Source: a virus (taxonomy: Duplodnaviria > Heunggongvirae > Uroviricota > Caudoviricetes). Taken from it: a DNA stretch of 8,508 bases. The notes under the pieces are model-generated. The model ran no database searches. It was not told the origin of the DNA and saw nothing but the letters and a program-made list of their open reading frames with translations. How positions within the stretch are numbered: position 1 is the stretch's first letter; each line of letters starts with the position of its first letter. The stretch lies in IMG/VR virus record IMGVR_UViG_2541047956_000009; one strand, 5' to 3'. Shown in pieces: positions 1 to 8,508 of this stretch. Position numbers and translations under genes: made by a program.

Positions 1-2241
1 ACAGAGCTTGTGGAGGACACGCAGGCCATTGCCCGTTACGGTCGTAACGTCACGAAGATGGATGCCTTTGGCTGTACCAGTCGGGGGCAGGCACACCGAG
101 CCGGGCTGTGGCTGATTAAAACGGAACTGCTGGAAACGCAGACCGTGGATTTCAGCGTGGGCGCAGAAGGGCTTCGCCATGTGCCGGGCGATGTTATTGA
201 AATCTGCGATGATGACTATGCGGGTATCAGCATCGGCGGGCGCGTGCTGGCGGTGAACAGCCAGACCCGGACGCTGACGCTCGACCGTGAAATCACTCTG
301 CCATCCTCCGGTACCACGCTGATAAGCCTGGTTGACGGAAGCGGCAATCCGGTCAGCGTGGAGGTCCAGTCCGTCACCGACGGCGTGAAGGTAAAAGTGA
401 GCCGGGTTCCTGACGGCGTTGCCGGATACAGCGTGTGGGGGCTGAAGTTGCCGACGTTGCGCCAGCGCCTGTTCCGCTGCGTGAGTATCCGGGAGAACGA
501 TGACGGTACGTATGCCATCACCGCCGTGCAGCATGTACCGGAAAAAGAAGCCATCGTGGATAACGGGGCGCACTTTGACGGTGACCAGAGCGGCACGGTG
601 AATGGTGTCATGCCGCCAGCGGTGCAGCACCTGACCGCCGAAGTCACCGCAGACAGCGGGGAATATCAGGTGCTGGCGCGCTGGGACACGCCGAAGGTGG
701 TGAAGGGGGTGAGCTTTATGCTTCGCCTGACCGTGGCAGCGGATGACGGCAGTGAGCGGCTGGTCAGCACGGCCCGGACGACGGAAACCACATACCGCTT
801 CAGGCAACTGGCGCCAGGGAACTACAGGCTGACAGTCCGGGCGGCAAATGCCTGGGGACAGCAGGGCGATCCGGCGTCGGTATTGTTCCGGATTGCCGCA
901 CCGGCAGCGCCGTCGCGGATTGAGCTGACGCCGGGCTATTTTCAGATAACCGCCACGCCGCATCTTGCCGTTTATGATCCGACGGTACAGTTTGAATTCT
1001 GGTTCTCGGAAAAGCGGATTGCGGATATCAGGCAGGTTGAAACCACAGCCCGCTATCTTGGCACGGCGCTGTACTGGATAGCTGCCAGTATCAATATCAA
1101 GCCGGGCCATGATTATTATTTTTACATCCGCAGTGTGAACACCGTTGGCAAATCGGCATTCGTGGAGGCTGTTGGCCAGCCGAGTGATGATGCATCCGGC
1201 TATCTGGATTTTTTCAAAGGAGAGATAGGGAAAACCCATCTGGCTCAGGAGTTGTGGACGCAGATTGATAACGGTCAGCTTGCGCCTGACCTGGCGGAAA
1301 TCAGAACGTCCATCACGGATGTCAGTAATGAAATCACGCAGACCGTCAATAAGAAACTGGAAGACCAGAGTGCAGCGATCCAGCAGATACAGAAGGTTCA
1401 GGTTGATACAAATAATAACCTGAACAGCATGTGGGCTGTGAAGCTGCAGCAGATGCAGGACGGACGCCTTTATATCGCGGGTATTGGTGCCGGTATTGAA
1501 AACACCCCTGACGGCATGCAGAGTCAGGTGCTGCTGGCGGCAGACAGGATTGCGATGATTAATCCTGCGAATGGCAACACAAAGCCGATGTTTGTTGGTC
1601 AGGGCGATCAGATATTTATGAATGAAGTGTTCCTGAAATATCTGACGGCTCCCACCATTACCAGCGGCGGTAATCCTCCGGCATTTTCCCTGACACCGGA
1701 CGGGCGGCTGACGGCGAAAAATGCCGATATCAGCGGTAACGTGAATGCGAACTCCGGGACGCTCAACAACGTCACGATTAACGAGAACTGTCGGGTTCTG
1801 GGAAAACTGTCCGCGAACCAGATTGAAGGCGATCTCGTTAAAACAGTGGGCAAAGCTTTCCCCCGGGACTCCCGTGCACCGGAGCGGTGGCCATCAGGGA
1901 CCATTACCGTCAGGGTTTATGACGATCAGCCGTTTGACCGGCAGATTGTTATTCCGGCGGTGGCATTCAGCGGCGCTAAACATGAGAGAGAGCATACTGA
2001 TATTTACTCCTCATGCCGTCTGATAGTGCGGAAAAACGGTGCTGAAATTTATAACCGTACCGCGCTGGATAATACGCTGATTTACAGTGGCGTTATTGAT
2101 ATGCCTGCCGGTCACGGTCACATGACGCTGGAGTTTTCGGTGTCAGCATGGCTGGTAAATGACTGGTATCCCACAGCAAGTATCAGCGATTTGCTGGTTG
2201 TGGTGATGAAGAAAGCCACTGCAGGCATCACGATTAGCTGA
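1..2241 (+). CDS. J: Tail tip / host-specificity protein J, C-terminal ~746 aa (5' end outside window)
   Basis: Frame-1 ORF is open from base 1 (the listed GTG at 10 is an internal codon) to TGA at 2239-2241. The N-terminal part of the translation ([51 protein letters not shown]...) matches lambda gpJ as I recall it almost residue for residue; the C-terminal part is recognisably J-like but divergent. Confidence 0.93.
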
Positions 2242-2260
2242 ATTTTATAACCCAGATACG

Positions 2261-2287
2261 GGCGCCAGAAATGGCGCCTTTTTTATT
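2261..2287 (+). terminator. Intrinsic terminator downstream of J
   Basis: Perfect inverted repeat GGCGCC (2261-2266) / GGCGCC (2273-2278) with a 6-nt loop, followed directly by TTTTTTATT. Confidence 0.6.
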
Positions 2288-2308
2288 GCAGAAAAGCGAG
2301 AGGTAATT

Positions 2309-2908
2309 ATGCGTAAATTATGTGCTGTTATTCTGTCCGCAGTAGTCTGGCTGGTTGCCGCTGGTACGCCAGCGAGCGCAGCAGAGCATCAGTCCACACT
2401 AAGCGCCGGGTATCTTCAGACCCATACTGATATGCCAGGCAGCGATGACCTGAAGGGCATTAACGTGAAATACCGTTATGAATTTACGGACACGCTGGGG
2501 CTGGTGACGTCATTCAGCTATGCAGGAGACAAGAATCGCCAGCTTACCCGTTACAGCGATACCCGCAGGCATGAAGATTCCGTTCGTAACCGCTGGTTCA
2601 GCGTGATGGCGGGGCCATCTGTACGCGTGAATGAATGGTTCAGTGCTTATGCGATGGCAGGTGTGGCTTACAGCCGTGTTTCGACGTTCTCCGGGGATTA
2701 TCTCCGCGTAACTGACAACAAGGGGAAAACGCACGATGTGCTGACCGGAAGTGATGACGATCGCCACAGCAACACGTCTCTGGCGTGGGGAGCTGGCGTG
2801 CAGTTTAACCCGACCGAATCCGTGGCCATTGATATTGCTTATGAAGGCTCCGGCAGTGGCGACTGGCGCACTGACGGTTTCATCGTGGGTGTCGGTTATA
2901 AGTTCTGA
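2309..2908 (+). CDS. lom: Lom-family outer membrane beta-barrel protein (Ail/PagC/OmpX family)
   Basis: 199-aa ORF with a signal-peptide-like N-terminus ([35 protein letters not shown]...) and a C-terminal ...[10 protein letters not shown] ending in aromatic residue. Closely matches lambda Lom as recalled. GAGAGG Shine-Dalgarno 8 nt upstream of ATG 2309; position immediately after J as in lambda. Confidence 0.92.
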
Positions 2909-2934
2909 TTAGCCAGGTAACACAGTGTTATGAC

Positions 2935-2962
2935 AGCCCGCCGGTTCAGGCGGGCTTTTTTG
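2935..2962 (+). terminator. Intrinsic terminator downstream of lom
   Basis: Stem AGCCCGCC (2935-2942) / GGCGGGCT (2949-2956) with loop GGTTCA, followed by TTTTTT (2957-2962). Confidence 0.6.
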
Positions 2963-2972
2963 TGGAGTGGAT

Positions 2973-5330
2973 ATGGCAGCAGTAAAAATCTCAGGTGTGC
3001 TGAAAGATGGTGCGGGAAAACCAATACAGAACTGCACTATTCAACTGAAGGCAAAGCGTAACAGCACCACGGTACTGGTGAACACGGTGGCTTCTGAAAA
3101 TCCGGATGAAGCCGGACGTTACAGCATGGATGTTGAGTATGGCCAGTACAGCGTCACCCTGCTGGTTGAAGGTTTTCCGCCTTCACATGCCGGGACCATT
3201 ACCGTCTATGAAGGCTCCAGACCAGGTACGCTGAATGATTTTCTCGGTGCCATGACGGAAGAGGATGTCATGCCGGAGGCATTGCGTCGTTTTGAGGAAA
3301 TGGTGGAAGAAGCGGCACGCAACGCTGAAGCCGCCTCTCAGAGCGCAGCGGCGGCAAAGAAATCCGAAACTGCAGCGGCATCATCGAAGAACGCGGCGAA
3401 AACCTCAGAAACGAATGCAGCTAATAGTGCACAGGCGGCAGCGACCTCAAAGACTGCATCGGCAAACTCCGCGACAGCAGCCAAAAAATCAGAAACCAAC
3501 GCGAAAAATAGCGAGACAGCCGCAAAGACGAGCGAAACCAACGCAAAGTCCAGCCAGACGGCAGCGAAAACCAGCGAAACGAATGCCAAAGCCAGTGAAA
3601 CTGCGGCGAAAAATAGCCAGAATGCAGCAGCCGAAAGCGAGAGTGCGGCAGCTGGTTCTGCGACTTCAGCAGCTGGATCAGCAACTGCTGCGGCTAACAG
3701 CCAGAAAGCAGCGAAGACGAGCGAAACTAACGCAAAGTCCAGCCAGACGGCAGCGAAGACCAGCGAAACGAATGCCAAAGCCAGCGAAACTGCGGCGAAA
3801 AGCAGTCAGGATGCAGCAGCCCAAAGCGAGAGTGCCGCAGCTGGTTCTGCAACAGCGGCAGCTAATAGCCAAAAAGCTGCAAAAACCAGTGAAACTAACG
3901 CAAAGACGAGTGAAACAAAAGCAGCAGCTAGCGAGACAGAAGCAACGTCAGCCGCAACAAGAGCAGAGAATGCAGCCCGGATTGCAGAAGATGCCGCTGA
4001 TCCTGCTTCTGTCCCTCCGCTTCCTGATATCTGGCTACCCTTGAATGATTCTCTGGAAGCGATAACAGGGTATGCCCCGGGCTATAAAACAATAACCATC
4101 GGCAGTGATGAAATAACAATGCCTGTTAATGGCATATGCCAATTTAGCCGGGCTTCATCTGCAACGTATATTGATAAGTCCGGGCATATTACCGTGGCAG
4201 GGAATAACGTTCCTCGTTTTGAAAAATATGGTTTGCTGATAGAGAATCAGCGAACAAACATGTTCGTAAATAGTTTTAATCCTGATGCCTGGAATAAAAG
4301 CGGTGGTATATCTGTAACATCATCAACAGATGAATTTGAGTTTAAATATGGACGTTTCACGGTAGGAAGCGATATAGCAGGAACGACAACAGGGAGAAAT
4401 ATATGCACAGTTGCTGGTAACAAAGGCATAGATGTGACTGGCGATGATCAGTACAGTAAAGGTCCGTATGTTACCGCGTCGTTCAGGGTAAGAAGTGATC
4501 TCAATGTTCGCGCACGTATCCGTTTTGAACGGTATAACTCGGAAGGATACACCTTCCTTTGCGATGCCTATTTGTCATTACAGACCCATGAACTACAAAT
4601 TACTGGTGGCAATGCCCAGCTATTAACAGCAAACTTTGAAATCGATCCTGGTAGTGGATGGATATACTTTCAGGCAACACTGAAATGTCTGCCAGAATGG
4701 GGAATGGTTGGTACGCAGCTGCAAATTGCAGCCGACAGAGCTGTGGGGTCTTTTGCAACAGGTGACTGGATAGAAGTAACCACCCCGCAATTCGAGTATG
4801 GTGCTTGTGCAACTTCCTTCATCATAACGACAACAGAGCCAGCGACTCGTGCATCAGATTTATGTAAATTTCCGCTGATGAAAAATATGTATACCATGCC
4901 TTTTACGTTCATGGTGGAAGTCCATAAAAACTGGTTTATTTCTCATAATGCTGCACCGCGTGTCATTGATTCAGAAAATCACCAGTCCGGAGGCCCATTT
5001 ATTATGGGGTTTGGTTCTTCTGGAACTATTAGTCAGGACGGTTATTCGTATTGCGATATAGGCGGGGCTAACCGACGTGTATATGAATCATGCGGAGTAA
5101 GGGATCTCGTTATGGGATTCAGGGTTAAGGCTGACGGCATGACATGCTCATTTGCAAATAAGCATATAAGCACTGAAACAAAAACAGTATGGAAATATAT
5201 TCGTGAAGCAGCCGTGATTCGTATCGGGGGGCAAACGACGACAGGATTACGACACCTTAATGGTCATATAAAAAACCTCCGTTTCTGGAACAGAGCATTG
5301 TCAGATACGCAGCTTAAGGAATACGTATAA
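2973..5330 (+). CDS. stf: Side tail fibre protein (Stf-like): lambda-type N-terminus, Ala/Ser/Thr/Lys-rich repeat shaft, divergent C-terminal receptor-binding region
   Basis: N-terminus MAAVKISGVLKDGAGKPIQNCTIQLKAKRNSTTVLVNTVASENPDEAGRYSMDVEYGQYSV... matches the lambda Stf N-terminus as recalled. ATG at 2973 with GGAG 5 nt upstream is the likely start (the ORF track's 2967 is an upstream GTG). A long low-complexity AAKTSETNAK-type repeat region is followed by ~440 aa unlike lambda Stf, ending ...IKNLRFWNRALSDTQLKEYV, a motif I recognise from LamG/concanavalin-A-like lectin domains. Confidence 0.85.
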   Translation: MAAVKISGVLKDGAGKPIQNCTIQLKAKRNSTTVLVNTVASENPDEAGRYSMDVEYGQYSVTLLVEGFPPSHAGTITVYEGSRPGTLNDFLGAMTEEDVMPEALRRFEEMVEEAARNAEAASQSAAAAKKSETAAASSKNAAKTSETNAANSAQAAATSKTASANSATAAKKSETNAKNSETAAKTSETNAKSSQTAAKTSETNAKASETAAKNSQNAAAESESAAAGSATSAAGSATAAANSQKAAKTSETNAKSSQTAAKTSETNAKASETAAKSSQDAAAQSESAAAGSATAAANSQKAAKTSETNAKTSETKAAASETEATSAATRAENAARIAEDAADPASVPPLPDIWLPLNDSLEAITGYAPGYKTITIGSDEITMPVNGICQFSRASSATYIDKSGHITVAGNNVPRFEKYGLLIENQRTNMFVNSFNPDAWNKSGGISVTSSTDEFEFKYGRFTVGSDIAGTTTGRNICTVAGNKGIDVTGDDQYSKGPYVTASFRVRSDLNVRARIRFERYNSEGYTFLCDAYLSLQTHELQITGGNAQLLTANFEIDPGSGWIYFQATLKCLPEWGMVGTQLQIAADRAVGSFATGDWIEVTTPQFEYGACATSFIITTTEPATRASDLCKFPLMKNMYTMPFTFMVEVHKNWFISHNAAPRVIDSENHQSGGPFIMGFGSSGTISQDGYSYCDIGGANRRVYESCGVRDLVMGFRVKADGMTCSFANKHISTETKTVWKYIREAAVIRIGGQTTTGLRHLNGHIKNLRFWNRALSDTQLKEYV
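3525..3885 (+). repeat. Intragenic direct tandem duplication (~189 bp unit, second copy ~21 bp shorter) within stf
   Basis: The sequence from 3525 (aagacgagcgaaaccaacgcaaagtccagccagacggcagcgaaaaccagcgaaacgaatgccaaagccag...) recurs from 3714 (aagacgagcgaaactaacgcaaagtccagccagacggcagcgaagaccagcgaaacgaatgccaaagccag...) with few mismatches. Protein level: KTSETNAKSSQTAAKTSETNAKASETAAK...SESAAAGSAT...AANSQKAA occurs twice. A shorter degenerate SETNAK-type periodicity spans ~3340-3960. Confidence 0.75.
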
Positions 5331-5599
5331 TGCGGGATATAACATTACGATTCGATAACAGAGAACAGTTTAACGCAATTGTATATGACAGTGGCCTGTT
5401 CAGTCTTGAAGAAGAAAACGGGGTTCTTGTTGATGTTATTGGCTGCATTATCGATTACGAGGAGCCAGAAAACGAAAGATGTACAGGCATTGATCGCGGT
5501 GGTTTTTTCGTAAACATGAGGATTGTTGATAGCAGTAAAAACATATCTTCTTTAATGCCTTTCATTACGACAGATCAGCATGTAAGGACATGGGCTTAA
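5330..5599 (+). CDS. Hypothetical 89-aa acidic protein, translationally coupled to stf
   Basis: ATG at 5330-5332 overlaps the stf TAA stop (5328-5330) in the sequence ATAATG; AAGGA 9 nt upstream. AT-rich. No family recognised and no resemblance to lambda Tfa. Confidence 0.5.
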   Translation: MRDITLRFDNREQFNAIVYDSGLFSLEEENGVLVDVIGCIIDYEEPENERCTGIDRGGFFVNMRIVDSSKNISSLMPFITTDQHVRTWA

Positions 5600-5611
5600 T
5601 GGAGTAAGACA

Positions 5612-6652
5612 ATGGTTACAAAAACAGTAATTCCTGATGATATCAAAACGCTAAAATCCGACGTTAGCAAATTAAAAAACGATCAAGGGAGCTACGCAAC
5701 AAAATCATATGTAGACAATAAAACAACATGGAATAGTTATTGCAATGTAATCTATGATCAAAAGACATTGCCGACCACTGGAACTATATTTAGCGGTAAG
5801 ATTCACTTGTCAAATAAGACAGGAGAAACCGAAAACGCTTATAGTGAGATGTACACCAGAAAAAATATTGACGGTACAAAAGATACAATGACAAGGATTG
5901 TCACACACAATGGAACAAAAGGTATCTTTTGGGATTTTAGCGATCTTTACGGCGGAACATTAATTTTTCCAGGCAGTGATGGTTACCTTAAGATGGGGAA
6001 CTGTCTCATGTCGTATGGTGTGCGGGGAAGTAACGCGCTTATTAAGTTTGACTGCACAGACACATTACAAATCAAATATGCTAATCACGGGTCGACCATG
6101 ACACTAAACACGCAAGGTACGGCGTATTCTGGTGTGTCGACGTTATTATGGGGAAATTCCAGTCGTCCAGTTGTTTATGAAATTAGGGATGATGGCGGGC
6201 TTTTTTTGTTTTATGCACAAAGGAACCCAGATAAAACCTATCAGCTTGAGATAAACGGGCCATGCAAGGCAACATCATTCGACCAGGTGTCGGACAGAGA
6301 TCTTAAAGAAAACATTCGGGTTATTGATAATGCCACTGAACGCATCAGATTAATGAATGGGTATACTTACCGTCTCAAGTCTAATGGTATGCCTTATGCT
6401 GGCGTTATTGCGCAAGAGGCACTTAATGCAATCCCTGAATCAGTTGGTAGCACAATAAAGTACAAGAGCGGGGACAATGGGTCTGATGGAGAAGAGGGAG
6501 AAAGATACTATACCGTCGATTACTCAGGCGTAACGGGTTTGCTTGTTCAGGTAGCCAGAGAGTCAGACGACAGAATAACAGCACTGGAAGAAGAAAACGC
6601 AGAATTAAAACAAAGATTATCTGCAATTGAGGCGGCGCTTGCGTCCAAATAA
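5612..6652 (+). CDS. Tail-fibre-like protein with C-terminal intramolecular chaperone (peptidase S74-type) autoproteolytic domain
   Basis: 346-aa ORF, GGAG 7 nt upstream of ATG 5612. C-terminal ~120 aa (...FDQVSDRDLKENIRVIDNATERIRLMNGYTYRLKSNG...AGVIAQEALNAIPESV...DDRITALEEENAELKQRLSAIEAAL) has the S-D-x-x-x-K-E-N-I signature and terminal helical segment typical of self-cleaving chaperone domains of endosialidases and L-shaped tail fibres. The N-terminal ~225 aa is Thr/Gly/Asn/Tyr-rich and of unknown fold. Confidence 0.75.
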   Translation: MVTKTVIPDDIKTLKSDVSKLKNDQGSYATKSYVDNKTTWNSYCNVIYDQKTLPTTGTIFSGKIHLSNKTGETENAYSEMYTRKNIDGTKDTMTRIVTHNGTKGIFWDFSDLYGGTLIFPGSDGYLKMGNCLMSYGVRGSNALIKFDCTDTLQIKYANHGSTMTLNTQGTAYSGVSTLLWGNSSRPVVYEIRDDGGLFLFYAQRNPDKTYQLEINGPCKATSFDQVSDRDLKENIRVIDNATERIRLMNGYTYRLKSNGMPYAGVIAQEALNAIPESVGSTIKYKSGDNGSDGEEGERYYTVDYSGVTGLLVQVARESDDRITALEEENAELKQRLSAIEAALASK

Positions 6653-6658
6653 TATTAA

Positions 6659-6682
6659 GGGGGCCGAGCGCCCCGTTTTATT
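6659..6682 (+). terminator. Possible weak intrinsic terminator after the fibre-like gene
   Basis: Short GC stem GGGGC (6660-6664) / GCCCC (6670-6674) with a 5-nt loop, followed by GTTTTATT. The stem is only 5 bp. Confidence 0.35.
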
Positions 6683-6689
6683 GGGTAGG

Positions 6690-6983
6690 ATGAAAATGGA
6701 TATAACACCTTTCCTTCATGCACTTTGTGCTGTGGCTGCGCAGCTACTGATTGGTCTTTTTACCGGGAACTGGGCTTACGGGGCGATAGCCGGTTGTACA
6801 TTCTTCATTGCGCGGGAACACACCCAGGCAGAATATCGCTGGATTGAAATGTTCGGGCATGGCAAGCGTATGAATATGCCGTGGTGGGGCGGTTTTGATC
6901 CACGTGCATGGGATGTGGCAAGCCTGATGGATTTTGCTGTGCCGGTGGTGGCGTGTCTGCTGATCTGGATGTTGATCCGTTAA
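6690..6983 (+). CDS. Small hydrophobic (membrane) protein, ~97 aa, function unknown
   Basis: The ORF is open from 6627, but a GGGTAGGA purine tract sits just before ATG 6690 and ATG 6696 (MKMDITPF...), so the first 21 codons are probably untranslated. Two clear hydrophobic segments (LHALCAVAAQLLIGLFTGNWAYGAIAGCTFFIA and VASLMDFAVPVVACLLIWMLI). Visibly GC-richer than the genes on either side. Confidence 0.55.
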   Translation: MKMDITPFLHALCAVAAQLLIGLFTGNWAYGAIAGCTFFIAREHTQAEYRWIEMFGHGKRMNMPWWGGFDPRAWDVASLMDFAVPVVACLLIWMLIR

Positions 6984-6999
6984 ATATAAAAAGTAAAAA

Positions 7000-7033
7000 G
7001 CCGCAGTAACTTGTCATGATAGGATACTGCGGC
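7000..7033 (-). terminator. Hairpin terminator, likely ending the DinI-like transcript
   Basis: 9-bp inverted repeat GCCGCAGTA (7000-7008) / TACTGCGGC (7025-7033) with a 16-nt loop. On the - strand the hairpin is followed by a U-rich tract (+ strand 6985-6999 is A-rich). No T-run follows on the + strand, so termination of the + strand membrane gene here would be weak. Confidence 0.45.
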
Positions 7034-7100
7034 TGGCTGGTTAACTTTCGATAGTGCGAGTATTGAATGATTTCCAGCCGTTACCGATTTTACGTGTTAA

Positions 7101-7349
7101 TTAGTGAACAAACCACTCGTCAGCAGACTCCCAGGTATCTTTCAGAGTTTCCTGAACAAAAGTTTTAGCTGAATCTTTATCGGCGGTGCGCGTAACAGAA
7201 AGGCCATCGTTGCTGGTGGCTTTTACGATCACCTCTACATCGTCATAACGTTTACTGATGCGTCGGGTTAATTCTTCCTTTAACGCATCCACAGCACCGG
7301 TTGGCATTTTAGTCATTTTTTCTTTGGCTATGCAGATTTCAATACGCAT
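7101..7349 (-). CDS. DinI-family protein (SOS-inducible modulator of RecA, prophage paralogue)
   Basis: 82-aa product [82 protein letters not shown] aligns along its length with E. coli DinI as recalled (MRIE..IAK...P.GA.DAL..EL.RRI...LSV...KD...QET..WESAD.WFV). GAGGGA Shine-Dalgarno (revcomp of 7355-7360) 5 nt upstream of the ATG. Confidence 0.88.
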
Positions 7350-7362
7350 AAAAGTCCCTCTA

Positions 7363-7414
7363 TACTGTGTTTGTATACAGTGTTATTTTTAACTGTATGG
7401 ATAAACAGTGTCAA
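7363..7414 (-). promoter_or_regulatory. SOS-type promoter of the DinI-like gene: two LexA boxes plus sigma70-like -35/-10
   Basis: Box 1 at 7363-7382 (TACTGTGTTTGTATACAGTG) and box 2 at 7391-7410 (AACTGTATGGATAAACAGTG) both fit CTGT-N8-ACAG exactly. On the - strand a perfect TTGACA (revcomp of 7409-7414) overlaps box 2 and is followed after 17-18 nt by TAAAAAT as a candidate -10, with box 1 over the expected transcription start. Confidence 0.7.
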
Positions 7415-8508
7415 GAGGTCTTATTTCTGCTCTTTTGGAGCTCTTCAAAACGATTATGTAAAGATTTCGGATACAGTTCGGTATATACCTGCCATAGCAC
7501 GTTTAATGAACGATGCCCTGTAACTTGGGCGACTTCCTCAATACTAAAACCAGCCTCAAATAAGCGACTTGCCCCTTCTCTACGCAAATCATGGTATCGC
7601 AGATCTTTAATACCTAATTTGCTTCTTACCCTCTGAAATCCCGCAGTAACAGAAGTGCTGTTATATGGAAAAATGAATTCCGATTTTTGGGGCTGTCGTT
7701 GGACGATATCCCAGGCTTCCCCAAGCAAGGCTACTTTCATGTGGTTGCCTTCCTTTTTGCGTGGATCTTTCCTGTCTCTTACGAGTATAGATTTTTGTTC
7801 CTGGTCGAGATCTTCCCATCGTAACCGGCATACTTCTCCGATTCGCATACAGGACCACACAGAAAATTTGAGGATATCAACGAACGGAATTTTTGAGCAT
7901 TTATGTGTAGATCGTTGTTGAAGACCTTCAATGAGCATGTCCAGTTCATCAGATGCCGGTCTACGATTACGACGGTTTGATTTACCAATCAAACCAAGTT
8001 TAAGTAGATATGGACGAGCACTTTTCGCCGGGTTTGATGTGTAATTAATTCCGTATACAGGTTTGGCCGCATCCAGAACACTGCCAAGATAACTAACATC
8101 GTGGCTGACTGTTGCTGGACCTGCACCAGCGTTGTTTCTTAGCCTACAATGTTCAATTACGTCATTTTCTGTCAGTTCGGATAGTTTGATCGCGGAGATG
8201 TCACTATCCATAAGCAGTTCCAGCACATATCTTTTAGTACGACCTGCTTTACCTCCGGCATTTGGGTCATTTAAATATTTGTGTAGTAAGTCACGGACTG
8301 TAAGTCCGTCAACTGCATTTGATGATGGAATGCCATATAGATCTAATTCCATCACTTTCTGTGTACCCCATGTTTTGGCATGGGCATGTTTAGGGAATGT
8401 TTTGCTTTCCCTGTAAGTGATAACACCTTTTTCTTTGATAATCACATTACAGCGATAGCGTGGTGTGCCATCGGATTTTAGTCGTTTCTCTATGTTATAG
8501 TACGCCAT
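7411..8508 (-). CDS. int: Tyrosine-type site-specific integrase (phage integrase family)
   Basis: 365-aa ORF on the - strand whose ATG is the last three bases of the window (it may extend beyond). C-terminal catalytic region has the conserved layout: R in ...CMRIGEVCRLRWEDL, HxxR in RYHDLRREGASRL, and the probable nucleophilic Tyr in GHRSLNVLWQVYTELY. Arm-binding-like N-terminal region. Confidence 0.9.
   Translation of the reverse strand: MAYYNIEKRLKSDGTPRYRCNVIIKEKGVITYRESKTFPKHAHAKTWGTQKVMELDLYGIPSSNAVDGLTVRDLLHKYLNDPNAGGKAGRTKRYVLELLMDSDISAIKLSELTENDVIEHCRLRNNAGAGPATVSHDVSYLGSVLDAAKPVYGINYTSNPAKSARPYLLKLGLIGKSNRRNRRPASDELDMLIEGLQQRSTHKCSKIPFVDILKFSVWSCMRIGEVCRLRWEDLDQEQKSILVRDRKDPRKKEGNHMKVALLGEAWDIVQRQPQKSEFIFPYNSTSVTAGFQRVRSKLGIKDLRYHDLRREGASRLFEAGFSIEEVAQVTGHRSLNVLWQVYTELYPKSLHNRFEELQKSRNKTS

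Follow-up and report, generated by a model that had tools for sequence, protein, structure and literature searches.

The window, a stretch of 8,508 nucleotides of tailed-phage DNA, opens with the 3' part of a lambdoid tail-tip (central tail fibre) gene J, which is followed by a terminator-like hairpin with a T-run, an Ail/Lom gene and an stf-like gene (Table 1). The last 746 codons of J are present, open from the first nucleotide to the stop codon at 2239-2241 with no frameshift; the window edge truncates the gene at its 5' end and the N-terminal hub lies outside. The fragment aligns to residues 414-1132 of lambda J (NC_001416, 1132 aa). The Pfam domains Phage-tail_3, Ig_J, Ig_J_second, Phage_Tail_Tip and Ig_GpJ_C, all scoring well above the curated cut-offs, follow each other in the order expected for a lambda-type J (hub, two FNIII/Ig domains, fibre and C-terminal Ig-like receptor-binding domain, RBD). 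Homology to structurally solved J proteins extends over the whole length: phmmer against the PDB yielded 8iyk_J (E = 0, 1198 bits), 9wca (E = 1e-185) and 8xcj (E = 2e-165), and the homology search used for the domain map yielded E-values of 2.7e-117 for 9wca and 7e-97 for 8xcj. The gene order is that expected around a lambda-type J (I, J, lom, stf and tail fibre accessory genes), and phage 21 has an annotated terminator in the same position between J and lom. In the closest genome, EFF60, J is annotated as an intact phage tail tip protein of 1159 aa within a complete-looking row of tail genes, in which tape measure, M, L, K and I-like genes are followed by J, lom and stf.

Table 1. Features of the J region in the window (aa numbers refer to the 746-residue fragment; nt numbers to the window)
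Feature	Position (nt)	Strand	Basis or context
Lambdoid tail-tip / central tail fibre gene J, 3' part	1-2241	+	uninterrupted frame-1 ORF
Conserved body: end of hub domains, FNIII-1, most of FNIII-2	1-1176	+	377/392 aa as in lambda; Pfam
FNIII-1 (Ig_J)	589-903	+	Pfam
FNIII-2 (Ig_J_second)	907-1215	+	Pfam
Recombination junction relative to lambda, FNIII-2 / α-helical shaft boundary	1126-1187	+	mismatch positions
α-helical shaft (AHS), long type	1183-1440	+	alignment gaps, motif spacing
Central straight fibre, β-prism (Phage_Tail_Tip)	1375-1761	+	Pfam PF09327 at aa 459-587
Conserved prism block (41 residues)	1615-1737	+	80-90% identity to lambda
Receptor-specificity module, aa 580-746	1738-2238	+	portion exchanged in chimera 1A2
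Ig-like RBD proper (Ig_GpJ_C), aa 616-746	1846-2238	+	Pfam
Predicted RBD loop 1, aa 619-632 (with a 12-residue segment)	1855-1896	+	model residues 40-53, non-strand
Predicted RBD loop 2, aa 663-666	1987-1998	+	between strands, model residues 84-87
Predicted RBD loop 3, aa 702-706 (PAGHG)	2104-2118	+	model residues 123-127
Predicted RBD loop 4, aa 719-730	2155-2190	+	model residues 140-151
Terminator-like hairpin with T-run, between J and lom	2260-2289	+	consensus scan
Ail/Lom gene	2309-2908		downstream of J
stf-like gene with phage_tail_N	2967-5330		downstream of lom

Lambda J (P03749; PDB 8iyk, 8xck, 8xcj) belongs to the same family and shares the domain order and the trimeric fibre architecture, but the similarity to it changes abruptly along the fragment. 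Before residue 393, 377 of 392 residues (96%) were identical to lambda, while the corresponding number for the remainder was 177 of 354 (50%; Fisher exact p = 4e-52). In bins of 30 residues, the identity was 0.90-1.00 up to aa 390, fell to 0.63, 0.07, 0.30 and 0.47 in the bins that follow, recovered to 0.73-0.90 in a block (lambda 926-985) that contains a conserved 20-residue segment, and was 0.30-0.63 in the last 146 residues. An earlier, sequence-only reading had described J as near-identical to lambda upstream and as diverging in the C-terminal region from about nt 1190, with patchy similarity and a few conserved blocks. The pairwise alignment agrees with this description: there is no uniformly high identity through the C-terminus, identity recovers in the block that had been quoted, DMPAG is kept, and the start of the divergence was placed correctly to within about 20-60 nt, mismatches in the DNA being dense from about nt 1170. 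The upstream near-identity holds for the protein, but at the DNA level the identity is about 92-97% (dS 0.24). The body segments of phage 21, ev203 and PhiR55_1 fall in the same range (92-97% DNA identity for all four phages) and are equally close to the window or closer than that of lambda. VT1-Sakai is strongly different in the hub and FNIII-1, with 47-83% DNA identity before nt 888.

The last long run of DNA identity to lambda covers nt 1126-1169. Since the dS values against lambda jump from 0.24 upstream (dN 0.018) to about 1.9-2.5 in the 3' part, we conclude that the 3' part of J was acquired by recombination. Rapid evolution in place was ruled out as the source of the divergence because the synonymous sites are saturated too; nothing in the window points to a diversity-generating mechanism, and the pattern is that of block-wise recombination. 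The junction corresponds to lambda residue about 806/807, at the transition from the rigid hub to the flexible central fibre, and in the structure that cryo-EM gave for the free lambda tip, only J residues 1-807 were resolved (PMC12617516). Unlike lambda, phage 21 is near-identical to the window across the entire junction interval.

The divergent part is itself composed of two modules. The first comprises a long α-helical shaft and an upper β-prism of the type found in phage 21, VT1-Sakai and PhiR55_1. Relative to lambda, the shaft carries a net insertion of 28 residues, with alignment gaps at aa 423-443 and 447-453 (nt 1267-1329 and 1339-1359), and GYLDFFKG and MWAVK lie 77 residues apart in phage 21 and the window compared with 49 in lambda and h434. 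Of 88 shaft residues, 86-88 were identical to phage 21, ev203 and PhiR55_1 and 28 (about 32%) to lambda. The inserted segment may be helical: a single-sequence AF2 model that is poor overall (pLDDT 53) contains one long helix at aa 427-486 (pLDDT 78-87 for aa 435-474). In a crude heptad count of the insertion, hydrophobic residues occupied 6 of the 9 a/d positions. Up to about nt 1660, the DNA for the long shaft and upper prism of phage 21 and ev203 is 95-100% identical to that of the window.

The second module consists of the lower prism and the Ig-like RBD, and is 98-99% identical to VT1-Sakai (Sp15), the PPompW prophages, 2G7b and PhiR55_1. The two modules meet at the conserved prism block (the crossover block, lambda 926-964, is conserved in lambda J), which serves as both a natural and an engineered crossover point. 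Thus, 2G7b switches from lambda-like similarity to the window (58-72%) to 97-100% identity at about nt 1608, and the fusion point of engineered J proteins, lambda aa 964, is the end of this block (PMC11338833). The same mosaic as in the window was observed over the visible length of PhiR55_1 J (PV340571; 1159 aa), with 96.8% DNA identity in nt 1-2300, R663 and D721 as in the window, and only three amino-acid differences after aa 393 (V639I, I520V and T744S). Taken together, nt 1-2241 represent the distal two-thirds of a functional-looking lambdoid J assembled from modules of different ancestry.

Within the receptor-specificity module, 165-166 of 167 residues were identical to VT1-Sakai, PhiR55_1 and 2G7b compared with 77 of 168 for lambda. 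The alignment to these three is free of gaps, so that the four distal RBD loops have equal lengths. VT1-Sakai differs at two of the 167 positions (98.8% identity), both in the RBD: R663K and D721N. A model of the RBD was all-β (pLDDT 85), and its top Foldseek matches were 9wca and 9wcb, which represent A8 gpJ without and with OmpC, and 8xck and 8xcj, which represent lambda J with and without LamB. The closest solved structure was A8 gpJ (62% identity, TMq 0.78-0.82), including 9wcb, in which it is bound to the EDL933 OmpC 'G17' (PDB).

Loops 1, 2 and 4 predicted from this model coincide with specificity hotspots of J, which have been located to lambda residues 1012, 1048/1049 and 1107 (PMC6646904). 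Loop 1, which covers the equivalent of lambda 1012, exceeds that of the A8/phage 21 class by 4 residues. R663 in loop 2 (codon 1987-1989), equivalent to lambda 1048, is K in 1A2 and VT1-Sakai. D721 in loop 4 (codon 2161-2163), equivalent to lambda D1107, is N in 1A2 and VT1-Sakai and G in 2G7b; in lambda, residue 1107 is a natural hotspot and critical for the gain of OmpF function (PMC6646904). Sites 721 (D/N/G) and 663 (R/K/Q/G) are the most polymorphic within this RBD class, in which positions 663-668 and, in the region of loop 3, 705 and 707 also vary. Among the natural variants at the sites equivalent to lambda 1048/1107, several are common, and the R663/D721 combination is one of these.

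The receptor assignment builds on a chimera, 1A2, in which lambda J was exchanged after residue 964 (Brödel et al., Nature 2024, PMC11338833). 1A2 and its natural source class, J of VT1-Sakai, the PPompW prophages and long-tailed Stx1a/Stx2a phages, carry after TAKNADISG a 167-residue module that is 98.8% identical to that of the window (165/167 for VT1-Sakai), with the same length and loops. A direct DNA alignment of the window with 1A2 gave 69% identity, the exchanged part differing at most third codon positions, and was replaced by a frameshift-tolerant protein-to-DNA alignment, in which 152 of 158 readable codons were identical. The 1A2 sequence was machine-read from a supplementary PDF and contains some reading errors; over the region compared, 11 codons could not be read. 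Two of the six mismatches (R663K and D721N) represent the natural VT1-Sakai allele while the other four adjoin reading errors, including an impossible in-frame stop, and R663K and D721N are thus the only credible differences.

Particles carrying 1A2 delivered to 5% of wild-type MG1655 cells (LamB+, K-12 OmpC) compared with 98% for lambda, transduced 98% of ΔlamB ΔompC cells provided with EDL933 OmpC, and accepted 20 of 23 natural OmpC variants, excluding that of K-12, independently of LamB (PMC11338833). In a single source-data sheet, that of Extended Data Fig. 2 panel C, 1A2 is listed at 2% on EDL933 OmpC, but the sheet repeats the numbers of panel B and disagrees with three further data sets of the same paper, and the value is probably a copy error. 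Judged by sequence identity, these results support the view that the RBD class of the window binds the trimeric porin OmpC, in most of its natural alleles except that of K-12, rather than LamB. The suggestion of the sequence-only reading that the phage probably uses a receptor other than LamB thereby gains support from the near-identity to the tested 1A2 module, the phenotype of 1A2 and the structural match of the RBD. The assignment would extend to the R663/D721 allele of the window because of its 98.8% identity to the tested module, although the 1A2 phenotype was measured on the short shaft and upper prism of lambda and the window has the long shaft. In the phage records with this RBD class, the host named is E. 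coli C or ECOR13 and in no case K-12, which is circumstantially consistent with failure on K-12 OmpC.

Since residues 663 and 721 differ from 1A2 at documented hotspots, the spectrum of OmpC alleles accepted could differ. It is conceivable, if unlikely, that R663 and D721 retain the fold and the docking to porins but shift the specificity to other OmpC alleles, possibly including that of K-12, or to another trimeric porin such as OmpF, PhoE or OmpN. Both residues are placed in distal loops by the model and align to the natural hotspots at lambda 1048 and 1107, the latter being required for the use of OmpF by lambda (PMC6646904). Their position as the most polymorphic sites of the class suggests selection on receptor-allele matching, and the related RBDs of A8 and 1A2 already differ in the OmpC alleles they accept (PMC11338833). 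On the other hand, the R-to-K change is conservative and the D-to-N change alters a single charge in an otherwise identical domain of 146 residues, the acceptance of 20 of 23 very diverse OmpC alleles by 1A2 indicates a tolerant recognition, and the shift of lambda to a different receptor protein needed at least four substitutions (PMC6646904). We give a marginally lower chance to the related idea that the R663/D721 combination and the 28-residue longer shaft jointly tune the set of OmpC alleles, or the choice of porin, by which ejection is triggered. If so, the micro-polymorphism in the dominant RBD class would be a natural record of an arms race over OmpC alleles, and loop variants could predict the strain-level host range of lambdoid prophages.

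There is a small chance that J, although truly a mosaic, is a relic in a defective prophage and no longer serves in host recognition. Defective lambdoid prophages are numerous, J of VT1-Sakai, with the same RBD, is split by mutation, and only the 3' two-thirds of the gene are visible here. However, all 746 codons are open with neither frameshift nor stop, J is intact within the complete-looking tail gene row of EFF60, and PhiR55_1, which carries the same allele, forms plaques. Furthermore, dN/dS is low in comparisons with close relatives (dN 0.006 and dS 0.039 for the VT1-Sakai RBD; dN 0.009-0.011 for the phage 21 body and shaft). We therefore regard the prophage as presumably functional in this respect. 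That the divergent C-terminus still uses LamB, as a drifted sequence or a different solution for the same receptor, is the least probable reading: several Drexlerviridae GpJ tips unlike that of lambda do use LamB, and unrelated-looking receptor-binding proteins can share a receptor, but the near-identical 1A2 module reached only 5% of LamB+ MG1655 (98% for lambda) and transduced ΔlamB cells with a permissive OmpC, the saturated dS values against lambda indicate a different lineage rather than drift, and with 62 of 147 RBD residues identical to lambda J 985-1132 (dS 1.9) the domain falls outside the LamB-binding class of lambda.

Comparisons with other J proteins place the window tip among several classes. 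The RBDs of A8 gpJ (9wca/9wcb) and phage 21/ev203 have the Ig-like fold and the OmpC receptor in common with the window class and are 61-66% identical to it, but their loop 1 is shorter and their loop 2 carries five additional residues (NFNSN); K-12 OmpC is accepted by A8 as well. In phage 434 (lambda h434 hybrids), lambda is converted from the use of LamB to that of OmpC when the C-terminus of J is exchanged, by the same principle, but the 434 RBD is 44% identical to that of the window (about 42-45% for the LamB-binding RBD of lambda), has longer loops and is borne on a short shaft, and it is a third, independent OmpC-binding class. J of Gifsy-1 binds OmpC and has a C-terminus that is 18% identical to that of lambda. 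We found no receptor data for PhiR55_1, the only paper mentioning it (PMC13190303) giving none, and no papers on 2G7b or Lambda_ev203, which by appearance are natural analogues of the chimera. A preprint reporting a receptor screen of 255 phages was uninformative here, as its subject is GpJ tips of the Drexlerviridae type and the lambda tip is explicitly omitted from its alignments.

The reading that best explains these data, and that we hold to be quite probable as a whole, is a mosaic J with an OmpC-type tip and the following mode of triggering. The body (hub and FNIII domains), which must fit the phage's own tail proteins, is of the lambda/phage 21 type, and the central fibre from the FNIII-2/shaft junction onward was gained by homologous recombination from other lambdoid lineages. 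This fibre begins with a longer α-helical shaft and an upper β-prism of the type seen in phage 21/VT1-Sakai and continues, after the conserved block ending in NADISG, with the lower prism and Ig-like RBD of the VT1-Sakai/1A2 class. By analogy with the solved complexes of lambda J-LamB and A8 gpJ-OmpC, each RBD of the trimer would insert its four distal loops into the porin trimer at the extracellular face, which would spread the RBD bases and twist the β-prism. The helical shaft may then flip and partly refold, the FNIII domains would be released and the hub would open for DNA ejection, as in the triggering mechanism of Ge & Wang 2024 (PMC11101478).

That the C-terminus of J is exchanged as a module has been recognised since the lambda h434 hybrids. 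The tip of the window J is an ordinary instance of such module swapping, of a kind already characterised. The pattern of a conserved body and a hypervariable tip has been quantified across 1,207 homologs (PMC6646904). Of the complete E. coli genomes, about 62% contain the RBD class, and it has already been tested functionally and used in engineered therapeutic particles (1A2, EB003). For annotation, the prophage of the window can be labelled as carrying a tail tip of the OmpC type (1A2/VT1-Sakai class) rather than the LamB type, with residues 663 and 721 flagged as the most likely sites of an influence on the range of OmpC alleles accepted.

Aligned with authentic lambda J (NC_001416, 1132 aa), the frame-1 protein covered lambda residues 414-1132 with a net insertion of 28 residues. 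In 30-residue bins, identity was 0.90-1.00 through window residue 390, then dropped to 0.63, 0.07, 0.30 and 0.47, and was back at 0.73-0.90 over a conserved block (lambda 926-985), of which the sequence-only reading had quoted 20 residues; the last 146 residues yielded 0.30-0.63, with DMPAG kept. Identical residues numbered 377 of 392 before position 393 and 177 of 354 after it (Fisher p = 4e-52), and the DNA mismatch density placed the junction at about nt 1126-1187. This agrees with the sequence-only reading, in which J was near-identical to lambda upstream and patchily similar from about nt 1190, with conserved blocks persisting; identity was not uniform through the C-terminus. The upstream part, 96% identical to lambda in protein, was only about 92-97% identical in DNA and no nearer to lambda than to phage 21, ev203 or PhiR55_1. 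The gene concerned is a lambdoid J, of which the window holds only the 3' two-thirds. In the closest complete genome, E. coli EFF60 (97.4% identity across 98% of the window), its counterpart is intact (1159 aa, annotated 'phage tail tip protein') and belongs to a prophage adjoining dusA, among tail genes in the normal lambdoid order.

Genes of the window and domains (Pfam), segments and mosaic blocks of J; dS and dN are relative to lambda, aa positions are window residues
Feature	Position	Strand	Description
J 3' part	nt 1-2241, stop 2239-2241	+	frame 1 open, 746 codons
Ig_J	aa 197-301
Ig_J_second	aa 303-405
Phage_Tail_Tip	aa 459-587
Ig_GpJ_C	aa 616-746		'C-terminal receptor binding domain'
Body	aa 1-392		dS 0.24, dN 0.018
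Shaft + upper prism	aa 393-536		dS 2.46, dN 0.37
Conserved block	aa 537-600		dS 0.74, dN 0.10
RBD	aa 601-746		dS 1.88, dN 0.58
Block 1	nt 1 to ~1187		lambda/phage 21/PhiR55_1 type; VT1-Sakai joins only from nt 888
Block 2	nt ~1188-1607		phage 21/ev203/VT1-Sakai/PhiR55_1 type, 90-100%; lambda 23-75%
Block 3	nt ~1608-2241		VT1-Sakai/2G7b/PhiR55_1 type, 93-100%, mostly 98-100%
Ail/Lom gene	nt 2309-2908		after J
stf-like side tail fibre gene	nt 2967-5330		787 aa, phage_tail_N domain
Small ORF	nt 5330-5599		89 aa, no family hit
Second tail-fibre gene	nt 5612-6652		346 aa, Peptidase_S74 intramolecular chaperone domain at aa 227-278
DinI-like gene		-	beyond second tail-fibre gene
Tyrosine integrase gene	nt 7411-8508	-	complete; window end is exactly the start codon

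We calculated dS and dN against lambda by the Nei-Gojobori method for four segments. Since synonymous sites are near saturation in the divergent parts, these come from another lineage, and the divergence of J is best attributed to recombination, not fast evolution. When identity to six reference J genes was profiled in units of 60 nt, three mosaic blocks emerged; within the third, the divergence of phage 21 and ev203 is patchy from about nt 1668 and becomes strong from about nt 1848. PhiR55_1 (PV340571) shows the same mosaic throughout, with 96.8% DNA identity to the window. The J protein of phage 2G7b (1131 aa) instead joins a lambda-type shaft and upper prism to a receptor-binding domain (RBD) of the window type, identical at 145 of 146 residues, with the crossover at about window nt 1608; a literature search found no publication on this phage. 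The annotation splits the VT1-Sakai J gene, with the same RBD (L002, 420-3892), into two overlapping fragments 'truncated by a mutation', and the tail tip of the Sakai Stx1 prophage is probably non-functional despite the conserved RBD sequence.

Lambda J consists of hub domains, FNIII-1, FNIII-2, an α-helical shaft, a β-sheet prism and an Ig-like RBD, four loops of which contact the receptor (Ge & Wang 2024, PMC11101478). Only residues 1-807 are resolved by cryo-EM of the free lambda tip (PMC12617516), and the start of the divergence, at lambda residue 806/807, is the exact boundary of the rigid tip complex and the flexible fibre. The window shaft is 28 residues longer than that of lambda or h434 (77 versus 49 from GYLDFFKG to MWAVK), a length shared with phage 21, ev203, PhiR55_1 and VT1-Sakai; in a single-sequence AF2 model, poor overall, the inserted stretch is part of one long helix. 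An AF2 model of residues 580-746 with 39 homologs was confident (pLDDT 85) and all-β. Its top Foldseek matches in the PDB were 9wca and 9wcb (TMq 0.82 and 0.78, 62% identity), the fibre of the engineered gpJ chimera A8 closed and bound to OmpC G17 of EDL933, and 8xck and 8xcj (TMq 0.83 and 0.79, 45-46% identity), the lambda fibre closed and bound to LamB.

Replacement of lambda J after residue 964 by natural prophage J C-termini has yielded the OmpC-using chimeras A8 and 1A2, whose sequences are given in the supplement (Brödel et al., Nature 2024, PMC11338833). Because our 1A2 sequence was a machine reading of the PDF, with bases dropped and added, and most third codon positions in the swapped part differ from the window (DNA identity 69%), we used a protein-to-DNA alignment tolerant of frameshifts. 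The window residue was encoded at 152 of the 158 readable 1A2 codons in the swapped module. At two of the six mismatches, R663K and D721N, 1A2 has precisely what the natural VT1-Sakai allele has, while the other four adjoin reading errors, one an in-frame stop; 1A2 is therefore a VT1-Sakai-type allele, from which the window differs at 2 of 167 positions. A8, in contrast, shares only 61% of the module residues with the window and is nearest to phage 21 (82%). The 2G7b J is effectively a natural counterpart of the 1A2 chimera.

Delivery into wild-type MG1655 (LamB+, K-12 OmpC) was 5% by 1A2 versus 98% by lambda and 96% by A8, and 1A2 reached 98% in MG1655 with EDL933 OmpC (PMC11338833). At top MOI in a ΔlamB ΔompC host, 1A2 delivered at least 76% via 20 of 23 natural OmpC alleles, failing only with G1 (K-12), G2 and G40 (PMC11338833). 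In the source data of that study (supplementary file 10), Extended Data Fig. 2 panel C duplicates for 1A2 and A8 on OmpC-EDL933 the values of panel B (OmpC-MG1655) and clashes with the main text as well as with three further data sheets; the deposited panel C numbers are probably a copy error. The anti-STEC particle EB003 carries the same module as 1A2 (bioRxiv 10.1101/2025.02.28.640725). The suggestion that the receptor is probably not LamB is thus supported by a near-identical tested module, and going by sequence similarity the window J likely uses OmpC, in most natural alleles but not that of K-12. The C-terminal 168 residues of phage 21 and ev203 J are 82% identical to A8 gpJ, an OmpC binder (PDB 9wcb), suggesting that the second common RBD class, classical phage 21 included, is also OmpC-directed.

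Confidence that the OmpC spectrum equals that of 1A2 is limited mainly by sites 663 and 721. The lambda counterparts of window R663 and D721 are V1048 and D1107; in the RBD model both sites fall in loops predicted between strands. Residue 1107 was obligatory in the laboratory shift of lambda to OmpF (PMC6646904), a study that analysed 1,207 natural J homologs and in which 1048 and 1107 are both hotspots of natural variation (Maddamsetti et al. 2018). Among cluster representatives, variation within the RBD class was concentrated at residues 663-668, 705-708 and 718-721. The pair at 663/721 was R/G in 12 representatives, R/D in 11, R/N in nine, K/N in six and Q/G in four, so the R/D combination of the window, also found in PhiR55_1, is common.

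The gene order points to a dusA-integrating lambdoid prophage in which, contrary to the lambda arrangement, int occupies the tail-fibre end; in EFF60 the integrase gene directly adjoins dusA (L007, 13411-15634). With the Peptidase_S74 fibre and the 89-aa ORF, its side-fibre tip system differs from lambda stf-tfa. The stf-like gene contains nested 21/42/189-nt tandem repeats at about nt 3473-3923, encoding an Ala/Ser/Thr-rich region of the (S/T)ETNAK type, where the best genome matches split in two pieces. Terminator-like GC-rich hairpins with T-runs lie right after J (2260-2289) and right after lom (2935-2965), and lom, bracketed by them, is possibly a separate transcription unit. In EFF60, the annotation includes a short pseudogene fragment of a 'capsid protein' that separates dinI from the tail-fibre accessory ORF (window 7024-7104; L007 13024-13104), which suggests a remnant of earlier recombination at this end of the prophage.

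The literature already describes the phenomenon, the allele class and its function. Of 5,426 complete E. coli genomes, 3,364 contained the RBD DNA (nt 1800-2241) at ≥80% coverage, and 2,232 records had a best match of ≥95% identity; for the shaft-to-RBD DNA (nt 1000-2241), 2,846 complete E. coli genomes reached ≥80% coverage and 86 records had a best match of ≥99% identity. In the phage collection, 57 records carried the class at ≥90% protein identity, including VT1-Sakai, PPompW prophages and many long-tailed Stx1a/Stx2a phages, whereas other tip classes were about 59-64% (phage 21/A8 type), 42.5% (lambda) and 41% (h434) identical to the window RBD. Among the J tips of E. coli, the RBD class of the window is probably the most frequent.

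Follow-up and report, generated by a model that had tools for sequence, protein, structure and literature searches.

Gene organisation of the fibre region

The window analysed, a stretch of 8,508 nucleotides of IMG/VR record IMGVR_UViG_2541047956_000009, comes from an E. coli prophage and contains the gene order J-lom-stf. The stf gene encodes the side tail fibre, the structure responsible for the first, reversible step in host recognition, and is followed by a gene for a protein of 89 residues (orf89) and by the gene of a second short fibre. The features identified were the following:

2935..2956, plus strand: terminator-like hairpin between lom and stf (8-bp stem with 7 GC pairs, then a T run; consensus scan, pattern match only)
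2967..5330, plus strand: side tail fibre gene, 787 aa when counted from the GTG at 2967 (from the ORF list)
2979..3368 (aa 5-134), plus strand: lambda-type virion-anchoring N-terminal domain (Pfam PF08400, phage_tail_N, E 2e-66)
3300..3995 (aa ~112-343), plus strand: Ala/Ser/Thr-rich heptad-repeat shaft, aligning to the shafts of lambda orf-401 and Rac StfR with 54-59% identity
4011..5327 (aa 349-787), plus strand: mobile distal cassette, with junction motif PPLPDIWLPLNDSL followed by a predicted two-part beta-sandwich head
4236..4853 (aa 424-629), plus strand: predicted first beta-sandwich domain, of the GTA head-spike-fibre type (NF048003 profile, match to PDB 6tb9, entropy profile)
5169..5315, plus strand: predicted C-terminal strands of the second domain, of LamG/Laminin_G_3 type, including NLRFWNRALSDTQLKEY (Pfam PF13385)
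5330..5599, plus strand: orf89 (89 aa); its start codon shares one base with the stop codon of the fibre (TAATG) and is preceded by AAGGA at a distance of 9-14 nt
5612..6652, plus strand: second short fibre (346 aa, phrog_4563), with a conserved N-terminal "plug", a variable body and a C-terminal Peptidase_S74 domain
5612-5674, plus strand: N-terminal plug of the second fibre, MVTKTVIPDDIKTLKSDVSKL, a motif common to several phage families
6290-6445 (aa 227-278), plus strand: Peptidase_S74 intramolecular chaperone domain (PF13884, E 2.5e-12, 47.3 bits against a cut-off of 22)
6660..6674, plus strand: terminator-like hairpin closing the three-gene fibre operon (GGGGCCGAGCGCCCC, then a T-rich tail; consensus scan, pattern match only)

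The ATG at 2973 is a more likely start for the fibre than the GTG at 2967. Among the PHROG profiles the fibre matched phrog_1419, "tail protein", over its whole length (E=0, 1273.7 bits, aa 4-787 against profile positions 1-793). This family is already known and common, being present in 141 of 5426 complete E. coli genomes, and the equivalent gene of the viable phage PhiR55_1, 98.8% identical in DNA, is annotated as a side tail fiber protein. Beyond the hairpin at 6660..6674 lies orf118, which encodes a hydrophobic protein (phrog_1443) and was left out of the module described below.

The mosaic side tail fibre and its distal head

A first-pass annotation of this DNA had proposed a mosaic fibre with a lambda-like N-terminus, and the N-terminal domain does agree with that of lambda orf-401 in 105 of 129 aligned residues (~81%), while lambda DNA is 83% identical to positions 2781-3325. 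The shaft contains DNA tandem repeats of 21, 42 and 189 nt (3473-3923) and is polymorphic in length among relatives, with alleles of 786, 787 and 801 aa. The break that had been placed after the repeat shaft, near 4000, was recovered by the alignments, in which lambda orf-401 (aa 2-346) and Rac StfR (aa 2-362) aligned solely to aa 5-342 of the window fibre. Beyond aa ~342 no significant alignment to lambda orf-401, lambda orf-314 or Rac StfR was obtained, as expected for a distal region said to be unlike lambda Stf. The similarity stops at nt ~3993-4011, and the conserved junction motif begins at aa 349, that is, at nt 4011.

The base composition changes at the same boundary, from a GC content of 0.56 in J, 0.54 in lom and 0.536 in the N-terminus and shaft of stf to 0.436 in 4011-5330, with GC3 falling from 0.47 to 0.37; by our own binomial estimate the drop in composition amounts to ~5 standard errors for segments of such length. 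The distal region is therefore AT-richer than its surroundings upstream, as had been remarked. The low-GC block carries on through 5330-6652, so that the exchanged unit, first drawn at 4000-5330, has to be enlarged by orf89 and the second fibre gene.

No Tfa homologue was found in the window by tblastn with lambda Tfa and Rac TfaR, and no Caudo_TAP match by Pfam among the scanned window ORFs downstream of stf, which upholds the reported absence of tfa. The possibility that orf89 or orf118 is a divergent Tfa was rejected, as neither is similar to lambda Tfa, TfaR or Caudo_TAP. The fibre gene thus shares with lambda Stf and Rac StfR its genomic position after J and lom, its PF08400 anchor and a homologous shaft to aa ~342, whereas its entire distal half is unrelated to theirs; where a Tfa/Caudo_TAP gene stands in lambda and Rac, the window has orf89 and the gene of a second fibre, behind a head predicted to be of lectin type.

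The same ~440-aa region was found behind at least six unrelated fibre N-termini with 26-54% identity, joined near the position corresponding to nt 4011 through the conserved junction consensus PLPD[VI]W[IL]P[FL]NDSL. The bases that carry it include lambda-, P2-, T5-, Drexlerviridae-, Queuovirinae- and Vequintavirus-type fibres, whose N-termini belong to PF08400, PF12571+PF03406, T5 Ltf-type, Tail_spike_N and other classes. The head family comprises 2087 clusters at 50% identity matching at E<=1e-3, and the viable phages PhiR55_1, PhiR47_1 and PhiR11_1 bear the module; a literature search found no paper describing the ECOR PhiR phages, HannyBb, IdasGreatGrand or KookSpook. Judged from this distribution, the head is a promiscuous and common putative host-range module and not a one-off oddity, and the earlier suggestion gains support that a host-range cassette, acquired by horizontal exchange, was fused where the shaft ends.

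With 41 diverse sequences aligned, the AF2 monomer model of the head reached a pLDDT of 90.4 and a pTM of 0.88, and it has the curved beta-sandwich (jelly-roll) fold of the ConA-like lectin superfamily. Foldseek matched this model to tandem galectins, including the galectin head of the porcine adenovirus fibre, while its best phage structural match was the baseplate wedge protein of Pa193/E217. An earlier AF2 run on a 12-sequence alignment (pLDDT 49.9, confident in the middle domain only) was set aside; since its confidence was low, the Foldseek matches to it were mostly noise. PF13385 (Laminin_G_3) matched the window fibre below the cut-off (E 4e-4, 21 bits against 27.6), and was matched in 28 of 41 relatives with a best E of 1.9e-11. 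The head is accordingly modelled as ConA-like/LamG lectin-type beta-sandwich domains, in line with the LamG-type end that had been suspected in the fibre. In the entropy profile the cassette has conserved framing segments (Stf 345-444, 605-664 and 765-787) and long hypervariable stretches (Stf 445-604 and 665-764), the first of which falls mostly within the aa 424-629 domain.

This domain matched the NCBIfam profile NF048003 (GTA_spike_fiber) with 47.9 bits, above the cut-off of 36, and phmmer matched PDB 6tb9, Rcc01080, at E 6e-4. It is because of this GTA-type domain that annotation pipelines put a "head spike fiber" label on part of a tail fibre, and the PGAP name of the identical CDS in NZ_CP126940 carries the same NF048003 label. 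The homology with Rcc01080 (GhsB) of RcGTA is weak but significant over the first beta-sandwich domain and includes the common motifs ATY...PRF/YD...LLxE..xTN and QxExG..SS.I.T..TRAxD; whereas the window head forms the end of a trimeric tail fibre, GhsB is mounted as one chain on a pentamer base of the capsid. The ligand of GhsB is capsular polysaccharide (PMC7296036, PMC10218006). The PDB entry of GhsB resolves only the first 10 residues (PMC7296036), and the homologous GTA domain is for this reason without an experimental structure. The porcine adenovirus 4 fibre (PDB 2wsu; Foldseek E 7e-4, 9% sequence identity) is likewise a trimeric viral fibre with tandem lectin-fold beta-sandwiches at its receptor-binding end, although, as the fibre of a eukaryotic virus with another type of shaft, it is an analogy only. 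From the fold and the weak RcGTA homology, carbohydrate binding by the head is plausible. We regard it as very improbable that the head, instead of being a lectin, is a glycan-depolymerising enzyme from the ConA-like glucanase/lyase superfamily.

A further parallel comes from phage EmilHeitz, whose lateral tail fibre bas49_0026 bears the cassette (45% identity over 98% of its length), followed by a divergent orf89 homologue, in the N-terminal context of a myovirus baseplate fibre, unlike that of the window. [quoted passage not shown]

The putative partner gene and the second fibre

The view that the fibre folds without Tfa and is followed by nothing has to be revised, as the start of orf89 runs into the fibre stop and the gene accompanies the cassette in nearly all loci with sufficient downstream DNA. 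With its TAATG overlap and Shine-Dalgarno sequence, orf89 appears to be translationally coupled to the fibre gene. It matched phrog_1361, a family without assigned function, and its family profile found nothing credible among Pfam and PDB sequences (best, echicetin at E 1.3). Linkage was analysed on translated loci; a protein search with orf89 gave only four fragmentary matches. Among the window and 83 other loci, an orf89 homologue was found overlapping the cassette stop wherever the downstream DNA was sufficient (at least ~300 bp), with a single unexplained exception, L019, in which ~400 bp follow the cassette but contain no orf89 homologue. As the loci counted are for the most part lambdoid prophages of E. 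coli that are close relatives, the counts do not equal independent events.

The link is also present in P2-like, T5-like, Nonagvirus, Drexlerviridae and Vequintavirus phages, in phages JenP1, PeterMerian and EmilHeitz, and, among more distant genera, in most, including Silvania, Buttiauxella, Leclercia and Atlantibacter. It persists even where the cassettes share no more than 26% identity, and this across six or more phage lineages. The orf89 profile did not recognise the small ORF at this place in two loci of Aeromonas rivipollensis. If the head has a helper or partner of its own, orf89 is from this distribution the first gene to consider.

The second fibre, which usually follows orf89, lacks an anchor to the virion and starts with a short segment that is conserved, as in two-component fibres. 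Its body is 92% identical in DNA to a fibre gene of JenP1. The N-terminal motif, M[VA]T.T[VT]IP.DI..LK (~20 residues), occurs in five lineages (lambdoid, P2-like, T5-like, Nonagvirus and Drexlerviridae), and the bodies behind it are of the 346-aa S74 type, the 227/234-aa S74 type or a 303-aa Gp34_trimer type that is then followed by Caudo_TAP. The phages with this motif have only the head and orf89 in common. In IMG/VR the motif lies just downstream of orf89 in all 70 of its N-terminal occurrences, the upstream gene being scored by the orf89 profile; a crude regular expression for the cassette missed the window-type allele and its flags were disregarded. Some loci and phages keep the head and orf89 without a second fibre (L021, L023, L079-L083 and EmilHeitz). 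The same holds for the loci of Buttiauxella and Atlantibacter, in which genes of baseplate-like type come next, so that docking by a second fibre cannot be a general requirement.

A putative host-range module

From the gene arrangement we infer a host-range module of three genes, for a head, for a partner or chaperone dedicated to it, and for a second fibre that plugs in. The complete reading, to which we give a probability of about 0.6, is that of a mosaic fibre that acquired an imported low-GC module (4011-6652) formed by a glycan-binding head, an 89-aa partner or chaperone and a docking second fibre. In this fibre the lambda-type anchor and heptad shaft are joined near nt 4011 to a mobile head of ~440 aa, and the lectin-type head would bind a surface polysaccharide (O-antigen, capsule or other glycan), leading to reversible primary adsorption. 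Each chain would fold its own globular beta-sandwiches, and we propose that for this reason there would be no intertwined trimeric tip calling for a chaperone of the Tfa type. The 89-aa protein could act as a dedicated assembly factor or stay bound as a partner. The second fibre, folding by means of its own Peptidase_S74 intramolecular chaperone domain, would dock by its conserved N-terminus of ~20 residues onto the unit made by the head and the 89-aa protein, so that the fibre would be branched or extended and would carry a further specificity, exchangeable independently of the first. Of this reading, the comparisons show the mosaic structure, the fold, the linkage of the genes and the conserved N-terminal motif, whereas glycan binding, the part played by orf89 and the docking are proposals. 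The adjacency of the genes could also reflect co-transfer without physical contact.

A precedent for such docking exists in the branched fibres of phage DT57C, where LtfB has a short conserved N-terminal docking segment, and genetic evidence has been taken to mean that the second fibre is attached by way of the first, both for LtfA/LtfB of DT57C/DT571-2 and for gp14/gp15 of phiEco32 (PMC4728585, PMC10713586). These systems also pair an anchored first fibre with an anchorless second one that has a short N-terminal segment and an S74 C-terminus, a likeness of gene architecture. In the published passages on DT57C the proposed docking region is in the middle of the LtfA shaft, LtfA itself ends in S74, and no intervening small gene is mentioned between the two fibres, unlike the window with its orf89.

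Alternatively, the distal region could be a self-sufficient carbohydrate-binding receptor domain that folds unaided, with downstream genes that are unrelated cargo. Globular beta-sandwich domains fold autonomously as a rule, and the lectin-type fold and the absence of Tfa are what this explanation would predict. It appears unlikely, though, given that orf89 overlaps the fibre stop and is tied to the cassette down to its most divergent members, that the low-GC block and the operon run on to 6652, and that the N-terminal motif of the second fibre was found only downstream of orf89. The opposite emphasis, in which the cassette would be chiefly a structural hub for a second fibre that gives the real specificity and would not itself bind a receptor, draws on the conservation of the plug across phage families, on the conserved framing segments and on the match to the Pa193/E217 wedge protein. 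We consider it quite unlikely, since the cassette and orf89 are retained where there is no second fibre, the hypervariable stretches are typical of receptor-contacting surfaces, and the GTA homologue is itself a capsule binder (PMC10218006).

The three-gene module thus remains the preferred reading, and a wider form of it may be tentatively put forward, at somewhat less than even odds: the head and the ~90-aa protein would constitute a universal socket into which short second fibres plug by an N-terminal peptide of ~20 residues, one and the same socket in lambdoid, P2-like, T5-like, Drexlerviridae and Queuovirinae phages. If this is true, the phrog_1361 protein would define a novel type of connector or chaperone for tail fibres, and the whole would be a portable host-range system of two specificities, so far unrecognised.

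Phage engineers swap side tail fibres to retarget phages and phage-derived delivery vectors. The head described here behaves in sequence comparisons as a self-contained cassette with a precise and conserved junction, found behind many unrelated fibre bases. As the small partner gene nearly always accompanies it, and a second, plug-in fibre often does, a concrete rule for the design of chimeras follows, namely that the head should be moved along with its partner gene. Moreover, the widespread phrog_1361 family, hitherto without an assigned function, is given a testable role.

Lambda-type base and imported head of the side tail fibre

The ORF map and family scans identify the window as right-arm DNA from a lambdoid prophage of E. 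coli. Its genes are:

10-2241, C-terminal part of J
2309-2908, lom
2967-5330, side tail fibre gene (Stf), 787 aa
5330-5599, orf89, an ORF of 89 aa
5612-6652, second fibre gene, 346 aa, with a Peptidase_S74 domain (ORF map and family scans)
6627-6983, small hydrophobic ORF (phrog_1443), likely true start near 6696
minus strand, DinI gene and integrase

The stretch 4000-5330 matches strain APEC E18055 at 100% identity, the whole window at 93-97%, and the prophage of that strain adjoins dusA. Of 5426 complete E. coli genomes, 141 have this distal part at 95% identity or above, and the same fibre gene is carried by the viable phages PhiR55_1 (98.8%), PhiR47_1 and PhiR11_1, whose isolation hosts were E. 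coli C, ECOR13 or K-12. The J DNA is 92% identical to lambda J at 1-1258 and 75% at 1428-1791, and its last ~450 nt have no DNA match to lambda. Since it is the last part of J that specifies the receptor, the primary receptor of this phage is probably other than LamB. Between lom and the fibre start lies a strong terminator-like hairpin (2935-2956; 8-bp stem with 7 GC pairs, T run), which suggests that the fibre operon may be transcribed by read-through or antitermination.

The first-pass annotation had described a foreign, AT-rich receptor-binding region on a lambda-type base, and this observation was confirmed in every element, its interpretation in part. The N-terminus matches PF08400 (aa 5-134, E 2e-66), with 105 of 129 residues identical to lambda orf-401. 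The alignments with lambda orf-401 and Rac StfR cover the Ala/Ser/Thr heptad shaft and stop at residue ~342; lambda orf-314, lambda Tfa and Rac TfaR gave no match in the window. Thus neither a lambda- or Rac-like C-terminus nor a downstream gene for Tfa, the lambda-type assembly chaperone, was found, the two features named beforehand as speaking against the proposal. In GC content, J (0.56), lom (0.54) and the fibre N-terminus and shaft (0.536) stand above 4011-5330 (0.436), where GC3 also falls from 0.47 to 0.37.

The shaft DNA contains tandem repeats of 21, 42 and 189 nt (3473-3923), which give rise to alleles of 786, 787 and 801 aa. In the RefSeq record of APEC E18055 (NZ_CP126940, L001 4974-7331) the fibre gene is split into an N-terminal pseudogene and a CDS for a "phage head spike fiber domain-containing protein", whereas the window ORF is intact; the repeat-rich shaft with its 189-nt units is the likely cause of the split.

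Fold and distribution of the head

The LamG-like motif noticed at the fibre end (the head, from aa 349) lies inside a Pfam Laminin_G_3 match that is sub-threshold in the window (E 4e-4, 21 bits against 27.6); among 41 relatives, 28 have a clearly significant match (best E 1.9e-11). An initial AlphaFold model from a shallow alignment was poor; with 41 diverse homologues, the 443-aa fragment was modelled as a monomer at pLDDT 90.4 and pTM 0.88. Foldseek matched this model to tandem galectins, including the galectin head of the porcine adenovirus fibre. Residues 424-629 score above cut-off against NCBIfam NF048003 ("phage head spike fiber") and weakly match (E 6e-4) the RcGTA head spike fibre Rcc01080, which mediates attachment to Rhodobacter capsular polysaccharide (PMC7296036, PMC10218006) and of which the first ten residues alone have been resolved experimentally. 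Across the family, conserved segments (Stf 345-444, 605-664 and 765-787) frame two highly variable ones (445-604 and 665-764), as would be expected if variable ligand-contacting surfaces were borne on a conserved scaffold. From the predicted fold, the homology to Rcc01080 and this variability, glycan binding is what we would best infer for the head.

Homologues at 26-54% identity start at one junction motif, (Q)PLPD[VI]W[IL]P[FL]NDSL, behind N-termini of lambda type (PF08400), P2 H type (PF12571 and PF03406), T5 Ltf type or Tail_spike_N. The cassette is also found on lateral tail fibres of Drexlerviridae (PeterMerian, tunus), Dhillonvirus (KarlBarth), Queuovirinae (JenP1, VogelGryff, Dru_SM1) and Vequintavirus (EmilHeitz, CarlMeissner). 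One junction and many unrelated N-termini bear out the proposal that a host-range cassette, exchanged horizontally, has been joined on at the shaft. An exhaustive profile-free search returned 2087 clusters (50% identity) at E<=1e-3, and the full-length architecture is already in PHROGs as phrog_1419. The feature therefore belongs to a known, widespread and already catalogued kind of fibre head. The RBPseg atlas of BASEL fibres gives a "lectin-like head" with low-resolution cryo-EM support to an EmilHeitz fibre (PMC12143355), presumably the same protein as bas49_0026, which has the cassette at 45% identity.

This E. coli-type cassette was also seen at 44-57% identity in GenBank records named "Campylobacter phage" or "Listeria phage" (MG065635, MG065676, MG065655, MG065652, OR849447, OR848352). 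The "Campylobacter phage" records are ~59-140 kb long, those of ~137 kb being Vequintavirus-sized; either these records appear to be contaminants or their hosts seem to be mislabelled.

The linked orf89 and second fibre

The imported block had been ended at 5330, but low GC runs on through orf89 (0.39) and the second fibre (0.41), returning to 0.52 only beyond 6652. A terminator-like hairpin lies at 6660-6674, with the phrog_1443 ORF beyond it; almost every lambdoid locus has this ORF 3' of its fibre module, and directly 3' of orf89 where the second fibre is missing.

The fibre stop and orf89 start overlap (TAATG), with AAGGA upstream. In 83 fetched loci and the window, most of them related E. 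coli prophages so that the counts overstate independence, an orf89 homologue directly follows the cassette wherever there is sufficient downstream DNA, except in L019, an unexplained case with ~400 bp downstream; two further loci lack a match where the sequence ends too soon. The argument for linkage is carried by examples from other phage families and host genera: a P2-like prophage (37% identity, E 3e-14), T5-like phage KS_S14, JenP1, PeterMerian, EmilHeitz (a divergent form), and prophages of Silvania, Buttiauxella, Leclercia and Atlantibacter, in which the cassette is only 26-46% identical. No Pfam, NCBIfam or PDB sequence match was found for the orf89 family (phrog_1361). A tip whose globular domains fold independently would fit the lack of Tfa; given the linked orf89, the idea that this tip needs no helper is not supported.

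Three Aeromonas prophages (L095, L096, L098) match only the first ~90-140 cassette residues, with the LamG-like motif still at the end, and have an ORF of 99-104 aa that starts close to the fibre stop or overlaps it. This ORF was missed by the orf89 profile in L095 and L096 and reached only E 3.5e-7 in L098; the pair may represent the same two-gene unit in a more diverged form.

Usually a second fibre gene is present 3' of orf89. Its first ~20 residues, the plug, are conserved (M[VA]T.T[VT]IP.DI..LK..[VI]) and the remainder is variable: a 346-aa S74 type as in the window, a minimal S74 type of 227/234 aa, a 303/340-aa Gp34_trimer followed by a Caudo_TAP chaperone in P2-like phages, and a distinct type in T5-like phage. 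Scanning IMG/VR for the plug pattern yielded 73 newly fetched loci; in 70 the motif is an ORF N-terminus, every one just downstream of an orf89 homologue. The body of the window gene is 92% identical in DNA to that of the virulent phage JenP1, so the second fibre moves independently of the head. The 227-234-aa version (L088 5587-6282, PeterMerian bas05_0029; L006 6614-7297) carries the BASEL label "putative lateral tail fiber chaperone". Judged by eye, it has the plug, a short coiled coil and an apparent S74-type autocleaving domain, and is probably a minimal fibre rather than a chaperone.

A possible docking site for the second fibre

The second fibre is facultative, being absent while head and orf89 are kept in several lambdoid loci, in EmilHeitz, and in Buttiauxella and Atlantibacter loci with baseplate-like genes next. 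The head therefore probably binds a receptor by itself, and orf89 would serve the head rather than the second fibre, either as a factor dedicated to its folding or assembly or by remaining bound as a subunit. Every function suggested here is drawn from fold, homology and gene linkage.

The carrier phages have unrelated tails and baseplates, and only head and orf89 in common. On the simplest account of the plug, the second fibre, otherwise anchorless, would dock by this peptide on the head/orf89 unit. The outcome would be a fibre, branched or extended, in which both specificities are exchangeable. LtfA/LtfB of DT57C offer an analogy: a conserved 45-residue LtfB N-terminus and genetics support LtfB attachment via LtfA (PMC4728585, PMC10713586).

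We found no description in the searchable literature of this three-gene organisation, with its uncharacterised ~90-aa partner and conserved plug on the second fibre. It is the most useful new point of the analysis, and it is directly testable.

Follow-up and report, generated by a model that had tools for sequence, protein, structure and literature searches.

Evidence that a nine-heptad block in the shaft of a lambda-type side tail fibre was duplicated in frame long ago, has been conserved and rarely collapses to one copy

In this study, an stf-like side tail fibre gene was examined in the window, that is, the whole stretch of 8,508 nucleotides of phage DNA that was analysed. The gene lies downstream of J (J domains, ORF 10-2241) and lom (Ail/Lom, ORF 2309-2908), and the same annotated gene order surrounds the fibre gene in phages PhiR46_1 and vB_EcoS-640R1. 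Phage PhiR55_1 matches window positions 1-5655 at 98.1% identity, with a 'side tail fiber protein' annotated within the matched part. The ORF has 787 codons when counted from the GTG at 2967, and the true start is likely to be the ATG at 2973, giving MAAVKISG.... The gene and the parts of its product are as follows.

2967..5330, plus strand: stf-like side tail fibre gene, recognised from the ORF list, translation, Pfam and phrog
2979..3257, plus strand: collar domain, aa 5-97, matching the Ur-lambda Stf collar chain 9e7m_Ta (E=7e-49)
3309..3998, plus strand: putative proximal coiled-coil shaft, aa 115-344, from 33 uninterrupted heptads, a helical AF2 model and the correspondence with Ur-lambda
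3999..5327, plus strand: neck (DPASVPPLPDIW) and distal part, a variable module on the conserved collar and shaft

The encoded protein carries the Pfam domain PF08400 (phage_tail_N) over aa 5-134 (E=2.2e-66) and matches phrog_1419 'tail protein' along its full length. In Ur-lambda the collar attaches the fibre to the tail (PMC12617516). The distal part, which is presumably receptor-binding, contains the NCBIfam domain GTA_spike_fiber at aa 424-629, and the gene is followed by an ORF of phrog_1361 (unknown function) and then by a fibre-like protein with a Peptidase_S74 chaperone domain. Neither a Tfa chaperone nor any of the lambda-type C-terminal families was identified by the family libraries in the distal part or in the downstream ORFs. 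The protein therefore belongs to the lambda-type side tail fibres through its collar and shaft module only.

The shaft keeps a strict heptad register, with alanine at position 2 in 31 of 32 heptads, serine at position 5 in 29 of 32, and a peak of alanine periodicity at 7.0. The AF2 monomer model predicts helix over aa 102-227 and 236-344, separated by a break at aa 228-235, in Gly-rich heptads, where the modelled rod is folded back. We treated this break as an artefact of modelling a monomer because similar AF3 misfolding was reported by the authors for the Ur-lambda fibre (PMC12617516), though it could be a real flexible point. Cryo-EM and AF3 modelling of Ur-lambda Stf describe a collar at residues 1-91, a linker, and a proximal trimeric coiled coil at 102-393 (PMC12617516), to which aa 115-344 of the present protein appear to correspond. 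By analogy, the coiled coil of the shaft would be trimeric as well.

Within this shaft, a tandem repeat with a unit of 189 bp spans 3510-3923 and is a real feature of the window. Its units, with borders set in heptad phase, were delimited as listed below.

3519..3707, plus strand: unit A, 189 nt = 63 aa = 9 heptads (AAKTSET NAKSSQT AAKTSET NAKASET AAKNSQN AAAESES AAAGSAT SAAGSAT AAANSQK), from Tandem Repeats Finder, dot-plot and heptad table
3666..3686, plus strand: heptad SAAGSAT, present in unit A and missing in unit B, from gapped alignment and heptad table; the placement of the 21-bp gap is ambiguous between this heptad and the adjoining AAAGSAT (3645-3665)
3708..3875, plus strand: unit B, 168 nt = 56 aa = 8 heptads, colinear with unit A without one Gly-containing heptad
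3876..3917, plus strand: partial third copy, AAKTSET NAKTSET, two heptads repeating the unit head, from Tandem Repeats Finder and heptad table

The original prediction had placed a near-perfect tandem block with an indel of about 21 bp at 3525-3713 and 3714-3882, in frame within the Stf shaft. Its coordinates, period and indel were correct, and the translation together with the heptad register bore out the frame and the location, while the wording "near-perfect" overstated the identity: when aligned, the two segments agree at 152 positions and differ at 16, apart from a single 21-nt gap (90.5% identity). Tandem Repeats Finder reported a period of 189 with 1.8-2.1 copies, at 3510-3850 (91% matches) and 3521-3923 (2.1 copies). 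Similarly, the self dot-plot displayed, as had been anticipated, a single dominant off-diagonal at offset 189 over 3510-3674 (165 nt, 89.7% identity, score 114), which moves to offset 168 past 3674, indicating that the second copy is 21 nt short. Four ORFs in other frames run over the repeat, at 3338-3778, 3421-3684 and 3678-3872 (all minus) and 3265-4044 (plus), which we attributed to the periodicity of the GCN-rich codons.

The longer low-complexity surroundings of AAKTSETNAK type were also confirmed, as a background periodicity of 21 and 42 nt (AAKTSET/NAKSSQT type) is present in the array. Considering that the entire 690-nt region is made of similar 21-nt and 42-nt units, the likeness of A and B might have arisen by convergence, each Ala/Ser-rich heptad being constrained to nearly the same sequence, with no true duplication at all. 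We consider this extremely improbable, for 8-9 heptads follow in identical order in both blocks and the identity covers most synonymous third positions. Moreover, when the 21-nt heptad blocks of 3309-3980 were shuffled 200 times, the best diagonal scored 26.7 +/- 4.7 with a maximum of 48, against the 114 observed, and other offsets in multiples of 21 scored 33 or less. The repeat thus exceeds chance even for a low-complexity heptad array.

The distribution of the two units was investigated in 80 IMG/VR loci selected by the collar domain alone which, together with the window, gave 81 alleles. The unit lengths were (63,63) aa in 62 of them and (63,56) in 16, while one allele had a single unit and one was truncated; the remaining allele, counted apart from the 78 parsed two-unit loci, was also (63,63). 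Both units were therefore present in 79 of the 80 scorable alleles. Among the 77 complete fibres, the two-unit shaft was common to at least 12 distal-domain classes (<80% identity), whose divergence starts past the array, at the neck. A 761-nt query against complete E. coli genomes was covered to at least 80% in one place in 131 of them, and all 40 matches listed keep the identical layout at 97.4-98.8% identity. Among these near-identical relatives copy number does not vary, and two units are the normal state of this fibre clade. The expectation that shaft length varies between isolates was accordingly upheld in one part only: copy number does differ and is not identical in all relatives, yet single-unit alleles are rare.

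More distant lambda-type Stf lineages are without the 63-aa duplication. By a crude composition measure, shaft length in representatives at 50% identity covered a wide range, to about 370 aa, a measure that is broken by His, Val and Leu in lambda-type coils. Additionally, a megablast match of PhiR46_1 ending at 3863 at first suggested a mosaic junction where unit B ends; the PhiR46_1 protein proved to be an ordinary (63,63) allele whose alignment overran a few bases, and so the array edge was dropped as a module-swap point.

For many homologues in the databases the protein is only partial, cut off where a contig breaks within this gene, a pattern which might raise the suspicion of a misassembled repetitive gene. 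Nevertheless, numerous genomes that were finished independently of one another contain the identical array, as do isolated phages such as PhiR55_1; it is found in long-read assemblies, and the 16 differing positions make the units easy to resolve, so that the chance of an assembly artefact is practically negligible.

Regarding the age of the repeat, the identity of A to B is 89.9% inside one locus and 89.7% across loci, as compared with 96.0% for A-A and 95.5% for B-B, and the two units form separate orthologous sets within the clade. The per-locus identity of A and B ranged over 84-93% with dS of 0.29-1.05; dS(A,B) was 0.38 in the window and 0.48 on average, whereas orthologous copies gave 0.12-0.15 for the units and 0.08 for the collar. 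The copies are not kept nearly identical by recent or concerted homogenisation. With a dN of about 0.03 between A and B and a dN/dS of about 0.07, both units are held by purifying selection.

The high identity of the copies had been read as the sign of a recent duplication, with a fibre length made hypervariable between isolates by ongoing expansion and contraction. Direct repeats of at least 165 nt at 90% identity are indeed adequate recombination substrates, and single-unit alleles do exist. Against this, an A/B dS of about 0.4-0.5 is three to five times the divergence of orthologous copies (0.08-0.15 with the collar included), and A and B are recognisable in the 78 parsed loci and one more, across at least 12 distal domains. 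Although point divergence amounts to 1-2.6%, the 40 listed E. coli matches all have exactly the same layout, and a single-unit allele is found in only 5 records among 5,426 complete E. coli genomes. A recent origin is refuted by these figures, and a hypervariable fibre is very unlikely.

Single-unit alleles came from several protein clusters, from one IMG/VR locus and from the 5 complete-genome records, and their span from anchor to neck is 194 aa as against 257 aa, exactly 63 aa shorter. All four that were followed at the DNA level (L067, L081, L082 and L083) are chimeras with the head of A and the tail of B, as would be expected if the copies had undergone unequal homologous recombination or slippage. 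The switch from A to B falls within unit nt 21-51, 21-90 and 135-144; as the first two intervals overlap, at least two distinct crossover points are indicated. It could be argued that one unit is ancestral, that two-unit arrays arose several times and that the single-unit alleles are relics, given the distant lambda-type lineages without the duplication and a distant fibre (P0122) with a single unit. This history is also most improbable in our judgement. A and B remain separate orthologous sets with equal divergence within and between loci, the four single-unit alleles switch cleanly from A-specific to B-specific sequence at different points, and the other members of the distal-domain class of L067 have two units.

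Exchange between the units is also suggested by their polymorphism. At 17 of 147 sites the same alleles segregate in both units, and only 2 differences between A and B are fixed; the unit haplotypes are patchy A/B mosaics. These tracts point to gene conversion, although part of the shared polymorphisms could reflect recurrent mutation instead. Most other in-frame deletions in the array among relatives are multiples of 7 aa, with indels of 7, 14, 42 and 63 aa, and two database alleles display non-heptad deletions of 5 and 16 aa, meaning either that the conservation of phase is not absolute or that these are sequence errors.

Expansion was searched for in three ways. Motif counts disclosed no three-unit protein among the 298 retrieved, a set clustered at 90% identity; an artificial three-unit query returned two-unit proteins only (~80% identity, 100% coverage); and a diagnostic DNA query for the reciprocal chimera, with the head of B and the tail of A, had no match at 99% or above in the 5,426 genomes. 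Three-unit alleles may escape such searches, as 90% protein clustering can hide them and short-read assembly can collapse a fresh third copy. The proposal that these repeats serve as substrates for RecA-dependent or slipped rearrangement is hence supported for contraction, by the four chimeric alleles, while expansion has found no counterpart in a three-unit allele.

Taken together, we conclude with high confidence that a nine-heptad block in the shaft of this lambda-type Stf was duplicated in frame long ago, and that the resulting array has been conserved, with only rare collapse to one copy. The block, of 63 aa (189 bp), lies inside the proximal coiled coil, and the second unit of the window allele has lost one heptad (21 bp). 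At one end of the shaft stands the N-terminal collar, the clamp to the tail, and at the other a distal module that can be exchanged and is presumably receptor-binding. Taking a rise of about 0.15 nm per residue of coiled coil, each unit should lengthen the rod by about 8-9 nm. Because the units still share about 90% of their DNA sequence, occasional recombination between them would be expected, probably RecA-dependent or by slippage. Non-reciprocal exchange (gene conversion) would shuffle polymorphisms between the units, rare unequal crossover or slippage would remove exactly one unit and leave the A-head/B-tail chimera, and array indels, almost all multiples of 7 aa, would preserve the heptad phase.

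A further possibility, which we regard as doubtful, is that selection actively maintains the two-unit length as a setting of how far the side fibre reaches compared with the central J fibre, and that one-unit chimeras and losses of one heptad in A or B are functional short-fibre variants. If so, such variants might show altered adsorption kinetics or host-surface preference, for instance on capsulated or long-O-antigen hosts, and the Gly-containing heptads at the unit ends would be flexible joints whose number is set by the number of units.

As a feature of fibres the duplication is ordinary: it adds a new case to a known kind and reveals no new mechanism. Our literature search for a prior description of it returned only papers on general Stf architecture and engineering. 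It offers a concrete, datable case of a fibre shaft built from heptad blocks and of their fate over evolutionary time, in which selection preserves the block, the copies trade sequence with one another, and unequal recombination removes one only seldom and always in heptad phase. Those who engineer fibres, for example lambda Stf chimeras meant for delivery vectors, are offered a natural phase-preserving module of 63 aa, and its tolerance in one or two copies in nature hints at places where the shaft could be cut back or extended safely.

Comparatively, the fibre resembles Ur-lambda Stf in the position of its gene after J and lom, in the homologous collar (9e7m, E=7e-49), in the long Ala/Ser/Thr-rich heptad region behind the collar and in its modular architecture; working chimeras are obtained when N-terminal parts of lambda Stf are joined to C-terminal parts of foreign origin (PMC11338833). 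In contrast, lambda-type fibres have a heptad region that is longer, more diversified and without the 63-aa tandem duplication, and the distal module differs from that of lambda in its GTA_spike_fiber domain, in having no identified Tfa and in the second fibre-like gene with an S74 domain that follows. The L-shaped tail fibre pb1 of T5 (PDB 8hqz) is weakly similar to the heptad region at aa 160-348 (E=1.8e-6), with no collar homology or shared domain architecture found between the two proteins, and the likeness is probably due to nothing more than a comparable composition and pattern of heptads.

Heptad coiled-coil rods of tandem blocks are also known from the streptococcal M protein, in which intragenic homologous recombination yields in-frame size variants. 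The build of the rod is alike, but size variation of M protein is frequent and immunologically selected, whereas the two-unit state here is strongly conserved and contraction is rare. Among phages, exchanges at conserved motifs in gp37/gp38 of the T-even phages and fibre mosaicism in P2, Mu and lambda are well known. The present fibre is comparable to them in the use of repetitive segments as homology and in the swapping of distal modules on a conserved proximal part; what is documented here, in contrast, is exchange inside the array, by unit loss and gene conversion, and because the classes diverge only from the neck onward, the array is not indicated as the place of the module swaps.

The window represents the right-hand end of the tail module of a lambdoid prophage. 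After stf it has two small ORFs and a second fibre-like gene; its features are given below.

10-2241, ORF of J
2309-2908, ORF of lom
2967-5330, plus strand, stf-like gene, a 787-codon ORF
5330-5599, plus strand, ORF of 89 aa (phrog_1361, function unknown)
5612-6652, plus strand, fibre-like protein of 346 aa (phrog_4563) with a C-terminal Peptidase_S74
minus strand, dinI and integrase

The 787-codon ORF contains the Pfam prophage tail fibre N-terminal domain (aa 5-134, E=2e-66), aligns with phrog_1419 'tail protein' over its full length, and resembles the solved Ur-lambda Stf collar domain (PDB 9e7m) over its first 97 residues (E=7e-49). The same gene is annotated as a side tail fibre in the isolated phages PhiR46_1 and vB_EcoS-640R1, and PhiR55_1, which is 98.1% identical to window 1-5655 with no indel, has a side tail fibre feature under this match. 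The 89-aa ORF follows directly, its ATG overlapping the stf stop codon. The 346-aa protein has no collar domain, and its Peptidase_S74 is an intramolecular-chaperone domain; it could be another component of the fibre, or a branch whose attachment point is Stf instead of the tail.

Within stf, Tandem Repeats Finder detected a period-189 array of 1.8-2.1 copies at 3510-3850 and 3521-3923, with weaker 21-nt and 42-nt periodicities superimposed. A self dot-plot of 3200-4100, the kind of check proposed in the original prediction, displayed offset 189 as the single dominant off-diagonal (3510-3674, 165 nt, 89.7% identity, score 114), all offsets besides the repeat diagonal scoring at most 33; past 3674 the diagonal shifts to offset 168, the second copy being shorter by 21 nt. 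Since 200 shuffles of 32 heptad-sized blocks (3309-3980) gave a best diagonal of 26.7 +/- 4.7 and a maximum of 48, the eight to nine heptads that run colinearly in both copies stem from a true duplication, and low-complexity background does not account for them. The predicted tandem repeat of about 189 bp with a 21-nt indel was thus borne out, but 'near-perfect' was an overstatement, as the blocks named there, 3525-3713 and 3714-3882, align at 90.5% identity (152 matches, 16 mismatches, one 21-nt gap). Other ORFs overlapping the repeat (3338-3778, 3421-3684 and 3678-3872 on the minus strand; 3265-4044 on the plus strand in another frame) most likely arise from the periodic use of GCN-rich codons. 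In heptad phase, the array reads as follows.

3519-3707, plus strand, unit A, nine heptads
3645-3686 (Stf aa 227-240), two Gly-containing heptads at the end of unit A
3708-3875, plus strand, unit B, eight heptads, without one Gly-containing heptad
3876-3917, plus strand, partial third copy of two heptads

In Ur-lambda, the Stf collar (1-91) is joined through a flexible linker to a proximal trimeric coiled coil (102-393), after which come a hinge and the distal part (PMC12617516). In the window's product, aa 115-344 form 33 heptads of unbroken phase, with Ala at position 2 in 31/32 and Ser at position 5 in 29/32, and the Ala periodicity peaks at exactly 7.0. Both units lie in that phase, which makes the repeat a duplicated block within the proximal coiled-coil shaft. 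At a coiled-coil rise of about 0.15 nm per residue, the predicted contribution of one unit is about 8-9 nm, against a shaft length of about 34 nm. The AF2 monomer model places helix over aa 102-227 and 236-344; its sole break, aa 228-235, coincides with the two Gly-containing heptads (AAAGSAT SAAGSAT), and may be a flexible joint or a mere artefact of monomer folding. Unit B lacks one of these two heptads.

The comparison with relatives used 80 IMG/VR loci chosen by collar-domain similarity alone, a sample therefore unbiased toward the repeat. Together with the window (81 alleles), units of (63,63) aa were found in 62, (63,56) in 16 and a single 63-aa unit in 1; the other two were a mis-parsed (63,63) allele and a truncated contig. 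At least 12 distal classes at <80% identity were recognized among the 77 complete fibres, and the two-unit shaft is common to all of these classes; the (63,56) form goes with the window's own distal class. Among complete E. coli genomes, 131 cover at least 80% of the 761-nt query in one place, and the window's exact layout was present as one ungapped piece (97.4-98.8% identity) in 40/40 of the matches listed. Two units are the stable norm for this fibre clade, and the proposed variation in length between isolates is unsupported: copy number does vary among relatives, as single-unit alleles exist, but these are rare.

Comparatively, over the gap-free first 147 nt, A and B of the same locus are 89.9% identical (84-93%), about the same as A and B of different loci (89.7%), while identity across loci is 96.0% for A and 95.5% for B. 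The dS between A and B is 0.38 in the window and 0.48 on average over all loci, against 0.12-0.15 for orthologous units and 0.08 for the collar; dN is about 0.03 and dN/dS about 0.07. These values place the duplication before the diversification of this fibre clade and both units under purifying selection; a recent origin is refuted. Proteins P0111 and P0112, of one sub-lineage, span 257 aa with a strongly diverged first unit and B-type tails (SASAAA.SATASANSQR) in both units, a hint that their array is older or was converted differently.

The repeat does recombine, though rarely and mostly toward loss. From collar to neck the common class measures 257 aa, whereas at least seven protein clusters measure 194 aa, a difference of exactly 63; further in-frame deletions of 7, 14 and 42 aa, and one of 63 aa placed differently, occur among homologues. 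Four single-unit alleles were scored at DNA level at the 29 sites where the A and B consensus sequences differ; each starts A-like and ends B-like, the expected outcome when the two units undergo unequal crossover or slippage. L082 changes over at unit nt 21-51, L067 and L083 do so at 21-90, and L081 at 135-144; because the first two intervals overlap and the last stands apart, at least two crossover points are distinct, and such alleles originated more than once. Other members of L067's distal class have two units. Occasional gene conversion fits the same allele pair in both units at 17/147 sites, only 2 fixed A/B differences, and the short B-like tracts within A, or A-like within B, of many haplotypes.

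As recombination substrates, the direct repeats are thus supported for contraction but not for expansion: an artificial three-unit query returned two-unit proteins only (about 80% identity, full coverage), none of the 298 retrieved proteins had three units, and a DNA query made as the reciprocal B-head/A-tail chimera had no match of at least 99% among 5,426 complete genomes. Finished genomes seldom carry single-unit alleles: a single-unit query was matched at full length in a single piece by 5 of the 1,949 records with any match. A lineage of span +168 from this search fits the 250-aa class, unit A minus one heptad (P0274), a loss independent of that in the window's unit B.

The distal classes start to diverge at the neck, after the array, and an apparent mosaic break at 3863 is only alignment run-on, so the array is not shown to be a swap site of distal modules. 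The window's distal Stf is not the lambda OmpC-binding C-terminus, and its receptor probably differs from lambda's; an NCBIfam 'phage head spike fiber' (GTA_spike_fiber) domain was noticed there (aa 424-629, 4236-4853, E=2e-12). Dozens of near-identical homologues are 'partial' with lengths scattered over 495-630 aa, indicating that short-read contigs break within the distal half; this agrees with fibre sequence being shared by several prophages in one genome, the matching places per complete E. coli genome having a median of 2 and a maximum of 11.

The best-supported reading is an old, conserved, rarely recombining block duplication in the side-fibre rod. On this reading, an ancient duplication of nine heptads lengthens the proximal coiled coil in a side fibre of lambda type, selection keeps it as part of a collar-plus-shaft module serving as mount for diverse distal modules, and low-frequency intra-array recombination preserves the heptad phase. 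For fibre engineering it has some practical use, as a shaft module that occurs in nature and keeps the heptad phase. Coiled-coil rods are well known to gain and lose blocks by duplication and deletion, as fibre genes are to be mosaic; our literature search found no earlier description of this 63-aa duplication. The window protein belongs to the Stf family by collar and shaft, sharing also the place after J and lom, but the lambda-type distal domain and Tfa chaperone are absent; lambda-type relatives, in contrast, have a longer and more diversified heptad region without the 63-aa duplication. P0136, an 881-aa Stf relative, harbors at aa ~360-447 a 44-aa hinge motif (KGIVQLSSATNSTSE..ATPKAVK...) that is perfectly duplicated in tandem (35/35 matches at offset 44), and as this is a different Stf lineage, block duplication recurs elsewhere in the fibre family.

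Follow-up and report, generated by a model that had tools for sequence, protein, structure and literature searches.

Tfa-type proteins serve the receptor-binding C-terminal part of a phage tail fibre, and fibre part and helper move together by recombination. A comparable arrangement is found in Yersinia phage phiR2-01, where the gp38-like 128-aa gene g124 overlaps the stop codon of the fibre gene g125 by 4 nt and is followed by a second fibre gene. Dependence on such chaperones differs between relatives among Alteromonas phages (PMC10579305). T5-like phages are known to have branched lateral fibres built from two proteins, and AKFV33 is cited as a phage with two fibre genes (PMC4728585). In phage Pa193 a trimeric fibre is anchored by a monomeric β-sandwich wedge protein, the two meeting at a 3:1 loop interface (PMC11456595). 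The head-spike fibre Rcc01080 of the gene transfer agent RcGTA acts as a single capsule-binding chain (PMC7296036, PMC10218006) and was functional as a fluorescent fusion made in E. coli with no small partner present (PMC10218006). Here we compare with these systems a small gene, ORF89, that lies directly behind the side tail fibre gene stf in a caudoviricete prophage. The window analysed is a single stretch of 8,508 nucleotides (IMG/VR record IMGVR_UViG_2541047956_000009), and its relevant features are collected in Table 1.

Table 1 Features of the stf region, with positions in the window
Feature	Position	Strand	Remarks
Terminator-like hairpin after lom	2935-2956	+	Terminator scan
stf, side tail fibre gene	2967-5330	+	GTG at 2967 in the ORF list; the annotation of phage PhiR55_1 starts at ATG 2973
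Fibre head domain, C-dom (Stf 387-787)	4125-5327	+	Lectin/CBM-like β-sandwich module; the element linked to the small ORF
Shine-Dalgarno-like, purine-rich AAGGA	5316-5320	+	9 nt 5' of the small-ORF ATG, within the final stf codons
Stop-start overlap TAATG	5328-5332	+	stf TAA 5328-5330, ATG 5330-5332; shared base A5330
Small ORF (ORF89)	5330-5599	+	89-aa acidic protein, PHROG 1361; from the ORF list
Spacer with GGAG (5601-5604)	5600-5611	+	12 nt, ahead of the second-fibre ATG
Second fibre, PHROG 4563	5612-6652	+	346 aa; Pfam/PHROG scans
Second-fibre N-terminal 15-mer MVTKTVIPDDIKTLK	5612-5656	+	Pattern M-x-x-x-T-x-IP-x-DI-x-x-LK
Peptidase_S74 intramolecular chaperone domain of the second fibre	~6290-6445	+	C-terminal, residues 227-278
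GC-rich hairpin directly 3' of the second-fibre stop	6660-6674	+	Terminator scan

The small gene and its junction with stf

Of the 49 ORFs in the window that reach 40 aa or more, many are spurious, and an ORF of the size of ORF89 is by itself no proof of a gene. The ORF89 protein has a pI of 4.38 (D+E = 16 versus K+R = 8), contains no hydrophobic segment and has the predicted element order β-α-α-β-β-β-β-α. It matches the HMM of PHROG 1361 ("unknown function") with an E value of 9.6e-31, residues 1-89 aligning with profile positions 1-92 of 92, and the depositors' annotation of the FGS017 orthologue likewise reads phrog=1361. Single-sequence searches undercount this family and a profile search is needed: a word-indexed search returned 4 matches and phmmer over 1.8 billion representatives returned 6, whereas the profile search gave 349 clusters at 90% identity. 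Two of the six phmmer matches, P0007 and P0008, were spurious repeat proteins and were discarded as homologues. Across the family D3, L6, F8, D35, I37, G38, G58, R64, I65 and W88 are invariant and N62 and R86 nearly so (at least 90% of sequences), and the median pairwise dN/dS of 0.31 (400 pairs) reflects purifying selection. Because of the full-length PHROG match, the 349 clusters, the invariant residues and this dN/dS value, our sequence analysis indicates that ORF89 is a real phage gene under selection. Its homologues are annotated as "hypothetical" in every record but one, the IrisVonRoten copy being called "tail fiber protein", and we found no discussion of the family in the searchable literature. 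Tractable phages with an orthologue are PhiR55_1, KurtStettler (bas22_0023) and IrisVonRoten (bas32_0023), the last of which requires its lateral fibres on O16-restored K-12 (PMC8594841). The family is best read as an uncharacterised, new one, apparently unlike Tfa, gp38 and the intramolecular chaperones.

The sequence across the stf stop and the ORF89 start (...GAATACGTATAATGCGG) has an overlap of one base, as an earlier note on this DNA had observed. All homologues examined form a tight junction with the gene on their 5' side, the two genes either overlapping by 1 or 4 nt or being separated by 0-10 nt, and most homologous fibre/small-ORF loci fall into the -1 or -4 nt overlap class. A motif of the GGAG or AGGA type was present in each of the seven distinct junction sequences inspected. 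The touching or overlapping stop and start codons, together with the Shine-Dalgarno-like motif in the last codons of the fibre gene, therefore point to synthesis of ORF89 from the same mRNA as the fibre; the protein would be made directly after each fibre chain. Thus the coupled translation that the note had suggested gains support from both the tight junctions and the recurrent motif.

The two hairpins in Table 1 flank stf, the small ORF and the second fibre gene. Within the small ORF and around its two gene junctions (5296-6119) the terminator scan gave no terminator-like site. Weaker stems with three GC pairs occur inside the stf and second-fibre coding sequences.

Linkage to the fibre head and to a second fibre

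Stf consists of an N-terminal phage_tail_N domain, a repeat shaft rich in Ala, Ser and Thr, and the C-terminal head domain. C-dom is lectin/CBM-like and predicted to bind sugar; it shows no likeness to toxins or to enzymes with a recognisable active site and has the RcGTA head-spike fibre as a distant relative. As a lateral or side-fibre tip it is one of the most frequent in coliphages: 219 of 50,697 phage records and 2,344 protein clusters contain it, and so do hundreds of E. coli prophages and model-collection phages such as BASEL IrisVonRoten, KurtStettler and KarlBarth.

The small ORF is linked to this domain in both directions. In all 50 small-ORF loci with upstream sequence, the C-terminal ~400 aa of the preceding fibre aligned end to end with Stf 387-787, while the N-terminal parts of these fibres differed and their total lengths ranged from 480 to 1398 aa. 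Conversely, among the 79 IMG/VR loci that were found via C-dom and had room for a small ORF, 78 carried it at -1 or -4 nt; in the sole exception it is interrupted by an IS insertion. Every spot check, made in six phage lineages, found the pair, even in phages missed by single-sequence tblastn. The context of PHROG 1361, 3' of a fibre that ends in a GTA-spike-fibre-like head domain, thus holds in both sets and in the six lineages. Phages of E. coli and Salmonella that carry the pair of C-dom and small ORF fall into six or more unrelated groups and comprise lambdoid, T5-like, Seuratvirus, Drexlerviridae, Dhillonvirus and Vequintavirus phages. These counts indicate that ORF89 is partnered with the C-terminal ~400 aa of Stf in particular and not with the whole fibre. 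They support the functional link to the fibre proposed in the earlier note, which had asked whether synteny with this type of Stf C-terminus is kept in other prophages and had set against its reading the absence or disruption of the ORF in relatives; the gene is conserved, and disrupted in the one locus with the IS insertion.

Behind ORF89 lies the second fibre, whose N-terminal 15-mer is presumed to be a docking peptide. A small ORF was present at most 420 nt upstream in all 119 motif-bearing second fibres with upstream sequence (120 IMG/VR DNA matches). Near-identical pairs of C-dom and small ORF are joined to fibre bodies of 227, 234, 346 and 363 aa, all of which keep the 15-mer. The small ORF is also kept without a second fibre of the motif type, in Rac-site prophages, PhiR49_2-type phages, Vequintavirus, a Mu-like myophage and the locus L051, and whether or not such a fibre follows, the small protein has the same conserved residues. 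Since the small ORF always precedes the motif fibres, yet several lineages keep the small ORF alone, the comparison indicates that the second fibre of the 346-aa type is a third, optional component whose presence depends on C-dom and small ORF, and not the reverse. The identity of the 15-mer tracks that of the small ORF (rho 0.56), and mirror-tree distances of the small ORF and C-dom in windows of 50 residues correlate with rho 0.36-0.65, but these correlations (0.24-0.65 overall, including the 15-mer) did not discriminate, as physical linkage alone would give such values.

Candidate roles of the small protein

We favour a reading in which ORF89 encodes a dedicated partner, an assembly or accessory factor, of the lectin-like C-dom, the two genes' products forming one unit; on linkage, modelling and analogy we give this about an even chance of being correct. 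The unit would have moved as a block between unrelated phages by recombination. The small acidic α/β protein would bind newly made C-dom, which would need it to fold, assemble or stay competent, and so would act as a trans-acting fibre assembly factor that is possibly retained as a cap or subunit. Its likely site is the conserved unit formed by the first ~45 residues of C-dom and the C-terminal lobe. An AF2 model of C-dom alone, built on a shallow alignment of 26 sequences that may by itself account for the low values, had low confidence for its N-terminal 48 residues, the most conserved ones, and for the C-lobe. In the most divergent loci, L043 and L044, the parts that stay conserved are again the N-terminal 48 residues and the C-lobe of C-dom; low model confidence and retention of the same parts therefore fit a partner-dependent unit. 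The optional downstream fibre may then plug into the finished head complex through its N-terminal 15-residue peptide to give a branched fibre. Lectin-like monomeric domains usually have no need of trimerisation chaperones, which speaks against the partner reading, and the reading is further weakened because Rcc01080, a distant homologue of C-dom, is functional when made in E. coli in the absence of such a partner.

The small protein might instead be a structural branching adaptor, a permanent part of the virion that sits on the fibre head as the socket for the 15-mer and has as its main role the attachment of the second fibre rather than the folding of the first. We regard this as possible, though on the unlikely side. 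It would account for the small ORF ahead of every motif-bearing second fibre, for the contiguity of the three genes (spacers of 9-12 nt, with no terminator-like site listed by the scan in between), for the 15-mer being retained when one near-identical pair is joined to varied fibre bodies, and for the covariation of the 15-mer with the small ORF; the branched fibres of T5-like phages provide a precedent (PMC4728585). However, the lineages that keep the small ORF and its invariant residues with no adjoining motif-type fibre do not fit an adaptor, C-dom itself could be the docking site of the 15-mer, by analogy with Pa193 (PMC11456595), and DT57C makes branched fibres without a homologue of the small ORF. 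In a general form, to which we attach a similarly low probability, C-dom and the small protein would be a portable socket for any fibre with the 15-residue N-terminal plug (M-x-T-x-T-x-IP-x-DI-x-x-LK), the small protein being the permanent virion subunit that builds the socket. If true, this would make the pair a universal, swappable branching joint of lambdoid, T5-like, Seuratvirus, Drexlerviridae and Dhillonvirus phages and would explain the free exchange of second receptor-binding fibres. Strict 1:1 genetic coupling and coupled translation would also suit a protein that stays on the virion head domain and shapes or masks its glycan-binding site, either as a co-adhesin like T2 gp38 or as a transient cap that keeps the fibre from binding host polysaccharide intermediates too early, inside the producing cell. 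For Alteromonas phage fibres a transient chaperone cap has been put forward (PMC10579305), and the strong acidity and the conserved polar residues (D3, D35 and R64 invariant, N62 and R86 nearly so) are as expected of an interaction surface. This role is nevertheless quite unlikely: the small protein is no more variable than the fibre head, it lacks a hypervariable patch of the host-range type, with invariant positions equal across lineages, and its fold resembles neither gp38 nor the intramolecular chaperone domains. We found no virion proteomics covering the ORF89 protein in the AKFV33, DT57C, BASEL, phage 9g, mEpimmI and Eligo chimeric-STF literature; no more than four gel bands were identified in the work on AKFV33 (PMC3326045).

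The earlier note had left the choice between a chaperone, an adaptor and an unrelated moron. The last of these, including an immunity or inhibitor gene hitch-hiking behind stf, is highly improbable. A small, acidic, translationally coupled product encoded 3' of a C-terminal domain has a superficial likeness to toxin immunity, and the locus is near the prophage end, where morons accumulate. However, phages that are strictly lytic (T5-like, Seuratvirus, Drexlerviridae, Vequintavirus) have the gene too, in every case within the fibre operon, and its occurrence is tied to that of the fibre head domain instead of varying independently of structural genes. The two-way linkage across unrelated backbones and the lack of a PADLOC match for ORF89 remove the moron from the three, leaving the chaperone and the adaptor. 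The toxin-immunity reading was rejected as C-dom looks like a carbohydrate-binding module.

For the favoured partner of the head domain there is a practical side. When a phage or a lambda-based delivery particle is retargeted with a C-dom tip, the small gene probably must travel along. The order C-dom, small ORF and optional plug-in fibre provides an annotation key for such loci.

Comparison with known fibre systems

The pair overturns no concept, a fibre gene with its cognate helper being a familiar pattern. Like lambda Tfa, P2 gpG and Mu gpU, ORF89 lies directly 3' of a fibre gene and is co-inherited with the C-terminal part of the fibre. Relatives of this prophage have a 3' tfa remnant beyond the cassette, and the cassette has therefore replaced a Tfa-type module. 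ORF89 differs from the Tfa type in sequence, in having half the size, as the earlier note had remarked, and in its predicted α/β fold, which is unrelated to known chaperones; searches for Caudo_TAP (Pfam PF02413) gave no Pfam/NCBIfam match above noise. The presumed client differs as well, a lectin/CBM-like globular head here and a trimeric β-helical tip for Tfa.

The gene layout is that of phiR2-01, but ORF89 has no homology to gp38-type proteins (T4/T2), the PHROG and Pfam scans giving only phrog_1361, and it shows no similarity to the Peptidase_S74-like intramolecular-chaperone fold. A cassette of fibre and small chaperone that is common to morphologically unrelated phage families has a parallel in Alteromonas phages A5/V22 (PMC10579305).

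Tandem fibre proteins of which the distal one is attached through its N-terminus are known from DT57C and DT571/2 (LtfA/LtfB) and from phiEco32 (gp14/gp15) (PMC4728585, PMC10713586). With DT57C only an internal fibre segment is shared, part of LtfA being homologous to residues ~20-70 of the T5-like second fibres; the DT57C locus has neither C-dom nor a small-ORF homologue. The 15-mer, the putative docking motif, occurs specifically in fibres encoded behind the small ORF. AKFV33, by contrast, carries the C-dom/small-ORF cassette. RcGTA Rcc01080 (NCBIfam NF048003; PDB 6tb9) differs in being attached to the capsid, not to a tail, and in being expressed functionally alone, with no small partner reported; the first two-thirds of C-dom have a distant homologue in its globular polysaccharide-binding part.

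A gene under selection between two fibres

The window covers the right end of a lambdoid prophage, and here the small ORF (ORF89) lies between stf and a second fibre gene. At the junction GTATAATGCGG the stf stop codon TAA (5328–5330) and the small-ORF ATG (5330–5332) overlap by one base, an AAGGA lies 9 nt 5' of the ATG, and the small ORF is translated from the same message as the fibre. Its product has a pI of 4.38 and no hydrophobic segment, so the earlier note described it correctly as an acidic 89-residue protein starting on the stf stop.

As there are 49 ORFs of at least 40 residues in the window, size alone is uninformative. The small ORF aligns with PHROG 1361 ("unknown function") along its entire length (E = 9.6e-31) and has no match in Pfam, NCBIfam, PDB sequences or PADLOC. 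A profile search returned 349 clusters, none with a functional name; the named ones all come from E. coli or its phages. Residues M1, D3, L6, F8, D35, I37, G38, G58, R64, I65 and W88 are invariant in the alignments, the median pairwise dN/dS is 0.31 (400 pairs), and 30 near-identical copies differ by 9 synonymous changes and 7 conservative non-synonymous ones, without a frameshift. Taken together, these results mark the small ORF as a real gene, under selection, from a catalogued yet uncharacterised family; the notion that it is not a gene was dismissed on the PHROG match, the invariant residues and the dN/dS. The Stf shaft consists of Ala/Ser/Thr/Lys-rich near-tandem repeats (KTSETNAKSSQTAAK...), which give rise to long spurious ORFs in other frames and on the opposite strand.

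Features of the window and of homologous loci (L numbers)
Sequence	Feature	Position	Strand	Remarks
window	J C-terminus	10–2241
window	lom	2309–2908
window	stf	2967–5330		787 aa
window	Stf shaft	3310–4000		residues ~115–345
window	spurious ORF	3265–4044	+
window	spurious ORF	3338–3778	-
window	small ORF	5330–5599	+	89 aa
window	second fibre	5612–6652		346 aa; Peptidase_S74 intramolecular chaperone domain
window	hydrophobic protein	6696–6983		95 aa; PHROG 1443 (unknown function); alternative TTG start in ORF list, 6627
window	dinI, integrase	3' part	-
L072	IS-cut small ORF	~3703–4107
L013	second-fibre start	~4415–4500
L016 (DT57C)	single-chain-fibre segment	5001–5225
L134	single-chain-fibre segment
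L135	single-chain-fibre segment
L005	tfa remnant	6020–6136
L008	tfa remnant	5886–5996
L025	fibre, small ORF	2694–4767
L044	head-domain protein, small ORF	3092–5861
L007	cassette	2330–5889

The small ORF and the fibre head domain are locked together

Searches by tblastn with the small ORF found 97–100% copies in the lambdoid phages PhiR55_1, PhiR11_1 and PhiR47_1 and, in T5-like phages and Seuratvirus, ~30% homologues of full length; at annotated loci the homologue stands each time directly 3' of a large fibre gene and 5' of a further fibre gene. The head domain, the last ~400 residues of Stf, was found in 219 phage records. We spot-checked seven of these that single-sequence tblastn with the small ORF had not flagged (T5-like FGS017 and IrisVonRoten, Seuratvirus KurtStettler, Drexlerviridae tunus, Dhillonvirus Ioannina, lambdoid PhiR49_2 and Vequintavirus SYGMH1), and all seven have an 85–110-residue ORF that overlaps the fibre stop and matches the family HMM (E = 1e-15 to 1e-45).

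Of the loci recovered with the small ORF, all 50 whose upstream sequence is available encode a fibre whose C-terminal ~400 residues align end to end with Stf 387–787; the N-terminal parts differ and total lengths range from 480 to 1398 aa. Among IMG/VR loci recovered with the head domain, the small ORF lies at -1 or -4 nt in 78 of 80; one further contig ends too early, and in L072, the sole head-domain locus without it, an IS3-family element cuts the ORF after about codon 12. The copy in database entry P0003 is disrupted too. Since many of the sampled loci are E. coli prophages closely related to one another, and the samples are thus redundant, what counts as independent evidence is the range of different backbones, namely at least six phage lineages, a 106-kb plasmid and a Mu-like myophage. 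The small ORF and the head domain are locked together in both directions, and the conservation in relatives on which the earlier note made its reading depend is present.

The second fibre and the cassette in relatives

Fibres encoded 3' of the small ORF are highly diverse (227 to 586 aa) and have in common an N-terminal 15-mer, M-x-x-x-T-x-IP-x-DI-x-x-LK, a presumed docking peptide. A DNA-pattern scan for it gave 120 loci, with the small ORF at most 420 nt upstream in all 119 that have upstream sequence. Head domain and small ORF are kept without an adjoining motif-type fibre in Rac-site prophages, PhiR49_2-type phages, Vequintavirus, L051 and the Mu-like L044. Whether or not such a fibre adjoins its gene, the small-ORF protein conserves the same positions. 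Head domain and small ORF thus form an autonomous pair on which the plug-in fibre depends, the small ORF being independent of the second fibre.

Ioannina (L013) has the second-fibre start MVTKTNIPADI... in a frame shifted from that of the annotated gene, and KarlBarth (L017) has its counterpart of this fibre split over two CDSs; either may reflect sequencing error or real decay. Residues ~20–70 of T5-like second fibres (NNNLSDLADRAAAWLNVRPIGSTPLAGDP...) are internal to single-chain fibres (DT57C LtfA, Salmonella phage SP3, Vibrio phage Vc1), which points to fibre-gene fission or fusion at that joint.

Downstream of the cassette (head-domain fibre, small ORF, optional second fibre), the relatives L005 and L008 retain a 3' remnant of lambda-type tfa (..LLEAWKKYRVLLNRVDTS..), suggesting that an older stf-3'/tfa module gave way to the cassette; the remnant is absent from the window. 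The PHROG 1443 protein, without a PADLOC match, accompanies lambdoid cassette versions, 3' of the second fibre in the window and directly 3' of the small ORF in PhiR49_2-type loci (L014, L048, L049, L098–L101). In prophages by zntB/dbpA/ttcA, the Rac integration region (L018–L036, including L025), the last phage genes are a 598-aa fibre with a different N-terminus (MIYTTGTIAVSG...) and the small ORF, 10 nt apart, with no second fibre. The Mu-like L044 encodes a 469-aa protein with a divergent head domain, conserved only in its first ~70 and last ~125 residues, and a small-ORF homologue; the two lie just 5' of baseplate genes, approximately in the slot of Mu's DNA-circulation protein. E. coli Esc19 plasmid 2 (L007, 106 kb), probably a phage-plasmid, carries the whole cassette (head-domain fibre, 93-aa small ORF, 346-aa fibre, PHROG 1443 protein) adjoining a partition ATPase and a TacA/GNAT toxin-antitoxin pair.

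The head domain and the role of the small-ORF protein

NCBIfam assigns Stf residues 424–629 to the GTA head-spike-fibre domain, and phmmer aligns residues 393–642 with RcGTA Rcc01080 (E = 5.7e-4). Rcc01080 consists of one flexible chain, binds capsular polysaccharide and has been called lectin-like; E. coli produced it in functional form with no partner present (PMC7296036, PMC10218006). The AF2 model of the head domain alone is confident only in part, with a beta-sandwich at domain residues ~50–220 and a low-confidence C-terminal lobe. The first 48 residues (window 4125–4270) have the lowest pLDDT of the domain modelled alone (29–42) and are the best-conserved stretch of the fibre head (F.RAS.ATY..K.G....A....PRFE..GLLIE..RTN). 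A precedent for a monomeric beta-sandwich as fibre socket is the wedge protein of Pa193, which grips a trimeric fibre by means of a 3:1 loop interface (PMC11456595).

We give an even chance to the reading that the small-ORF protein binds the head domain and helps it to fold or assemble, perhaps remaining attached as a subunit or cap; this reading draws on analogy, because Tfa-type and gp38-type helpers are encoded at this very position. The main rival, in which the protein is a structural adaptor and makes the socket that receives the 15-mer, seems rather unlikely: the small ORF is conserved alike where motif-type fibres are missing. That the protein is a retained tip subunit or masking cap appears improbable, and the unrelated moron of the earlier note, or an immunity gene, is very unlikely given the two-way locking to the head domain.

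Neither sequence nor fold places the small ORF in the Tfa, gp38 or intramolecular-chaperone families, which bears out its earlier description as unlike Tfa, and the papers examined on AKFV33, DT57C, BASEL and phage 9g do not discuss it. As an assembly or folding factor it would, by analogy, belong functionally with the fibre helper genes 3' of the receptor-binding part. Yersinia phage phiR2-01 has the same layout, a gp38-like gene overlapping the first fibre's stop and then a second fibre, and conceptually the nearest analogue described is a fibre-plus-chaperone module of Alteromonas phages, common to unrelated phage families (PMC10579305).

Follow-up and report, generated by a model that had tools for sequence, protein, structure and literature searches.

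A predicted distal side-tail-fibre subunit with a self-cleaving chaperone domain in a lambdoid E. coli prophage

Gene organization

The DNA analysed here, 8508 nucleotides in length and referred to as the window, comes from a lambdoid E. coli prophage, of which it forms the right end. Its features are listed in Table 1. The side-tail-fibre gene stf is followed closely by two genes on the same strand: the stf stop codon overlaps the ATG of a gene for an 89-residue protein (TAATG), and a gene for a 346-residue protein, the subject of this work, starts with ATG 12 nt after the stop codon of the former. No promoter-like site was found on the + strand in a scan of positions 5200-5612, which take in the final 131 nt of stf and the entire 89-residue gene. 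The hairpin beyond the 346-residue gene is a candidate for the end of the fibre transcription unit, and we suggest that the gene lies in the late operon and is transcribed with the late genes.

Inside stf, at about position 4038, the GC content of the window drops to 43% from 54%; it stays near 40% through the 346-residue gene and is 52% afterwards. From this profile we conclude that the C-terminal domain of Stf, the small gene and the 346-residue gene were imported as a cassette. The earlier note on this DNA had placed the gene in an AT-rich moron region. The low-GC cassette starts within stf, and the gene is packed behind stf and the 89-residue gene with a terminator-like hairpin after it. 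At least 80% of the stretch 5300-7000 is carried by 173 of 5426 complete E. coli genomes.

Table 1. Features of the window and the basis of their assignment
Feature	Position	Strand	Basis
J, C-terminal part	10-2241		
lom	2309-2908		
stf, 787 residues	2967-5330	+	
Stf N-terminal tail-attachment domain (lambda-type, phage_tail_N) and Ala-rich repeat shaft; backbone-specific	2967-4037	+	PF08400
Stf C-terminal ~430 residues, conserved proximal-fibre domain, lectin-like, proposed socket	4038-5330	+	Cross-phage identity
Conserved small protein, 89 residues	5330-5599	+	PHROG 1361; no Pfam family
GGAG ribosome-binding site (Shine-Dalgarno), 7 nt before the ATG at 5612	5601-5604	+	Sequence read
Distal side-tail-fibre subunit gene, 346 residues, C-terminal self-cleaving chaperone (predicted)	5612-6652, stop included	+	ORF list, PF13884, PHROG 4563, dN/dS
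N-terminal plug motif, residues 1-17, MVTKTVIPDDIKTLKSD; proposed to dock onto the proximal fibre	5612-5662	+	Motif kept across modules
Short alpha-helical, coiled-coil-like stalk, residues ~10-38	5639-5725	+	Alignment insertions; AF2 helices
Variable beta-rich central domain, residues ~39-175	5726-6136	+	Least conserved family segment; mosaic divergence
Conserved fibre domain, residues ~176-226, WGN-x3-R-x2-V-x-E...FY-x-Q...NG	6137-6289	+	T4 gp34-like
Intramolecular chaperone/Peptidase_S74 domain, residues 227-346, 13.2 kDa	6290-6649	+	PF13884; invariant Ser/Lys
Catalytic Ser227 (predicted)	6290-6292	+	
Lys232	6305-6307	+	
Terminator-like hairpin GGGGCC-GAGC-GCCCC then GTTTTATT, 8 nt past the stop codon	6660-6681	+	Consensus scan only
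Small membrane-protein gene	6696-6983		
dinI	7101-7349	-	
Integrase gene	7411-8508	-	

Family and selection

The earlier note had given the open reading frame exactly, and its assignment of a fibre-type protein carrying a chaperone signature is borne out by profile searches. PHROG 4563 (`tail fiber protein') covers the sequence end to end, with residues 1-346 corresponding to profile positions 1-346 (E = 5.6e-201), and the Pfam family Peptidase_S74 (PF13884) matches residues 227-278 with 47.3 bits (E = 2.5e-12; the cut-off is 22 bits). Database proteins labelled `tail fiber domain-containing protein' are 97% identical to it. A search for the family retrieved 111 clusters, several of which have hundreds to thousands of members, almost all from E. 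coli.

Pairwise dN/dS values against 12 distinct relatives range from 0.08 to 0.18, with a single value of 0.38, and the gene is under strong purifying selection over its full length. Divergence is mosaic: against one relative dS is 0.14 in the centre and 1.3 in the chaperone, and is saturated in between. In PhiR47_1, a viable phage, the homologous gene is interrupted by a nonsense codon at residue 295, and the segment corresponding to 5605-6526 is cleanly deleted from two prophage loci. The gene is therefore dispensable in some settings, which fits an accessory host-range fibre.

Domain structure and predicted cleavage

The protein begins with a 17-residue motif that leads into a short stalk. 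Alignment of relatives reveals a variable number of inserted DVSxLKxD-type repeats in this stalk, for which AF2 predicts helices at residues 11-26 and 31-36 with low confidence. The variable central domain is presumed to be the receptor-binding part. The domain that follows it matches, in profile searches, the T4 gp34 entries 4uxe, 5nxf, 5nxh and 9x3r of the PDB (E of about 2e-8), and in a 28-sequence alignment its residues Trp180, Gly181, Arg185, Val188, Glu190, Asn215 and Gly216 are invariant. The profile also matches gp37 of S16 (6f45; E = 1e-7). A direct sequence search against PDB chains gave no match.

The string S-D-R-D-L-K-E-N-I at residues 227-235 marks the start of the chaperone domain. 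Ser227, Asp228, Leu231 and Lys232 are invariant among the same 28 sequences, down to 33% identity, and this invariance is far beyond chance. The spacing from serine to lysine (+5) equals that of Ser1264 and Lys1269 in T5 pb1. In the AF2 monomer the chaperone consists of helices at 229-273, strands at 278-302 and a helix at 304-345 (pLDDT 71-91). The last of these probably forms a trimeric coiled coil; coiled-coil peptides weakly match profile positions 337-370 in a profile search against PDB sequences.

The earlier note had predicted cleavage after Ser227. Cleavage of T5 pb1 takes place at the Thr1263-Ser1264 bond, so that the serine leaves with the chaperone, and the same position relative to the serine has been reported for K1F (PMC4690869). 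Since both proteins are cut before their serine, we expect the cut to fall before Ser227, between Val226 and Ser227. The computed products are a 25.2 kDa mature part and a 13.2 kDa released domain. The segment beside the predicted cleavage site is conserved rather than variable, unlike the tip of T5 pb1.

The AF2 monomer model, computed from the 28-sequence alignment, has a mean pLDDT of 62.9 and a pTM of 0.34. A poor monomer model is expected, because the protein is presumably an intertwined trimer. A Foldseek comparison of this low-confidence model with the PDB gave nothing below E = 0.1, the top match being T4 gp34, and was given no weight as evidence.

The proximal fibre and the 89-residue protein

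Stf is a composite. Its N-terminal part is of lambda type (PF08400, residues 5-134, E = 2e-66) and is 98% identical to Stf of Tritos, but only 24-38% identical to T1- and T5-type N-termini. Its C-terminal domain is 43-52% identical across four backbones when JenP1, T1-like and T5-like loci and IrisVonRoten are compared; it was found in 205 phage records, and over 59 IMG/VR loci the identity ranges from 35 to 100%. The NCBIfam model GTA_spike_fiber matches this domain (E = 2e-12), and Laminin_G_3 gives a sub-threshold match at its very end. Stf has neither an S74 domain nor Tfa.

The 89-residue protein is 29-36% identical to its counterparts in other modules. Gene order suggests that it works together with the C-terminal domain of the proximal fibre, most plausibly as the chaperone of that domain or as a fixed part of the joint. 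The survey comprised 59 IMG/VR loci found with a profile of the small protein, and in all of them a Stf-type C-terminal domain is encoded directly upstream of the small gene. Fibre and small gene also occur with no distal gene behind them, in 12 prophage loci for which downstream sequence is available and in two lambdoid loci; in the one such locus that was inspected (L048) the host genes corA and dbpA are directly next. The small protein therefore tracks the proximal C-terminal domain and not the distal subunit. A role as an adaptor solely for the distal subunit was considered and rejected, given these approximately 14 loci.

A three-gene module shared by unrelated phages

The 346-residue gene is the third gene of a known three-gene side-fibre module that is already present in many coliphage families, and not the independent second fibre gene for which the earlier note had taken it. 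The module consists, in order, of a proximal fibre of 650-800 residues, a protein of 88-93 residues and a distal protein of 326-590 residues. Among lambdoid phages it is found in the window, in Tritos, in the PhiR phages and in an E. coli prophage (L071). Among the Queuovirinae it is carried by the virulent Nonagvirus JenP1, a related 59.6 kb contig (L008) and the Seuratvirus VogelGryff. In two T1-like contigs (L004 and L006) it sits between the primase and ERF genes, and T5-like examples are IrisVonRoten and L007, where it comes after pb4 and LtfC. A different siphovirus-type prophage (L073) also has it. Strictly virulent phages carry the module too, at their lateral-fibre locus. The proximal N-termini belong to three unrelated attachment classes, namely lambda phage_tail_N, T1-type and T5 LtfA-type.

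The distal proteins share little in their centres, which are 21-93% identical to that of the 346-residue protein across modules and 21-38% identical in most. They do share an N-terminal motif with the consensus M-x-T-x-T-V/I-I-P-x-D-I-x-x-L-K; the protein of the window starts MVTKTVIPDDIKTLK. The earlier note had seen no obvious attachment module at this terminus, where the motif is common to distal proteins that are otherwise unrelated. In seven of eight other modules, from lambdoid, Queuovirinae, T1-like and T5-like phages, 9-15 of the 17 residues are identical. The eighth is VogelGryff: read from the annotated start, its distal protein has 0 of 17, and the motif appears only when an internal methionine is taken as the start. 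All six motif-bearing homologues for which the context was looked up are preceded by a small gene. Where a distal gene is adjacent in the IMG/VR loci it carries the motif in 35 of 36 cases, and these 35 genes begin 9-12 nt after the small gene; in the exception (L069) the small gene is followed by one for an S74 protein that starts differently.

Four types of tip follow the motif: the 346-residue S74 form (16 complete), a mini-S74 form of 227-234 residues, a gp34-trimer type without S74 and a T-shaped protein of 576-586 residues. In the mini-S74 form the chaperone starts at residue 110, leaving approximately 109 mature residues.

Exchange of the tip

The 346-residue protein is 92% identical to gp25 of JenP1 (333 residues), whereas the neighbouring proximal fibre and small protein are 40% and 29% identical, respectively, so the distal gene was exchanged recently. 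The boundaries of a replacement can be read from a comparison of the window with a locus that has a 227-residue tip (L012). Homology stops at 5655, the 44th nucleotide of the gene, where the plug codons end, and resumes at 6687, after the terminator. Judging from these alignments the tip can be replaced alone, besides exchange of the whole cassette.

Interpretation

We consider it probable that the 346-residue protein is an exchangeable subunit that forms the distal, receptor-binding part of a composite side tail fibre. We infer the following course of trimerization, cleavage, docking on Stf, incorporation into the virion and receptor recognition. The gene comes directly after stf and the 89-residue gene and would be transcribed along with the late genes. 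Three chains would associate, with the S74 chaperone (residues 227-346) nucleating trimer folding through its coiled coil. After correct folding Ser227, activated by Lys232, would cut the Val226-Ser227 bond, freeing the 13 kDa fragment and leaving a trimer of 25 kDa chains. Residues 1-17 and the short helical stalk would then plug the trimer onto the lectin-like C-terminal domain of Stf, which the 89-residue protein may fold or to which it may contribute part of the joint. The variable centre (residues ~39-175) would contact a structure of the host surface, for which O-antigen or another glycan is the probable candidate, and would thereby adjust the host range. Docking onto Stf, which the earlier note had named as an alternative, is favoured by the shared N-terminal motif and the conserved module; it is suggested by the co-occurrence of the genes and by the model published for the homologous trio of IrisVonRoten.

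The protein could instead be a second fibre in its own right, bound directly to the tail tip or baseplate and not through Stf. It has a separate open reading frame with its own ribosome-binding site, and other N-termini, such as MIYTTGTIAINGN or the T1-type MALYRRGTASMDADG, serve for direct attachment in many S74 fibres that share the C-terminal half. We nevertheless regard direct attachment as quite unlikely: the same 17-residue N-terminus recurs on the unrelated tail tips of lambda, T1-like and T5-like phages, the partners common to these are the proximal-fibre C-terminal domain and the small protein and include no baseplate protein, and the approximately 38 residues before the variable domain leave no room for a known baseplate-attachment domain. 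We give an equally low probability to an assembly factor, a chaperone acting in trans or transient cap for the Stf C-terminal domain that would be absent from the virion. Such a role would agree with the annotation of the VogelGryff homologue as a `putative lateral tail fiber chaperone' (MZ501110), with the lack of both S74 and Tfa in Stf itself and with the 227-residue variants, in which the mature part is very little for a receptor binder. S74 domains, however, are intramolecular and fold their own chain, and the centre is hypervariable, mosaic and like a receptor-binding domain, whereas a chaperone of a conserved domain should be conserved. Many phages have the Stf C-terminal domain and no copy of this gene, so the latter is not required for folding of that domain, for which the 89-residue protein, always found with it, is the better chaperone candidate.

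That the gene is non-structural prophage cargo (a moron), or the decaying remnant of a longer fibre with no role in the virion, seems to us very improbable indeed. It does lie at the low-GC end of a prophage near dinI and int, and nonsense and deletion variants exist. [quoted passage not shown] Against this, purifying selection acts strongly on the full length, and most loci, as well as thousands of database members, have the gene intact at 346 residues. Further arguments against a moron are the lack of a promoter-like site of its own above chance level in the scanned region, the terminator that follows, the presence of the gene at the lateral-fibre locus of virulent phages, which have no lysogenic state, and PADLOC searches with the 346-residue protein, the 89-residue protein and the downstream membrane protein, in which no defence system was matched; a reading of the gene as a defence or moron gene was rejected on this last result.

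A wider proposal, quite possible but put forward tentatively, is that residues 1-17 and the ~430-residue C-terminal domain of Stf constitute a plug-and-socket standard across phage families, possibly completed by the 88-93-residue protein. This standard would let lambdoid, T1-like, T5-like and Queuovirinae phages, and possibly rV5-like myoviruses, trade at least four tip architectures. To our knowledge, such a general system has not been formally described to date; the single paper found on the subject treats one T5-like case and leaves the small protein aside. If the proposal is correct then the small protein would be a new kind of fibre-joint or chaperone component.

Taken alone, the locus carries little weight, as it is a routine determinant of host range in an E. 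coli prophage. A short conserved plug and a conserved socket would make tips interchangeable between virulent phages and lambda-based delivery particles through the swap of one small gene, and the natural recombination boundaries, 44 nt into the gene and just past the terminator, provide a guide to where to cut. The pattern also points to the unstudied 89-residue protein that always accompanies the socket domain.

Comparison with known systems

The window resembles the Stf-Tfa system of lambda in the N-terminal domain of Stf (PF08400) and in its position after J and lom. It differs in that there is no Tfa-type assembly chaperone downstream of stf and no tip of the lambda/T4 gp37 type, and the distal two thirds of the fibre are an imported cassette. 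The view in the earlier note that this is not lambda architecture thus holds. A preprint on the engineering of lambda vectors makes no mention of chaperones or of a three-gene module, and literature searches for a second lambdoid fibre with an intramolecular chaperone and for a paper behind the PhiR (ECOR) phages returned nothing specific.

The chaperone is best compared with that of T5 pb1 (PDB entries 4UW7 and 4UW8), although the PDB searches gave no sequence match between the two proteins. The pb1 chaperone, of approximately 120-133 residues, has a catalytic serine and a central trimeric coiled coil and is released after folding, exposing the tip (PMC4690869). Both proteins have the chaperone at the C-terminus, with a lysine five residues after the serine. 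In contrast, pb1 is a single chain of 1396 residues that is attached directly to the tail, and the domain before its cut is a `bullet'; the segment before the predicted cut of the 346-residue protein matches T4 gp34 by profile (E = 2e-8).

A second fibre protein carried through a first, as we propose here, has a precedent in DT57C, in which genetic and cryo-EM data indicate that LtfB reaches the virion only by way of LtfA and in which the fibres decide the infection of O-antigen-bearing hosts (PMC4728585, PMC10713586). LtfA and LtfB are adjacent by protein-table numbering (gp108 and gp107), which suggests that, unlike in the window, there is no small gene between them.

JenP1 carries the same trio as the window (gp23-gp24-gp25; NC_029028). 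It differs in being a virulent phage with modified DNA, and the last ~13 residues of its chaperone are not those of the 346-residue protein. No functional study was found. More broadly, the authors of BASEL-1 noted that in T5-like phages and small siphoviruses a lateral fibre may be built from one polypeptide or from two or more proteins, and according to a 2026 preprint clusters of lateral-fibre proteins extend across Tequintavirus, Dhillonvirus, Drexlerviridae and Seuratvirus.

A close published parallel comes from IrisVonRoten, and in view of it the gene is not novel. In BASEL-2 the homologous trio was treated as a complex of proximal and distal fibre: Gp24 was modelled with AlphaFold-Multimer as attached to the proximal fibre Gp22, which has a galectin-like C-terminal domain, and the small protein Gp23 was not discussed (PMC11990801). 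The gene order of bas32_0022, bas32_0023 and bas32_0024 (Gp22-Gp24) is that of the window; the C-terminal 430 residues of the proximal fibre are approximately 52% identical and the small protein is 36% identical. Gp24 begins MVTKTVIPTDITKLK, shares 12 of its first 17 residues with the 346-residue protein and ends in an S74 chaperone. Beyond the motif the two align in the chaperone only (29%). Gp24 has 574 residues and is `T-shaped', with Gp12-like and T5-like binding domains, whereas the protein of the window has a single, unrelated centre. The proximal N-termini also differ, being of T5 LtfA-type in IrisVonRoten and of lambda phage_tail_N-type in the window. BASEL-1 found IrisVonRoten to be the only T5-like isolate that infects K-12 with restored O16, and the BASEL work links this phage to recognition of the O16 O-antigen.

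Origin and start of stf

The proximal fibre gene, stf, is of uneven composition, with a GC content of 53.7% over 2967-4037 and 43.3% over 4038-5330. The break marks the graft point at which lambda-type attachment and shaft sequences are joined to an imported cassette. The shaft region displays an AT skew of up to 0.64 and carries long spurious ORFs in other frames. As listed, stf has a GTG start (2967-2975) and the protein begins VDMAAVKISG. From sequence comparison the ATG at 2973 is the likelier start, since the Stf proteins of relatives begin at a methionine two codons downstream of the listed GTG (MAVQISG in the lambdoid Tritos).

Features of the fibre module, its 3' neighbours and comparison loci (window coordinates unless a locus is named)
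Feature	Position	Assignment or content	Remarks
Stf shaft	3265-4044	Ala/Ser/Thr/Lys-rich quasi-repeats, KTSETNAK-type	
Composition break	~4000-4040	GC step	Inside stf, away from gene borders
Small protein, 89 aa	5330-5599	PHROG 1361	
Hydrophobic protein, 95 aa	6696-6983	PHROG 1443	Directly past terminator
DinI-family gene and complete 365-aa integrase gene	7101-8508		Minus strand; adjoin fibre module
PhiR47_1 (L001) distal gene copy	6313-7353 (L001)		Nonsense codon at residue 295
L069 distal-position gene	4780-6282 (L069)	500-aa S74 protein after small gene	N-terminus MSITTEGKVTAEKG

The small protein

No Pfam family matched the 89-aa protein, and its named homologues are all 'hypothetical' (120 listed of 344 homologous clusters). 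An AF2 model has a small alpha/beta fold, for which no informative structural match was obtained. The gene is always preceded by the Stf-type C-domain, the conserved C-terminal portion of proximal fibres, even at loci that have no distal gene. The protein is a candidate chaperone or joint component.

Variation in the distal gene

The distal subunit, which ends in a Peptidase_S74 (S74) chaperone domain, varies among the comparison loci. Eleven of these (L012, L013, L017, L031-L033, L035-L037, L039 and L068) encode shorter subunits of 227-234 aa, which retain the same conserved N-terminal motif, the plug, and are encoded from 12 nt past the small gene. Their S74 domain starts at residue 110 and the predicted mature part would therefore be only ~109 aa, essentially the plug, a coiled coil and a tiny tip. 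The plug rule is broken by the L069 protein, which starts MSITTEGKVTAEKG. The open frame upstream is ~1331 aa measured back to the preceding stop codon, and for that reason the true proximal fibre of L069 may be shorter.

Phage PhiR47_1 forms plaques and the nonsense codon in its distal gene falls within the chaperone domain; the central segment (aa ~36-100) of this copy differs too. In L038 and L040 a clean deletion (at about 4775/4764), equivalent to window positions 5605-6526, has removed nearly the entire distal gene and left the last ~125 nt. The prophage group L041-L059, on contigs of about 53 kb, pairs a proximal fibre of ~600 aa with the small protein, and the twelve loci with downstream sequence lack a distal subunit after this pair. 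At L048 (4501-8070), the sole locus inspected, these two are the final phage genes and are followed by host corA and dbpA.

Genes 3' of the module

The gene for the 95-aa hydrophobic protein shares 93-95% DNA identity with many lambda-like phages. Neither Pfam nor PADLOC gave a match and the product is possibly a true moron or a membrane protein. The integrase start codon is the final triplet of the window; the attachment site therefore lies outside it.

Relationship to other phage fibres

The Stf-type C-domain was also matched (query residues 36-426, about 47% identity) in nomine, CarlMeissner, EmilHeitz and APECc02, rV5-like myoviruses of ~138 kb, where it is encoded within lateral fibre genes. 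The KTSETNAK-type quasi-repeats of the Stf shaft recur in Gp22, the proximal fibre of the T5-like phage IrisVonRoten.

Follow-up and report, generated by a model that had tools for sequence, protein, structure and literature searches.

A mobile prophage cassette carrying a DinI-family gene, two predicted LexA boxes and a conserved two-hairpin 3'UTR element

Introduction

What might a temperate phage do with a DinI-family gene of its own, and is the gene wired to the SOS response of the host? UmuD, LexA and lambda CI bind in the same groove of the RecA filament as host DinI (PMC9926225), and prophage-borne copies of dinI have been met before in a regulatory context. In the Salmonella prophages Gifsy-1, -2 and -3, damage induction requires the LexA box beside a dinI homologue, and Gifsy DinI protein accumulates after mitomycin C treatment (PMC3121763). 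Nalidixic acid raises expression of the three Gifsy dinI genes 4.6- to 23-fold, and each of these genes has a single box 19 nt from its ATG (PMC8072944).

Here we consider a DinI-family gene next to the integrase gene in an 8,508-bp stretch of phage DNA, referred to as the window throughout. The original prediction saw in it a tightly LexA-repressed promoter with two operators, and suggested that the gene product could tune RecA-dependent repressor cleavage or mutagenesis during prophage induction. We asked what kind of protein the gene encodes, how good the operators are, whether they are kept in relatives, and what else the transcript would carry.

Results

A DinI-family gene at the right end of a lambdoid prophage

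The window corresponds to the right-hand end of a lambdoid prophage that has dusA as its integration site. In E. coli AR_0085, which contains the identical sequence, tail fibre genes are followed by dinI and int on the opposite strand and then by dusA; in lysogens, int forms the prophage end and is divergent from the host gene dusA. The identical sequence is also found in phages PhiR47_1, PhiR40_1 and PhiR55_1. A close relative, phage mEp460, is 98% identical to the window sequence; its record already marks a promoter at the dinI locus, and it encodes an S24-type cleavable repressor. The two genes of immediate concern are as follows.

8508..7411, minus strand: int, a tyrosine integrase of 365 aa, taken from the open reading frame list (Pfam Phage_integrase, E = 7.5e-21; PHROG integrase families)
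7101..7349, minus strand: DinI-family gene (82 aa), identified by Pfam, PHROG, the match to solved DinI, an AlphaFold model and RecA-contact residues

The assignment of the small gene to the DinI family, on which the original prediction hinged, held up in every comparison. The Pfam DinI profile (PF06183) matched residues 16-80 over profile positions 1-63 of 63, with E = 1.1e-19 and 70.9 bits against a cut-off of 24.2, and PHROG 189, 'RecA filament binding protein DinI', matched with E = 5.7e-31. Failure to align with DinI in a proper search had been named as an outcome that would refute the assignment; instead, the solved E. coli protein (1GHH/7YWA) matched across the full length with E = 3.7e-13. 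In the AlphaFold model (pLDDT 75) a strand is followed by two helices, two strands and a long C-terminal helix, and a Foldseek search with this model returned 7YWA_A (TM 0.75-0.79) and 1GHH (TM 0.76) as the only strong structural neighbours, the E-value of the next match being four orders of magnitude weaker. In the cryo-EM structure of the RecA-DinI complex, L13, L21, W71, W77 and F78 form a pocket for F203 of RecA, and E24, E69 and D76 form an acidic patch (PMC9926225). The aligned positions in the phage protein are M15, L23, W73, W79 and F80, and E26, D71 and E78, five of the eight being identical and the other three conservative. By profile, predicted fold and contact residues, the 82-aa protein is a DinI-family member, and it is predicted to bind the RecA filament.

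The promoter region contains two high-scoring predicted LexA boxes

Upstream of the gene we distinguish the following features.

7414..7409, minus strand: -35 hexamer TTGACA, from the promoter scan; upstream boundary of the mobile cassette described below, where homology between contexts breaks
7391..7410, minus strand: predicted LexA box 1, CACTGTTTATCCATACAGTT, an exact CTGT-N8-ACAG match of 21.7 bits that fills the -35/-10 spacer
7385..7390, minus strand: predicted -10 hexamer AAAAAT, from the promoter scan, with an 18-bp spacer; between both boxes
7363..7382, minus strand: predicted LexA box 2, CACTGTATACAAACACAGTA, an exact CTGT-N8-ACAG match of 20.7 bits that covers the predicted start near 7378
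7356..7360, minus strand: ribosome-binding site GAGGG, read from the sequence, 6 nt before the ATG

Read along the minus strand, the -35 hexamer is followed by CTGTTTATCCATACAG (7408..7393), TTAAAAATAACA, CTGTATACAAACACAG (7380..7365), TATA, GAGGG and the ATG at 7349. The promoter consensus scan returned TTGACA-18-AAAAAT with 10 of 12 matches. The predicted -10 hexamer has a weak first position, and the transcription start, too, is only a prediction; the hexamer aligns with TAAAAT, TAAATA and TATATT of relatives.

The palindrome CTGT-N8-ACAG occurs exactly twice in the 8,508 bp, at 7365-7380 and 7393-7408, so that the two exact sites claimed upstream of the DinI gene are both there; 0.10 matches are expected per window by chance, and two were reached in one of 200 shuffles. 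The geometry given for them in the original prediction needs some correction. The stated distance of 8 bp is right for the full 20-mer boxes, whereas the 16-mers are 12 bp apart, the centre-to-centre distance being 28 bp. Box 2, which ends 13 nt from the ATG, indeed covers the predicted transcription start, but box 1 cannot be said to lie over the -35 hexamer: it abuts this element, sharing with it only the first two bases of the box (CA), and extends through the spacer.

We scored both sites with a LexA position weight matrix, a check that had been proposed together with the sites. The matrix was built from 26 E. coli SOS boxes, of which 11 were verified by exact matches in K-12 DNA (umuDC, three of recN, uvrB, dinI, recA, sulA, uvrA/ssb and two of lexA). 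With the full matrix, the two sites are the best two in the window, and their scores of 20.7 and 21.7 bits fall in the range of the verified K-12 boxes; the matrix from the 11 verified boxes alone gave 20.8 and 20.3 bits for the two sites. Known SOS boxes score 5.2-26.3 bits (leave-one-out range), and the values here match those of the K-12 recA, sulA and dinI boxes. Heterology-index-like values of the two sites are 4.2-6.9. The third-best site in the window, at 5610, scored 13.8-15.4 bits, within the shuffle maxima of 13.9-16.3.

Both boxes have the CTG and CAG triplets of the reference palindrome TACTG(TA)5CAGTA intact, and the predicted operators overlap the predicted promoter core (box 1) and the predicted +1 position (box 2). 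Such an arrangement supports a promoter with two high-scoring predicted LexA boxes, at positions in which LexA, once bound, would stand in the way of RNA polymerase.

The two-box design is conserved in two prophage clades

Upstream regions were compared in two samples, one of 80 viral contigs encoding nearly the same protein, with 22 distinct upstream sequences, and one of 80 loci from GTDB, with one genome per species. The cores of both boxes are conserved over the 22 distinct sequences of the first sample. In the second, relatives with at least 56% identity are mostly two-site, in Escherichia, Shigella, Pantoea, Trabulsiella, Mixta and Erwinia, with the sites 39-42 and 13-15 nt from the ATG, and the box sequences themselves have diverged. 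With all loci pooled and sites counted from 12.5 bits upwards, 42 of the 43 distinct upstream regions of the 82-aa clade retain two sites, at 39-42 nt (box 1) and 12-15 nt (box 2) from the ATG and with a centre-to-centre spacing of 24-29 bp, mostly 28. The fused -35 and box 1 sequence TTGACACTGT is kept in relatives of several genera, and an A/T-rich -10 element lies between the boxes in relatives across genera. Among 51 aligned cassettes, the CTG and CAG triplets are invariant.

More distant DinI-family genes among the GTDB loci, of the chromosomal type and of other clades, usually carry a single box, in most cases 15-23 nt from the ATG. The MsgA-like proteins (MFVELVYDKR..., 79-80 aa; Pfam DinI, 5e-21) form a second prophage clade, which is 31% identical to the 82-aa protein and has two boxes in 13 of its 15 distinct upstream regions; box spacing over both prophage clades is 22-29 bp. 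We regard this conserved two-box design as the strongest evidence for function that the sequence comparison offers.

The palindromes might, of course, be matches by chance, or operators of another regulator, for example a phage repressor. Against this stand the chance expectation given above, scores equal to those of bona fide LexA boxes, the triplets that do not vary among the aligned cassettes, and box positions conserved in genera whose sequences have otherwise diverged, and we give the idea practically no credence. Assignment of both sites to LexA is the reading that we carry forward.

The promoter and gene travel as a cassette

The int stop codon, TGA at 7413..7411, lies within the hexamer TTGACA at 7414..7409, the overlap that the original prediction had pointed out. 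We found no terminator between int and dinI, and because of this int read-through could also express dinI. Let us assume, for the sake of argument, that read-through is the main source of dinI expression and that the LexA sites are a roadblock or incidental; the open int-dinI interval and the stop codon inside the -35 hexamer would fit such a scheme. However, the same -35 hexamer, boxes and -10 element occur where no int is upstream. In VT1-Sakai the cassette is located about 160 bp inside attL, in phage cdtI it is divergent from int and convergent on cdtCBA, and in other contexts IS1 lies upstream of it. Since, in addition, both boxes and the promoter elements have been kept in several genera, we find read-through as the main route improbable. 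The promoter is embedded in the 3' end of int, as had been claimed, in this phage only; the position of the cassette after int is incidental.

In other phages the match ends exactly at the -35 hexamer and just past the terminator. The unit thus has its own predicted promoter and terminator and varied genomic contexts, as a moron would, and we consider it very probable that it is a self-contained SOS-regulated moron made up of a sigma-70 promoter, the 82-aa DinI-family gene, a structured 3'UTR and a terminator.

The transcript would end in a two-hairpin element

Beyond the stop codon, the following features were found.

7091..6990, minus strand: 3'UTR two-hairpin element, which follows genes of the DinI-like and MsgA-like clades and has covariation support
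7035..7079, minus strand: hairpin 1 by folding, with arms GGCTGG (7079..7074) and CCAGCC (7040..7035) and a 33-nt loop (7073..7041)
6995..7033, minus strand: hairpin 2 by folding, a predicted intrinsic terminator in this window, with arms GCCGCAGTA (7033..7025) and TACTGCGGC (7008..7000), followed by TTTTT (6999..6995)

Hairpin 2 has a 9-bp G+C-rich stem and a 16-nt loop, starts 67 nt after the dinI stop codon, and forms the downstream boundary of the cassette, with flanks diverging just past it in other contexts. In most relatives it has the conserved loop TTCTTGCATACGA, often without a U-tract. The automatic terminator scan missed hairpin 2, probably on account of its loop of more than 8 nt.

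This anatomy bears on another possible role of the locus. The Gifsy dinI gene heads an operon with an antirepressor and irsA, and Tum of phage 186 combines an antirepressor with a DinI-like half in one protein (PMC3121763). One could imagine a similar induction switch here, in which LexA controls an antirepressor that is either fused to the DinI domain or part of the same transcript and that triggers prophage induction, and the alignment of the 82-aa protein to positions 71-149 of the 151-position PHROG 189 profile fits the existence of longer, fused relatives. Tum, however, has about 146 aa with an N-terminal antirepressor half, and the phage protein is the DinI domain only; the Gifsy gene is the first of an operon, and the gene here is monocistronic and followed by the terminator. 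In the window's open reading frame list there is no credible same-strand ORF for a Gifsy-type antirepressor or irsA downstream of dinI, the sole downstream same-strand ORF starting inside the terminator loop and lying antisense to a phage gene that is conserved (PHROG 1443). Gifsy-2 DinI, likewise encoded by a prophage gene directly behind a LexA box, is only 42.5% identical to the 82-aa protein and belongs to another clade, and an S24-type cleavable repressor such as that of mEp460 needs no antirepressor. We rejected a Gifsy-type antirepressor downstream of dinI on anatomical grounds; the induction-switch reading is largely refuted, and very improbable in our judgement.

The 3'UTR element is more conserved than the gene

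The loop of hairpin 1 contains an invariant 21-mer, CATTCAATACTCGCACTATCG, at 7069..7049, exact copies of which occur in at least 120 viral contigs. Identity in the motif region amounts to 90-94% in lineages in which that of the coding sequence is 70-75% at the nucleotide level, and the element is found behind the two DinI-family clades, despite their being only 31% identical in protein. Most, though not all, of the remaining contexts of the 21-mer appear to be truncated or IS-disrupted cassettes.

Covariation was assessed in 37 diverse copies of the element, with 500 shuffles and slid-register controls. Of all cells, 92.5% were paired, compared with 18-60% in the slid registers. Compensatory changes were seen in 9 of 13 pairs overall, with 4 of 6 in the stem of hairpin 1 and 5 of 7 in the outer stem of hairpin 2, and there were 38 double-change cells against 12.4 in the shuffles, a level attained in none of the 500 shuffles. 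G-U pairs were more frequent than A-C mismatches, and this favours the dinI strand as the one that folds.

A covariance model of the element matched the cassettes of E. coli, Shigella, Pantoea and cdtI, as well as a K-12 site described below, and gave no match behind the chromosomal dinI of K-12 or Klebsiella. An Rfam search with the locus and its relatives returned no family for the element; the sole signal was a sub-threshold one (22 bits against 76) between the reverse strand of hairpin 2 and the terminator of the Shigella sRNA CssrB. No paper on the 21-mer was found in the literature searched, which also yielded no usable list of SOS boxes and no usable Hfq data on dinI from EHEC. Two prophage sRNAs were considered and rejected as identities of the element: HnrS, which is located in late genes and nearly restricted to EHEC/EPEC, and svsR, which lies within cI. 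A 33-codon plus-strand ORF antisense to the 3'UTR is shortened to 14 codons in the K-12 copy (manual alignment reading) and was dropped.

The K-12 site is of some interest in itself. A stretch of 130 bases, comprising the last 58 nt of the gene and the 3'UTR, has a match of about 86% in the ykgJ-ecpE intergenic region, at a site that bears no annotation and is present in K-12 and in almost every E. coli genome. In K-12 the UTR part of the site is nearly identical and the coding part is decayed. Because VT1-Sakai has a YkgJ-like gene right after dinI, we read the ykgJ-ecpE site as a fossil prophage end. The alternative that the match marks an attachment site was rejected: the window sequence is contiguous in lysogens, the prophage is at dusA, and in VT1-Sakai dinI is followed by the YkgJ-like gene.

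Is RNA part of the payload?

These observations raise the possibility that the SOS-induced transcript delivers the two-hairpin 3'UTR, either as a processed regulatory RNA or as a cis-acting stability or processing element, with the DinI protein being a part of the function. The greater conservation of the 21-mer and stem 1 than of the coding sequence, the covariation in both stems, the occurrence of one element behind two divergent clades, and its persistence upstream of ykgJ, as a fossil without the gene, in K-12 and most E. coli genomes would all be expected under such a scenario. A precedent is DinR, an sRNA processed from the 3'UTR of Klebsiella dinI (PMC10907235), which resembles the present case in that a LexA-controlled dinI transcript has a conserved structured RNA at its 3' end. 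The likeness does not extend further. The two elements have no sequence or covariance-model homology, and the 3'UTR element here has no predicted pairing with ftsZ (z = -0.05); by sequence, it is not DinR. Duplex prediction against the start regions of ftsZ, lexA, recA, sulA, umuD, recN, ssb, uvrB and dinI gave nothing significant, the best value being that for uvrB (z = -1.57). It should also be considered that prophage recombination could explain part of the conservation, and that many copies of hairpin 2 lack the U-tract. Weighing both sides, we hold an RNA payload to be a serious possibility, if one that falls short of an even bet.

A more specific version, which we put forward tentatively and think somewhat more doubtful still, is that the 3'UTR (7091..6990) is an undescribed SOS-induced regulatory RNA of the DinI-like and MsgA-like cassettes of Enterobacteriaceae, released or acting in cis upon LexA cleavage, with the 21-nt loop CAUUCAAUACUCGCACUAUCG as a candidate seed or protein-binding site. 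If this were true, the cassette would be a dual protein-plus-RNA SOS effector, and the near-universal fossil upstream of ykgJ would be a retained piece of it. Instead of a regulatory RNA, the element may also be a stability element or a linker maintained by recombination.

Discussion

The LexA interpretation of the locus is well supported by the sequence comparisons. What these show directly are the sequence features, the place of the protein in the DinI family and the conserved design; LexA binding, damage induction and RecA binding we infer. A possible course of events is as follows. In an undamaged lysogen, LexA dimers on the two operators, one in the spacer abutting the -35 hexamer and the other at the start site, would keep the promoter shut. 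Upon DNA damage, activated RecA would promote self-cleavage of LexA, and both operators would clear; with two good sites, this would probably take place only at a deeper depletion of LexA than at single-box genes. By analogy with SOS genes that have tandem operators, the two good sites suggest low basal expression and late onset. The dinI mRNA would then be made, and the 82-aa protein, judging from homology, would dock in the groove of the RecA filament like host DinI, with its hydrophobic pocket receiving F203 of RecA and with its acidic patch. The added pool of DinI might stabilise the filaments; it would be expected to compete with UmuD and, at high dose, with LexA and CI-type repressors. 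An effect on UmuD processing or on repressor cleavage is plausible, since the groove is shared with UmuD, LexA and CI and since the repressor of mEp460 is of the cleavable S24 type. That the gene tunes prophage induction remains conjecture: in the only experimental precedent, induction did not change significantly when the Gifsy dinI homologues were removed by non-polar deletion (PMC3121763).

How does the cassette compare with what has been described? The closest known counterpart is the DinI-like H0001 of the Stx1 prophage VT1-Sakai/Sp15 (GenBank AP000400), whose protein is 95% identical and which has the same succession of -35 TTGACA, distal box, -10, proximal box, gene and 3'UTR element. 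Among the features entered in AP000400 are a 'putative promoter of H0001 and H0002' as well as a 'LexA protein, putative SOS box'; the proximal box alone is annotated as such, the distal box lying within the annotated promoter. The promoter variant of VT1-Sakai has weaker boxes of 15.8 and 17.8 bits (scored on an identical promoter), and its cassette is near attL instead of after int, with the YkgJ-like gene next to it. An SOS-controlled prophage dinI cassette is therefore of a known kind, the SOS box of a 95%-identical gene being annotated already. The conservation of the second box and the same two-box design in the MsgA-like clade are new details. In our literature search, no paper was found on the regulation or function of the E. 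coli 82-aa clade, including LexA binding and expression.

The chromosomal dinI of E. coli (b1061) has the same fold and RecA-contact residues at 49% identity, and it too is a small LexA-controlled gene right after an unrelated one, pyrC, at a distance of 73 bp. It differs in having one box, ACCTGTATAAATAACCAGTA, 19 nt from the ATG, and in being without the two-hairpin 3'UTR element. Induction of the K-12 gene by AZT is 49-fold (PMC11228462).

More than one LexA box in a promoter is no novelty in itself. The promoters of lexA and recN have at least two each, verified here in K-12 DNA, with a spacing of 21-22 bp compared with 28 bp in the phage promoter. Colicin genes, too, have two or more LexA boxes in one promoter.

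For the most part, our findings confirm the textbook logic of the SOS response, in which temperate phages wire accessory genes to LexA. The conservation of two operators in two prophage clades of the DinI family, as against one box in most of the more distant family genes compared, chromosomal dinI among them, is of modest value in that it predicts a tighter or later induction of the prophage copies. The 3'UTR element is the only part that might repay more work; it has been undescribed until now, and it is a tangible candidate for a novel SOS-linked RNA carried by phages.

Lastly, the distribution of the cassette deserves attention. Complete cassettes, taken as copies of at least 80% coverage, are present in 1548 of 5426 complete E. 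coli genomes (about 29%), and a single genome has up to nine matching places when matches are counted regardless of length, the partial ones being mostly the fossil upstream of ykgJ. Because of this uneven distribution of complete cassettes and pieces, DinI dosage during the SOS response may differ between E. coli strains, and with it UmuD processing, mutagenesis and repressor cleavage. Among the genes themselves, recombinants with swapped halves also exist.

The two-hairpin 3'UTR element of dinI

Downstream of dinI the minus strand carries a conserved two-hairpin element, copies of which recur at other DNA loci (L-numbers), including the ykgJ-ecpE region of K-12 (L083).

Window 6990-7091, minus strand: two-hairpin 3'UTR element of dinI, conserved
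L375:3750-3850, L083:2461-2563, L376:3259-3359: further copies of the element
Window about 7024-7104, plus strand, and L377:4575-4655: 'capsid'/'nucleocapsid protein' pseudogene fragment (RefSeq, PGAP)
L083:2435-2503 (+) and L375:3818-3888 (-): match of hairpin 2 reverse strand to the CssrB terminator (Rfam)
Window 6627-6983, plus strand: conserved phage ORF, PHROG 1443 (E=8.6e-58), function unknown

The fold is backed by covariation, a loop of 21 nt (CATTCAATACTCGCACTATCG) is invariant, and the element stands behind two distant clades of prophage DinI-family proteins, DinI-like and MsgA-like. Rfam holds no family for it, and it was not found in the searchable literature. In RefSeq, a plus-strand PGAP pseudogene fragment named 'capsid protein' or 'nucleocapsid protein' is placed exactly on top of the element; this label looks like a misannotation that has spread through the element's conservation.

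Read on its reverse strand, hairpin 2 resembles the 3' terminator of the Rfam family CssrB (Shigella sRNA B); the match scores 22 bits, below the gathering score of 76, and suggests that in Shigella the hairpin works in both directions, as a terminator shared with a convergent sRNA. Within the window, the PHROG 1443 ORF, whose start RefSeq places at 6696, is convergent with dinI and ends 12 bp short of the terminator T-tract, so that one terminator may serve both dinI and this ORF.

A dinI remnant in E. coli and mosaic cassettes

In K-12, as in nearly every E. coli genome, an unannotated fossil lies immediately upstream of ykgJ; it comprises the last ~58 nt of a dinI-like gene and the 3'UTR element.

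L083:2501-2630 (NC_000913.3, about 304.2-304.5 kb): dinI-like fossil between ykgJ and ecpE

The dinI of VT1-Sakai has a YkgJ-like gene behind it, so ykgJ may itself derive from a prophage.

Set against window 7101-7414, the cassettes of viral contigs L179 and L211 reveal a mosaic: some copies join the window-type promoter and N-terminal half to a C-terminal half and 3' flank of another type, others a VT1-Sakai-type promoter to the window-type C-terminal half and 3'UTR. From these sequences we infer that recombination occurs within the 249-bp dinI gene.

Integrase and tail-fibre region

Window 7411-8508 and beyond, and L377:4962-7185: integrase gene, dusA context
Window 2967-5330: side tail fibre gene, repeat region about 3300-4050
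Window 5610-5629, minus strand: weak LexA-like site TACTGTTTTTGTAACCATTG, 13.8-15.4 bits, one CAG missing

The integrase, whose start codon is the exact end of the window, is the terminal gene of the prophage and diverges from dusA of the host, about 88 bp away; it is therefore a dusA-targeting enzyme with attP upstream of int, an arrangement that differs from that of lambda. The side tail fibre repeat region is long and Ala/Ser/Thr/Lys-rich (KTSETNAK, SAAAGSATAAANSQKAAKTSETNA...), and the 259-aa ORF in another frame and the several antisense ORFs that cross it are probably artefacts of the repeat. The start codon of tail-fibre ORF 5612-6652 falls within the weak LexA-like site, which scores no higher than shuffled sequence attains.
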